This document shows, in pieces, positions 1 through 64,000 of a DNA stretch of 64,000 nucleotides. Source of the DNA: Octopus vulgaris (lineage: Eukaryota); NCBI GenBank assembly GCA_951406725.2, contig OX597829.1, forward strand, positions 49,662,001 through 49,726,000, written 5' to 3'. A program made the translations under genes and the position numbers. The stretch's first letter is position 1, and each line of letters opens with the position of its first letter. The notes under the pieces are model-generated. The model worked only from the letters and a program-made list of their open reading frames with translations, was not told where the DNA came from and made no database searches.

Positions 1-103
1 TCACGATGGTATATATATATATATATATATATAGCCTGGTCGATCACGGTAATCTCGATGGTATATATATATATATATATATATATAGCCTGGTCGATCC
101 TCG

Positions 104-129
<26 letters not shown>

Positions 130-141
<12 letters not shown>

Positions 142-640
142 TAAATAAAATAAAACATATGCATATATATAAACATATATGTACGTACCTACCTCTACAT
201 GTACATATACACGCATATATGAGTACAGGACACCAAAAGGACGTCGAACACAATGAGAAACGAAAACATAGACACAAACCAAAGGAACTGGACATTTTTT
301 TAAAAACAACAAAAAAAAAGAAATAGAGTAAAGGACAATTAACACAAAGAAAAAAAACCTTCTTCAGTTACCATGGTTTCATCTACTCTACGTTTCGAAG
401 GATAAAAGCGAGACGTATCTTCAACAAGAAACTTTCCTTCCTCCGAAAAGCAAATCAATTAAAATTCTGAGATCTTTTCGCAGAGGGGTAAAAAATGGTA
501 ACAAAAACAGGACAGTAACGACAGTACAAATTATAAACAGTAAAAGACAGGACAAGGAAAAACAAGATAAGAAGGGCTGTTAACGCCGAACGAAAAAAAA
601 GTATTGCGAACACGGAATTTTTTATGAACGACGAGCGGAG
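130..640 (-). repeat. Unclassified interspersed repeat (related copies near 18780-19330 and 45860-46330)
   Basis: Shared blocks such as aaattttaNtt..ttgcttt.cgg and ccttcgaaac.(c/t).gagtagatgaaac between this locus (reverse complement) and 19220-19320; weaker match at 46220-46290. Confidence 0.45.
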
Positions 641-1197
641 CAAAAAGATATATATATATACATATATATAACAGGATCGTTTTATAGAACTAGATACGAG
701 ATGATTTGAATTTTAAAATTTCTGAAATTTCAGTTTATTTATTTATTATTAATCTCGCTCCTAATATCGCATTTTAAATGCGTTTGTACTTATAGAATAA
801 TGTCTGCTTGCTATTTTCGTAGAACATTTTAAGAATATATGTCTGTCTGAAGAAACCTCATAATGTTTGTTTTTTTTTTAAAAAAAAGGTAATTTGTAAT
901 TTTAAACAAAGGCTAGTTAATGATGTAGAAATAGGTGTAACTTGATTTGTCAGTTGTTTATACAGAAATAATAAAATTGGATTGGATTTATCATTTACTG
1001 ATTCGTTTATTCAATTTATTATTTGTGTTTATTATTTGTGTTTATCAATTTATATTGATATTTTGATAAGCTGATTGTTTATTTTATTTACTTATCTATT
1101 ATGAGCGATAGTTCATAACAATTTTCTTTATATGGGTAATAAACCAGTAATTCTTATTTAACACCTAACTGAATTTTTACTTTATATATATGTATGG

Positions 1198-1267
<70 letters not shown>

Positions 1268-1462
1268 ATAACTCTATTCAACATAAACATAACGTCACAA
1301 CAAATTTGAAAAGCTAAATGCGAAACCGGTCTTTCTTTAAAAATTATGTCATTATAAGGGAAAAAAATTTCTTCAAAAAATGTTCTAATATTCTTCAGAC
1401 ATATTGACGCAAATATATATATTTTTAACATTTAAGCCTTCTGTCGTTTTTTTCACTCTTTA

Positions 1463-2419
<957 letters not shown>

Positions 2420-2636
2420 GAACCCGGAACCATGTGGTTGGAAAGCATACTTCTTGCCTCACAAACTTTTTGCCATAGCAAGAATACATTATCTGGTTTG
2501 TCCCCTGATTCGAGGGAGATTTTGGTTACGATATCAAGCAAATGTAGCGACCAGGTAGATTGTTTCTTTGGTTCAAATATAATCCGGTGGTAATAGTTCA
2601 TGTGGATGTTTCTACTGTTATTGCCATTGGCCTTGA

Positions 2637-2650
2637 TGGTGTTGTTGTTG

Positions 2651-2682
<32 letters not shown>

Positions 2683-2760
2683 GGTGGTGGCGGTGGTGGT
2701 GGTGGTGGTGGTGGCGGTGGTGGTGGTGGTGGTGGTGGCGGTGGTGGTGGTGGTGGTTTT
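2637..2760. repeat. (GTT)n/(GGT)n microsatellite
   Basis: Direct inspection. Confidence 0.95.
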
Positions 2761-3684
2761 GTCGTGGTCATTGTAGTAGCTGTTGACAGAAATGGTGAAG
2801 AGTTTATAAGGCGTGGGATAAATTTCATTGATAAAAATGTTCTTAAGGAATAGTGTATGTATGTGTGTGTGTATAGTATATATAATACGTAAAATATTTA
2901 TTATATATATATATATATATATATAATGCACACACACAAAAAATATCGAAGGCGGTTGTACGCAATAAAGTACCAAAAAGAAAAAGAAAAAATTCAATAT
3001 ATATATATATATACATAGTGAGAGAGAGAGAGGGGGGGAGAAAGAGAGCTTGAATTTGACAGTTGATTGAAATCAATGTGCTTAAATATTTGATGAAGCA
3101 ATATTTAAATATTCATTATCGCCTGGGAAAGATCCGGAGAAAAAAAAGAGAACATTTGTCAGACATTCAGTGAGAGTCGAGGAAGTCGAGGAATGTGTGA
3201 AATAAACGGAAGCAATTTTGGAACTCCATCGCTGGAATTTCATACTGATAGTCATTTCAAAATGACAGATATTTCAAGAACGTCTTTGATAAAAAAAATT
3301 TTAAAAAGTAGAAGAAAAGAAAGAAAAAAGCCGTGTGAATGAAAAAGCTATGGTTCCTCATCAAATGTCAAGTTTCCCTTCTCAAAGTAGTGGAAGATAA
3401 AAAATGACAAGGAGCTCTGCTTCATATCAGCAACTTTAGAATTTGTTTGCTCACGAATGGGAAGAGAAGGAACAAATGGTTTTTTAAAGATTCAACGGTG
3501 TTTATTGAGGATCAGGAATTAAATTTTTTGTTTTCGTAGTATTTATATTTTTACATTTGTTATTCGTGATATAATTTATTTTTTTTACTCTTAATAATAA
3601 TCATTTCAAATTTGGAATCAAGGCCAGCTATTTTGAAGGGAAGTGGGTGCCGTTTACATCGACCCCACCCCCAGTACTCAACTG

Positions 3685-3940
3685 GTGGACGCACGTGACT
3701 TAGTGGTTAGGGTGTTTGGACTCGTGATCATAAGATTGTGGTTTCGATTCTTGGACCTGGCGATGCGTTGTGTTCTTGAGCAAAACACTTCATTTCACGT
3801 TGCTCCAGCCCGCTCAGCTGGCAAAAATGAGTTAATCCTGCAAGGGACTAGAGTCCCGTTCAGGTGGGGAATATATACGCCATGAAACAAGGAAACCGGA
3901 CCTATAAGTATATATGACTCAGTCAGGGTTTTTATCCCTT
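3685..3940 (+). mobile_element. tRNA-derived SINE, group C head with V-domain-like tail (diverged)
   Basis: A-box-like tgacttagtgg and B-box-like gtttcgattc, then gttcttgagcaaaacacttcatttcac body and tcccgttcaggtgggg tail. Confidence 0.7.
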
Positions 3941-4049
3941 TCCTAGACTGGAGGCGTGCAGGTGCGTGGCTTAGTGTTTAGGGTATTGAAACCGGAAAAC
4001 CCGCCCTTATGAGTCGGTATGACTCGAGGAGGTAATTTTACAATTTTTT

Positions 4050-4380
4050 TCCAGTATTCAACTGGTACTTATTTTATCGATCCCTAAGGTATGAATGTCA
4101 AAGTTGACCTCGGCGGGATGTGAATTCGAAACGTAAAGAACTGGAAGAAACGTCGCTAAGTATTTTGTCTGACGAACTAATCGCTGTCTTAACAATAATT
4201 GTTTCTCGTATAGGCACAAGGATTAGTAGGGAGCCAGTCCTTGATGCGTATTTATTTTATCGACTCCCGAAGCAATGAAAGTTAAAGTTGACGTCAGCGG
4301 GATTAGAATTCAGAAAGTAAAAGGTTAGCAGAAATAATGCAAGGCATTGTGTCTGACACTCTAACGATTCAGCCACCTCA
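4050..4380 (-). mobile_element. Two diverged group B SINE fragments
   Basis: Repeated aactggtacttattttatcga...aaagttgacctcggcggga motif. Confidence 0.7.
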
Positions 4381-4390
4381 CCAACTTCAC

Positions 4391-4443
<53 letters not shown>

Positions 4444-4597
4444 CAACAACAACAACAACAACAACTATAGCAACAACAACAATAACAACAACAACAAAAA
4501 TAATAATAATAACAACAACAACAAAAATAATAATAATAACAACAACAACAACAACAACAACGACAATAATAATAACAACAACAACAACAACAACGAT

Positions 4598-4676
<79 letters not shown>

Positions 4677-4705
4677 TTAATAATAATAATAATAATAATA
4701 ATAAT
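4391..4705. repeat. (AAT)n/(AAC)n microsatellite
   Basis: Direct inspection. Confidence 0.97.
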
Positions 4706-5694
4706 TGGTAAAAAGCAAACAAAACCTGCTATAGTATGCTGCTAATGCAGAAGGATTTAACAAAAATGAACTCGAGAACGTTCATGAATTCCGATCTTGA
4801 ACAGCCAACGAGAGAGAAGAAACCCTACTCGGTATAGAATTACATGGTCGGTTCCACCGTGAAACCAACAAATTAAAAGACCAGGAAGCATCATGGAGGT
4901 GACTTAATAAGGGTGACCTAAAAAGAACACTGAAAGCCTAATCATCGCTGCCCAGGACCAGGCATTGAATACCAACTCAGTGAAAAAGAATATATACTAC
5001 ACAAGTGCAACGGATCTCAGCAGAATGTGTGGGAAGAGGTTCGAAAGCGTGACTCACATTGTTAGTACCTGTTAAAGTCTTGCGATAGAAGAGTACAAGC
5101 GTAGACACGACAAGGTAGCCCCCAAACCTCAACTGGCTACTGTGCCGTAAGTATGTATATGAGGTTACGGGTGCTTGGTGACAACATACACCGGAAAAGG
5201 TAATGGATGAAAAGGGGAAGGTAAAATTCTTCTGGGACTTTGTACTTCCAGACAGACAAGGTATTAGAGCACCGAAGGCCGGATATAGTAACCTTTAGGA
5301 GGGAGAAACAAGTGTCCCTAATAATCGACGTGGCAGTGCCAGGAGATCAACATATCGTCAGGAAAGAAAGAGAAAAGGTTGATAAGTATGGAAACCTGAG
5401 AATTGAGATCGCTAAGATGTGGCAGCTACGATAGTCGAACATAAATGCTATCCCTATTGTCATCGGAGCATTGGGTTCAATATCATCCAATCTGAAAAAA
5501 ACATCAGAAAACTTTAGAAATACTTTACAACCTAGGTGTATTGCAAAAGTCGGCATTACTTGGAACTGCACGCATATTGCGTAAAATACTGTCTGTCTGA
5601 CAGTATTTTGTGACTTGACAAACAGTACAAAACTCCTTGTAGACACAATATCTTCAATCAGCAACATCACGATATTGTATACGGTGCAACGTCT
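4706..5694 (+). mobile_element. 5'-truncated R4/Dong-clade non-LTR retrotransposon (restriction-like endonuclease end)
   Basis: Decayed zinc finger (RMCGKRFESVTHIVSTC), YKRRHDKVA, PD..D endonuclease (HRRPDIVTF..IIDVAVPGD..KVDKY), LLGTARILRKIL. Flanked on both sides by (TAA)n. Stops and frameshifts present. Confidence 0.9.
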
Positions 5695-5715
5695 ATAATA
5701 ATGATGATGATGATG

Positions 5716-5794
<79 letters not shown>

Positions 5795-5838
5795 TGATGA
5801 TGATGAGGAGGAGGAGGAGGAGGAGGAGGAGGATGATG

Positions 5839-5887
<49 letters not shown>

Positions 5888-5965
5888 TGAGGAGGAGGAG
5901 GAGGAGGAGGATAATAATAATAATAATAATAAAAAAAATAATAATAATGATAATAATAATAATAA
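5695..5965. repeat. (ATA)n/(ATG)n/(AGG)n compound microsatellite
   Basis: Direct inspection. Confidence 0.95.
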
Positions 5966-6200
5966 TTCTTTCTTTATTAACCACAAGGGCCGTCAAAAAT
6001 AAGATTGGACATTACAAAACATGAAGGACGAAGTGGGGAAACATAAAGTGTCGTGTAAAAAGTCAATGACAATGAAAAATATAAGAAAATGCCTAAAAGA
6101 TGGAAGCAACACTGGAATATTCATGAAGACCCACGAACATCAATGAATTCAGTTCCAGGCTTTATCATTGAACCAAAACCACGGCTGTTTAATGCATTGG

Positions 6201-6316
<116 letters not shown>

Positions 6317-6796
6317 TTCCATGTGTTAGTGTTAGTGGTGGTAGAGGGAAGGACTCGGACTCACAGGTGTTGCGACGCTAGCAGCGTCCATTAGCTGAAT
6401 TTCCTCGTTCTTTTCCTCTCCTCTCTCGCGTCGTTTCTTTTCTTCTTTTTTTTTTCCCTTCTGTTGCTAGGCGTTGCACGTGCTAGCAAGACTTTGGTCG
6501 TCCAAGGCGCAGTGACGGCGGAGACAATTGATTTTTAAACTTTTTTTTTTTTTTTGCAGAGTGGGGAAGTCAAAAAAAAAAAAAAATGGAAGAACTGACA
6601 CTCTTCTCCAAAGACACGTGATATTGTTTTCACCCTCATGCCCTACATTTTAAATATTTGAATTTGCAGTTCTTTATATTTTGATAAGTTTCTCCACTAC
6701 TTTACAGGCAATATTTTCGTTAGAAGAGATTGCGATGTCTATCAATTGTACATGGTTATTTTTCCAATATTTTATACTATGTATAGACGGTTCGAT

Positions 6797-7195
6797 TTGA
6801 TATCCTTGTCACTTGATATCCTTATCACTTGATATCCTTATCACTTGATATCCTTATCACTTGATATCCTCATCACTTGATATCCTTAGCACTTGATGTC
6901 CTTAAAACTTGATATCCCCGTCACTCGATATCCTTATCACTTGATATCCTTATCACTTGATATCCTTGTCACTTGATATCCTTATCACTTGATATCCGTG
7001 TCACTTGATATCCTTATCACTTGATGTCCTTATCACTTGATATCCGTGTCACTTGATATCCTTGTCACTTGATATCCTTATCACTTGATATCCTTATCAC
7101 TTGATATCCGTGTCACTTGATATCCTTGTCACTTGATATCCTTATCACTTGATATCCTTATCACTTGATATCCTTGTCACTTGATATCCTTGTCA
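6797..7195. repeat. 16-bp minisatellite (ttgatatccttatcac) x ~25
   Basis: Direct tandem units with variants ccttat, ccttgt and ccgtgt. Confidence 0.97.
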
Positions 7196-7250
7196 GATTG
7201 TTGTGGCCAGGTAACTGTCATGTACCGTACTCGGTATATGTTTGTACTAT

Positions 7251-7647
7251 TTACTCTTTTACTCTTTTACTTGTTTCAGTCATTTGACTGCGGCCATGCT
7301 GGAGCACCGCCTTTAGTCGAGCAAAGCCCAGTACTTATTCTATCGGTCTCTTTTGCCGAACCGCTAAGTGACGGGGACGTAAACACACCAGCATCGGCTG
7401 TCAAGCAATGCTAGGGGGACAAATACAGACACACAAACACACACATACACATATATATATATATACACATATATGCATATATACGACAGGCTTCTTTTCA
7501 GTTTCCGTCTACCAAATCCACTCACAAGGCATTGGTCGGCCCGGGGCTATAGCAGAAGACACTTGGCCCAGATGCCACACAGTGGGACTGAACCCGGAAC
7601 CCGGAACCATGTGGTTGGTTAGCAAGCTACTTACCACACAGCCACTC
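7251..7647 (-). mobile_element. tRNA-derived SINE group A
   Basis: Reverse complement of gagtggctgtgtggtaagtagcttgc...gggttcagtcccac...ccagcatggccgcagtcaaatgactgaaacaagtaaaagag. Confidence 0.92.
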
Positions 7648-7743
7648 GTGACGACGTATTACCCAGTAGATGTAGCTGCCAATGCGATTATGCTGTGCAT
7701 ATATTCAGATTTGGCATTCTAACATTGATATCAGTTTCTAAAA

Positions 7744-8141
7744 TCTTTATATATAAAAGAGAGGTTGTGTGTCTGTGTCCTACGATTTAGGTTCCTAACT
7801 ACTCCCACATTTTGCGGTGCAGTTTAACCAAAACCGGGTATCTTATAGTCGTGATTCATATCGAGCCCTTCTGGGTATTAGCGCGTCTACGATGAGTCTA
7901 CGATTTAAAAAAAAATTTACCATCATTTTTTTTTCCATTTTAATGCATTTTTTCGCTATTATATAAGGGAAGTAACTCTCTAAAAATGTCTACGATGAGT
8001 CAATGATTTAAAGAAAAATTACCATCATTTTTTTTCCCATTTTTAATGCATCTTTTTGCTATTTTTTTGCTATAACTCTCTAAAAATGCTTATATAGTTA
8101 TTTCCCTTACAAACACGAGCAACGCCGAGCGATACTGCTAG
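7744..8141 (+). mobile_element. Non-autonomous Helitron
   Basis: 5' TC, 3' CTAG preceded by a GC hairpin (acgagcaacgccgagcg), inserted between A and T with no TSD. Second copy at 44307-44711. Confidence 0.88.
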
Positions 8142-8159
8142 TCTTTATATAGTTCTTCA

Positions 8160-9022
8160 ATAGTATTCGTTCTTCCTCTTGTTTCATTTCTGAGCTGTAT
8201 TTTAGCTGTCTCGCATTTTCCTCTGTATTTGAACGCGTGATTAAGATTTAGTCCTATAATTTCAATGACTAGTTCGGTGCCGGTTAATTTGCTTCTTCTT
8301 AATGTTTTTGTCGCGTTTGTTTAATCTCCCACTCATCCTTATGCATTTGCAGAAACTATGAGCATTTTTAAAGTTTTTCTAATTCATTACTTTTTGCTAA
8401 GGTTTTTAAGTCATCCACGTACAGGAGATGGTTTATATTTTGTCAAAAACACTTGTATCCCATGGCGGTTTCATTTAGTAAGTTTATTAATGAGGTTAGA
8501 GCAAAACAGAAAAGTAGTGGTGAGTAGTAAATTGCCTTAGAAAATTTCTCTTCTTAGGCTGGCTTTTATGGTAGTTTACCCGTTTTTCTAATGATATACC
8601 AATTTTCCATTTTGTCGTTGCATGGCTGATATATTCGAGCAATGTCGGGCTACCTTATTTAAGTGGAATGACTCCAGCATCCACGAGTATGGAATGCTGT
8701 CAAAAGCCTTCTCGTAGTCAATCCACGCCATGTTAGGGTTCGTTTTCATCTTTTTTGAAGCTTTCAACAATGACCTGATTCCAATATCTCTTCTTTACAG
8801 CCGTGTATTTCCTTTTCAGCACCCTTTTTGTACTTCGGGTAAAAAAAAAGTTGCTTTATAAGAGTGTAATTAACCGATTGGACATAATTGATGTAAGGGG
8901 GTTTTGTGGTGTTGATAGGCATGTAATAGGCCAGCCATTTTGTGGGCGTGTGGTGATTTTGTTTTCAGAGATTAGAGCGGTTTTTCGCCTCCAACCCATT
9001 TGCAAGGTTCAAGAAATGCTGA
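8160..9022 (-). mobile_element. Decayed R4/Dong-type reverse transcriptase fragment
   Basis: PITCLST, QKG..K..HGCK and MAWIDYEKAFDSIPYSW motifs on the minus strand. Confidence 0.75.
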
Positions 9023-9023
9023 A

Positions 9024-9439
9024 TATTCTTTTATTCTTTCTTTTCTTTTACTTGTTTCAGTCATTTGACTGCGGCCATGCTGGAGCACCGCCTTTAGTCG
9101 AGCAAATCGACCCCAGGACTTATTCTTTGTAAGCCCAGTACTTATTCTATCGGTCTCTTTTGCCGAACCGCTAGGTGACGGGGACGTAAACACACCAGCA
9201 TCGGTTGTCAAGCAACGCTAGAGGGACAAACACAGACACACAAACACACACACATATATATATATATACATATATACGACAGGCTTCTTTCAGTTTCCGT
9301 CTACCAAATCCACTCACAAGGCATTGGTCAGCCCGGGTCTATAGCAGAAGACACTTGCCCAAGATGCCACGCAGTGGGACTGAACCCGGAACCATGTGGT
9401 TGGTTAGCAAGCTACTTACCACACAGCCACTCCTGCGCC
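9024..9439 (-). mobile_element. SINE group A, full length
   Basis: Near-identical to the other group A copies. Confidence 0.93.
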
Positions 9440-9789
9440 TATATAAAAAAAAAACACCTTTACTTCACAGTTCGGAAATAATATCCATTGGACTCGGGTA
9501 TGGCTATATGATTAACAAGCTCGCTTTGCAACCACATGGCTTCAGGTTCAGTTCCTTTCTGCGGCATCTTGGGTAAGTGTCCTGAGCCGACAAATGCTTT
9601 GTGAATGAATTTAGTATAAGGAAACTGTATGGAAGCCGTTCTTATATGCGTGTGCGCGCGCATGTGCATACGTGTGTCCTTGTGTTTGTTCATCCAGCAC
9701 TTGACATATACATTTTTTTCATTGTGGAAAAACGCTTGACTCCACCGTAGCCCTGTCCAGGTAATGTTTTCTACCTTAGCCATTTCTTT

Positions 9790-10400
9790 CAAAGAAAAAT
9801 AAAAACGACCGGTTTATTCCGGCAAGCTCTTCACCGTTTGTAGATTCTTCATAGCACAATCCGATGTAATATTTATTGATTTTATTATCAGACACATAGC
9901 GTAGATACTAGTGTGTCTGTTGAGTGTATGAACCATTTATAGTTTCATCTATATAACTATATGAAACGATTGTATTGTTATTGCGTTGATTTCTTTCAAT
10001 ATTATTTTTGTTTGTTTGTTCGCTTCTTCGTATATAAATAACCAAAGAATTAATAATGTCATTTTGAATAGTGTTCGCAAGTATTGACATCCTTGGTTTC
10101 ATTATAAAATGAAGAACACTGTACAGCATCTAGACAAAGCAATATGGTGTGATGGGAAAAAAAATTTTAAGACATTGAAAAAGCTTTTAACGTGTCAGAT
10201 AAAAAAAGGAAAAAAATAATAAAGAATGAAGACAGAAAAATATGCAAATACCATTCCGCCTGGTAAATATGATTTTATAGTTATCTCGACGAGAATTGCC
10301 ATTAAGAGGTGAAGATAAAAGTCAACCAAGATGAAACTGAGGAAAATTTTTGAATTGGTATATCATTTTATCGGAAAACGAAATAAGAATCAACACAACA
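9790..10400. mobile_element. Rearranged hAT (ZMYM1/Tip100-like) transposase remnants
   Basis: Minus strand 9790-10100: TIQNDII...IDET...YLRYV...TNGEELA. Plus strand 10270-10370: LSTRIA/ELPLRGEDKS..N.GKF. A further CP..(H)..LHR-like fragment lies near 11640-11740 (-). Confidence 0.5.
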
Positions 10401-10520
10401 AAACCTACAACAAACGCATTCTTCCAAAAAATGATACTTACCACATCTGAAAAACTACTGAGTTGAGTCGAACAGTGCAAGAACAATATCGAAAGAGAAT
10501 TCTAGAAATAAAATAAACAG

Positions 10521-10918
10521 GGCGCAGGAGTGGCTGTGTGGTAAGTAGCTTGCTAACCAACCACATGGTTCCGGGTTCAGTCCCACTGCGTGGCATCTTG
10601 GGCAAGTGTCTTCTGCTATAGCCTCGGTGCGACCAATGCCTTGTGAGTGGATTTGGTAGACGGAAACTGAAAGAAGCCTGTCGTATATATATTTATATAT
10701 ATATGCGTGTGTGTGTCTGTGTTTGTCCCCCAAGCATTGCTTGACAACTGATGCTGGTGTGTTTATATCCCCGTCACTTAGCGGTTCGGCAAAAGAGACC
10801 GATAGAATAATTACTGGGCTTACAAAGAATAAGTCCCGGGGTCGATTTGCTCGACTAAAAGGCGGTGCTCCAGCATGGCCGCAGTCAAATGACTGAAACA
10901 AGTAAAAGAGTAAAAGAG
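10521..10918 (+). mobile_element. SINE group A, full length
   Basis: ggcgcaggagtggctgtgtgg head through (gtaaaaga)n tail. Confidence 0.93.
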
Positions 10919-11199
10919 AGAGGGTACGGAAGGAATAAGATCGAGTGGCTGAATATTGGTTTCGAGGAAAGAGGATAATCGAATATTATGATTCCAGCGC
11001 TCAACTGGTACTTATTTTATCAAACCCGAAAGGATGAAACGTAAAGTCGACCTTGGCGGAATTTGAACTCAGAACGCAAAGGTTGACGAAATGCTGCAAA
11101 GCATTTTGCCAGGCGTGCTAATGATTCTACCAGCTCACCGCTGAATATATATATAAAAAAAAACCTTTACTTCACAGTTGGGAAATAATATATCCATTG

Positions 11200-11590
11200 G
11201 ACTCGGGTATGATTATATGTTTAACAAGCTCGCTTTGCAACCACATGGCTTCAGGTTCAGTTCCTCTCTGCGGCACCTTGCGTAAGTGTCCTGAGCCGAC
11301 AAATGCTTTGTGAATGAATTTAGTATAAGGAAACTGTATGGAAGCCGTTCTTACATGCGTGTGCGCGCGCATGTGCATACGTGTGCCCTTATGTTTGTTC
11401 ATCCAGCACTTGACAAAAGGTGTTGCTTTGTTTACGTCCCAAACTTAGCGGTTCAGCAAAAGAACTGATAGAATAAGTACCAGACTTTGGAAAAGGAAAA
11501 TATTGGGATCGATTTGTTCGACTAAGACCCTTCAAAGCGTTGCTCCAGTATGGCCGCAATCCAATTACCCAATGACCAAAACAGGTAAAA
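11200..11590 (+). mobile_element. Diverged SINE group A copy (5' part duplicated at 9490-9706)
   Basis: Diverged head and body; shares private mutations with 9490-9706. Confidence 0.8.
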
Positions 11591-12502
11591 TATACAAGAT
11601 TAACATGCAATGGCTTAAATAATGGCAAATGCAATCACTTTACATCCCTGAATAACGCCCATTAGCATCGATGTAATAAGAAATAAATCGAAACAGTTAA
11701 TGGACATTCTTCGTGTAAGCTATACATTAACTTGCCTATATATAATTTATGGATTTCTAACGTTAGTATTAATCTCCGAACGTCCTTTCTGTGTAAACAC
11801 TAACAGAACACAAGTCAGGTCACCCCCCACCAAAGGGATTAGCCCAAACGCAATACAAACAAAACTGTAATTAATTCACAATGATACATTAAAATGTGTT
11901 TCTCGCCGGAAATAAATATGCCAGTAGCCAAGAAAATGACGTCATTTTATATAAGAGCCGGACGTAATTCTTCAAGATACGCAAATAAAGCTAAAAAGTC
12001 ATTAATCAACTCTAGAAGAATACACTTCCATATTACATGGTACAGCATATCCGCAAAATGAAACTAATACACACATATATATATATATAGACGTCTGTTA
12101 TCTAGATAGAAAATAACTCTGATTTAGAAATAACTATGGATCCCAAGAGATTTGTTAATTTGAGACGAATCAAGGATAAAACTAGGAAGATGTCGCGCAG
12201 AAAATAAAACTTGATGATCCTTAGAAGCAAGGATGCGTAATCCTTTCTTTTCTGTTATAGGAACAAAGCCTGAAATTTGAGGATGAGGAAGTGGGTAGGT
12301 CAATTACATCGGCTTTAGTGTTCAACTGGTATTTATTTGATCGACCCCCAAAAGGCTGAAGGGCAAAGACGAAATCGAAGGATTTTGAACAAAGAACGTA
12401 AAGCCGAAAGAAATGTCCGCTGTGCTAACGGCGCGTATTCTTGTGATTTTGTGCCAAAGATGGCGTGCATACAAAATCGCAAAGATACGTATTGAATATA
12501 AA

Positions 12503-12733
12503 AGGCGGCGAGCTGGCAGAAACGTTAGCACGCCGGGCGAAATGCGTAGCCGTATTTCGTCTGCCGTTACATTCTGAGTTCAAATTCCGCCGAGGTCGAC
12601 TTTGCCTTTCATTCTTTCGGGGTCGATAAATTAAGTACCAGTTACGCACTGGGGTCGATGTAATCGACTTAATCCGTTTGTCTGTCCTTGTTTGTCCCCT
12701 CTGTGTTTAGCCCCTTGTGGGTAATAAAGAAAT
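12503..12733 (+). mobile_element. tRNA-derived SINE group B (Meta-domain-like core)
   Basis: ggcggcgagctggcagaa head, gagttcaaattcc B box, gactttgcctttcatYctttcggggtcgataaattaagtaccag core, ccccttgtgggtaataaagaaa tail. Confidence 0.9.
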
Positions 12734-13285
12734 ATATACAAACAAGGAATGAACCAACGATGATGTCTTTTAGTTGTAGCGCGATCTATTCGAAACAGAA
12801 AGCGCATTTTGCTCGAATTACTCAAAAGCGATTCCAAAACGGATGAACACATTGGATTATATAATCTTAGGTACACAATGTCCAAGAAAATAATTGAGTG
12901 TTCTTGGCTGGAACGCCACTGGGTATGCGAACCTGACGTAAGCTGAACGTAGGTCACAAGCATGGCTGTGTGTCTCGACGCAAGTATGGCTGTGTGGTTA
13001 GGAAGTTCGACTTGCATCTAGGTGCTTTTGGGTTCAAGCCCACTCCCTAGCGCCATGTTCAAGTGTCTTTAACAATAACCTGAGCTCCCCGATGCCTTAG
13101 CAGATTTAATCTATTGACGAAAACTGCACCGAAGCCTTTGTGCGTATGAGTTTATATGTGTGTGTATGTGTGTATGCATGTGTGTATATGTGTGTGTATG
13201 CATGTGTGGCTGGATTGATGGAGAGATATATACGTAATAACTTTATTTTTAAAGCTGCAAAAACATCACAAAAATATCAAAAAAA

Positions 13286-13321
13286 CTGCTACTCAGAGTT
13301 TCACGTTCCCGTTCGTCGGAC
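13286..13321 (-). ncRNA. Truncated variant minimal hammerhead motif
   Basis: Minus strand gt-CCGACGA-acg(ggaa)cgt-GAAAC-tctga-GTA-gc; only 2 bp of stem I remain. Confidence 0.4.
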
Positions 13322-13414
13322 CCGAGTTCTATTTTGCCCACAGTGTTTTCATATTTATGTGCTTATTCTGGTGTATATATATATATATACATACATACAT
13401 ATATATATATATAT

Positions 13415-13644
13415 GTTTCTTTTTTACCCACAAGGGGCTACACACAGAGGGGACAAACAAGGAGAGACAAACGAATTAAGTCGATTAAATCGACCCCAGT
13501 GTGTAACTGGTACTTGATTTATCGACCCCGAAAGGATGAAAGGCAAAGTCGACCTCGGCGGAATTTGAACTCAAAACGTAGCGGCAGACGAAATACGGCT
13601 ACGCATTTCGCCCAGCGTGCTAGCGTTTCTGCCAGCTCGCCGCC
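13415..13644 (-). mobile_element. SINE group B
   Basis: Reverse complement of 12503-12733. Confidence 0.9.
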
Positions 13645-13663
13645 TTTTATATATATATATATA

Positions 13664-14245
13664 CAGTGGTTAGAGTGTCGGGATCACAATAAAAAAATAG
13701 TGAGTTCGATTTCCGGAACAGATAATGAATTGTGTTCTTGAGCAAGACACTTTATTTCACGATGCTCCAGTTTGTTCAGCTGTAGAAATGAGTTATGGCA
13801 TCACTGGTGCCAATGTGTGCCAGCCTTTGCCTTTCCCTTGGATAACATCAATGGCATGGGGAGGAGAGGGCTGGCATGCATTGGCGACTGCTAGTCTTCC
13901 ATAAACAATCTTTCCCAGACTTGTGCCTTTCAGGAGAACTTTCTAGTTTTTTTAACTTAATATATATATATTCCATAAACAATCTTAATATATATATATT
14001 CCATAAACAAGCCGCCCATGCATACCAGCCTCCCCTCTCCATGCCATTGATGTTATCCAGGGGAAAGGCAAAGGCTGACACAGATTGGCACCTGTGATGC
14101 CATAACTCATTTCTACAGCAAAGCAAACTGGAGCAGCGTGAAATAAAGTGTCTTGCTCAAGAACGCAATTCATAATCTGTTCCGGAAATCGAACTCATTA
14201 CTTCATGATTGTGATCCGAACACTCTAACCACTGAGCCATGCGCC
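13664..14245. mobile_element. Tail-to-tail inverted pair of group C SINEs
   Basis: 13664-13890 (+) and about 14008-14234 (-) are reverse complements sharing unusual substitutions (ggaacagatWatgaattg). Confidence 0.88.
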
Positions 14246-14572
14246 TTCTGTAGATAAGGTTAAAATCAAAGAAGTGTCTTCGTGAAGCACATCTGGGTAT
14301 TCTAATATTTTTTTTATTCTCTGACTGAAGATTTTCCCATAAGAAATACTATGTCCCCTGTTACCAAATGAAACATGTGTAATGGTGAATAAATAATACG
14401 GCAAAAAATTTCCAATCTCCATATATATAATTATGTATGTATGTTTGTATGTATGTATGTATGTGTGTATGTATGTATGTATTTATATATATATATATAT
14501 ATAATTATAATAAAGGGTTATTTGCAACAAGTTGCTTAAACCACATACCGAAAATTGATTATATTTCACACT

Positions 14573-14633
<61 letters not shown>

Positions 14634-14948
14634 CTTTTTTTTCTTTTATACGTTTCGGCTCTGAAACTGTGGCCACGCTGAAGCATCTGCAGTGCTCATA
14701 TATGTTGTGTATATGAAGGCGCGTAGTTGAGTCGTTAGGGTATTCGGCTCATGGTTGTAAGGTCATGAGTTCAATTCCCGACAACGTGTTGTCTCCTTGC
14801 GCAAGACACCGTATTTTACGTTATTCCAGTTCACTCAGCTGGCAAAAATGAGTAGTAGTTTTACTTCAAAGGAGCCAACTCTGTCTGATTCTGTGTCACG
14901 CTAAATCTGTCTGAGAACTACATTAAGGGTACATGTGTCTGTGGAATA

Positions 14949-15439
<491 letters not shown>

Positions 15440-15625
15440 CATATATATATATGTATGTATACATGACGGTTTTCTTTCAGTTTCCGTCTATCAAATCCAC
15501 TCACAAGACTTGGGTCGGCCCGAGGCTATAGTAGAAGATGCTCGCCCAAGGTGCCACGCAGTGGGACTGAACCCGGAACCATGTGGTTGGGAAGTAAGCT
15601 ACTTACCACTCCTGCGCCCATATAA

Positions 15626-15692
<67 letters not shown>

Positions 15693-16247
15693 GTATGTAT
15701 TCCGATACACTACCTGAGCGCAAATGATATATAAATCACATTTGTAGATCATTTTACATCAGCAGAATATCTAAAATAAAATCGGCGTGAAAGAAACAAT
15801 GACATCGTTACTATCAAACAGAAATACCTTGTGATGTTTGTTCCGCCCGACTTGATAAGATACCCCCCTCGTTGCTTTCACTACCATAGGTTCAGTGAAG
15901 CTTTGATTGGTTTACTGTGAGCCTGTAACCTTTGGCGCTGTGTAACATAAAACAATGAATGAAATATAACCCGAGCATGCTTACCGATTACTGACCAACC
16001 AAGCATGGCAGAATCACACCAACAAAGACGTGGAATTAATTGAATATGAAAAACATTTAACGGTAGAACGATCTATCATTCGACATTTTCCTTGTAATAA
16101 AAGGTGGAAATAGCTGAAGAAGTAAAATCGAAAGATAGTTTTTAATTTTTTATGAAACTTCAAAAAAAAATAATAATAAATAAAATAAAATGAAATAAAA
16201 ATAAATAAATAAATAAATAAATATTTCAAAGATAAAACTTAACCATA

Positions 16248-16407
16248 GGCACAGGCGTGGTACTGTGGTAGGAAGTTTGCTTTCAAACTACATGGTTCCG
16301 AGTTCAGTCCCGCTGCATGGCAACTTTGGCAATTGATTTCCTCATTAGACCCGGCCCAAACGGAGCCTTGTGAGTGGATTTGATAGTCGGAAGCTGAAAG
16401 AGCCCAG

Positions 16408-16445
<38 letters not shown>

Positions 16446-16600
16446 TCAATGATTGATAACCAAGGTTGGTTTGTATACGATGGAATATATGCCGGGCTTT
16501 TAAAAAATGAGGACAGCAGTCAATTCGTTCGGCTAAAACCAATGAATGTGGTGCCCCAGCATAGCTGTAGTTAAATGACTACAGTTCAAATAAAAGATGA
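16248..16600 (+). mobile_element. Diverged SINE group A
   Basis: ggcacaggcgtggtactgtgg head and ccagcatagctgtagttaaatgac tail. Confidence 0.8.
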
Positions 16601-17039
16601 ATGATAGAAACAAAATGGACCATAATAGACACATTGAAGACAGATGTTAACAGAGCGCCACCTGGATAGAACCGCATATTTATGTAATAGCTGCGAGAGT
16701 CACATTGTAAGGTACTCATCTTATTTAGTGTAACAGCTGTAGAAGTCTCTACTCCTCGAAACTTATTTTATGAAATAAGAAACCCTTAAAACAATGCTAA
16801 ACAACATGCCGAAGAAACATTGAACAAGAGTTACGAAATAAAAAGAAAAATGAATTTCTTTATCTTTAAGGAAATGTACAAAGAAACCTTACAAATGAAA
16901 ACCAGAGAACAAAGATGGAAAAAAGCGGGAAGGCGCAGTGAAACAGTGAAAGATAGAAAAGATTCTACGGTAATACAATTAAAAAAAAGAAAGAGAATCC
17001 ATGAAAAATAATACCCCCTCAGTCAATTTGTCGATATCA

Positions 17040-17280
17040 AGATCCCTGCTGTACTCTTTCACCACAACTTTCTCTCACTCTTACTTCCTGTTTCTGTTGT
17101 ACCTGTATTTCAAAGGGCCAGCCTTGTCACACTCTGTGTCACGCTGAATATCCCCGAGAACTACGTTAAGGGTACACGTGTCTGTGGAGTGCTCAGCCAC
17201 TTGCACGTTAATTCCACGAGCAAGCTGTTCCGTTGATCGTATCAGCTGGGACCCTCATCGTCGTAACCGACGGAGTGCTC
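17040..17280 (+). mobile_element. SINE group D, 3' part
   Basis: Near-identical to the reverse complement of 51650-51890. Confidence 0.88.
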
Positions 17281-17283
17281 CTA

Positions 17284-17895
17284 TACGCTTCGAGGCGCAG
17301 GCGTGAAGTGTTTGGTGAGAAGCTTTGGTTGCTAACCAAGACGTCGTATGTTCAGTCTCACTACGGGGTACCTTGGGGAAAGTGTTTTCCAGCATGGTTC
17401 CGAGCCGAGCAAAGCTTTGCGAGAGAATTTGGTTGACAGATACCGGAAAGTGTCCGTCGTACGTATGTGTGCGAGTGCGTGCGTGTGTGTGTTTGTGTGT
17501 GTGGTGTGTGGTGCGTGTGTGTGTGGTGTGTGCGTAATGTGTGTGTGTGTGTGAGTGAGTGTGGCGTGTGCGTGTATGCGAATGTGTGTTTGAGTGTATG
17601 TTTGTGGTGCGTGTGTGTGTGTGGTGTGCGAGTGTGTGTGTGTGTAAAGTGTATGTGTATGTGTGTGGCATGTGCGTGTGTGGGCGTGTGTGGGCGTGTA
17701 TGTGAATGTGTGTGTGCATGTGCATTACTGAGTGTGTGTGTGTTTGTGTTTATTACCAACTGCCACTTGACATGAGCCATGTACTAAGTTTTAAAATAAC
17801 AAGTGATGGTGTTGATTTGTTTGAATAAATCCTTCGAGGCGGTGCCCCAGAATGGCCACAATCCAATGACTGAAACAAGTTAGATACAAAAGATA
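17284..17895 (+). mobile_element. Diverged SINE group A with expanded internal (GT)n
   Basis: Head at 17290, tail at 17830-17895, degenerate GT tract at 17465-17750. Confidence 0.75.
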
Positions 17896-18580
17896 AAAGA
17901 CTGCAATGTATAAAAACGTCCACAACAACGAAAGCAAGAAAACAATACACACATACACACACACACTTACACACAAGCACACACATACACACACACTTAC
18001 ACACAAACACAAACTTACACACAAACACACATACACAAACACATACACACAAACACACACACAAACACATACACACAAGCACACACATACACACAAACGC
18101 ACAAAACACACACAAACATACACAAACACACAATCACACACGTATACACACCATCACACACACACTCACACACACACAAACACACACATGCAAACATATA
18201 AGCACAAACACACACAAACATGCACACACATACACACACACAGGAACACACGAAAGAAAAACACTCTTCAAATCTGACAATAAATTTTTAAACTGTACAA
18301 CCAAAAATGGCACCAAAAATTCGTCTTTCTGAAACTAAAAGCTCTTACCATTGCATACGACATTCGTGTAGAAACGGCCAATTTTCCAAATTTCCGAACT
18401 GCCTTCTGTTTAGATAAGCCCTATAATAAATCAAACAAAACCCTATAAAAATGGAGTTGGTCTGATAACAAATGTAAAAATTGTGTATCCAAAAATAATG
18501 ATGACCATAAACTAATAAGAGAAGCACATTAAAAATGCAAGTCGGAATAGCATATTGCTATAATATAGTTATAACGAAGG

Positions 18581-18626
<46 letters not shown>

Positions 18627-18703
18627 TATATATATATATGTGTGTGTGTGTATGTATGTATATGTCTATATATATATAAATATATATATATGTATAAGTC
18701 TCT

Positions 18704-18783
<80 letters not shown>

Positions 18784-20042
18784 ATAATTACGATGTGCAC
18801 TCTTCTCCTTTACTATCTCTTCTTTGTGTATCTCTCTCCCTCTCTTGTTCTTCATCCTTTCTGTTTTCACTCCCACCCTTCCCTATTGTTTTCCTCTCCC
18901 CTTCACCGTTCCCTCTCTCTCACTCCTCCTCCTCGACTCTCTCGTCGCTGACACGTGATTAGAGAGAAGCCATCATTTCGACTACTATCTTCACAAAGAC
19001 TAAACGGGCTTATCCTGTCTCTTCATAAGCTCGTCTCCTTAAGCGTTCAGAATAATTTTTCCATCGTCTTGGCTTAACAGCCCTCATCGTTTGCTTTTAC
19101 AGTTTTGTTCTTCTTGTTCTGTCTTTTACTGTTTTTTACTTGTATTGTTTTTACTGCCTTGTTTTGTTCTTACTGTCCTGTTCTTGTTAACACTCTTACC
19201 CCCCCACACACACACACACAAAAAGTCCCAAATTTTATTTAATTTGCTTTGCGGGAAGGACTGTTTCAACAAAGTCGCATCTTGTTCGTACCTTCGAAAC
19301 TCGGAGTAGATGAAACAGGGACAACTGTAAATAGAATAAATAGAATGTTATTTATATATATGTAGGTTAGAACAATATGAATTTATAACAATCAGTAAGT
19401 TGTCATTATAGTACTCAGAGTTTCAATGCTGGAGCAAAGAGCTACGATGCATTCTCCACTACTATTAATAGCAATAGATGCTATGAAAAACCGTCGAATA
19501 AAAGGGATGTTTATTTAACAGGTACAAAAAGAAAACGATAAAAGATAAAAAATACACTCAACCATATTCTCACAATACATAAACATAAACCTCCTGCGTT
19601 CATAGCGTCTACATACGTACATACTCACACAAACATGTATACGTACATGAACATAAATATACAGACATATATGTGTATATACGAACTCATATATATAGAG
19701 ATAACCACGCACACGCATAATAGTATATATATATATATGCGTGTGTGTGTATATATATATATATGTGGCCGCAATCCATCCTCATATACACGTAGGTGTT
19801 TTCATGCATACACGTAGCATAATGATATGATATTTATACATTTATACATATATATATATATGTACATATATATAGGCATACATTCACACTCCCGCATACA
19901 CGTATATATATATATATATACATACATACATACATGCATACATACTTACATACATATACATATATATATATATAAATATGCATCCTCCCATCACAGACCT
20001 ACACCCGCACATATACAACCATATACATATCCGTATAAACAG

Positions 20043-20075
<33 letters not shown>

Positions 20076-20127
20076 CACACACGTATATAGACGGTCATGG
20101 GTCAGTTTATATCAATTTATACATGTA

Positions 20128-20951
20128 CAGCATTTCCCCAGTATTCGCAGGGGTTGCGTTCCTAGAGCACTCACGAACAGTGAAAAACCGCGAATATTGG
20201 ACGCGGTTCATAAAAATTTCTCTATATCTCAAAATATAACGTAATAGATGTATATATATAATACTTAATAATAATTTGTTAAAAAATAAAGTAAAATATA
20301 CTGTTACCAATAATGAATGATATTGATTTAAGGCGATGATGATGAAAATAATGAAGGTAATGACTGCACAGTAAAAAAGATTTAAAGCTCTTCAGTTGAC
20401 GCCTCTTCAGGTTTTTTAGGGGGATGTCGTATCTTTGTGCAAGGCTTTCTTGACGGGCTTCAGGAGCATTGTGATGGGAAGTTGCTGTCGCTGCTTCTTC
20501 ATGGTGGTGAGGAGAGTCGAATATATCCGCATGGCAGCATCGATGGCATTCTTAAATTGGAGAGACAGAAACCATATAGGGATCCCATGCTTCCGCCTTG
20601 CCTTGCAATTTCCTTTGCTGTCCTTAAAAGGTCGGACAGACGTTCGATTGCTAGGCTCACCTCATCCTCCTCTTCTTCTGAAGCTGGCGCTTCCTCATCT
20701 TCTTCGCTTCCAGAGTTCGTTAACTCCAACAAATCTTCGTCTGTCAGGGTTTCAGAGTGGACATCGATGAGGTCGTTAAACTCATTTTGTGTGATGTCAT
20801 CAAAACCTTCGCCACCAAGTATCTTTACCAGTTTCACCGCATTGTTGACAGCTTTGTGCTGAATATCTTCAGGTGAGAAGCCCTCGTAGTCCTGGACACA
20901 CTTTGGCCACACTTTGTTGCAGCATGCAATGAAGGTTTCTTTTCTAATATC
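20128..20951 (-). mobile_element. Tigger/pogo-type DNA transposon, 3' end
   Basis: TA then TIR-like cagcatttccccagtattcgcaggggttgcgttcc. Minus strand gives a Tigger-like C-terminus (CNKVWPKCVQDYEGFS...GGEGFDDIT...LTDEDLLEL). Confidence 0.85.
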
Positions 20952-21122
20952 TTTGAGCTCTAAGAGTTTTTTACTCCTATTTCTAGCAATATAGGTGCTA
21001 CTCGGCGCTCTCAGTGCGATCGTGAATTTACTCGTCCGAATCCATTGCATCCACAAGGTGTTGGAGAGAGTTCCGAGTGTAAATTGCCTTGAGGGAACAG
21101 ATCACGCCTGAATTGAAGATAG

Positions 21123-21194
<72 letters not shown>

Positions 21195-21874
21195 TGTTTG
21201 TGTTTCATTCTCACAGAACCATCGGAGCGCGAAGCGCTCCTCATGGACGCAAGTTCGTGAGATAGTTGTTATCTGTAAACTGTTTTGAGCAGCAACAGGA
21301 AAAAGAAGAATGAACGTGACATGCGATGTGTATGTACATACTGAATTCATATAACGGAAGACAAGAATAAAAACGCAATGCGCATGTCAAAATAAACCGG
21401 AAAAGAAGAAGAAAAACATAATGTCAAACAAGTTATATGATGGTCTGCATGTCACGTCTGACACCGCTACCACGGTGTCAGTCGTGTTTTTTCACCAAAT
21501 TATCAACCTCGGAAAGGTGAAAGATGAAGTTGTCTACGTGAAGATTTGAACTCAAGGCAGCGCTGTTCACATACTTAACATTAGAATAAAAAAAAAATAG
21601 CCAAAACTGTAGTGTACAGGAGACAAATTTAACCTCTCTTGCTACTTGTGATAAATATTATTGGCAGTCAACTAGAAATAGCATACGGACGTGTTTACAG
21701 TCACATCTATGAATTCATTTGCTTCCTGTACATCTCGAACAATCGTGTCAACGTGCGCAGAGATTTGTGTAGGAGTTTGGTAATAATTTATAGTAAGATT
21801 TCAATCTGAAATAACCCTCGCATCAGAGAAACCTTAATATATTGTGCATACGTTCGAATCGATATTATAACACG

Positions 21875-21910
21875 AATGTATGTATGAATGCATATACATA
21901 TATACATATG

Positions 21911-21969
<59 letters not shown>

Positions 21970-22442
21970 TGCATATGTGTATGTTTGTATGTATGTATGT
22001 ATGTATGTATGTATGTATGTATGTATGTATGTATGTATGCACGTATGTGTCTATATGTGCATGTATGTATGTATGTATGTTTGTATGTAAGTATGTATGT
22101 ATGTATGTATGTGTCTATGTGTGCATGTATGTATGTATGTATATATGTGTATGTTTGCATGTATGTATATATGTATGTATGTATGTATGTTGTATTTATG
22201 TATGTATGTACGTATGTATGTTTGCCTGTATGTATGTACATATGCATGCAGGCATGTATGTATGTATGTATGTATGTATGTATGTATGTATGTATGTATG
22301 ATTGCATGAATGTATGTACATATGCATGTATGTATGTATTTATGTATGAAAAAATATTTTTACATGCATATCTATAGATATATATATGTGTGTATGTGTT
22401 TATGTATATATGCATATGTGTATGTATGTGTGCGTATTTAAG

Positions 22443-22485
<43 letters not shown>

Positions 22486-22612
22486 TTACAGTCTCTTTGT
22501 TTATCTTTTTTCCTATTTTTCTTGAAATCTTTTCCTTTTTATATTTTTTGTTTTCTACGTGTTTGTCATTCTTGCAATTTACCTGGCAATGTGATTCTCA
22601 TTTATCTCACTG

Positions 22613-22666
<54 letters not shown>

Positions 22667-22667
22667 A

Positions 22668-22702
<35 letters not shown>

Positions 22703-22744
22703 CTTTCCTCTCTCTCTCTCTTTCTCTCTTTCCATTTCTCTCCC

Positions 22745-22792
<48 letters not shown>

Positions 22793-22798
22793 CGTATG

Positions 22799-22830
<32 letters not shown>

Positions 22831-22942
22831 CATACATATATATATGTATATATATATATATATGTATGTATGTATGTATGTATATATATATATATAGGGT
22901 GAAAGAAGAGACATGGAGAAAGAGAGAAAATTATATATATAA

Positions 22943-22999
<57 letters not shown>

Positions 23000-23036
23000 C
23001 AGCAGCAGCAGCAGCAGTAGCAGCAGCAGCAGCAGC
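21875..23036. repeat. Compound (TA)/(TATG)/(GT)/(CT)/(TAG)/(CAG) microsatellite block
   Basis: Direct inspection. Confidence 0.9.
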
Positions 23037-23280
23037 TCAGGTATCTTTTGTCACAAAGCTAAGGTGGACTACAAATGAAATAAACCAATTCAGCACGTTT
23101 AAAAGAGTTGTTTGTTTATTTCATATTTCTAAGTTTGATTAAACTTTGCACGAGTCTTTATTGTTGTTCACTAGACAGCAATGATACAGCCAGGAATCGA
23201 CAGCTTTTTTCTTTATATGTAAGTAAAAGATGGAGTTGAAAACTATTCATTTGAAGGGGATATATATATATATATATATA

Positions 23281-23691
23281 CAGGAGTGGCTGTGTGGTAA
23301 GTAACTTGCCTACCAACCACATGGTTCCGGGTTCAGTCCCACTGCGTGGCATCTTGGGCAAGTGTCTTCTGCTATAGCCCCGGGCCGACCAATGCCTTGT
23401 GAGTGGATTTGGTAGACGGAAACTGAAAGAAGCCGGTCGTATGTATGTATGTATGTATGTGTGTGTGTGTATATATGTTTTTGTGTGTGTTTGTCCCCCT
23501 AGCATTGCTGGACAACCGATGCTGGTGTGTTTACGTCCCCGTAACCTAGCGGTTCGGCAAAAGAGACCGATAGAATAAGTACTGGGCTTACAAAGAATAA
23601 GTCCCGGGGTCGATTTGCTCGACTAAAGGCGATGCTCCAGCATGGCCGCAGTCAAATGACTGAAACAAGTAAAAGAGTAAAAGAGTAAAGA

Positions 23692-23692
<1 letters not shown>
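23281..23692 (+). mobile_element. SINE group A, full length
   Basis: Family consensus match. Confidence 0.93.
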
Positions 23693-23742
<50 letters not shown>

Positions 23743-23745
23743 GTG

Positions 23746-24050
23746 TCATCATCATCATCATCATCATCGTTTAACGTCTGTTTTCCATGCTAGCATGGAT
23801 TGGACAATTTGACTGAGGACTGGCGAACCAGATGGCTGCACTAGGCTCCAATCTTGATCTGGCAGAGTTTCTACAGCTGGATGCCCTTCCTAACGCCAAC
23901 CACTCCGAGAGTTTAGTGGGTGCTTTTTCGTGCCACTGACACGGGACCCAGTCAGGCGGTGCTGGCAATGACCTTGCTCGAATGTCTTTTCACGTGCCAC
24001 AGGCACAAGTGTCAGTAAGGCGACGCTGGTAATGATCACGCTCGAATGGT
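23746..24050 (-). mobile_element. 3' part of an RTE-related SINE with (TGA)n tail
   Basis: Minus strand ggttggcgttaggaagggcatccagctgtagaaa motif, typical of RTE-associated elements; ends gacgttaaacgatgatgatg. Confidence 0.7.
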
Positions 24051-24053
24051 ACC

Positions 24054-24929
24054 TTGATCAATAAGTATCTGGACTGATGCCATAGTAACGAAGCTAAAGT
24101 ATGCAGAGTAATACCGCTTGGCAAATATTGACCTTGAAATCTGCTGTGCATTCGTATTGAGTTTTGACGTTCTAGCTCATTTCCGCTGTTTACAGCAGTG
24201 CTTGGAAGGAAGGTGTGTAGCGTGTGATAGTTGCTTTGACCATGACAGAGGAAGTTGATCAGAGAATCTGCATCAAATTTTGCCAAAAGCTTGGCGATAC
24301 CTGCTCAGACGCCTAAGCAAAGTTTTTATCGTTCTCGACACAGTGAAAGAGATCTTGTACAATTGAAACCAGAGTGTCTTTTTGGTCAGTTGAAAGCGGT
24401 TTTTTGGGGGGACAAACTTAGCAGACACACACTCCATACCCAAATTTTCAGTGATAATGGAGTGAACTGAACCGTAGCCAATTTGCACATCCTCTGATAA
24501 GTCACGGATGGTGATTCGACGATTTCCCCTCACAGCTGCACTCACATCTGCGATATATTTCTCAGTTCTACTGGTTGCGGATTTTCCAAACTGTTCGTTA
24601 CTATCGACAATTTTTCGGCCATCTTAGAAACGTCTGAACCACTCGTGCATTTATGTGTGGCTTATATACTCCTCTCTATATACTTTGTGCATCTTTGCAT
24701 AGGCCTGTGAGCATGTATCACCATGACAACTTTCTTTCTCATGGTCAATGCGATGATCACACCCTACACACCTTCCTTCCAAGCACAGCTGTAAACAGCA
24801 GAAGTGAGTTAAAACTTAGCCCACATGCACAGCAGAGTTCAAGCTCAATCTGTGCTAAACGGATTTAGCTGTGTGCTTTAGCTTCGTTACTATGGCAACA
24901 GTCCGGATAGTTATTGATCAAACCTCATA
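24054..24929 (-). mobile_element. Non-autonomous mariner derivative made of two 5' ends (copy 2)
   Basis: Same TIRs and same internal inversion junction as 1599-2419, in opposite orientation. Confidence 0.85.
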
Positions 24930-25293
24930 TAGCTTGCTAACCAACCACATGGTTCCGGGTTCAGTCCCACTGCGTGGCATCTTGGGCAAGTGTCTTCTGC
25001 TATAGCCCCGGGCCGACCAAAACCTTGTGAGTGGATTTGGTACACGGAAACTGAAAAAAGCCTGTCATATATATGTATATATGTGTATGTGTCTGTGTTT
25101 GTCCCCCTAGCATTGCTTGACAACTGATGCTGGTGTGTTTACGTCCCTGTCACTTAGCGGTTCGTCAAAAGAGACCGATAGAATAAGTACTGGGCTTACA
25201 AAGAATAAGTCCCGGGGTCGAGTTGCTCGATTAAAGGCGGTGCTCCAGCATGGCAGCAGTCAAATGACTGAAACAAGTAAAAGAGTAAAAGAG
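24930..25293 (+). mobile_element. SINE group A, 5'-truncated
   Basis: Family consensus match. Confidence 0.9.
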
Positions 25294-25344
25294 TATGTAT
25301 GTATGTTTGCATGTATGCATGTATGTGTTTATGTATGTGTGTTT

Positions 25345-25614
25345 TTTGAGCTCTAAGAGTTTTTTTACTCTTATTTCTAGCAATATAGGTGCTTACTCGG
25401 CGCTCTCAGTCACAACTGTTGACAATTGAATGTTTTTTTTTGTTTTATATTGCGTGTGGCTGCCTTCGTTATTCTATAATTTTCACATTACCATTTTGCT
25501 GAACCAGTTATAGATTCACATGGTAAATATACATTCTGATATTTGACATTTAGCCAGACCATCCACCGACGGAGTAGTCACTACCGATGAGCTTGTAATT
25601 TTGAAGTGTTACTA
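25345..25614 (+). repeat. Left part of a hammerhead-bearing ~330-bp direct-repeat unit (continues at 28232-28408)
   Basis: 25375-25465 recurs, diverged, at 28325-28408. Degenerate hammerhead 5' half tcacta-CCGATGA-gctt..aagt-GTTAC-ta at 25578-25614. Confidence 0.55.
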
Positions 25615-25655
25615 GGCGTAGGAGTGAGTGACTGTCTGGTAAGTAGCTTGGTTAC

Positions 25656-27845
25656 AGGTTGCTTCTGCGCATGTGCGAGTCAGTGTTGTGTTTGGCACTG
25701 AAGCGGTGAAGACGTGCTTTTGAAGCCGTCTTGAATTGAACATTTTTAAAGCCCCATTGTAAGGTAAGATTCTGTTTTCTGGGTCCAGTGGGAATTTTTG
25801 TTGAAAATTGTTTTTTACAGGCAGGAAGTCCTACTGGATTCAGAATTCTGATTCTGCCGACATGGGGCAAATATATTTTTCTCGCTGAATTGTGAGAATT
25901 TTGGGGGGCGTATTCGTCTTCGATAATTGAGTGAATATTTTTCTCACCTAATTATGAGAATTGTATTGTGCTGTGAAGAACTTTAAGAATTGTGAGAACT
26001 GTTATATAGGGGAGTGTTTTGCCTCCGAAGTTTGAACAATTTTTACCAATTTTACACCAATTTTTGTGGAAGTTGTGTTCCAGTTGCGGTGTTCCGGGTT
26101 CAATTTAGGCCGGGAGTACCGAATGGCCAGAAGATTTTTTGCTGTGTTATTGACTTTCTTTTGAACTTTATTTGACTTTCTCCTTTTTTGTTTCTTCTGA
26201 TTTCTTTTTCTTCTCGCCTTTTAAGTTTTATTTTGAATATATTTAAAAAAAAGAAAAAAAAAACATTGCAATGAAAAATGACAAAATTTTGGAATGGGAG
26301 ATCATACCGCCTAAAAAGTGGTTAAAAGACCGTGAAGATAGGACGGTGGTGTTGAGAACCTACTCCAAGACGGCAATTGAAAAGGAGTTGGCAGAGTATT
26401 TGCCAACAATTAAATTTTTTTCCAGGGGTGTCAAATATGCAACGGTGTGGTTGCTATTTGCTTGCAAATTTGCTAGTAAACCCCTGGAGGGTAAGGAAAT
26501 TTTATTCCTGCCCACGTACCAAAAAAAGAGACTGACGAAAGCTTGGATTTGCTGGCTGCCACCCGGGATAGAACCCGAGTGGATAGAGGAGACTATCCGC
26601 CGGGGTCTGGGTAGCAGCGAAACTAAGCTCCTTAATGTGAAAGTTCTTCCTGCGGCTGCTTGGGTTGGGTCAAAAGCAATTTTGACCCTTTGGACCCAAT
26701 CAGCCAATCTGGTTCTTCCAGATGTTTTGAAAATGGCCGGGTGCAGGTACCCGGAGATGCTTGAGGGTCGCCCCCTAAGTGTCATCGGTGCTTGGAGTCC
26801 GGACATATAAAGAAGAACTGTCCCCGGGAACAAAATAGGATCCCGGAACAGTTAAGTGAAACCCCTGTAGAAGAGGAAATGATAACGGCCGTGGAAGCAG
26901 AGGACTCCTCAAACAAAGGCCGAAAGAGGAAGGTGAGCAACAATGGGTGCTCACCAAAGGATACTAGGGATGAGGAGGGAAAGGCGAATCTTCCGGCTAC
27001 GGAGGAGACGCACCCTCCCTCAGTTGAAAAGAAAGAAAAGAAAAAGAGGAAGAGAAACGGGACATTACCGGCAGTCGGTGACATAGTACCGGAATGTCCC
27101 GGAACTACGTCGGTTGGGGTTGTGCCACCGACAGGAGAAGAAACACCGTTGGCGGGAACTGTGCCGCCAACGAAAGAATTGAATATCCCGCACCCGAGCA
27201 AAAACGATGTATTGATCCTCTTCCATAGAGGCGGAGAGATTGAAAAGGTGATGGAAAAGCACCATAAGGGAGCACCTTCAGCCTTCACACAGGACCCCGA
27301 ATGGCCTCCGCAGGTAGCTGTGGAGGCCGTGGCGTTCGACGTGACGCTTGGGCTGAAGGAGCTCAATGAGCATTATAGCTTGGTCCCGGGCGACGCTAAC
27401 TCGGAACTCGATTACATTCTGAGGGAGGCGTGGTGGATGGTGGAGGATGCGGGCACAAGTTATTTTGAGGACGAGTCATAAATTGTGATACGACTTGAGG
27501 GGCCCCGACCTAGAGCTGGCGCATTCCTAAGGGAAGTGTAAGCCAGGTCTGGGAGGAGGGGCTTTGTGTTTTGTATTTATATTTATTGAACTATGTTGTT
27601 GTTAGTAATGGACGGTTAAGTCCAAAAATTGAAAAGTTGTAAAAATTGTAAGAGGTTTAATACCTCGTTTTGTGTTTGTTTTTAAAAGAACAATGTTTTA
27701 GAGAAGCAGAAGTCGGCGGGCGCTTTTTGTCTTCTCCCATCCCCATCATCCTTCTTTCATTATCATTCATTTCATTAATGTCCTCGTCCAGCCCGCAAAG
27801 CTAACTTACTCTATGTACTGCCTTAATGGCAAATGTTATGAAATA
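25656..27845 (+). mobile_element. ORF1-only non-LTR retroelement (HAL1-like) nested in a group A SINE
   Basis: 15-bp TSD aagtagcttg(g/c)ttac at 25641-25655 and 27846-27860; tcagt initiator-like motif near the 5' end; single ORF; ends at aataaa. Confidence 0.8.
26271..27481 (+). pseudogene. L1/Tx1-like ORF1 (gag-like CCHC zinc-knuckle protein), one frameshift
   Basis: Adding one C to the C run at 26771-26775 joins the 179 aa and 229 aa ORFs into ~403 aa with EGRPPK-CHRC-LESG-H-IKKN-C (CX2CX4HX4C). Confidence 0.8.
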
Positions 27846-28231
27846 AAGTAGCTTGCTTACGAATCACATGGCTCCGGGTTCAGTCCCACTGCATGGCAGC
27901 TTAGGCAAGTGTCTTCTACTATAGCCTCGGGCCGACCAAAGCCTTGTGAGTGGATTTGGTAGACGGAAACTGAAAGGGCCATCATATATATATGTGTGTG
28001 TATGTGTGTATGTGTGTGTGTGTGTTTTTTTGTGTATGTATGTTTGTGTGTCTGTGTTTGTCCCCCCAATATCACTTGACAACCAATGCTGGTGTGTTTA
28101 CGTCCTCGTAACTTAGCGGTTCGGCAAAAAAGACCGATAGAATAAGTACTAGGTTTATTTTTGCTCGACTAAAGACGGTGCTCCAACATGGCCACAGTCA
28201 CATGACTGAACCAAGTAAAAGAGTAAAAGAG
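27846..28231 (+). mobile_element. Remainder of the split group A SINE (head at 25615-25655)
   Basis: Sequence resumes exactly at the TSD; short TSD acta at 25611-25614 and 28232-28235. Confidence 0.88.
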
Positions 28232-28408
28232 ACTAATATAGTGATCTCGTTCGTTCTGGGCGGTTATCTCCCCTATCAGTATATGAAAATGTGCTTTCCA
28301 AGGGTTTTTTTTAAACCTCTTTTTCCTAGCAAAATAGGGCACTCTTAGTCACAATTATTGACAACTGAATTTTTGCTTTTTGCTTTTATATTGCATATAG
28401 CTACCTTT

Positions 28409-28461
<53 letters not shown>

Positions 28462-28625
28462 CAGGAGTGGCTGTGTGGTAAGTAGCTTGCTAACCAACCA
28501 CATGGTTCCGGGTCGGGTCCAGTCCCACTGCGTGGCATCTTGGGCAAGTGTCTTCTGCTATAGCCCCGGGCCGACCAATGCCTTGTGAGTGGATTTGGTA
28601 GACGGAAACTGAAAGAAGCCTGTCG

Positions 28626-28658
<33 letters not shown>

Positions 28659-28846
28659 TTGTGTGTCTGTGTTTGTCCCCCTAGCATTGCTTGACAACCG
28701 ATGCTGGTGTGTTTACGTCTCCGTAACTTAGCGGTTCGGCAAAAGAGACCGATAAAGAATAAGTCCCGGGGTCGATTTGCTCGACTAAAAGCGGTGCTCC
28801 AGCATGGCCGCAGTCAAATGACTGAAACAAGTAAAAGAGTAAAAGA

Positions 28847-28847
<1 letters not shown>
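28462..28847 (+). mobile_element. SINE group A
   Basis: Family consensus match, inserted in (TA)n. Confidence 0.92.
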
Positions 28848-28902
<55 letters not shown>

Positions 28903-28926
28903 TTTTACTCTTTTTATATATATATA

Positions 28927-29311
28927 CCAGTTGAATAAAGTTACAACAAGGTATGGTTTTCACGTTTTTTATTATTGTACTTAATTTTTTTTACCATGCT
29001 GAAGTGTATAATGTTCATAAAGTTCAGTTAGCGCTTTCCTACGTTGGTAGAAATCATCAGATTTTTTAAAAATGTATAAAAAGGAAGAAGTCAGTAATTT
29101 TACTAGTTGTCAAGCACTCAACTCAACTGTCAGTCAATACATTTTGAAATCTGATAATTACTACGAACTTGTGAAAGCTTTAACTGAACTTTATAACATT
29201 ACTAAATATTTTTTTTAATGTTTAACACACTTCAACGTTGTGAAAAAAATATTTCAATACATTTATAAAAAAACATGAAAACCAGACCATGTTGTAACTT
29301 TATTCAACTGA
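28927..29311. mobile_element. Fold-back MITE (Tc1/mariner/pogo-type, TA-flanked)
   Basis: TIR cagttgaataaagttacaacaWggtMtggttttca at both ends; imperfect palindromy extends about 150 bp. Confidence 0.85.
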
Positions 29312-29379
29312 TATATTATTGTATACATATTTACACAGATTCGGAATATGTATTTATAAATGTGTGTGTGTGTGTGTGT

Positions 29380-29812
29380 AGGCGCAGGCGTGGCTGTGTG
29401 GTAAGAAGCTTGCTTACCTACCACATCGTACCGGGTTCAGTCTTACTGCGTGGCAGCTTGGGCAAGTGTCTTCCACTGTAGCCTCGGTCCGACCAATGTC
29501 TTGTGAGTGGATTTGGTAGACGGAAACTGAAAGAAGCCCGTCGTAAATATATATATATATATATGTGTGTGTATATGTATATGTATATATATATACACAC
29601 ATTTGTGTGTGTCTGTGTTTGTCGCTCCATCATCGCTTGACAACCGATGTTGGTGTATTTACGTCCCCGTAACTTAGCTGTTCGGCAACAGGCACCGATA
29701 AAATAAGTACCAGGCTTACAAAGAATAAGTCCAAGGATCGATTTCTTCAACTAAAGGCGGTGCTCCAGCATGGCCGCAGTCAAATGACTGAAACAAGTAA
29801 AAGAATAAAAGA
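29380..29812 (+). mobile_element. SINE group A
   Basis: Family consensus match. Confidence 0.92.
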
Positions 29813-29822
29813 TGGGTATATA

Positions 29823-30662
29823 CAGGGTACGATGGGTAAATTGTCGCCATTTTTAATTTCGTGCATGCTCATTGTTTTTAATTTTGTTGTTTACACAGTA
29901 TTGTAGGGTCAGTTGGCACCGTCTGTGAGAAAAACAGCACCATGTCTCAGTTCACTCACCCAAAAGTTTGGAAACGTCATGCTGTACTGCTTGGCATTCG
30001 CCCCGGAAGCTCCAATACAAACACTTTAGAGTGGTTGAGTATCAATCTGCGGACAGTGCAATTTGAGGACATGTACCGAGAGTGATAAAAAAGCAAACAT
30101 CAAGTCAACATCACAGTGTTTAGAGTGATCACAAGTGATGGCGATATTACGCTTCCATTTCTCTTCCTACACGGCCTCACCCTCGACGCCTACATCAAGT
30201 GCCTGGAGGAGGTAGTGTTGTCCTGGATCAAAAAGGTTGGCTGCTGGAAGACCCTGTGTCTGGCAACAGGACTTTGCTCCAAGCCACTCAAACAGGAAAA
30301 CCCAGTCATGGCTATCAGTCAATTTCTGCGACCACATAATCCCTAACTTCTGGCCGCCTAACTCCCCAGACTGCAATCCCTTTGATCATGATGCGTGGAG
30401 CACAGCTGAGCGAGAGACCAACAAAACCCTTGAAAGCAAGGATTATGGCAGCATTCACTAACTTAAACGAGGAGACCATCCAAAAGAATTGCAAAAGATT
30501 CCGAAGTCGTCTGGGGGCCGTGGTTGAAGCTATTGAATAAATTTACTGTTTAGTATTTCAAGATATTTTTATGCAATTCGATAAATATATCTTTCAAAAT
30601 GAGATGTCAATGTTATTTTCACTTTTGCGTAATTTAGACGACAATTTATTCACCGCTCCTTG
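29823..30662 (+). mobile_element. maT (DD37D) Tc1/mariner transposon, internally deleted
   Basis: Imperfect TIRs cagggtacgatgggtaaattgtcgcc / gacgacaatttattcaccgctccttg. WQQD followed by exactly 37 residues to D in WPPNSPDCNPFD. Confidence 0.85.
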
Positions 30663-30694
30663 TGCATGTATTTGTGTATATATATATATATGTG

Positions 30695-30780
<86 letters not shown>

Positions 30781-30805
30781 TATTTCTTATGATATATATA
30801 TATAT

Positions 30806-30859
<54 letters not shown>

Positions 30860-30866
<7 letters not shown>

Positions 30867-31282
30867 TTTAGCGATGGTCATGTTGCCAATTTAGCCAATA
30901 AAAATACACGCACTATATATTTGGTGTTATTTAGCTTCAGCGTTCTTTATTTTTTACATTAATCTTAATCTTATTTCGGCCAGAGTTCTTTCGTTACACT
31001 TCTGTGACCTCATCAGTGGTCCTTTGCTTTCTTCTTTCTTATTTGTGTGTCCCTCCTAAGTAACGATCAGCTATTTTGTATTTTGTATTCCTATTGTATG
31101 TGTCTTTATTTGCGCATGCGTATACCCCTATGTGTGTCTATGTTTAGTAAGTGCGTGAGGGGAGTACCTGTATTATGTGTATCCATGATTGTGTAATTTG
31201 TTTTTATTTATTTTGTTCATGTATTTATACCTACTTATTTTTTGTATTTAATTTAATTTAATTATTTTTAAAATTTTAAATT

Positions 31283-31341
<59 letters not shown>

Positions 31342-31800
31342 TTTAATTCCATTTGTTAATCTGTGTATTTTATTATGTTTTGTTTATATTGTTATCAGTT
31401 TATGGGGATCTTATTCTGTCATATGTTGTGGTGTGTTGGGGGGGGGGTGCTAGTGTTCCATTCCAGTTTCCTATTGAGGCTAGGTTTATCTTCTATTATG
31501 TGTGTAGCTTCTGTAACTTGTCGAAGTGTTGCGTCTGTTCTATGTGATAACAAGATTTTAACTTCTATGTTGTTGAGTGAGCCTCCGTATTCCTGCTCGG
31601 CGTGTTGGTACAGAACCGATGAGCTCTTTCCTTCCTTAAGTTCTCTCCAATGAACATTTACCCGCTCTCCTATGCTCCGTGCCGTTTCCCCTACGTACGT
31701 CGTTGTCTTGTTACTGCATCGTCCCTCTGTACATCTTATACTATAGACAACATTTCTGGCTTTACAGTTTGTTTGTGGGCTAAATCTATACACAGTACAG
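30860..31800 (-). mobile_element. Penelope-like element 3' end: GIY-YIG endonuclease plus terminal region
   Basis: NCKARNVVYSIRC...YVGETARSIGERVNVH...EATHI...PSLN at 31419-31780. Downstream partial hammerhead CTGATGA-ggtca...tggcc-GAAA at 30975-31016. Confidence 0.85.
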
Positions 31801-31838
31801 TTCCTATCAGTACTGATGTGTGTAGATTTAGCCCACAA

Positions 31839-31982
31839 GCAGATATAAACCATTAATAAAACAGATATAACCATTAATTAAAACAGATATAAACTATTAA
31901 TTAAACAGATATTAACCATTAATTAAAACAGATATAAACTATTAATTAAACAGATATTAACCATTAATTAAAACAGCTATAA
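31839..31982. repeat. ~20-21 bp minisatellite (cagatataaccattaattaaaa) x ~7
   Basis: Direct inspection. Confidence 0.9.
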
Positions 31983-32279
31983 GCAAATCTATGTTTTCAG
32001 ATACTCCGTGTTACGTTGCTTTTCGAGATAAGTCGCATGTCTTGGAATCAATTTCCGACGTAAGTGAGCGGGTATGCCTGCATACGTTAGTAAATGTCTA
32101 CCTCTTACAGACTGCGCAGCGGATGTCCGGGGTTTTTCGCCTATTTAACCTTTTTTTTTATCCTTTCTCTCTTCTACTCTACCTTTGATTTCGCATAAGA
32201 TCAAAATATGTGTCATATTAGATGAAAAGATATTTAATTTTTTAATTTCATATTGTACATTCATACATACATACTATTT

Positions 32280-33470
32280 AGAAATCTGCAGTTACTCTAT
32301 CCAGATTACAAGTTCAGGTTTATACCAGTAATTATTGGAACCCCGGGATACGTAACATTGCGAATTGTAATTTTAAAATGTTTTTGAGTTGGACGTATTC
32401 AGCAGTCTTCGCTACTGAGTCAACAAAATTTGGAGAGACACTTGAATTTAGCGATGACGGGAGCAACGGTTTGTTTACATTATTTTTTACGTCGCTTCTG
32501 GCAGATTTTGGCCCATTCTCAGTGTTTTGGAAGGATCGAGAACCAGTTGATGTGTTTTGTTTTTTTTACAAAAGATGCTTGTTGTCGGAGCTGTTTCGCC
32601 ACGAAGGCATTTAAGTTGGGATGAACTTCGTCCCCGTATTGTTTTAACCGCTTCATGTATCCTATGGCTCAGAAACCTGGACGCTATCAAAGAAGCCTGA
32701 GAGGCGGTTGGATGGAACCTACACTCGCCTCCTTATGAGAGCTCAAAATCTCTCGTGGAAGTGCCATCCAACCAAAATGCAAATATATGGGAAACTACCA
32801 CCTGTGTCATCTCTTGTGAAAGGTAGGAGAGTCCAGTTCGCTGGGCATTGTTGTAGAGCTGAAAAAGAGGTAATTTCTACTCTTCTCCTCTGGAAGCCAT
32901 CTACTCGCAATACCAGAGGGCGCACACTCTCCTACACTGATGTAATCTCCAGGGATACAGGCATCCAGCAACAGGACTTCCGTAATGCCATGATGGACCG
33001 TGAAGTCTGGCGTAGCATGGTAAATTCCATTGTCTCGACCACGGTCGAACAATGATGATGATGATCCTATTGAAGGGTCATCTCGGAATTTTTCATAGCA
33101 CCGAAGTAAATCTTGGTTTTGTTGCTGGATCCAAATAAAGATGAGAAGAATACTGACGTCTTCTTAAATAGCTTACTGGTGAAGTGGTTCTGTTTTCATC
33201 GAATGGTGACGTTGTTAGTTTCGTCTGTGGTGGTGTCAGTTTCAGCCATAATCGTGTTAGCGACATTCCACGTTGTGGAGAAGTATATTTTAAAATCTAT
33301 TCAGGATAGCGCTATGTTAATGAGTAAAAGGTATTTCTCTTATTAATTATTCAAGAAATAAACCAGTTGCCGATTTAGGCAGAAGTTGGCTTATTTCTAC
33401 AGACAGGCTTTCAAAACGGACTTTTTAAACGGTCCACCACACCTACACATCCGGTGTTGACGGCGCCATT
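32280..33470 (-). mobile_element. Probable 5' end of an R4/Dong-type element, interrupted by an RTE insertion
   Basis: After removing the RTE, the minus strand reads DLLRCYEKFRDDPSIGYMKRLKQYGDEVHPNLNAFVAKQLRQQASFVKK, resembling the CY..GY.KR..W..HP..QL..Q N-terminal motif of this clade. Confidence 0.45.
32663..33063 (+). mobile_element. 5'-truncated RTE-clade LINE, 3' end
   Basis: YGSETWTLSKK..RRLDGTYTRLLMRAQN...FAGHC...MMDREVWR; stop, then (TGA)n tail; TSD atcctat at 32659-32665 and 33064-33070. Confidence 0.88.
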
Positions 33471-33781
33471 ATGTATGTATGTGTGTATGTATGTAGTTAT
33501 GTATGTATGCATATGTATGTATGTATGTGTGTATGTATGTATGTATGTATGCATATGTATGTATGTATATGTGTATGTATGTGTGTATGTGTGTATGTAT
33601 GTATGTATGTATGTATGTATGTATGTATGTATGTATGTATGTATCGTATGTATGTATGTATATGTATGTATGTATATGTATGTATGTATGTATGATGTGT
33701 GTATGTATGTATGCATGTACGTACGTATGTATGTATGTATGTATGTATGTATGTATGTATGTATGTATGTATGTATGTATG

Positions 33782-33812
<31 letters not shown>

Positions 33813-33849
33813 GTATGTATGTATGTATGTATGTATGTATGTATGTATG

Positions 33850-33878
<29 letters not shown>
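33470..33878. repeat. (TATG)n microsatellite
   Basis: Direct inspection. Confidence 0.97.
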
Positions 33879-33880
<2 letters not shown>

Positions 33881-35145
33881 TAGTATTACTATAAAATGAA
33901 TCTGTAGATATTAACCTCCTCATCAATCCTATTCCACGCTGTGAAAGTCGGAAGGTCGAATATACTGGCTATTATGAAACAGATGCCAAACAACATCAGT
34001 CGATTTATGAAAATTACGAACGATCACTCTTCTAGACACCGATAAATGTTTATGCATACTAAATCCAGAGCTAAGGATAGAGAATTTTGTCATCAATAGT
34101 ATCCTCAGTCGCATACACTCCGCTCGTGATACAGAAAAATCATGTTTCTCATTTGATCAGAATAAACTCGGGTACATTGGAGACAGCTCCTAATCAATAT
34201 CTGAAAAGATAGCTGAATTTGTATGAGTAATGAGAAATATATGTTCAGTATATACGGCCTGGTGAACAATACGAGCACATCTAAGGTTATTTTATCTCCT
34301 GCATTCAACTATTCGCCTACATAAAAGAGAAATATAGTTAACGTATATAACGAAGTCAAGGAACGATTTAAAATTGTATTAAAGAATGATGTTCGTAGAT
34401 AGTAAGATAACACTTAATTCGATAACGTAATATGATGTAATATTCGTAGACGCTACATGCAATAGTAAAACAGCTTAACAGATTTAGATAAATCTTACAC
34501 GAAATAAATCTGAATGTCCAAGCCGTGAAAGCAAAGCAAGTAAATCCATCAGATTTATCATTTATAAATCTTATCTTTTCGATAGAAATATATTTAGAAA
34601 ATATTGCTGCACAATTTGTGTAGCAAATAGACACGTTGGCGACGACAAGAAGAGTCTGGGAGATGCATGTACAGAATTTAAAAGAAGAGAGATTAAATGA
34701 AGTATAAGCAAAAGATTAATGATAAAACTATTTCCCTCTACCATCCGAGTGGCCAATATGGCGGAAAATATTAGTAATCTTGCTATGGCCATTGTATGAC
34801 CGCATCCCAGAGATCCAATAAGATGACCTATATGGCAGTCGTTTTATGGGACTCTAAAGGTTTTTCTCACTTGTTTGGTATGAAAAAAGGGTATGGAGCA
34901 GTGTTCATGTTTTTTTATACTGGCTCTTGAATCTTTGCAAATCAACAACTTGGCAAAGACATGAGCAGTAAGAGTATACCGGAGGGTCAACGTTTTGGAA
35001 AAGAAGGATTTGGTGTAATGTTTAGTGTTGGATTTGAAGTAATAAAGCTATAAAAAGAAAGTACCAGTTGGGCAGCGTCAATGCATTCAATCTGCAATGT
35101 ACTTCTGCAATCGTACTCCAAAATATGTACTCGATTTACTTTTTT

Positions 35146-35183
<38 letters not shown>

Positions 35184-35184
<1 letters not shown>

Positions 35185-35412
35185 GGCGGCGAGCTGGCAG
35201 AAACGTTAGAACGCCGGGCGAAATGCGTAGCCGTATTTCGTCTGTCGTTACGTTCCGTGTTCAAATTCCGCCGAGGTCGACTTTGCCTTTCATCCTTTCG
35301 GGGTCGATAAATTAAGTACCAGTGACGCACTGGGGTCGATGTGATCGACTTAATCCCTTTGTCTGTCCTTGTTTGTCCCCTCTGTGTTTAGCCCCTTGTG
35401 GGTAGTAAAGAA
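35184..35412 (+). mobile_element. SINE group B with 13-bp TSD atatatatgtaca
   Basis: Family consensus match; TSD on both sides. Confidence 0.92.
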
Positions 35413-35703
35413 ATATATATGTACACGCACGCACCCGAACACACATACACACACACACAAACACACACAAACACACACGTATATATTATGTATGTATGTA
35501 TGATTGGAGGGAGGGAGGGAGGGAGGGAGGGAGGAGTAGGTGTGGTGAGCAGAATAAAACAAAAATGGAAATTCCGTTTAAAAATATTTATATAACATCA
35601 TAAATATAAAAAAATTTGTAACCGAACATACAGTCTTATTCTGCTTTTGGAATATACACGCTGTAATCTAATCAAGTGTATATAATACCATTTATATATA
35701 TAT

Positions 35704-36031
35704 ATATTATATTAAATTAGAGATCATACAATGAAAAACTTAAGCCAATACATAAGATTAATTAATTTATATTATTTTAAATATATATCAAATTCGAGTT
35801 ACATTCAATCTTCAGGTGATTGAAATATTTATCTTAGCGAGGATTGACTGTAACTCGAATTATTACGAATTGGACAGCCATGAAACGATCGTAGTGTTAT
35901 ACTCATTATCTTTTTTTAATAATTTTGATATATTTAAAATAATATAAATTAATTAATCTTATGTATTGGCTTAAGTTTTTCATTGTATGATTTGCCTATT
36001 AGTGGTTTTATCTCTTATTTAATATAATATA
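35704..36031. mobile_element. Head-to-head inverted copies of a hammerhead-bearing Penelope-type terminus
   Basis: 35704-35812 is the reverse complement of 35842-36031, except for two internal deletions. Hammerhead parts: cac-CTGAAGA on the left arm; t-tgactgt..acagcca-t-GAAAC-gatc-GTA-gtg on the right arm. Confidence 0.7.
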
Positions 36032-36138
36032 ATATTTTACTATAAAATTGGATTCAATCCTAAATCTGATTTTTCCCTGTAAGTTTGGATTTATTCCCTA
36101 ATATTTTATTATATATATATATATATATATATAGATAG

Positions 36139-36193
<55 letters not shown>

Positions 36194-36277
36194 GACACAG
36201 ACAGACAGACAGATAGACAGAGACAGTCAGAGAGATGTACTTGCATAGCAGGTGACTTGATCTGGGATCGTGTGCTG

Positions 36278-36567
36278 AAACAAAAACAATGCAGCGTAGA
36301 AGATGTTTGTAAGTCATTCAAGAACACACAAAAACAGTTAGTTTCACTCCAATTTTGTGTAGCAAATAGACACATCGGCGACGACAAGGAGAGTCTGGGA
36401 GATGCATGTACAGAATTTAAAAGAAGAGAGATTAAATGAAGTATAAGCAAAAGATTAATGACACAAATTTTGACATTTGTGTCAAAATTTAAATGTTGAA
36501 ATGAAACTAACGGTTTTTGAATATTCTTAAATGGCTTACAAATATGTTTCACGTTACAATTGGTTTT
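36278..36567. repeat. Diverged inverted repeat enclosing a 112-bp copy of 34612-34722
   Basis: Arms about 36278-36350 and 36490-36567; insert 36350-36461. Confidence 0.8.
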
Positions 36568-36581
36568 ATATATATATAGAA

Positions 36582-36613
<32 letters not shown>

Positions 36614-36645
36614 TTATACATACATACATACATATATATATATAT

Positions 36646-36723
<78 letters not shown>

Positions 36724-38042
36724 GTATGTTTGCATGTATGGATGCATGTATATATATGTTTGTGTGTATATGTATATGTATATGCATATATATATATATA
36801 TATATATATACATACATATATATATACATACATGCATGCATACGTACATACATACACACATATATACACACATACATGTTTAAACACATACACACGAACA
36901 TACATATATGCATTCATATATACATAACGTACATAGCAGGGCGTCTCACATTGCTCCCGAGTCTTGGGACTGAAACTGAGTTAACGGAAACTATGTTAAA
37001 TCCCTTCAGATGCATTGTGTAAAACAAAAGAGAGGTAGGTCACGTGTTGAAATATCTTTGATCCTAACTTTACTCGATCAGGTCTAACTTGGGGCTAAGT
37101 ACATATTTTTCCAGCCATTGCAAAAAGTAGCTGTTAAAGCCAAACTGTGCTCCCTTGATGAGCTCTAATAAGATTGAAACATGACTGGAGCAATCAGCGT
37201 ATACTAAACACCAGACTAACTCGCCACTGCATAATCAATTAAACACTGTAGAAATAATCAAACGCCGTTTAATAAATTCCAATTTCAATATAATTTTCAG
37301 AATAATCTCCCTCCCTTATCTGATTTGAATTATTCATTTAGACAATTAATATTACCATCACTGAAAGTGTAATCTTTATTAATCAGAATTTTTTTGTAAG
37401 CTTACGTTTAGTTTTCCAATATTCTAGACGCCCTCGTCAAAATATCTCGTCATACACGTTTGATTTATTCTCTTCAGAAAGAAAAAAAAAAAATAATAAT
37501 GTAAGTTACATTAGCTTTATCAAGTAGGAAACTGTTTGCAAAGCTTGTCACCTGTGGCCCGCGACCAGTGTCACGTGACCTGTGAAGTGACTTTAAAAAA
37601 AAAAATAAAATTCGTACTCGTGTTCAGTTCATCGGAAAAAAACATTTTTGGATTACGACGACGAGTGCTAAACTCGTATTTATTGATTTGCCAAAATAAA
37701 AGATTGTGAGAGACATGGAAAGCAAGAGACATGATTATGGGGTAGTGGGGAAGAAGGCTGAGATGGTTAAGAGGGTAGGTGTACGAAGATTTATCCACAG
37801 AGGGAGAATAAATAATCGATTCTTCTTTCCTTAACTAATATCAGGAACAAGTAAGATTTCTTTCTGATTAATGAAATGTGAAATGTGTTTTTTTTTTTTC
37901 ATTTTGTTTTTTATATATTTTTTTTTTGGTTCAATCTCACTCTTTCGCTCTTACTCTTTTTCTCCCTAATTCGTTCTCCCACTCTTTCTCACTCTCTTGT
38001 CGTCTCTCACTACCTTTTATTATCTCTCCACACCTCCTTCAC

Positions 38043-38079
<37 letters not shown>

Positions 38080-38172
38080 TTCTATCTCTCACTTCTCTCC
38101 CTTTCTCTCTCTTTCTCTCTCTTCTCTCTCACTTCTCTTTCTTTCTCTTTCTCTCTCTCACTTCTCTCTCTA

Positions 38173-38238
<66 letters not shown>

Positions 38239-38322
38239 AGTCTCTCTCACGAAACAATGCATTATTTAAAACATGGCAGCAAATTTCCTTAAGACAAGTC
38301 ATATAAATGAATAAATAAATGA

Positions 38323-38377
<55 letters not shown>

Positions 38378-38417
38378 ATACATTTATATCCATATACATA
38401 TACATGTCCATATATAT

Positions 38418-38473
<56 letters not shown>

Positions 38474-38819
38474 GCAGTTAAATACAATGCAATACAATGC
38501 AATACAATGCAATACAATCAAAATAATGAACAGAACTACATTCAGAACGAATTAAGGAATATTTCTTTTTTCCCATTTTTTAAAAATTTTATAATTATTT
38601 TTATATTTATATTTATATATATATTTTTTCTTTCTTGCTTTCTATTTTTTATTTATTTTTTCATCTGGTTTTATTCCTAAAATTCATTTTAATGTAAAAG
38701 TTGCACGTTTTGCGAAATTTATTCCAAGTGAATATCGCAATATTTTAACAGCTGTTTTTTCTTTGTACCTCTTATTATTATTATTGTTTACCATTTTCCA
38801 AGTAATTCTATCTTCAACG

Positions 38820-38874
<55 letters not shown>

Positions 38875-39094
38875 ACCATTCTTTCTCTTCTTCTTTTCGT
38901 TCTTCTTTTCTTATACTCTCTATTTTCCTATTGTTTAATGAGAATCGTTCTGACAACGTGTTTCGTGTCAAATATTATTAGATTGGGTTGCATTCTTTCC
39001 CATCATTAATGTTTCGCCATGTCTGGCACAAAATAATCAGCATTATCATTGTTGCTGTTGCTATTGTTGTTGTTATAGCCATCACTGATAATAC

Positions 39095-39102
39095 TATTGT
39101 TG

Positions 39103-39137
<35 letters not shown>

Positions 39138-39150
39138 TATTATTACTATT

Positions 39151-39185
<35 letters not shown>

Positions 39186-39256
39186 TATCATTATTATTAT
39201 TATAATTATTGTCATTATTTTTATTATTATTATTATCATTATTATTATTATTATTA

Positions 39257-39289
<33 letters not shown>

Positions 39290-39315
39290 CATTATTATTG
39301 TCATTATTATTATTA

Positions 39316-39355
<40 letters not shown>

Positions 39356-39356
39356 G

Positions 39357-39411
<55 letters not shown>

Positions 39412-39640
39412 CATTATTATTATTATGATTACTATTATTATTACTATTATTATTGTTATTACGATCATCATTATCATTTCATTAGCATTTCATTCATCAT
39501 CATAATCATCTTCATCAGCAACAGCCAACAGCAGCAGCAGTATCACCGCCACCACCCATACAACCACAACGACAACCACTGCCATCATCATCATCATAAT
39601 CCTCACAACCACCACAATCATCGTCATCATTGTCATTATT

Positions 39641-39676
<36 letters not shown>

Positions 39677-39747
39677 GTCATCATCATTACCACCATCATC
39701 ACCATCATCATTATCACCATCATCATCAGCAGCATTTTCACCACCAC

Positions 39748-39802
<55 letters not shown>

Positions 39803-39957
39803 TTCATCACCATCATCTTCGTCATCATCATCACCACCACCGCCACCACCATCATTATCATCATCATCATCATCATTGACGTTAGCTTCATCATCACCAT
39901 CATCATCATCATCATCATCTTCGTCGTCATCACCACCACCACCACCATTACCATCAG

Positions 39958-40005
<48 letters not shown>

Positions 40006-40075
40006 TCTCATCATCATCATCATCATCATCCTCACCGTCATCATCATCATCACCATCACCATTACCATCATCGTA
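39095..40075. repeat. (ATT)n grading into (CAT)n/(CAC)n microsatellite
   Basis: Direct inspection. Confidence 0.97.
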
Positions 40076-40352
40076 ATTACGGTTGTAATAATATATTCTC
40101 GTATAATCACCGCCAGTATTATCCACCTGATTAGCATCAATGCCATTATCATCGACGCAGCTACTTATGGATGCGTCTAGTGACATCACCCGCGGTTGAT
40201 TTTCATTTTTTTTTTCTTTTTCTTTTTTTCACTTTCTCCATTTTACTACAGGTTGAATTTCCATTCCATATGCTGCCACTGTTTTCTAATTTTCTCTTAT
40301 CTAGCATAAATCACACCGTTGCTTCTTCCCTGTGTTCTTGCAAAGTTTGGAA

Positions 40353-40684
<332 letters not shown>

Positions 40685-40865
40685 TATATATAGGATGAAT
40701 GAAAAGAGAACTGTTTGCCTCTTCTGTGAGAGTGTGTGAGAGAGTGAGAAATAGAAAGAGAGAGAGAAATGATGAGAAGAAAGAGTTAATAACAGAAGAA
40801 ATAAAGGAATTAAGGAAAATATGTGTTTATATACATGTGTGTGTGTGTATGTATACATATGTATG

Positions 40866-40905
<40 letters not shown>

Positions 40906-41040
40906 AGTATGTAAGCATGTATGCATGTATGTATACATATATGCATGTAGATAGCTATGTATTTATTTATGCATGCATTCCATATGAATATATTTGTGCA
41001 TATATGCGAAAATACATCCATTTATATACATGTATTCATA

Positions 41041-41166
<126 letters not shown>

Positions 41167-41674
41167 TTCATACATACATACATACATACATACATAAATA
41201 CATACATACATAGACACATACACACGCATACATACATACATACATACATACATACATACATGCATATATACAAGTATATACACGCATAAATATATGAATA
41301 TATATGTATATTGAAGGAGAAAGAGATCGTAAAGAGAGAGAAACAGAAAAAAAAGGGACGAAGATTTCCCTTGATACACATAATCGTTAAGGGGTTATTA
41401 ATATGCAATGTTTTCGACAATATCTTCTAGAAATATATATTTCCATTCTTACTTCTGCACTTATAACTTCACCAGCAATGTTTACACTCCTGAGAAATGC
41501 ATGAATATTAAACAATCGTATTTCCCTTCAATATATATATATGCCTCAAATAAAGTATATTTAAAGAAATCTCATATCCTTGGACAAACAGGAATGTACG
41601 CACGGATGTACGCATCCATTTATGTATTATGTTGTGCATATGGTAGACAATAATATTTCATAGCAGTTGTTTTA

Positions 41675-42130
41675 CTGTGAGAAGCGCAATGGAAGGCATC
41701 CTCAACGCAAACCATAAAAACGGTACAAAGACTGCATAAAAGACAATCTGAAGGAACTGTAAATAAAGACCTAACTTTTGAAAGATTTGAGTAGAGGAAG
41801 TATATAACGAAAATTTGTAAACTTTTGAAGAGGTTCGCTTTCACTGTCATCAGAACCTCAATGAGAGCATAAATTGTTGGAGGTGTGAAACATATAAGGA
41901 AAGACTGTAAAACTTTTAAAGAAGGTTGCTTGGAGCATGAAAGCCCAAAGCACTGTCTTTGAAAGGGGACTGTCATGAGAACCTTAATGAGGGCATAAAT
42001 TGATGGAGGTGTGAAGCATATGGCTGTGTATCCCTTTCCAAGAATGGGTGTGTCAACGATTTGAAGTCGCCTCAAAGATCGATTGTACAACATCATTCCT
42101 CCTAGACCAGATGTTTCGACTAAAAGCGTA
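41675..42130 (+). mobile_element. Decayed RTE-clade LINE C-terminus with internal duplication
   Basis: GRHPQRKP*KRYKDCIKDNLKEL, then a WR..I...C.TF.E segment and a degenerate terminal zinc finger (WRCEAYGCVSLSKNG). Confidence 0.55.
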
Positions 42131-42443
42131 TGAAAGGGCTTGAAAGTCGATTTCTTGTCTGAAGAGAGGTAAGGCAATTCACAGGGATCATATCTCACAA
42201 CTTTTGTCTATTACCTACGTTTCAAACCATGCAAATTTACAGTGGGACTGAATTAATCATCTGAGAGGTCATGGATGGAAGGTCAGATGTACCATTGACA
42301 ATCAGGAAGCTCAGAAACAGACAACAATCACCCGTGAAAATGGGGCAATCACCATTTATGTGCGTATATATGTACATGTATATGTGTGTGTGTCTATGTA
42401 TTTATGTTTATGTGAGTCTATATGTATGTAGATGCATATATAC

Positions 42444-42506
<63 letters not shown>

Positions 42507-42554
42507 TATGTATGTGAATATATATAGATATATATATATATATACATATACATA

Positions 42555-42755
42555 TAGGGAGAGTTTACGAAAAAAACAAAAGACGAAGACAGGTGGTGTA
42601 CAAAACAAACAGATGTATTAGTATAACGCTCAGGAATAGAAAAGTCTTTTACGTTTCGAGCCTACGCTCTTCTACAGAAAGGGACACAGAAAAAACAAGG
42701 AGAGAAACGAGGAGAGAAAAAAAAATGTGTGTAGTGGCTAACGATCTACAATGGC
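42555..42755 (-). mobile_element. Penelope-type terminus with variant hammerhead motif (42646-42681)
   Basis: Minus strand cttt-CTGTAGA-a-gagc(gtag)gctc-GAAAC-GTA-aaag; related copy at 46470-46640. Confidence 0.65.
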
Positions 42756-42756
42756 G

Positions 42757-43320
42757 TCTCATATATATTTATGTCCGTTTTTATTGTGTACTACTCCCAG
42801 ACCATCGTCCTTGTATAAATCTATGTTTGCACCTTTCATTTCTTTTTAAGGACAGCTAGTATATAAAAGCCTACGAGGTCAGCTATTTCGTCCCCGTCAT
42901 AGTTCCCCACTGCTGTATCAAGCATTCGTCTCCATTCTTTTTTTTTTTTACCCAGGAGTTATCATGAAAGAGTAATGGCTTCCATGCGTTCATAATTGTT
43001 TATATCGGTATTTTTTGTAGTGTCGTATGCTTTGCTAAATTCAAGTACCTTCTGAAGCAAGCATTTGGAGATCAAGGAGTAGAACTCTACGATGTCGAAT
43101 TGTATAAATTTGCATTTAGGTTTATCCTCTATGTTCTTAAACCATTCAATAGTTGCATAACCGCATATCCATTGATTAAGATCTGTGTGTACTTTGGTAT
43201 ATCGTATAATGTTATCGAATATAGATTTTGTGAGATTTATTAATCTACTGCCAGGATTTTGTGTAAAATTGTTTTTATGGTCTCTAAGAGATATACAAAG
43301 ATTTCGTGGGATAAGTTTTT
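42757..43320 (-). mobile_element. Penelope-like reverse transcriptase fragment
   Basis: SLRDHKNNF..NP..RLIN, LNQW, FIQFDIVEFY, GNYDGDEIADLVGFYIL, LYKDDGL. Continues at 43740-43770 beyond a SINE insertion. Confidence 0.85.
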
Positions 43321-43324
43321 CTAC

Positions 43325-43738
43325 TCTCTCTCTCTTTCTCTCTTTCTCTCTTTTACTTGTTTCAGTCATTTGACTGCGGCCATGCTGGAGCACCGCCTTT
43401 AGTCGAGCAAATCGACCCCGGGACTTATTCTTTGTAAGTCCAAGTAAGCCCAGTACTTATTCTATCGGTCTCTTTTTGCCGAACCGCTAAGTGACGGGGA
43501 CGTAAACACACCAGCATCGGTTGTCAGGAAATGCTAGGGGGACAAACACAGACACACAAACACACACACACATACATATATATACATACATATATACGAC
43601 AGGCTTCTTTCAGTTTCCGTCTACCAAATCCAATCACAAGGCATTGGTCGGCCCGGGGCTATAGCAGAAGACACTTGCCCAAGATGCCACGCATGTGGTT
43701 GGTTAGCAAGCTACTTACCACACAGCCACTCCTGCACC
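43325..43738 (-). mobile_element. SINE group A nested in the Penelope RT
   Basis: Family consensus match. Confidence 0.92.
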
Positions 43739-44306
43739 TACTGTCTTCTATTTTAAACTTTGTGGCTAGATTTTATATGTATATACACACACACGCGCGC
43801 ACCTATATATAAATGTATGTATGTATGTGTATATGTGTGTATGTCATGTTAAAATCTATAGTTTTTGTACCGTTTCGTTTCGTTTTGTTTTTTGTTTTGT
43901 TTTTTGGCAAGAACTTAATGTGAAGTTACTTAAAATGCTATCGACAAGTTTCGCAATAATTCTGAAAATACTTATACCGTTGGTAAATATCGGTCAACAA
44001 ACCGATCAATAGCATCTTATTCGAAATATCTGTCCGACCAGTAATATTGCGAAGGAAGCTGCCAGAACTTGAAGAGCGAAAGCGAAAAAGAAGAGAAATA
44101 AAGAGAAAAGTAAAGAAAAAGAAAAAAACAAAAAGAAAAAAATAAATGCTCAAAGTTGAAATTGTTTATAGGCCACGGAAAAGAAAGTAGAGGTTGGTGA
44201 GTATGGTGCAAGGAAGAGAAATAACATTATTTTTTGCTTATTCATTTGAAAACATACTTGGAGACATTTTAAAAGGCAAGAAACTGTGTATATATTTATA
44301 TATATA

Positions 44307-44711
44307 CTAGCAGTATCGCCCGGCGTTGCTCGGGTTTGTAAGGGAAATAACTATATAGGCATTTTTAGAGAGTTATAGGCAAAAAATAGCAAAAGAATGC
44401 ATTAAAAATGTAAAAAAAAAATGATGGTAAATTTTTTTTTAAATCGTTGACTCATCGTAGACATTTTTAGAGAGTTACTTCCCTTATATAATAGCGAAAA
44501 AATGCATTAAAATGGAAAAAAATGATGGTAATTTTTTTTTTTAAATCGTAGACTCATAGTAGACGCGCGCTAATACCCAGAAGGACTCGATATGAATCAC
44601 GACTATAAGATACCCGGTTTTGGTTAAACTGCACCGCAAAATGTGGGAGTAGTTAGGAATCTAAATCGTAGGAGACAGACAGACACACAACCTTACTTTT
44701 ATATATAAAGA
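44307..44711 (-). mobile_element. Non-autonomous Helitron (copy 2)
   Basis: Reverse complement of 7744-8141, with TC...hairpin cccgagcaacgccggg...CTAG. Confidence 0.88.
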
Positions 44712-45435
44712 TATATATGTATGTATAAAAAATATATATAAAAATACAAAATGGGACAAAAACGCAAAACATTCAAATAGACGATACGAAAACAGACGGG
44801 TCATTCGAAGCCTCTAATTTTCAGTCAAGAACTGGATCATCCTCGCAATTTCGGCTGATTAATCTTGAGATTGCTCCGATCTGGCCAGCCCCAAGGAAAA
44901 ACTAAGCTACGATTTCTTGGAAAAAGGATCGAATGTATACAAAACAAGGACAGAAAAACCGAATGCATGTATGTATGTATGTATGTGTGTATGTATGTAT
45001 GTATGTATGTATGTGTGTGTGTATGTATGTATGTATGTATGTATGTATGTATGTATGTATGTATGTATGTATGTATGTATGTATGTATGTATGTATGTAT
45101 GTATGTATGTATGTATGTATGTATGTATGTATGTATGTATGTATGTATGTATGTATGTATGTATGTGTGTATGTATGTATGTGTGTGTATGTATATTCTT
45201 TTATTCTTTTACTTGTTTTAGTCATTTGACTGCGTCCATGCTGGAGCACTGCCTTGAGAAGTTTTAGTCGGACAAATCGACTCCCACCCCCACCAGGATA
45301 TATCTTTAATTCCTAGTACTTATACTATCAGTGTCTTTTGCAGAACCGCGGGGTTACGGGGGGATAATCACACGAGCAACGGTTATCAAGTGGTGATGGT
45401 GAGGGAACAAAAACAGACATACACATATATATATA

Positions 45436-45664
45436 TTTCTTTACTACCCACAAGGGGCTAAACACAGAGGGGACAAACAAGGACAGACAAAGGGATTAAG
45501 TCGATTACATCGACCCAGTGCGTAACTGGTACTTAATTTATCGACCCCGAAAGGATGAAAGGCAAAGTCGACCTCGGCGGAATTTGAACTCGGAACGTAA
45601 CGACAGACGAAATACGGCTACGCAGGTCGCCCGGCGTGCTAACGTTTCTGCCAGCTCGCCGCCT
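45436..45664 (-). mobile_element. SINE group B
   Basis: Family consensus match. Confidence 0.9.
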
Positions 45665-45700
45665 TAATATATACACATATATATATACATACTTATATAT

Positions 45701-45737
<37 letters not shown>

Positions 45738-45773
45738 CTCCCTATTCTATGCATATATATATATATATGTATG

Positions 45774-45824
<51 letters not shown>

Positions 45825-46740
45825 TATAGTAATATTTAATTGAATGCCACGCATCGATTTCCAAGTAAGTTTATCTACTTCTTTTTTATGCGACTCTACT
45901 GTTTTCTCTCCTTCACCGTTTTCTATCTGTCCTTCTCTCTCCCCCTCTTTCTCTTTTTCCTTCTCTTTCGTTGCTCACACGGGATCATCGTCCATCTTTC
46001 TTTTCCTCGCGTGATCATCTTTCTTTTCCTTCAGGACTGTCTTAAGGAATGGACGTATTCTATCTCTCTCTCCCCTATCTTTTCTCTTTTTAAAGAAAAT
46101 GTTTCTCCACCGTTCGCTATTATTACCCTCGTTCTTGTCAAACGACCCTACATGTTCGTTTTCGTTCGGTTTCCTTGTCTGTCTCCACATATCCTATTTT
46201 TGTTCCCAACTTTGACCCTACGTAAATCCCAAATTTTAGTTTGATGCTTATGGGAGCAACTACCTTCGAAGACTCATATTGTCGTTCAATGCTCAACAAC
46301 TTATGAAGGGTCGATCTTTGTGTTACTTGTCCTGTTTTTCATTTGTTTCTCTCGCTATTTGCTTATTGAAGTCATTTGTTTTCGTATTTCATGTTGTCGA
46401 CTGTTGGTGACGTCCTGTACCCACTTATGCATATGTGTGTGTGTGTGTGTATGTGTGTGTGTGTGTATACAAAAAGCCAAAAGACGAAGAAGACAGATGT
46501 TTGAACAACAAGCAGGTGTATTCGTTTGTCGCTCGGGAAAGTGAGAAAGTCTTTTACGTTTCGAGCCTACCCTCTTCAAAAGAAAGGAATATGAGGAAAT
46601 ACAGAAAATATGAGGAAATACAGAAATTTCAAAATAGTTCAAAAAGGTTCATGGATGTATGTATGCATGTCATTATTCAGTTTTATTCCAAGATTTCTTG
46701 TCAATAGAGAAAGAGCCGGTTTCTAATGCATGTGTATATA

Positions 46741-47054
46741 CTCTTTTACTCTTTTATTTGTTTCAGTCATTTGACTGTGGCCATGCTGGAGCACCGCCTT
46801 TTAGTCGAGCAAATCGACCCCCAGGACTTATTCCTTATAAGCCTAGTACTTATTCTATCGGTCTCTTTTGCCGAACCGCTAAGTTACGGGGACAAACACA
46901 GACACAAACACAGACACAAACATAAACACACACATCCGAAAGGATGAAAGGTAATGTCGACCTCGGCGGAATTTGAACTCACAACGTAACGGCAGACGAA
47001 ATACCGCTAAGCATTTCGCCCGGCGTGCTAACGTTTCTGCCAGCTCGCCCGCCT
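46741..47054 (-). mobile_element. Juxtaposed group B head (46935-47054) and group A tail (46741-46930)
   Basis: Both consensus matches, joined within a (CA)-rich tract. Confidence 0.75.
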
Positions 47055-47166
47055 TATACCACACCCATATGAATACACCTCCTTTGCATTTTGCACCACT
47101 CCCTCACAAATATACTTTTATCGTTTCCAGTTCTCTTTATATATCACTCACACCTCTATCTCTCGC

Positions 47167-47225
<59 letters not shown>

Positions 47226-47289
47226 TCTCTTTCTCTCTATTAAATGTCAGTTTTATAGCCGCAGTGTCTTATATTTGTTTCCCTCGTAC

Positions 47290-47657
47290 TCTTTACTCTC
47301 TTTTACTCTTTTACTTGTTTCAGTCATTTGACTGCGGCCATGCTGGAGCACCGCCTTCAATCGAGCAACTCGACCCCGGGACTTATTCTTTTGTAAGCCC
47401 AGTACTTATTCTATCGGTCTCTTTTTGCCGAACCGCTAAGTAACGGAGACATAAACACACCAGCACCGGTTGTCAAGCAATGCTAGGGAGACAAACACAT
47501 ACACACACATACATATATATATATATACATATATATGACGGGCTTCTTCCAGTTTCCGTCTACCAAATCCACTCACAAGGCATTGGTCGGCCCGGGGCTA
47601 TAGCAGAAGACACTTGCCCAAGATGCCACGCAGTGGGACTGAACCCGGAACCATGTG
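47290..47657 (-). mobile_element. SINE group A, 5'-truncated
   Basis: Family consensus match. Confidence 0.9.
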
Positions 47658-48484
47658 TGTTTTTTATAGAATTATTTTGATCGAAATAAAATAATTTTGA
47701 TCGAAATTTTAACATGTTCTTTTATGTATATTATACAATATTGCTATCCTTACCCTCGTTTAATGTAACTTCGTCTTGTCATCCCATAGGTTTGCAACCC
47801 ACGTCAGTTTTTTTATTCCGTTTTATGTACGAATAGATCTTCAGTGGAAAATCAACAAATCATTTATTAATTATCCTCCTCATCCTCATCTCCATCATCA
47901 TTAGCATCAAAATCATTAATTATACTATTAATCACAAATTACACAAATGGAATTAACTATCGATGTCAAACTTTAACGCCAAATCATAGCAGTCAAATTA
48001 AAATTTATGACCAAATTCTTTTGGTTATTAACCGAAATTTCTCTGGCATTTCTAAAGTGTTGCATGACTGCTCTCAACATATTTCACAAAAATATTCTTG
48101 CTGCAAAGACATAGTTCATTATCCAGCTATTGTGGTCTTCAGACGTGGCAAAAATACAAGACAAATGCTAATTATTATCTCCATAGGTAATCAAAGCCCT
48201 ATTCAAATTTCTGAACGCTGTACCTCTAAAAAAAATAGTCATAAGATTTTGATTATATTTTCATCTGCATGCTTTTAATCATAATTCCCGAAGCAGCTAT
48301 CATTATAAGAGATTATTTTTGTTTTCAATATCCATATTGTGATTATATTTACCTTCATATCTTTATTTAAGTGATATTTTTTTTAAACGGACATTATCGT
48401 CTGATAATTTTATGACTTGTAGTTAACACTAAGTCAATTGGTCCTTGCACGTTACAATTTATTTTCTTTATGTATTCAAATATA

Positions 48485-49072
48485 TCCTTTTCTACTCTAG
48501 GCACAAGGCCCGAAATTGGTGAGGGAAGGCCAGTTGATTAGATCGACTCGAGACGCAACTGGTACTTAATTTATCGACCCCGAAAGGATGAAAGGCAAAG
48601 TCGACATCGGCGGAATTTAAACTCAGAACGTAAAGACAGACGAAATACCTATTTCTTTACTACCCACAAGGGGCTAAACACAGAGAGGACAAACAAAGGC
48701 AGACAAACGGATTAAGTCGATTATATCGACCCCAGTGTGTAACTGGTACTTATTTAATCGACCCCGAAAGGATGAAAGGCAAAGTCGACCTCGACGGAAT
48801 TTGAACTCAGAACGTAACGGCAGACGAAATACCTATTTCTATTTCTTTACTACGCACAAGGGGCTAAACACAGAGAGGACAAACAAGGACAGACAAACGG
48901 ATTAAGTCGATTATATCGACCCCAGTGCGTAACTGGCACTTAATTTATCGACCCCGAAAGGATGAAAGGCAAAGTCGACCTTGGCGGAATTTGAACTCAG
49001 AACGTAACGGCAGATGAAATACTGCTACGCATTTCGCCCGGCGTACTAACGTTTCTGCCAGTTCGCCGCCTT
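48485..49072 (-). mobile_element. Trimeric group B SINE with one 18-bp TSD
   Basis: TSD tttatgtattcaaatata at 48467-48484 and 49073-49090; three ~185-190 bp units. Confidence 0.9.
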
Positions 49073-49099
49073 TTTATGTATTCAAATATACCAAGAAGG

Positions 49100-49411
49100 T
49101 TGTTTGTTCCTTCTCGAGCCACGCCTGGCTCATGAGGGCCGGTTTCAAGGTTTCCTTGGCCTATAGGTTCTCCACCTGGATGGGACGCCGGTCCGTCGCA
49201 GGTGAGCTGTATCTTGCAGCTCACCTGCGACGGTATGAGTGAAAGAATGTTGTGGCGAAAGAGTAAGCAGCAGTTCGCCATTACCTTCTGTCGGAGCCGC
49301 GTGGAGCTTAGGTGTTTAGCTCATAAACACACACATCGCCCGGTCTGAGATTTGAACCCGCGATCCTTCGACCGCGAGTCCGCTGCTCTAACCACTAGGC
49401 CATGTGCCTCC
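49100..49411 (-). mobile_element. SINE group D head with V-domain-like tail
   Basis: ggaggcacatggcctagtggttagagcagcggactcgcggtc head; cctgcgacggaccggcgtcccatccagg tail. Confidence 0.85.
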
Positions 49412-49519
49412 ATCAAAAATGTAAGTCAGTTTTATATACCATTAATCATTAATCAATAGATCGGAATATTTTCTTTTATTCTCACTTGTGAAAAAAAAGA
49501 CCATAATTTCTTCATTTTT

Positions 49520-50520
49520 TATCGTTTTCTTTTTAGTTGATCTACAAAAGTGATAGAACTTTACTTTGAGATAACCATATTACATTACATGAAGTATTTG
49601 AAGTCAGCCTCCGTTGATTCTTGTAAGGATATGACTTTTCAGACACTTGCTTTTTAATATTTTCTTCGTTTGAACTAAATAACCAAAAGCAATTTGAAAC
49701 TCACATTCAATGTGTTGAACAACAGAACACCACAACCAATGAAATAGTCAGTCGCAACTAATACTTGGTCCATGATTTTCGCCAATATTGCCAAAACTTG
49801 AAAATACCAGTCATACTTAACGCACCATCTGTGCAAGTCTACAGTTTCAAAAATATTTTTACTGATTGCATTTGTTTTAAATTCTTTCAATAAAAATTAT
49901 TTTGGTGTGTTACCAAACCCAACAAAATCTCATCAAGTAATATTTTCTTGTTATTCACAGGAGTATCCGCTGTGTCACCCACTTAAAGAGTATGTAAAAG
50001 CCCCTTCAATCATTCATAAATATTCTCTACCATATCTACTGATATCTCAACAACATACCTACATACTATATCATCTGAGAGTCGTGCCTTTTCAATTCCA
50101 TTGCCTGCCTTAATCCTAAACATTACTTGTGCTGCTACTTTACAAAGAGGGTCGATTTTTTTTTTTCTAATGATCAGGGCCTTCGTATGTTGGCGATCGA
50201 TTCTGAAGCAGTAAATGTTGCTAATAAACCTCTTTTTATATTTTTAGTGAAATAAAAGACTTAGGGGTATTAGAGTGGATTGAGAGGTGTTTAAGATGTG
50301 CGAGAAACCTTTTGAAGTTATCAACACGCTTTCTCGGCGAAAGGATATGTTTATTTGTGAACCGTAATCTGCTTGGAAACATTGCCCCGTTTTTGAATTT
50401 CTCACGACAGGGAAAACACTCATGCAACGGTTTGTCTTCTTTACCACATCAAGTGAAACCGAGTGGTAAATGTTATTCGAAATGCTGGTTTACTCTGTTG
50501 CTCCATACTTGTTGCTCCAT
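49520..50520 (-). mobile_element. Decayed hAT (Buster/Charlie-type) transposase remnant
   Basis: GFT*CGKEDKPLHECFPCREKFKNGAMFPSRL..TNKH (BED-finger-like) and TCTDGALSMTG on the minus strand. Confidence 0.65.
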
Positions 50521-51648
50521 GTTTTAGAGATCTTGGTGACTGTTAGGCTTGGCCAGCACTGTGTCATCACGCTCTTTCACAAGGATCATATACCAAAGTT
50601 ATACTAGTTGTCTATCGTTCCACTTTTACAGTCCGTTGTGCCATTACTTGTGAACCACGTTTACTTTTCAACACATCTATTCATTTCAACTGAACTTCAA
50701 TATGAAATGCAAACAACGAGCACACCAGTTAAAAATGTAATTTATATTAAGCATTTCAAAATGCCACGTAAATTATACAGAGATTCTAACTCAAGGAAGT
50801 TAACTTTTAGCCTTTGAACCTATTTAATAAAAATCTAGCATAAGTATTTAGCATTAATAAAAGGATTCATGACATCGATTTCTCTTTTCGTCTTATGTAC
50901 CACATCTTTTTACTGAAAACAAAGCGTTTTGGGCATCTTCCGTCAATCTACGTACCAACCCGACTGAGAAACTTTAGTGTGACGTGACAATTATTTTTCC
51001 TCTCCTCAAGGTTATCTTGTTAGATATGCATTTCTAATATAATGTTTGTAGTTGTGTTTCTTGCTGTTTATTACCTGCAGTATACAGCCTGACGTTGCCC
51101 GTATAAAAAAATTTGTTGGTTGTCCCCATTTGGGATTTGTATCCAGTGGTGTTACCTTCAGATGACAAAAAAAAAATTCGTGGAATGTAAGAGTTTCCAA
51201 GGAATATTTCCTAATGCTGGTTTCAAATTTTGGCACAAAGCAAGCTGTTTCGAGAGAAGGGTTAAGTCGATTACATCGACCCCAGTACTCAACTGGTATT
51301 TATTTTATCGACTCCGAGATGACGCAAAGCAAAATTGACCTCGGCAGCATTTGAACTCAAAACGTATAGAGTCGGAAGAAATATTTTGCTCGGCACTGTA
51401 ACGATTCTGCCCGCTCGCCTCCTTATAAAACTCAGCACGCCGCTTCAGGGAAGATCGAACTTACATACAAATCTTAGAATTAAGTATTCTTCAATTCCCA
51501 CCAAAATAACCGGCTGAATATTTTTAATATTCTAACGTTTCTCATATTTCCAATATTTCCTAATAGACATGGGAGTAGTTTTTTATGACCCTTGTCAGGA
51601 CCTCCAAAAATTGTTTGCCACTAATTCATGTATCTTATTACTGATACT

Positions 51649-52033
51649 GGAAGCACTCCGTCGGTTACGACGACGAAGGTTCCGGTTGATCCGATCAACG
51701 GAACAGCCTGCTCGTGAAATTAACGTGTAAGTGGCTGAGCACTCCACAGACACTTATACCCTTAACGTAGTTCTCGGGGATATTCAGCGTGACACAGAGA
51801 GTGACAAGGCCGGCCCTTTGAAATACAAGGTACAACAGAAACAGGAAGTAAGAGTGAGAGAAAGTTGTGGTGAAAGAGTACAGCAGGGATCACCACCATC
51901 CCCTGCCGGAGCCTCGTGGAGCTTTTAGGTGTTTTCGCTCAATAAACACTCACAACGCCCGGTCTGGGAATCGAAACCGCGATCCTACGACCGCGAGTCC
52001 GTTGCCCTAACCACTGGGCCATTGCGCCTCCAC
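51649..52033 (-). mobile_element. SINE group D, full length, 13-bp TSD tattactgatact
   Basis: tRNA-like head ggaggcgcaatggcccagtggttagggc..ggtttcgattccc; TSD at 51636-51648 and 52034-52046. Confidence 0.93.
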
Positions 52034-52609
52034 TATTACTGATACTACATTACTCATGGCTAACATTTCTAAGATCCACGTGTAGAAAACACAAACAAAA
52101 GCCTCCTGGTGGTCAATCCATGCCATGCTCAAACTTTTCCTTTTATTTTCATTATGCTGTTTTCGATTGTGGCTTTGTTGCTCAATAATTAATTTTTACA
52201 GCCATATGAACCTTTGCAGCATCCCTTTTTTTAATTTCTCTGAAAATCAGTTTTTTAAAATTTTTTTTTACCGTTTTTCACGTATTTATTTATCTTCTAA
52301 TATACCAAATAAGGTTTCGATGTTGCAAGAAAGCGCGTAATGGGTATGTAGTTTTAGGCCTTTTCTCTTTTTTTAATTTTTTTACATCAGACTTCGTGAA
52401 AAGACATTTTGCTCTTTCTACGAATCAGTTCAGGTGTTGTTTCCGGTTGTTTCGGTATGTTAAGAAAATATTTTTGCTGGTAATTTGTGTGTGTCCTTGC
52501 TAAATATTTCAACAAGAATCTTGTTTTTTTTTTATTTTTTCATTTACAGTCGTAGTTGCTGTTGCTGTTCTTCTTGTTCCTGTCGTTCTCACTGCTGTTA
52601 CAGTTGCTG

Positions 52610-53004
52610 ATCTTCTTCTCCTTCTTCTTCTCCTTCTTCTTCTTCCCTCTTCTTCTTCTCCTCCTCCTTCTTCTCCTTCTTCTTCTCCTTCTTCTTCTTC
52701 CCTCTTCTTCCCTCTCTTCTCTTCTTCTCTCCTTCTTCTTTCTTCTTCTTCTTCTTCTTCTTCTTCTTCTTCTTCTTCTCTCTTCTTCTTCTTCTTCTTC
52801 TCTTCTTCTTCTTCTCTTCTTCTTCTTCTTCTCCTCTTCTTCTTCTTCTTCTTCTTCTTCTTCTTCTTCTTCTTCTTCTTCTTCTTCTCCTTCTTCTTCT
52901 CCTCTTCTCTTCTTCTTTCTCCTCCTCCTCCTCTTCTTCTTCTTCTTCTTCTTCTTCTTCCTTCTTCTTCTTCTTCTTCTTCTTCACCTTCTTCTTCACC
53001 TTCT

Positions 53005-53051
<47 letters not shown>

Positions 53052-53165
53052 ACCTTCTTCTTCACCTTCTTCTTCTTCTTCTTCTTCCTCTCTTCTTCTT
53101 CTCCTTCTCCTTCTTCTTTCTTCTCCTCCACCTCATTATTCTTTTTCTTCTTTTCTTCATTTTTC
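52610..53165. repeat. (CTT)n polypyrimidine microsatellite
   Basis: Direct inspection. Confidence 0.97.
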
Positions 53166-53439
53166 TTTAAAATATATTTTGAACCATCTCGTTCCTTGAT
53201 AATTTCCTTGCTATTTATAGTCCTCCCCGGAATTATTCTACTTGCCATACAGCCTCGTACTGCACCGATTTCTGTTTTAGTTTTACACGGTTTGTTGATA
53301 AAAATTGTTTTGCGTTAGATCTGAAACGTTTTGTTTCTTCAAAGAATCGTTATCCTTTTTACTTAATTCTGGATTTTCTGCCATTAAGCGAGCATCATCT
53401 ATTATTTTATGTTTTCTTTTAATATCGAATACTTCTCCA

Positions 53440-53494
<55 letters not shown>

Positions 53495-53496
53495 GA

Positions 53497-53937
53497 GGGG
53501 GCGACGAGCTGACAGAATCGTCAGAAGGCCGGGCGTAATGCTCAGCGGTATTTCGTCTGCCGTTACGTTCTGAGTTCAAATTCCGCCGAGGTCGACTTTG
53601 CCTTTCATCCTTTTGGGGTCGATAAAATTAAGTACCAGTTATGCACTGGGATCAATGTAATCGACTTAATCCGTTTGTCTGTCCTTGTTTGTCCATTCTA
53701 TGTTTAGCCCCTTGTGGGTAGTAAAGAAATAGGTATTTCGTCTGCCTTCGCGTTCTAAGTTCAAATGCTGCCGAGATAGACTTACCCTCTCATCCTTTCG
53801 GGGTCGATAAATTAAGTACCAGTGAAACACTGGGACCGATGTATCGACTTAAACCCTCCCATAAAATTGTTGGCCTTGTGCCAAAATTTGAAAAGAATTA
53901 TTATTGTTGTTGTCTGTCGTTTTATCCCCATTAATGG

Positions 53938-53985
<48 letters not shown>

Positions 53986-54146
53986 TATTAGTTCAAATGC
54001 TGCCGAGATAGACTTACCCTCTCATCCTTTCGGGGTCGATAAATTAAGTACCAGTGAAACACTGGGACCGATGTATCGACTTAAAACCCTCCCATAAAAT
54101 TGCTGGCCTTGTGCCAAAATTTGAAAAGAATTATTATTGTTGTTGT
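53497..54146 (+). mobile_element. Dimeric group B SINE plus local duplicate of its second unit
   Basis: Same aaagaaatag|gtatttcgtctg junction as the 48.5 kb trimer; 53758-53913 is repeated at 53989-54146. Confidence 0.85.
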
Positions 54147-54167
54147 TGTCGTTGTTATCATCATTAA

Positions 54168-54204
<37 letters not shown>

Positions 54205-54207
<3 letters not shown>

Positions 54208-54420
54208 TGGTTTTATTTTTTATAGCGTGCTTTCACTTCACTACCGAGCGCAGCTCTGTGTGCCTTGGGTATGTGCTGTGATTTGTTGTGATGCTCTGAT
54301 GGTTATTGTATGGAAAGTGTTCTGCGTAGGATGTGTGCAGTGCCCAGTAGTGCAATTTTCTGTATGTTATATGTGTTTGTAAGTCCTGGTGTTTTTGTTA
54401 TGTATTTGTCTGAATATTTA
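54205..54420 (-). mobile_element. 3' tip of a second R4/Dong family between (TAA)n tracts
   Basis: KYSDKYITKTPGLTNTYNIQKIALLGTAHILRRTLSIQ* followed by a 3' UTR. Confidence 0.8.
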
Positions 54421-54442
54421 TTATTATTATTATTAGTAGTAT

Positions 54443-54501
<59 letters not shown>

Positions 54502-56570
54502 TCGATGTCCCGCAGAATACAATATCGTGATGTTGTTGATTGAAGATATTGTGTCTACCAGGGGTTAGTACTGTTTGTCAAGTCGCAACAGGGACCTCAG
54601 ACAGACGATCTCAATTCTCAGATCTCCATATTTATCAACCTGTTCTCTTTCTTTCTTTCAAGATGATGTGTTGATCTCCTGGCACTGCCACGTCGATCAT
54701 TAAGCACTCTTGTTTGTCCCTCCTAAAAGTCACTATGTCCGGCCTTCGATGCTCTAATACCTTGTCTTTGTGGAAATCAAAGTCCCAGAGGATTTTGCTT
54801 TCCTCTTTTCGTACATTACCTTTTCCGGTGTATGTTGGTACCAAGCACCCGTAACCTAACATCCATACTTAAGGCAAAGCAGCCAGTGGAGACTTTGAGC
54901 TACCTTGACGTGTCTAAGCTTGTACGCTTTCTACACAAGACTTTCACAGGCACTAACAATGTGAGTCACGCTTTCGACCCTCTTCCCACATAGAGATCCG
55001 TATCACTTGTGTAGTATATATTCTTTTTCACTGAGTCGGTATTCAATGCCTGGTCCTGGGCAGCGATGATTAGGCTTTCAGTATTCACTTTTAGGTCACC
55101 CTTGTTAAGTCACCTTCATGGTGCTTCCTGATCTTTTAATTTTTTGGTTTCACGATGGAACTGACTATGTGATTCCATGCCGCGTAGGGTTTCTTCTCTC
55201 TCGTTGGCTGTTCAAGATCGGAATTCATGAACGTTCTCGAGTCCATCTTTGTTAAATCCTTCTGCATTAGCAGCATACAGTTGCAGGTCTTGTTTGCAGT
55301 TTACCAAATATTCTGCCATGTTTCTTCTTTCACTGTTGATGCACTCCGGTACGCTAATTAGCCCATGTCCACCTTTACCTCACTTCATGTAGAGTCTGTG
55401 TACATGCGCTTTAGGGTGGAGGGCACCATATATTGACATTGTCTTTCGGATAGTAAGATCGAGTTGGTTAATTTCCGCTTCTAGCCATTTCAGGATGGGT
55501 GCACTATAGCGGACTACAGCAACCACCCATATGTTGATGGCAGTCACAAGGTTCTTTGAGTTGAGCTCTGATTTCAAGAGAAGTTTGAGGCGCTTGAAAT
55601 ATGCAGTGGTGACCTTGTCTTTCATTTCTTTGTGCAAGATACTGTCCAGCTCTAGGATCCCAAGGTACTTGTACCCATCATCATCCGGGTCTTCCATTCT
55701 CTCTCCGTTTGGCAATTCTATGCTCCTACAATCTGCTCTTTTCCCCCGCTTCAAAGTAAGCAACCACACACTTCGAGATACCGAATTTCATCCCCATATC
55801 CTTGCTGCACATTTGCACAGTCTCAACTAGCCTCTCAATTTCAAGCTCTGTTTTGGCGAACAGTATTAAAATCATTAATGAAGAGAAGATGGTTGAGACG
55901 AGATCCATTCTACGCGTTGACTTTGCGTAGGACTACAGAAAGTGGGATAAAAGAGGTGAACAAATAACAGAGGTGAACAAGAGTCTCCTTGGAAGATACC
56001 TCTACAGGAAAGATGCGCTTTCGAACTAGGAATACTGTTCTTAATCAGTGCACACACGTTCTCAGTTATTCCACACATATCAAATGTTTCCAAAATCCAG
56101 GCAGCCTTTTTGAAATCTTTCCAGGCCATGCATAAGTTTTTTTGGGGGTTTTTTTGTACCGTTTACAATTCTTCATTATAACCTTGTCTATCACAAGATG
56201 GTCCTTGGTGCCTTTGGATCCTTTTCGGCATCCCTTTTGTTCTACTGGCAATAGTTTGTTTTCCGCAAGGAACGTATATATTTTCCCTGCGAAGATACTT
56301 GTTAATACTTTCCATAGAAGGTTAAGACAAGGAATGGGTCGGTAATTACTAAGCTCATTGCCCTATGACCGATCTTTCATTAACAACGTTGGTTTTCCCT
56401 CTACCATCCACTCCGGAACTGCACCGTTCTGTAGGCAATTATCTAACTGCAACGCAATTCTCTTGTGTCTTGACCTAAACCACTTGAACCAGTAGCCTTG
56501 AATTCTGTCTGGTCCTACCGCTTTCCAGTTTGGCAGTTTTTATACCTGTGCAATAACAATTCCATTCCAG
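54502..56570 (-). mobile_element. R4/Dong-clade non-LTR retrotransposon (RT plus endonuclease), same family as 4706-5694
   Basis: NYRPIPCL, EQKGCRKGSKGTKDHLVID, RGIFQGDSCSPLLF, YKYLGILE, HRRPDIVTF; several deletions; ends in (TAC)n/(TAA)n. Confidence 0.92.
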
Positions 56571-56719
56571 ATTGATATAGACTTCTGCTTTATTTTCTGT
56601 ACTTTACTGTATGTTTGTCTTCTATGTTGTTTGTTTTTGATTTCATATTTCTATATGAGAAGATCTGAGTAAGGTGTCCCTCTTTCCGCTGCAGCTGCTG
56701 TTGTCGCTGAAATAATAAA

Positions 56720-56936
56720 TCTTTTATCTTTTACTTGTTTCAGTCATTTGACTGCGGCCATGCTGGAGCACCGCCTTTAATCGAGCAACTCGACCCCAGG
56801 ACTTATTCTTTTGTAAGCCCAGTAATTATTCTATCAGTCTCTTTTGCCGAACCGCTAAGTAACGGGGACATAAACACACCAGCATCGTTTGTCAAGCAAT
56901 GCTAAGGGGACAAACACAGACACACAAACACACACA

Positions 56937-56974
<38 letters not shown>

Positions 56975-57139
56975 TACGACGGGCTTCTTTCAGTTTCCGT
57001 CTACCAAATCCACTCACAAGGCTTTGGTCGGCCCGAGGCTATAGGAGAAGACACTTGCCCAAGATACCACGCAGTGGGACTGAACCCGGAACCATGTGGT
57101 TGGTAAGCAAGCTACTTACCACACAGCCACTCCTGCGCC
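56720..57139 (-). mobile_element. SINE group A, full length
   Basis: Family consensus match. Confidence 0.92.
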
Positions 57140-57384
57140 TTCTAACCTGGTATTATCAATGCCCGTGTCTATTTTAATGCATCTATTAAACGACAGACAA
57201 GCTGGCATTTTTAAAAATTTTTATTGCTGTTGCTATTTCATCGCTAAGCTTTGTCTTTTTGGGTGGTACATTGAAATATATCTGAGCTGTGCCAAGTATT
57301 CCTATTTTATACACGTTGTTTGTGTGTCAACACCATGGTTTTGTCATCTATCCGCCTGTTTTGTTATCGATTTAATTGTAAAGA

Positions 57385-57675
57385 CGCTTGGCCAAGTGGT
57401 TAGAGTGCTCGCGCTCGTAAGGTCACGAGTTCGATACACGGTCGAGCATTGTGTCCTCGATAAAAACATTTTATTTCACATGGACCCATCTAGTACTTGT
57501 AATTCAAAGGACCGGCCTTGTCAGATACTGTGTCATGCTGATTCTTCCTGCAAACTAAGTTAAGAATACGCTCGTCTGTGGAGTACTCAGCCACTTGCAC
57601 ATCAATTTCATGAGTAGGCTGTTCCATTGATCAGATCAACAGGAACACTCGTCGTTGTAACTGACGGAGTACCAG
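57385..57675 (+). mobile_element. Diverged SINE group C head with D-type tail
   Basis: Similar to 14716-15038. Confidence 0.75.
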
Positions 57676-58097
57676 TTTATCCTAATCTTATCATTTGCAA
57701 ATCACCTGTTATTGTTTTTATTTTTATTCTTTAATTACTGTGTCTGTAGAAAAGCAGCAGTTTTTGCCAATATCGGATCTTACGAGACCGGCACGGCTGA
57801 AGCCATTAATAATTCAATACTTACAGCAAAAGATAGTTCCAGAGAACCGAAGATCTGTAAAGGAACAACTAGGTGTATTGATTAGGTGTACTGATTAGCT
57901 TTATCTGTATTTTTTTAGGGGATAGCATTATCTGTGTTGGTTTTTCTTTGTTTGCAAGTTCATTATGCTAATTAATATTTACGTTCATTTTTGTTTAATT
58001 TTACTAATCACTTTTAAAACTCTGTGAACTTTACATTAGGATTCATTTATATTTACTAAATTTATTGTGATGTCTCTGTTCAAACTGAGTTTTGTGG

Positions 58098-58646
58098 ATA
58101 GAAATAATACATTTCTAAATCTCTCAGAGAGATTTATGCAGTAGCAGCACGATACAGTGATAGTATGTCGTCAACTTAATGTGACAGTCCCATGAAAGGG
58201 AAGAATATTACTGTTATTTAGCCCTAGGAAACACCATTTCCTGTTGGACTTGACACATTTCCTGTGTCCTAACGTTTTCAAAATGGAGATAAGCACCTCT
58301 ACCCAACAAAGCCAGCGTTCAGAGACTAGTTTCAGAGTCATTGCTCATCATCAGTCTGAAGTAGCATGGCTTGCTAGCTGTTGATGTCTACCTGCCCTTG
58401 CAATCATATTTCAAGTAAAATACATTCAGTGATTTTTGAAAATAGAAATAATATATTTCTAAATCTCTCAGAGAGATTTATGCAGTAGCAGCACGATAAA
58501 GTGATAGTATGTTGTCAACTCAATGTGACAGTCCCATGAAAGGGAAGAATGCTACTGTTATTTAGCCCTAGGAAACACCGTTTCCTGGTGGACTCGACAC
58601 AAATCCTGTTGGACTGTCACATTAAGTTGACAACATACTATTACTG
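58098..58646 (-). mobile_element. 1.5-mer of a 344-bp hammerhead-bearing unit with short terminal inversion
   Basis: 58098-58265 is repeated at 58442-58609; 58610-58646 is an inverted copy of an internal segment; TSD-like actgagtt(tt)gtgg on both flanks. Confidence 0.8.
58318..58360 (-). ncRNA. Minimal type I hammerhead ribozyme motif
   Basis: Minus strand ttcaga-CTGATGA-t-gag(caatga)ctc-t-GAAAC-ta-GTC-tctgaa: 6-bp stem I, 3-bp stem II, palindromic ACTAGT stem III, GUC site. Confidence 0.8.
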
Positions 58647-58904
58647 AGTTGTGGGAATTTCCTATGAGCTGAGTTCCAGAGAGAATAAAAAGGCTGAAAT
58701 GTCATTAGGAACATTTTGATTCATTGACATTTCGTGTTTGTTATAGTTTAAAGATGATAGAAGAGCGATAGCTAAAGCATAAGAATGTAGTGGGTGTATG
58801 TTGGTACAACCTGAGATGAAATAGCAATTAAGGTTTCAAGATGGCACTTTTACTATTTTCAGATAAAGGATTTAGGATTTTTTTTTATCTATCATCTGTA
58901 TCAG

Positions 58905-59069
58905 TGGTGTAGGCGCGGCTGTGTGGTTAAGAAGCTTGCTTCCCAAGCATGAGGTCTTGGGTTCCATCCGAGTGCACAATACCTTGAACAAGCGTCTTCT
59001 GCTATAAGCTCTGAACCGAACAAAGCTTTGTAAGTGTATTTGATGGAAGGTAATTGAAAGAAACCCACC

Positions 59070-59111
<42 letters not shown>

Positions 59112-59208
59112 ACAGACAGACACACACACACACACACGCACACAGATGGACAGTCAGCGAGGCAGACAAACAGACAGACGGTTGGATTGATAGATTGATA
59201 TATAGGTA

Positions 59209-59267
<59 letters not shown>

Positions 59268-59515
59268 TGTGTGTGTGTGTGTGTGTGTTTGTGTTCATTT
59301 GTATGTGGTTGTGCTTGTTCCCCATCCCTACCGCTTGATAGCCGGTATTGGATAGATTACATACAAGTAACTTAGCGGGTCGGCAATAGAACCCGGTAGT
59401 ACCAGGCTTTTAAAAAAATAAGTACCGGGTTCGATTTGTTCGACTAAAACGCTTCAAGACGGTGCTCCAGCATGGCCGCAGTCCAATGGCTGAAACAAAT
59501 ATGAGCTCATGCGCA
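58905..59515 (+). mobile_element. Diverged SINE group A with internal microsatellites
   Basis: Head at 58905, tail at 59460-59500. Confidence 0.75.
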
Positions 59516-59540
59516 TCAACACATACATTCTTTATGCATA

Positions 59541-59960
59541 GGCGTAGGAGTGGCTGTGTGGTAAGTAGCTTGCTTACCAACCACATGGTTCCGGGTTCAG
59601 TTCCACTGCGTGGCATCATGGGCAAGTGTCTTCTGCCTCGGGCCCACCAAAGCCTTGTGAGTGGAGTTAGTAGACGGAAACTGACAGAAGCCTGTCGTAT
59701 ATATGTATATGTATATATGTATGTGTGTGTGTGTGTTTGTGTGTCTGTGTTCGTCCCCCTAGCATTGCTTGACAACTGATGCTGGTGTGTTTACGTCCCC
59801 GTTACTTAGCGGTTCGGCAAAAGAAACCGATAGAATAAGTACTGGGCTTACAAAAGAATAAGTAGTCCTGGGGTCGATTTGCTCGACTAAAAAGGCGGTG
59901 CTCCAGCATGGCCGCAGTCAAATGACTGAAACAAGTAAAAGAGTAAAAGAGAAAAGAGAG
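59541..59960 (+). mobile_element. SINE group A, full length
   Basis: Family consensus match. Confidence 0.92.
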
Positions 59961-60436
59961 AGCATATATATTTATGTGCTTCGGAATACAGTCTTTAAAA
60001 ATAGTTGGATTCAGCCAAACTAGGCTGCCTTAAAAAAAAAAAAATACAAAATGAAGCTTTCGGCTGTGATCCAACGAAGCCATGTATATTTCGATATGAT
60101 TCGGATTTATGAGAAAGCTACAGATATAGCGTTTGTAAAGATTTTGCGTTATCGCGATCGAGCGTTCTCAAAATTATATGATACTTATTTTGCTTAGGTT
60201 TTACTCATCACCGCTCTGGAATCAAATGAATGAATTCAGGTTAAATATTTTGCGTGCAATTCGTACAAGAAAGGTTATACGATCGATTAAGCTATGAATG
60301 CATATTCCACAATGAAAAAAAAATCAATACTAAGTAGAACTATCAAAGAATTCCATTAAGGTATTTATTATAAAATAGCTTACTGGCGCCTATGATGTGA
60401 CAAGACACAACCTCATGAAAATATTGATTTCAAATT

Positions 60437-60860
60437 CTAGCACAAGGCCAGTAGGTTGGGAGGAGTGGATGAATCGATTACATCGACCAAGTATTCAACT
60501 GGTATATATTTTATCGATGAAGGCGGTGAGCTGGCAGAATCGTTAGCACGCCGGGCGAAATGCGTAGCCGTATTTCGTTTGCCGTTACGTTCTGGGTTCA
60601 AATTCCACCGAGGTCGACTTTGCCTTTCATCCTTCCGGGGTCGATAAATTAAGTACCAGTTACGCCCTGGGGTCGATATAATCGACTTAATCCGTTTGTC
60701 TGTCCTTGTTTGTCCCCTCTGTGTTTGGCCCCTTGTGGGTAGTAAAGAAATATATATTTCATCGATCCCCGAAAAGGATGAAAGGCAAAGTCGACCTCGG
60801 CGGAATTTGAACTCAGTACATGAATGAGGACGAAATGCTACTAAGTATGCTGCGAAGCAT
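60437..60860. mobile_element. Young group B SINE (+, 60521-60750) nested in an older group B SINE (-)
   Basis: TSD tatatattt(t/c)atcgat on both sides of the inner copy. Confidence 0.85.
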
Positions 60861-61103
60861 GCCGTTCTTGAGCAAGACACTTCATTTCACATTACTCTAG
60901 TTCACTCTGTTGTAGAAATGAGTTGTGATGCCACTGGTGCCAAGCTGTATCGCTGACGAGAGAAACGTGTGGGTGCGAAACGTTGGGTAACTCTTATATA
61001 AAATTTTATTGTAATAATTAATGCCTTATTTTTTTAGAGTGTGCTTCTTTCTGATATATGCTTTTTTATTAACTATATGTGTGTGTACGTGTATATGTAT
61101 ATA

Positions 61104-61195
<92 letters not shown>

Positions 61196-61384
61196 TATAT
61201 ATATATATATAAATGAAAGAATGGAGCTGCTCATTGTATTTAAAAAAACACACCAATTTTCACACGATAGCACGTGATCTCTGCCCTAGGCATGTAGCTT
61301 CAACCGTGTTTTTCTGACGTGAATTTGCTACCCAGGTATCGGTTAACCGAATTATCCATAATAAGATAATTCATTCAACTACTC

Positions 61385-61448
<64 letters not shown>

Positions 61449-62012
61449 TATGAAATGTCCACTTTCGACTAAATATACGTTTAAACGATTTAAAGAAACA
61501 TAAATTACTATCTATAGTAATATGATTTTGTTAATGATATTTTTGCCAATAATTTTAGTAACAGCAATAATAATATCAACTGTGGGTATAAACCCAAACA
61601 TAAGTGAATTACCTCTGAATAAATAATGTACTCCATACAGTAAAATGTAAACAAAACTGCTACAATCGATTGTAATATGAATGAACGTTTTATAAACCAC
61701 GATTCAACTGTAATACTTATAGAGGTGATTATAAAACCAGAATTCAATTTGATTTAAAAATATGACCTTCGGCTGAATACTAATACAGGAAGCTTGTTTG
61801 AATTATTTGCTTTGAAACATCATAAGTAATGGACCTTTGATGAAATTGCAACGACTAGGATGCATAATTGCATATGGAATAATGTGCAGTTGCTGCAGCA
61901 GAAACATATGTTGATCATTGTTATATATTCTGTACAAACCTTTTTTAATAAAATGTTTTCTATGTGAATAAATCACCACTCTCCTCTTCATTTCCAATTA
62001 TATATATATATG

Positions 62013-62888
62013 ACGGGGGTACACAAAGTAACCGGTAACATTCTCCGTGAGACAAGCCCGGTGTAGTTCAGGCTTCTGCCACTAGAAGCCACTTGATGCA
62101 ACCCTCAGGCATCGGTATGCCGACCGATGGCGTGAACTGAAGTCCTACTGCCATGTGATGTGTCTTTGCATTGCAGTTTTTCTCCCCTGTTATTCTATTT
62201 TTGCGATGGCTGAAACGAAGGAACAGCGCGCTTCCGTAAAATTCTGTTTTCTGCTGGAGAAAACGGCGACCGAAACAGCTGTCAGGCTTCAAACAGCTTA
62301 CAGGGATACTGCCATGAGCAAAACAAGTTTATGAGTAATTTTCACGCTTTAGGGATGGTCACTTGTCGCTTGGAGACCAGCCTCGTTCAGGGCGACCGTC
62401 AACCACCCGAACGAATGAAAACATTATGAAAATTCATGAACTGATCTTGGAGGACCATCATCAAATAATTGACGAGCTTCTTGATATGACCGGTGTGTCC
62501 TGGGTCTCCTGCCAAAAAATTTTGAGCGACGAATTGCGAATGAAAAGAGATTCAGCAAAATTTGTGGCTCACTTGTTCACGGAAGATCAAATGTAGTCAC
62601 AACTGAATGTGTGTCGTGAATTGATTGAACCTTAGGAAATTAATCCGGACCTTTTTTTCGAAGGTCATCACTGGTGACGAAAGGTAATGCTACAGAATTT
62701 TCAGATGTGGAAGAGATGAAGAAAAAGCGATAGAGGCGTTAAAAGGTATCATTTTGCAAGAGTTCCAGCACTGCTTTGGACGGTGGAAAATACATCTGGA
62801 CTGATGCATATCTTCAAAATGTGAATAAAATAATAAAAAGTGAATAAAACGATATTGCAAAATTCCGGTTTCTTTTGGGTAACCCTCG
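62013..62888 (+). mobile_element. Mariner-like element, internally deleted
   Basis: Imperfect TIRs. From ATG 62206: MAETKEQRASVKFCFLLEKTATET...DQPRSGRPST...SAKFVAHLFT...VITGDE; rest of the catalytic core missing. Confidence 0.88.
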
Positions 62889-63085
62889 TATATATATAAA
62901 TATATATTTCGTTTTAGGATTTGGTTTGCAAGATTCTTTATATGAGTTCGTGTGTTGAATCATTTTAGAAAATAAAAATAAGAAATAAGTGGAAATTTTA
63001 GCGGTGAGTGTGTTAAATAATAAGGCACTAAAAGAGAATTACTCTTCCCAGACACAACAATATATATATATACGTAAACTCTCCC

Positions 63086-63134
<49 letters not shown>

Positions 63135-63796
63135 GCACACACATACAAACACCACAAGATTTTTCAGTTTCCATGTACCACATCCATTCACAAGCTGTTA
63201 GCTAAACCGAGACACAACCCACAGACGTGTTTGAACTGAACCCAGAGACGTGTTTGAGAAGCAAACTTCTTACCACACAGCCCCACATGCGGCTACAACT
63301 AACTTATTTTAAATAATTACTCTGACGATCATAACCTGTTCGTAGAGTTGATTTAAGAGAAGTTCTAATGTTTTCTTATGACAATCCTTGGGGAGGATTT
63401 AACGTTATTGTTGAAATTAATATTTTTATTATTAAAAGAAATCATGATGGCAAAGTCAATCTAATTATAATGATTTCTTTTTAAGCAAATACAAAAATAG
63501 CTGCTAACGGCCATTGTCTCTCAGTCATTAGAGGGTCTAATATATGTTCGGCGCTGTTCTTTCATAATTTTGAAGTCGCCAAATTCTGTGTCAACCCAGA
63601 AATAAGAAGTGGTCATAGGATCGATTCTTCTCTCCTTTTTACTCTTTCTTTGACTCTGTAAGAAATTAGCTGCGATCAGACCTAGAGAGGGCAGTGGTCC
63701 TCCGAATTTAGATCCACTTATATAAAGGCGGTGCTCTTATAACTTTTACAGGGGTTAAAGGTTCAAGAAAGGACATCAATTACAATGAAAGAGTTG

Positions 63797-63802
63797 TCGT
63801 TG

Positions 63803-63834
<32 letters not shown>

Positions 63835-63913
63835 GGTGCTGGTGCTGGTAGTGCTGATGGTGCTGGTGCTGGTGGTGCTGATGGTGCTGGTGGTGCTGGT
63901 GGTGCTGGTGGTA
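63797..63913. repeat. (GTT)/(GGT)/(GGTGCT) microsatellite
   Basis: Direct inspection. Confidence 0.92.
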
Positions 63914-64000
63914 CTCAACAACAGATCAGCTCTGATTGAGCAGACTTTTAATAAAGGGTGTTCCATTCGTGACCGTCCTGTCCTTCTTAACCTAGTGTAA

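Follow-up and report, generated by a model that had tools for sequence, protein, structure and literature searches.

The window, by which we mean the whole 64,000-nucleotide stretch analysed, is AT-rich animal DNA, rich in microsatellites and SINEs. Between positions 25345 and 28408 two nested insertions interrupt a repeat that belongs to a multi-copy family. This locus consists of about 1.4 copies of a 318–328-nt repeat, split at the predicted core by a SINE and a second element nested within it; a minimal type I hammerhead fold inside a long stem is predicted once the flanks are rejoined. This is called the 25-kb unit (25345..28408), and a unit at 58098..58642 on the minus strand, the 58-kb unit, served for comparison. 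The features of the 25-kb unit, and a third piece of the family, are as follows.

20952..21015 (+): third family piece, about 64 nt, 95% identical to 25345-25410, inside a decayed frame
25345..25470 (+): left partial repeat copy with a hairpin box, a GTCAC box and a TGCATA-type box; 73% identical to 28306-28407 (112 columns)
25471..25556 (+): the monomer's unique middle, lying upstream of the long stem; the ranges 25436-25531 and 25476-25602 are spanned by family contigs
25557..25583 (+): predicted 5′ arm of the long stem (extended stem I), with the 6-bp stem I strand at 25578-25583; from the MFE fold and a duplex test
25584..25590 (+): putative core box 1, CCGATGA, differing once from CTGANGA; from the sequence and a descriptor scan
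25591..25607 (+): predicted stem-loop II, a 9-nt loop on a 4-bp stem whose basal pair is G-U
25608..25614 (+): putative core box 2 region, GTTAC where GAAAC is expected, reaching the insertion point
25615..25650 (+): SINE, 5′ part, with the inner 10-bp target duplication's left copy at 25641-25650
25651..27845 (+): inner element, no terminal repeats, 3′ end AATAAA; single copy in the window
26247-26810 and 26765-27481 (+): ORF1/gag-like frames of the inner element, one break near 26765-26810, CCHC knuckle
27846..28231 (+): remainder of the SINE, opening with the right copy of the 10-bp duplication and closing with a GAGTAAAA-type tail
28232..28235 (+): second ACTA, putative target duplication of the SINE
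28236..28265 (+): predicted cleavage triplet (28236-28238), stem I 3′ strand (28239-28244) and the long stem's 3′ arm
28264..28408 (+): right repeat copy, with boxes common to the 58-kb unit at 28264, 28295, 28348 and 28389

The SINE spans 25615-28231 and the inner element 25651-27845 (2,195 nt), framed by exact 10-mers at 25641 and 27846. Without the inner element the SINE is 412 nt long and shares 73–82% identity with 11 further near-full copies that the window contains. A first-pass annotation had proposed a SINE holding a nested 2.19-kb element, and the coordinates, the 10-mers and the 412-nt SINE with its 11 relatives all agree with that description. It had also named acta as the target duplication of the SINE. 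ACTA does flank both ends (25611-25614 and 28232-28235), yet taken by itself it is weak evidence: TA also precedes four of the six other SINE copies with an intact start, and a regular target duplication was seen by eye in none of the other printed copies. The CCHC knuckle of the inner element scored E 0.0035 against zf-CCHC, under the Pfam cut-off, and comparison of its proteins with the protein atlas gave leads under 0.9 only. The element lies near the 5′ end of the SINE and may be a non-autonomous non-LTR element, possibly one that targets SINEs. Elsewhere in the window, SINE-like sequence forms tandem repeats at 48532-49022 (period 190) and 53758-54204 (period 232).

Measured at the GTCAC box, the interrupted repeat has a period of 318 nt; the preceding box gives 328 nt. 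The right copy stops at a (TA)25 run. The direct repeats of about 330 bp reported at first pass are thus real, with this somewhat shorter period and just 73% identity. The third piece, at 21 kb, interrupts a frame (20499-21101, minus strand) that resembles the end of a Tigger/pogo transposase, a likeness for which Pfam gave no support. No tandem array with two complete ribozymes was found: there is one damaged core at 25 kb and one intact core at 58 kb, and the 25-kb locus is therefore a decayed monomer and not an active retrozyme.

We found words from the left half of the unit in 7 of the 24 sequencing runs listed, none of the seven recorded as RNA. DNA contigs from four of these runs, representing three organisms, were aligned on 25345-25636 (292 bases), yielding 434, 524, 422 and 420 family contigs per run, mostly 80–95% alike. 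This supports a diversified multi-copy family, as the first-pass annotation had suggested for an old family of monomers; its length estimate of about 330–345 nt gives way to 318–328 at the 25-kb locus. The contigs over 25436-25531 and 25476-25602 run from the last repeat box through the middle part towards the ribozyme. Among the 15 of 19 joints listed, four return from 25602-25606 to 25350-25436 (25602 to 25362 or 25363, 25606 to 25350, and 25606 to 25436), leading from the ribozyme region back to the repeat copy; these are given as coordinates only, the letters between not being included. Three of the 15 switch strand, near the edge of the aligned stretch.

Summed depth, which is not copy number, falls about 5- to 10-fold in all four runs between 25575-25584 and 25605-25614 (488 to 46 in run X1, 917 to 169 in X2, 180 to 31 in X3 and 1,686 to 242 in X7), so most relatives cease matching just before the damaged GTT. 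Variant letters are listed for 40 of 70 rows, none of the 40 beyond 25570. Outside that list each run holds further changes (by hand count one or more C>T, two or more T>A and one or more T>C), their places not given; without placing them, these are compatible with an intact core in the family, which we infer. In organism B one contig covers 25474-25634, and the SINE junction is therefore common to it; run X7 has zero cover at 25625-25634. A loose end of the family behind 25529 (X3 and X7) reads, by eye, CAGGTAG about 44 nt before the core. The same heptamer lies 40 nt before the core of the 58-kb unit and is absent from the 25-kb copy. An AG/CT step stands at the foot of the long stem in both settings, after CTGAC in the family (25536-25555 region of the loose end; 58394-58372 on the minus strand). 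That it is a 3′ splice site is speculative; the idea comes from Drosophila Penelope, in which PMC4209133 reports that an intron ends at helix I.

The comparison unit has the following parts.

58098..58642 (−): comparison unit, 1.5 monomers with period 344, repeats 92% identical
58084-58091 and 58643-58650: two copies of an 8-nt flank (duplication) around the unit
58318..58360 (−): intact minimal type I hammerhead, CTGATGA at 58354, GAAAC at 58333, predicted cut after 58324
58611..58645 (+): inverted copy of the GTCAC-box region, 35 nt, at the 5′ end of the unit; 94% complementary to 58500-58534

Helix III of this hammerhead is palindromic, ACTAGT. The inverted piece is of the Penelope type and had been missed in the earlier annotation; none was seen in the 25-kb copy.

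Joining the flanks of the SINE gives the degenerate hammerhead sequence as it had been written out at first pass, and its 6-bp stem I is present in the MFE fold. In that fold stem I (6 bp) is followed by 7 unpaired bases, stem II (4 bp) and 10 unpaired bases, and 25557-25577 pairs with 28246-28265 as the long stem; the unpaired spacing, 7 and 10 around a short stem II, is identical in the intact 58-kb ribozyme. A relaxed hammerhead descriptor makes three matches in 128 kb of window, one of them the 58-kb ribozyme, and two in shuffled sequence totalling 100 kb, a rate of roughly one per 50 kb for such geometry; after excision it gains one match, exactly at the junction. The duplex of the arms that flank the 2.6-kb insertion reaches −24 kcal/mol, a value attained by 21 of 8,530 control stretches. 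Over the core there is no open frame of 40 aa. Geometry and position together support a hammerhead relic in the rejoined unit, on the evidence of modelled folds. The energy of the rejoined fold is reached by 71 of 200 shuffles (z −0.26), a test that is uninformative because the intact 58-kb ribozyme region is also no better than shuffles (z −0.64, 49 of 200). When letters common in the family are put into the left arm, pairing improves at just one position out of four, and as a test of the long stem they are not significant, since 95 of 500 random triples jointly equal three of them. Rfam hammerhead models gave no gathering-score match in the window; the intact 58-kb motif itself had no match at E ≤ 10.

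The core boxes of the 25-kb copy are CCGATGA and GTTA in place of CUGANGA and GAAA, and helix III is one change away from the ACTAGT palindrome of the 58-kb ribozyme. Five differences separate its core from the 58-kb core (U4, 11.1, 13, 14 and 16.2), three of them at conserved hammerhead positions. With these five departures the copy is likely dead and would not cleave. The TT that replaces AA in core box 2 may be a double substitution, or may be filler of the SINE junction since it lies at most six bases from it; the distance from stem II to stem I stays ten bases under either reading. Small hammerheads of Penelope-like elements (PLEs) are said to cleave as dimers.

Are the two units related? 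The three motifs that the first-pass annotation had listed downstream, in the same order, were located in both (28264, 28295 and 28348 against 58292, 58231 and 58185 on the minus strand), and a fourth, TAYTGCATA, follows at a 31-nt spacing that is the same in both. Offsets of the four boxes from the cut are 26, 57, 110 and 151 nt in the 25-kb unit and 32, 93, 139 and 181 nt in the 58-kb unit; a short internal duplication at 58 kb, noted by eye, explains much of the shift. Blastn (E ≤ 10) and nhmmer (E ≤ 5) found no match between the units. The initial unanchored pairwise alignments had scores reached by 42 of 500 and 94 of 500 shuffles. Single-period alignments under 14 scoring schemes were reached by at most 4 of 300 shuffles in four schemes and by 10–13 in another four, and were at chance in six, so the alignment proposed earlier as a check beats shuffles under some schemes and is at chance level under others; the best-scoring one leaves the two cores unaligned. 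Anchored at the cut, the downstream alignment was reached by 2–24 of 300 shuffles and by 2–51 of 1,240 genomic windows over seven schemes, and the upstream alignment was not significant (21–145 of 300 shuffles). An alignment with both ends fixed on a shared motif looked stronger, was biased, and was set aside. A SINE at 14.7 kb outscores the 25-kb unit in local alignment to the 58-kb unit and was rejected as unrelated. The flanks of hammerheads at 31 kb and 61 kb score below the 25-kb unit against the 58-kb unit in all three schemes used.

Seven family variants are listed in two of the boxes: six match the letter found at 58 kb and one departs from it (by eye). These are not independent, because the right repeat, which had suggested the link, has five of the six as well. 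CAGGTAG, at about 44 and 40 nt before the respective cores, is the one independent sign of kinship. The evidence is suggestive, and from sequence comparison we consider it quite likely that the 25-kb and 58-kb units are related.

Penelope-like remnants occur elsewhere in the window. A GIY-YIG frame at 31419-31877 on the minus strand (Pfam E 0.0039, below cut-off) is followed about 400 nt on by a hammerhead with an intact core near 31016 on the same strand, unlike both units; 30960-31877 (minus strand) is a Penelope-like 3′ end. Decayed frames at 42962-43456 (minus) and 47871-48278 (plus) resemble PLE reverse transcriptase and linker regions; Pfam gave no match on either. From these remnants it follows that the partner class exists in this genome, none of them being linked to the family, and we found no autonomous partner element that is. 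At 60947-60990 (plus) a hammerhead-like core, CTGACGA ... GAAAC, with a poor stem I, lies at the end of a SINE-like stretch and is possibly a further PLE terminal fragment.

A pattern made from the family box had no match in metagenome contigs or in viral contigs. Its six matches in prokaryote genomes lose their likeness 16–33 bases around the pattern and were dismissed as chance. A second pattern, an intact core plus the first box, had none in viral contigs and ten in metagenome contigs, eight of which were rejected on folding without hammerhead stems. The other two, L009 and L010, are near-identical; in each a minimal hammerhead of the PLE type, sharing the helix III palindrome, sits inside a perfect 36-bp inverted repeat, and there is no wider similarity to either unit. 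A sigma-70 promoter scan was discarded as inapplicable to an animal genome.

Elements of this kind have been described, as non-LTR retrozymes and as pLTRs of Penelope-like elements, which the first-pass annotation missed. Animal non-LTR retrozymes are portrayed as tandem units of 150–450 bp that carry type I hammerheads and are expressed as circles, mussel units measuring 350–390 bp (excerpts of Cervera and de la Pena, 2020; PMC7229834). The 25-kb unit is a non-coding head-to-tail unit within that range (period 318–328) and part of a multi-copy dispersed family. It shares with retrozymes, as those excerpts present them, the low GC, the head-to-tail repeat, the scattered monomers and the type I hammerhead with a weak palindromic helix III; units of 350–390 bp in mussel and 330–350 bp in axolotl are given for comparison. 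Unlike them, the 25-kb copy has a damaged and interrupted core, comprises under two full units, has no tandem array and is known here from DNA alone. The host lineage is absent from the lineages named in the excerpted portions of the non-LTR retrozyme papers. Newt and axolotl satellite 2 (about 330 bp), as excerpted, is alike in unit size and in its dimer-dependent type I hammerhead, and unlike in its long arrays, tens of thousands of copies and loop 1–loop 2 contacts.

Minimal dimer-type ribozymes are presented as general in PLE pLTRs (excerpts of Cervera and de la Pena, 2014; PMC4209133), and partial tandems, inverted 5′ copies and 30–40-bp tails as PLE marks (excerpts of Craig et al., 2021; PMC8557442). 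A preprint links retrozymes with the terminal repeats of PLEs across 35 genomes, with no mollusc among them in the excerpted text (Li et al., 2026; 10.64898/2026.07.22.740005). The units resemble PLE pLTRs, so described, in the minimal core, palindromic positions 15.2–16.2, partial tandems and microsatellite neighbourhood, and the 58-kb unit in its 30–40-bp inverted 5′ piece; they differ in that neither has an attached RT/GIY-YIG frame. Their stems are a 6-bp stem I in a long extended stem and a stem II of 3–4 bp, against 4–5 bp and 7–8 bp given for Schistosoma PLE motifs in the excerpts. A squid genome is credited with 235 Rfam hammerhead loci (PMC6962438). No description of the family turned up in literature listings on hammerheads, retrozymes, Penelope or SINEs in octopus and cephalopods, though supplements and repeat libraries may list it; a large ribozyme-repeat family in this lineage is apparently undescribed.

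On balance we think it rather probable that 25345-28408 is a decayed copy of a non-LTR retrozyme, a non-autonomous kind of Penelope-like element; PLEs likely mobilised it, and it is likely a relative of the 58-kb unit. Beyond the structural, family and alignment evidence given above, the Penelope-type hallmarks of the 58-kb unit match those in the excerpted text of PMC8557442, mussel retrozymes measure 350–390 bp, and a PLE origin of animal retrozymes has been published. Alternatively, the locus could be the 5′-truncated, partial-tandem pLTR of an autonomous Penelope-like element, 318 nt being the length of a second, truncated copy. Most insertions of PLEs are truncated partial tandems whose pLTR carries one minimal hammerhead, PLE-type ribozymes are minimal with a palindromic helix III, and the go-back joints listed, at 127–170 nt, give other spacings in the family. 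Against this, contigs cross the junction of repeat and middle, which would be artificial in a truncated tandem and yet recurs in many loci, and among ORFs of at least 90 aa no PLE-like frame flanks either unit; we regard the pLTR reading as unlikely, if a serious competitor.

More improbable still are two readings that we rate about equally. The hammerhead relic may be real and the two families unrelated, or alike only in generic PLE features, the boxes being chance matches in AT-rich DNA. The failure of blastn and nhmmer to match the units and the non-significant upstream alignment fit this, as does a hand estimate that an exact 8-mer or a one-mismatch 10-mer is expected 1–3 times between sequences as long as these. 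Chance is a poor account, however, of four boxes that keep their order and lie at compatible distances from the cut, one spacing being exact, of an anchored downstream score that exceeds 96–99.8% of genomic controls, of hammerhead flanks at 31 and 61 kb that score below the 25-kb unit in three schemes, and of CAGGTAG at a matching offset in the family when the 25-kb copy lacks it. It is just as doubtful that the family has no working ribozyme, whether from an accidental hammerhead look or from stems kept lineage-wide around a dead core. Five departures from the 58-kb core, three at conserved positions, a relaxed geometry met about once per 50 kb and a window without any Rfam hammerhead match would suit that reading. 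So would published cases: as excerpted, lizard PLE inserts in vitro without cleavage (PMC11167929), and eight of nine frog retrozyme dimers failed to cleave (10.64898/2026.07.22.740005). But a chance match would have to fall exactly at the insertion junction and inside a long duplex, the relatives cease matching at 25602-25606, ahead of GTT, every run includes the required kinds of change among its unlisted ones (places not given), and Rfam misses the intact 58-kb ribozyme too.

If the retrozyme reading holds, then by analogy with known families transcripts of active members would be head-to-tail multimers, in which two adjacent minimal hammerheads could pair through the palindromic helix III and excise a monomer that may become circular. 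A Penelope-like RT/GIY-YIG protein supplied in trans would nick AT-rich DNA and copy the RNA, and such copying would yield insertions of more than one unit, short fragments (20952-21015) and inverted 5′ pieces (58611-58645). Point changes (U4>C, C11.1>U and G16.2>A relative to the 58-kb core) together with the SINE insertion would have cost the 25-kb unit its core. The excerpted account of the lizard PLE has RT start in an AC-rich stem-loop, with cleavage dispensable in vitro (PMC11167929). At the bolder end, and in our view improbable, the units would be far-diverged branches of one old cephalopod retrozyme superfamily with few short boxes kept besides the ribozyme, these boxes, foremost the GTCAC hairpin, being the cis signal where the Penelope-like RT binds and starts. 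The hairpin is the site where the 21-kb fragment ends and is copied by the inverted piece at 58 kb; the four visible insertion ends lie at differing distances from it. The first-pass annotation had likewise suggested that the boxes may be RT-recognition or promoter signals, which is conjecture.

A single dead copy has little importance alone; it points to a large ribozyme-repeat family. Three layers at the locus form a clean dating series, in which the retrozyme came first, the SINE second and the ORF1-like element last. Should kinship with the 58-kb unit hold, the few boxes kept across the divergence would be candidate cis signals in mobilisation of the Penelope-like kind, a step for which in vitro work covers one element alone (PMC11167929). 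Were the GTCAC hairpin such a signal, thousands of insertion ends would map the minimal template of Penelope-type retrotransposition.

Follow-up and report, generated by a model that had tools for sequence, protein, structure and literature searches.

Small non-coding retroelements that carry hammerhead ribozymes, known as non-LTR retrozymes, have already been published from corals, mussels, the axolotl and other vertebrates. In the part of the main text of PMC7229834 (Cervera and de la Pena 2020) on which we draw, the units measure 220-245 nt in corals, 350-390 nt in Mytilus and 330 or 350 nt in the axolotl, and cleavage of the axolotl retrozymes is poor for monomers and good for dimers. The enzyme that moves animal retrozymes has so far been proposed on indirect grounds. 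A link to Penelope elements was put forward in that article and, for vertebrates, in the available part of the preprint by Li, Clavereau and Pollet (2026, bioRxiv 10.64898/2026.07.22.740005), which also reports that solo and partial retrozyme copies are common.

Penelope elements themselves leave a recognizable footprint. As described in the consulted section of PMC3846280, a typical insert combines two direct repeats with an inverted one, and has a tail and a target-site duplication (TSD) of 8-10 bp; the pseudo-LTRs (pLTRs) of these elements carry hammerheads and can mobilise in trans whatever sits between them. Penelope-like elements with the same inverted and tail features appear in the portion of PMC8557442 used here. 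According to the sections of PMC11167929 available to us, the Penelope protein cuts AT-rich DNA and extends both strands, and two internal RNA start sites bound the tail; in vitro, priming was homology-independent, the RNA was uncut and ribozyme cleavage was not needed.

Here, we describe a 549-bp insertion in Octopus vulgaris, located in a window of 64 kb (the whole stretch of DNA that was analysed). We argue that it is probably a non-autonomous retrozyme that was copied by a Penelope-like reverse transcriptase (RT)/endonuclease from both cut DNA strands.

Architecture of the insertion

The site of the insertion is not a TA microsatellite, and the locus can be divided into the following features, with coordinates counted from the start of the window.

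58084..58099, plus strand: left TSD, about 16 bp, decayed; its last 2 nt are compatible with the element too
58098..58265, no strand assigned: direct repeat copy 1 (168 bp), from sequence comparison in the window
58098..58441, minus strand: single complete 344-nt non-coding unit, 39% GC, whose junction is crossed by diverged contigs
58098..58609, minus strand: arm 1, 512 nt or 1.49 units, starting at the fixed family end 58095-58099
58098..58152, minus strand: tail of 54 nt between the fixed ends, with loose ends at 58098/9 and 58496 and predicted hairpins
58303..58377, minus strand: hammerhead of type I whose stem I is extended; its core spans 58318-58360, the cut is predicted at 58324/58323, and position 1.7 (58317) is C, against U in the family
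58385..58441, minus strand: ORF-free spacer from the ribozyme to the next unit start, variable between subfamilies, with the depth minimum and alternative spacers
58442..58609, no strand assigned: direct repeat copy 2 (168 bp), 11 differences from copy 1
58604..58615, no strand assigned: arm-arm junction, which one untemplated base or short microhomologies with 58239-58250 would explain
58611..58646, plus strand: arm 2, an inverted 36-bp segment equal to 58155-58190 reversed, 3 nt short of the second fixed end
58643..58658, plus strand: right TSD; its first 4 nt are compatible with arm 2 too

A preliminary description of this DNA had pointed to direct repeats of 168 bp with a period of 344, to TSD-like flanks and to the lack of an open reading frame, and all three observations held. 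The repeats are the same at 157 of 168 positions. The flanks agree at 13 of 16 (58084-58099 against 58643-58658), with a null value of 0.001 when the comparison is anchored at the junctions (local flanks) and of 0.018 when it is unanchored. Stops occur in all six reading frames of the 344-nt unit, and the 176 non-coding nt that separate the direct repeats contain no RT/GIY-YIG frame. The terminal inversion that had been reported is also present, with 34 of 36 positions identical between 58611-58646 and 58155-58190, at a length of 36 bp rather than 37 bp. Since the 81 nt that separate one unit's RT start from the following ribozyme are ORF-free, the template would have contained no RT gene. The sense of the RNA would be that of the minus strand, with the cDNA of arm 1 running left to right on the plus strand. 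There is no further copy of the element elsewhere in the 64-kb window.

The insertion is flanked by an inverted pair of a dispersed repeat (57000-57140 and 59540-59674; 95 nt at 96% and 40 nt at 93%), which we take to be SINE-like, and more copies of this repeat lie at 58906-59011 and 59333-59501/59767-59937.

A hammerhead ribozyme of canonical build

A type I hammerhead on the minus strand between the repeats had been recognized beforehand, and it proved to be well formed. The conserved core letters are complete at 58318-58360. Stem I has 6 bp (58360-58355 with 58323-58318), CUGAUGA occupies 58354-58348, stem II consists of a U.U and 3 bp with a 6-nt loop whose last letter is A, and GAAA lies at 58333-58330. 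Helix III is reduced to a palindromic hexamer (58330-58325), next to which is GUC, with the cut predicted between 58324 and 58323. Beyond an internal loop, stem I continues for 2+4+7 extra pairs, a longer extension than had been proposed. Our descriptor, which allowed the first pair of stem II to remain open, gave this single match in 64 kb; 100 Markov shuffles yielded 0.06 matches per window, and 0 of the 100 shuffled windows had a stem I of at least 6 bp plus a short stem III.

The same hammerhead had been labelled minimal, and here the published descriptions lead to a different assignment. In the consulted part of PMC4209133, the canonical metazoan hammerhead has a helix I of 6 bp, a helix II of 4 and a short palindromic helix III, while the minimal form found in Penelope pLTRs has a long helix II, a helix I of 3-5 bp whose loop 1 is poorly defined, and a single unpaired base after A9. 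Given that helix I at our locus has 6 bp with an internal loop, helix II has 4 positions and helix III is short and palindromic, the hammerhead at 58318-58360 is of the canonical retrozyme build. It departs from the minimal Penelope form both in helix I (6 bp plus the extension) and in helix II (U.U plus 3 bp).

Searches and folding gave less distinctive results. Rfam returned no match to a hammerhead model, either in 5 kb at E<=1 or in 151 bp at E<=10, and instead gave only microsatellite-driven matches to miRNAs and weak matches, far below threshold, to C/D snoRNAs. The folding energy of the hammerhead is not better than that of shuffles (z -1.3, -0.4 and +0.1), and the monomer fold pairs core C3 with G16.2 at a probability of 0.89. 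In dimer folding, the double hammerhead reaches -48.8 kcal/mol, compared with -46.8 for two monomers and -52.8 for the best dimer; with the family-majority letters, these values are -58.4, -61.0 and -67.0 kcal/mol, and the double hammerhead is again not the lowest. To judge from such models, action of the hammerhead as a dimer would be plausible. The circular 344-nt unit, folded from this decayed copy, is 66% paired (z -1.3; 19 of 200 shuffles). Pattern scans in metagenome contigs and in viral contigs gave 0 matches each.

Within the ribozyme, A9 and the two letters that follow it, the U of the U.U pair and a G, make up an AUG 25 nt ahead of the cut site (58348-58040, minus strand). The ORF of the anole Poseidon element starts at a similar place relative to its hammerhead cut (PMC11167929, in the part consulted). 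The unit was considered as the carrier of a Penelope ORF start and rejected in this role, as the frame contains 6 stops within 103 codons; the AUG at stem II may be left over from the element's origin or due to chance.

A dispersed family in related organisms

The element or part of it is present in 20 of the 24 runs listed. Six of these 24 were analysed, as contigs only, namely four DNA runs (four coded organisms) and two guessed RNA runs; X2, X4-X12, X17-X19 and the small- or zero-share X20-X24 were left out. Between 2,631 and 4,091 contigs per DNA run align to the element, which is a dispersed multi-copy family.

Variants of the ribozyme region were recorded in two DNA and two guessed RNA runs at a share of at least 10% of summed contig depth, a measure distinct from copy number. 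At this share, 15 of 86 places vary in 58300-58385 and none of the 13 hammerhead core places does, an invariance that alone is not significant (about 0.1 by chance). Among the 11 variants listed at paired places, seven keep or make a pair and four break one. Pair 2.5:1.5 is C-G in the family majority and U-A in the copy at 58098-58646, a two-sided change, and the U.U base of stem II is repaired by family minorities from either side (A-U and U-A). Position 1.7 is U in the family (89-100% of depth) and C in this copy. For solved hammerheads, the consulted parts of PMC11875169 and PMC6155905 describe a Hoogsteen contact between U1.7 and the last A of loop II, and a section heading in PMC11875169 calls this contact not essential in that study's own constructs. 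In the guessed RNA runs (43 and 44 contigs, at low depth), the family letters at 58317, 58319 and 58359 account for 96-100% of depth, and a quarter of the contigs continue into other sequence, as expected of passengers in other transcripts.

In X1, the ribozyme has a summed depth of 73,000-169,000 and the spacer one of 1,700; in X3, the corresponding values are 24,000-56,000 and 270. Alternative spacers explain part of this 40- to 200-fold drop. The tandem is closed by at least two spacer types (58386-58441; X1, X3 and X14), giving units of about 328 and of 343-344 nt. One X3 joint runs from 58386 to 58099 with 40 letters between (a 328-nt unit), and one X14 joint from 58435 to 58099 with 6 letters between (a 343-nt unit). 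The unit junction is also crossed by record 13 of X13 (58341-58487, 15 other letters) and by record 24 of X16 (58320-58500, 20 other letters), both of which bridge it by more than 31 letters. Because these diverged contigs and the X3 and X14 joints share the unit junction, the ORF-less tandem has been inherited and did not arise by chance truncation. No contig with two ribozymes in tandem was seen among contigs that are too short to span two.

Two fixed ends and a tail

Loose ends and joints were compared in parts of longer lists, comprising 24 rows of loose ends and 15 joints. The first fixed end, at 58095-58099 or its repeat, recurs in all four DNA runs (in at least 23, 96, 41 and 81 contigs), and the flanks beyond it are unrelated to each other and AT-rich, some of them TA-like (agreement 0.43-0.49). 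The second, at 58496 (equivalent to 58152), was found in two of the four DNA runs among the matches listed, in at least 20 and 23 contigs. These ends are 54 nt apart; arm 1 begins at the first, and arm 2 stops 3 nt from the second. The tail between them is a candidate RT recognition site. Two hairpins are predicted in it, one at 58099-58117 (8 bp, ending at the first fixed end) and another at about 58116-58136 (z -2.0; 11 of 200 shuffles), and the one variable place listed for 58443-58498 turns a G.U into an A-U. Joints to the opposite strand occur at scattered places, making up 9 of the 15 joints listed for the four DNA runs and 6 of 7 in the ribozyme-region analysis (two DNA and two guessed RNA runs), each seen in one contig.

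There is also some likeness between target and template. For arm 1, 58084-58099 agrees with the unit junction at 58428-58443 at 11 of 16 positions (null 0.034), and for arm 2 the null is 0.088, with windows chosen post hoc in both cases. This gives a hint that the target may pair partly with the template RNA at priming.

Age and activity of this copy

The two direct repeats diverge by 6.5%, and across the 36 nt present in triplicate, each copy has one private change; decay would thus amount to about 3% per repeat. Contigs of X13, a second organism, span both flanks, continue inside the element for 30-31 letters and differ at 2 and 10 letters. Since they cover both the flanks and the edges of the element, the insertion likely predates the split from this organism. 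No insertion-free site was seen, with the flanks largely uncovered by X3 and X14 contigs. At position 58648 in the right TSD, one contig each of X13 and X14 has A for G, and an A there would better match the right TSD to the RNA at the start of arm 2.

The locus contains one hammerhead only, and two consecutive complete units are absent; with a single ribozyme, it should be unable to release a monomer by itself. Given this, the missing U1.7 and the decay of about 3%, the copy is likely an inactive fossil. There is no sign of a host function for it.

Penelope-like material in the same window

A GIY-YIG fragment lies at 31419-31877 on the minus strand. Its Pfam match (E 0.004) is below the cut-off, and over 52 aa it aligns at 69% with an 803-aa Octopus vulgaris RT protein. 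The stretch at 30857-31877 (minus strand) resembles the 3′ end of a Penelope-like element, with the GIY-YIG, a 3′ UTR of about 400 nt, a minimal-type hammerhead and a TA microsatellite. The core of that hammerhead starts at 31016 and has a long stem II with one mismatch and a short stem I, in contrast to the canonical one at 58318-58360. A 164-aa open frame at 42962-43456 (minus strand) has no Pfam match at E 0.01; its motifs suggest a decayed piece of a Penelope-type RT.

Local alignment of the 344-nt element with the Penelope-like fragments at 31.4 kb and at 43 kb scored 22-25 at best, which is not significant, and no partner element sharing its cis sequence was found within the 64-kb window. 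A tblastn search with an octopus Penelope-type protein gave no match inside the 549-bp element. Other open frames that resemble transposon relics lie at 26247-27481 (plus), 20499-21101 (minus), 32648-33055 (plus) and 55380-55787 (minus); the only Pfam match among these, a zinc knuckle at 26765, has an E value of 0.0035, below the cut-off.

Proposed origin and alternative explanations

Our analysis establishes the geometry of the insertion, the two fixed ends, the shared unit junction and the structure-keeping variation. At 58084-58658, direct repeats and an adjacent inverted repeat lie inside a TSD, a Penelope-type footprint. The preliminary description had read the locus as a reverse-transcribed 1.5-mer of a small RNA mobilized by a Penelope-like RT, and the non-coding hammerhead unit, this footprint and the junction and fixed ends common to independent copies agree with it, the word minimal excepted. 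We propose that tandem units would be transcribed on the minus strand. By analogy with known retrozymes, paired hammerheads could then form via the palindromic helix III and cleave the multimers into monomers, which a host ligase may close to circles. A Penelope-like protein would bind the hairpin tail and make a cut staggered by about 16 nt in AT-rich DNA, after which both DNA 3′ ends would be extended on same-sense RNA from start sites 54 nt apart. The top strand would be extended for 1.49 units, past the ribozyme cut site and the unit junction, and the bottom strand for 36 nt, and the cDNAs of both strands would be joined head to head. Priming from both cut strands is suggested because both arms read inward as same-sense cDNA. 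The enzyme of insertion was likely a borrowed Penelope-like RT/GIY-YIG endonuclease. Since both the cut site and the junction lie within arm 1, the template would have been circular, a multimer left uncut or a joined pair of RNAs, and we give a circle about the same credence as an uncut multimer.

The nearest alternative shares this element and enzyme and dispenses with the circle, the template being a linear multimer left uncut, or a pair of RNAs that template jumping had joined. It is a variant of our explanation and not exclusive of it, and we see it as a real possibility that falls short of probable. The cDNA passes the cut site intact, and arm 1 crosses the start site of arm 2 twice, so that arm 2 needs a further unit or a second RNA; the weak helix III would also slow cleavage of the monomer (PMC7229834, in the part used). 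Of the 11 differences between repeats, one (58110/58454) has both letters common in the family and is the one informative site for circle versus multimer, as letter shares elsewhere in the duplicated part are biased by contigs that fit two places. Conversely, the 36 nt in triplicate with one private change each look like one template followed by about 3% decay, and related families form abundant circles (PMC7229834, same part). A different proposal is that the ribozyme and tail make up the pseudo-LTR end of a Penelope-like family that is longer or autonomous, with the 344-nt unit as a minor internal-deletion derivative or the parent's partial tandem, lacking an RNA life cycle of its own. The collapse of depth by 40- to 200-fold upstream of the ribozyme would fit this, as would the movement in trans of sequence between hammerhead-bearing pLTRs (PMC3846280, consulted section), the AUG at stem II, placed 25 nt ahead of the cut as in anole Poseidon, and the use of uncut RNA by Poseidon in vitro with the ribozyme dispensable (both from the available sections of PMC11167929). 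However, 6 stops interrupt the 103 codons of the AUG frame, and the ribozyme is canonical rather than minimal. The sole loose end listed behind the ribozyme (X1, 58386, 12 contigs) resembles the start of the alternative spacer of X3, which rejoins the unit, and the share of DNA contigs continuing into unlike sequence is 0.01-0.05, although short contigs hide branches. We regard a longer parent family as unlikely.

Two further proposals can be given far less weight. Local DNA repair after insertion might have duplicated and partly inverted a solo repeat end, and microhomologies do exist at the arm-arm junction. Nevertheless, the duplication begins exactly at the fixed end of the family, the unit junction is common to diverged copies in other organisms and a single TSD encloses the whole, which makes such an event very improbable. 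If the hammerhead were due to chance, or were a C/D-box-like motif, within an ordinary repeat, this would accord with the missing Rfam hammerhead match, the weak C/D snoRNA matches far below threshold and the non-significant folding z. Yet the core is complete with the correct three-stem geometry, which 0 of 100 shuffled windows equalled, and stem I shows a two-sided change alongside pair-keeping variants; we hardly credit this idea at all.

Returning to a retrozyme copied by a Penelope-like enzyme, a more ambitious version can be formulated, which we offer as speculation and doubt in its entirety. It would be an old octopus lineage with units of 328-344 nt in at least four related organisms, in which a Penelope-like enzyme copies a small circular RNA from both cut strands, beginning at the base of a conserved hairpin and aided by partial pairing of target ends with the RNA. 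If this were true, the many insertions at unique sites would amount to an in vivo map of Penelope priming, to be set against the homology-independent result in vitro.

Comparison with known systems

By its sequence, the octopus element would qualify as a metazoan non-LTR retrozyme, which would extend this class to an octopus-type genome. Its 344 nt and 39% GC lie inside the retrozyme range of 150-450 bp head-to-tail units with less than 50% GC. We found no cephalopod retrozyme of this sort in the literature searched, mostly without subscription papers, and the main text of PMC7229834, as far as it was available, does not mention cephalopods. The insertion shape (both strands primed, two fixed starts, a tail and a TSD) points to Penelope-like proteins as the moving enzymes. 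Furthermore, as the family inserts outside microsatellites too, its junctions are readable at single-base resolution, and priming and target choice become testable.

Compared with the non-LTR retrozymes in the consulted text of PMC7229834, the octopus element has the same kind of non-coding unit of a few hundred nt, with less than 50% GC, one type I hammerhead and a TSD of more than 4 bp. Its ribozyme combines the weak palindromic helix III of the axolotl HHR_Amex1 with the helix II U.U of HHR_Amex2. It differs in that the locus has only 1.5 units and one ribozyme, and in its visible Penelope-type inverted arm and two fixed ends, which that text does not describe. With the vertebrate retrozymes of bioRxiv 10.64898/2026.07.22.740005, in the part available, it shares a proposed dependence on Penelope and a unit length within range. 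The class called active there has two consecutive ribozyme units, in contrast to the octopus locus. The link to Penelope rests there on co-occurrence and pLTR homology, whereas here it comes from insertion geometry, with no partner homology found. Finally, like Adineta Pen2a (PMC3846280), anole Poseidon (PMC11167929) and the elements of PMC8557442, in the sections used, the octopus insertion has two direct repeats and an adjacent inverted repeat, with an optional tail and a TSD. As in the endonuclease-bearing Penelope-like elements of these sources, there are two internal RT starts, and both strands were apparently extended. Unlike them, it has no ORF in the 176 nt between its repeats, a tail of 54 nt (58098-58152) in place of the published 30-40 nt, a TSD of about 16 instead of 8-10 bp and a hammerhead that is canonical rather than minimal.
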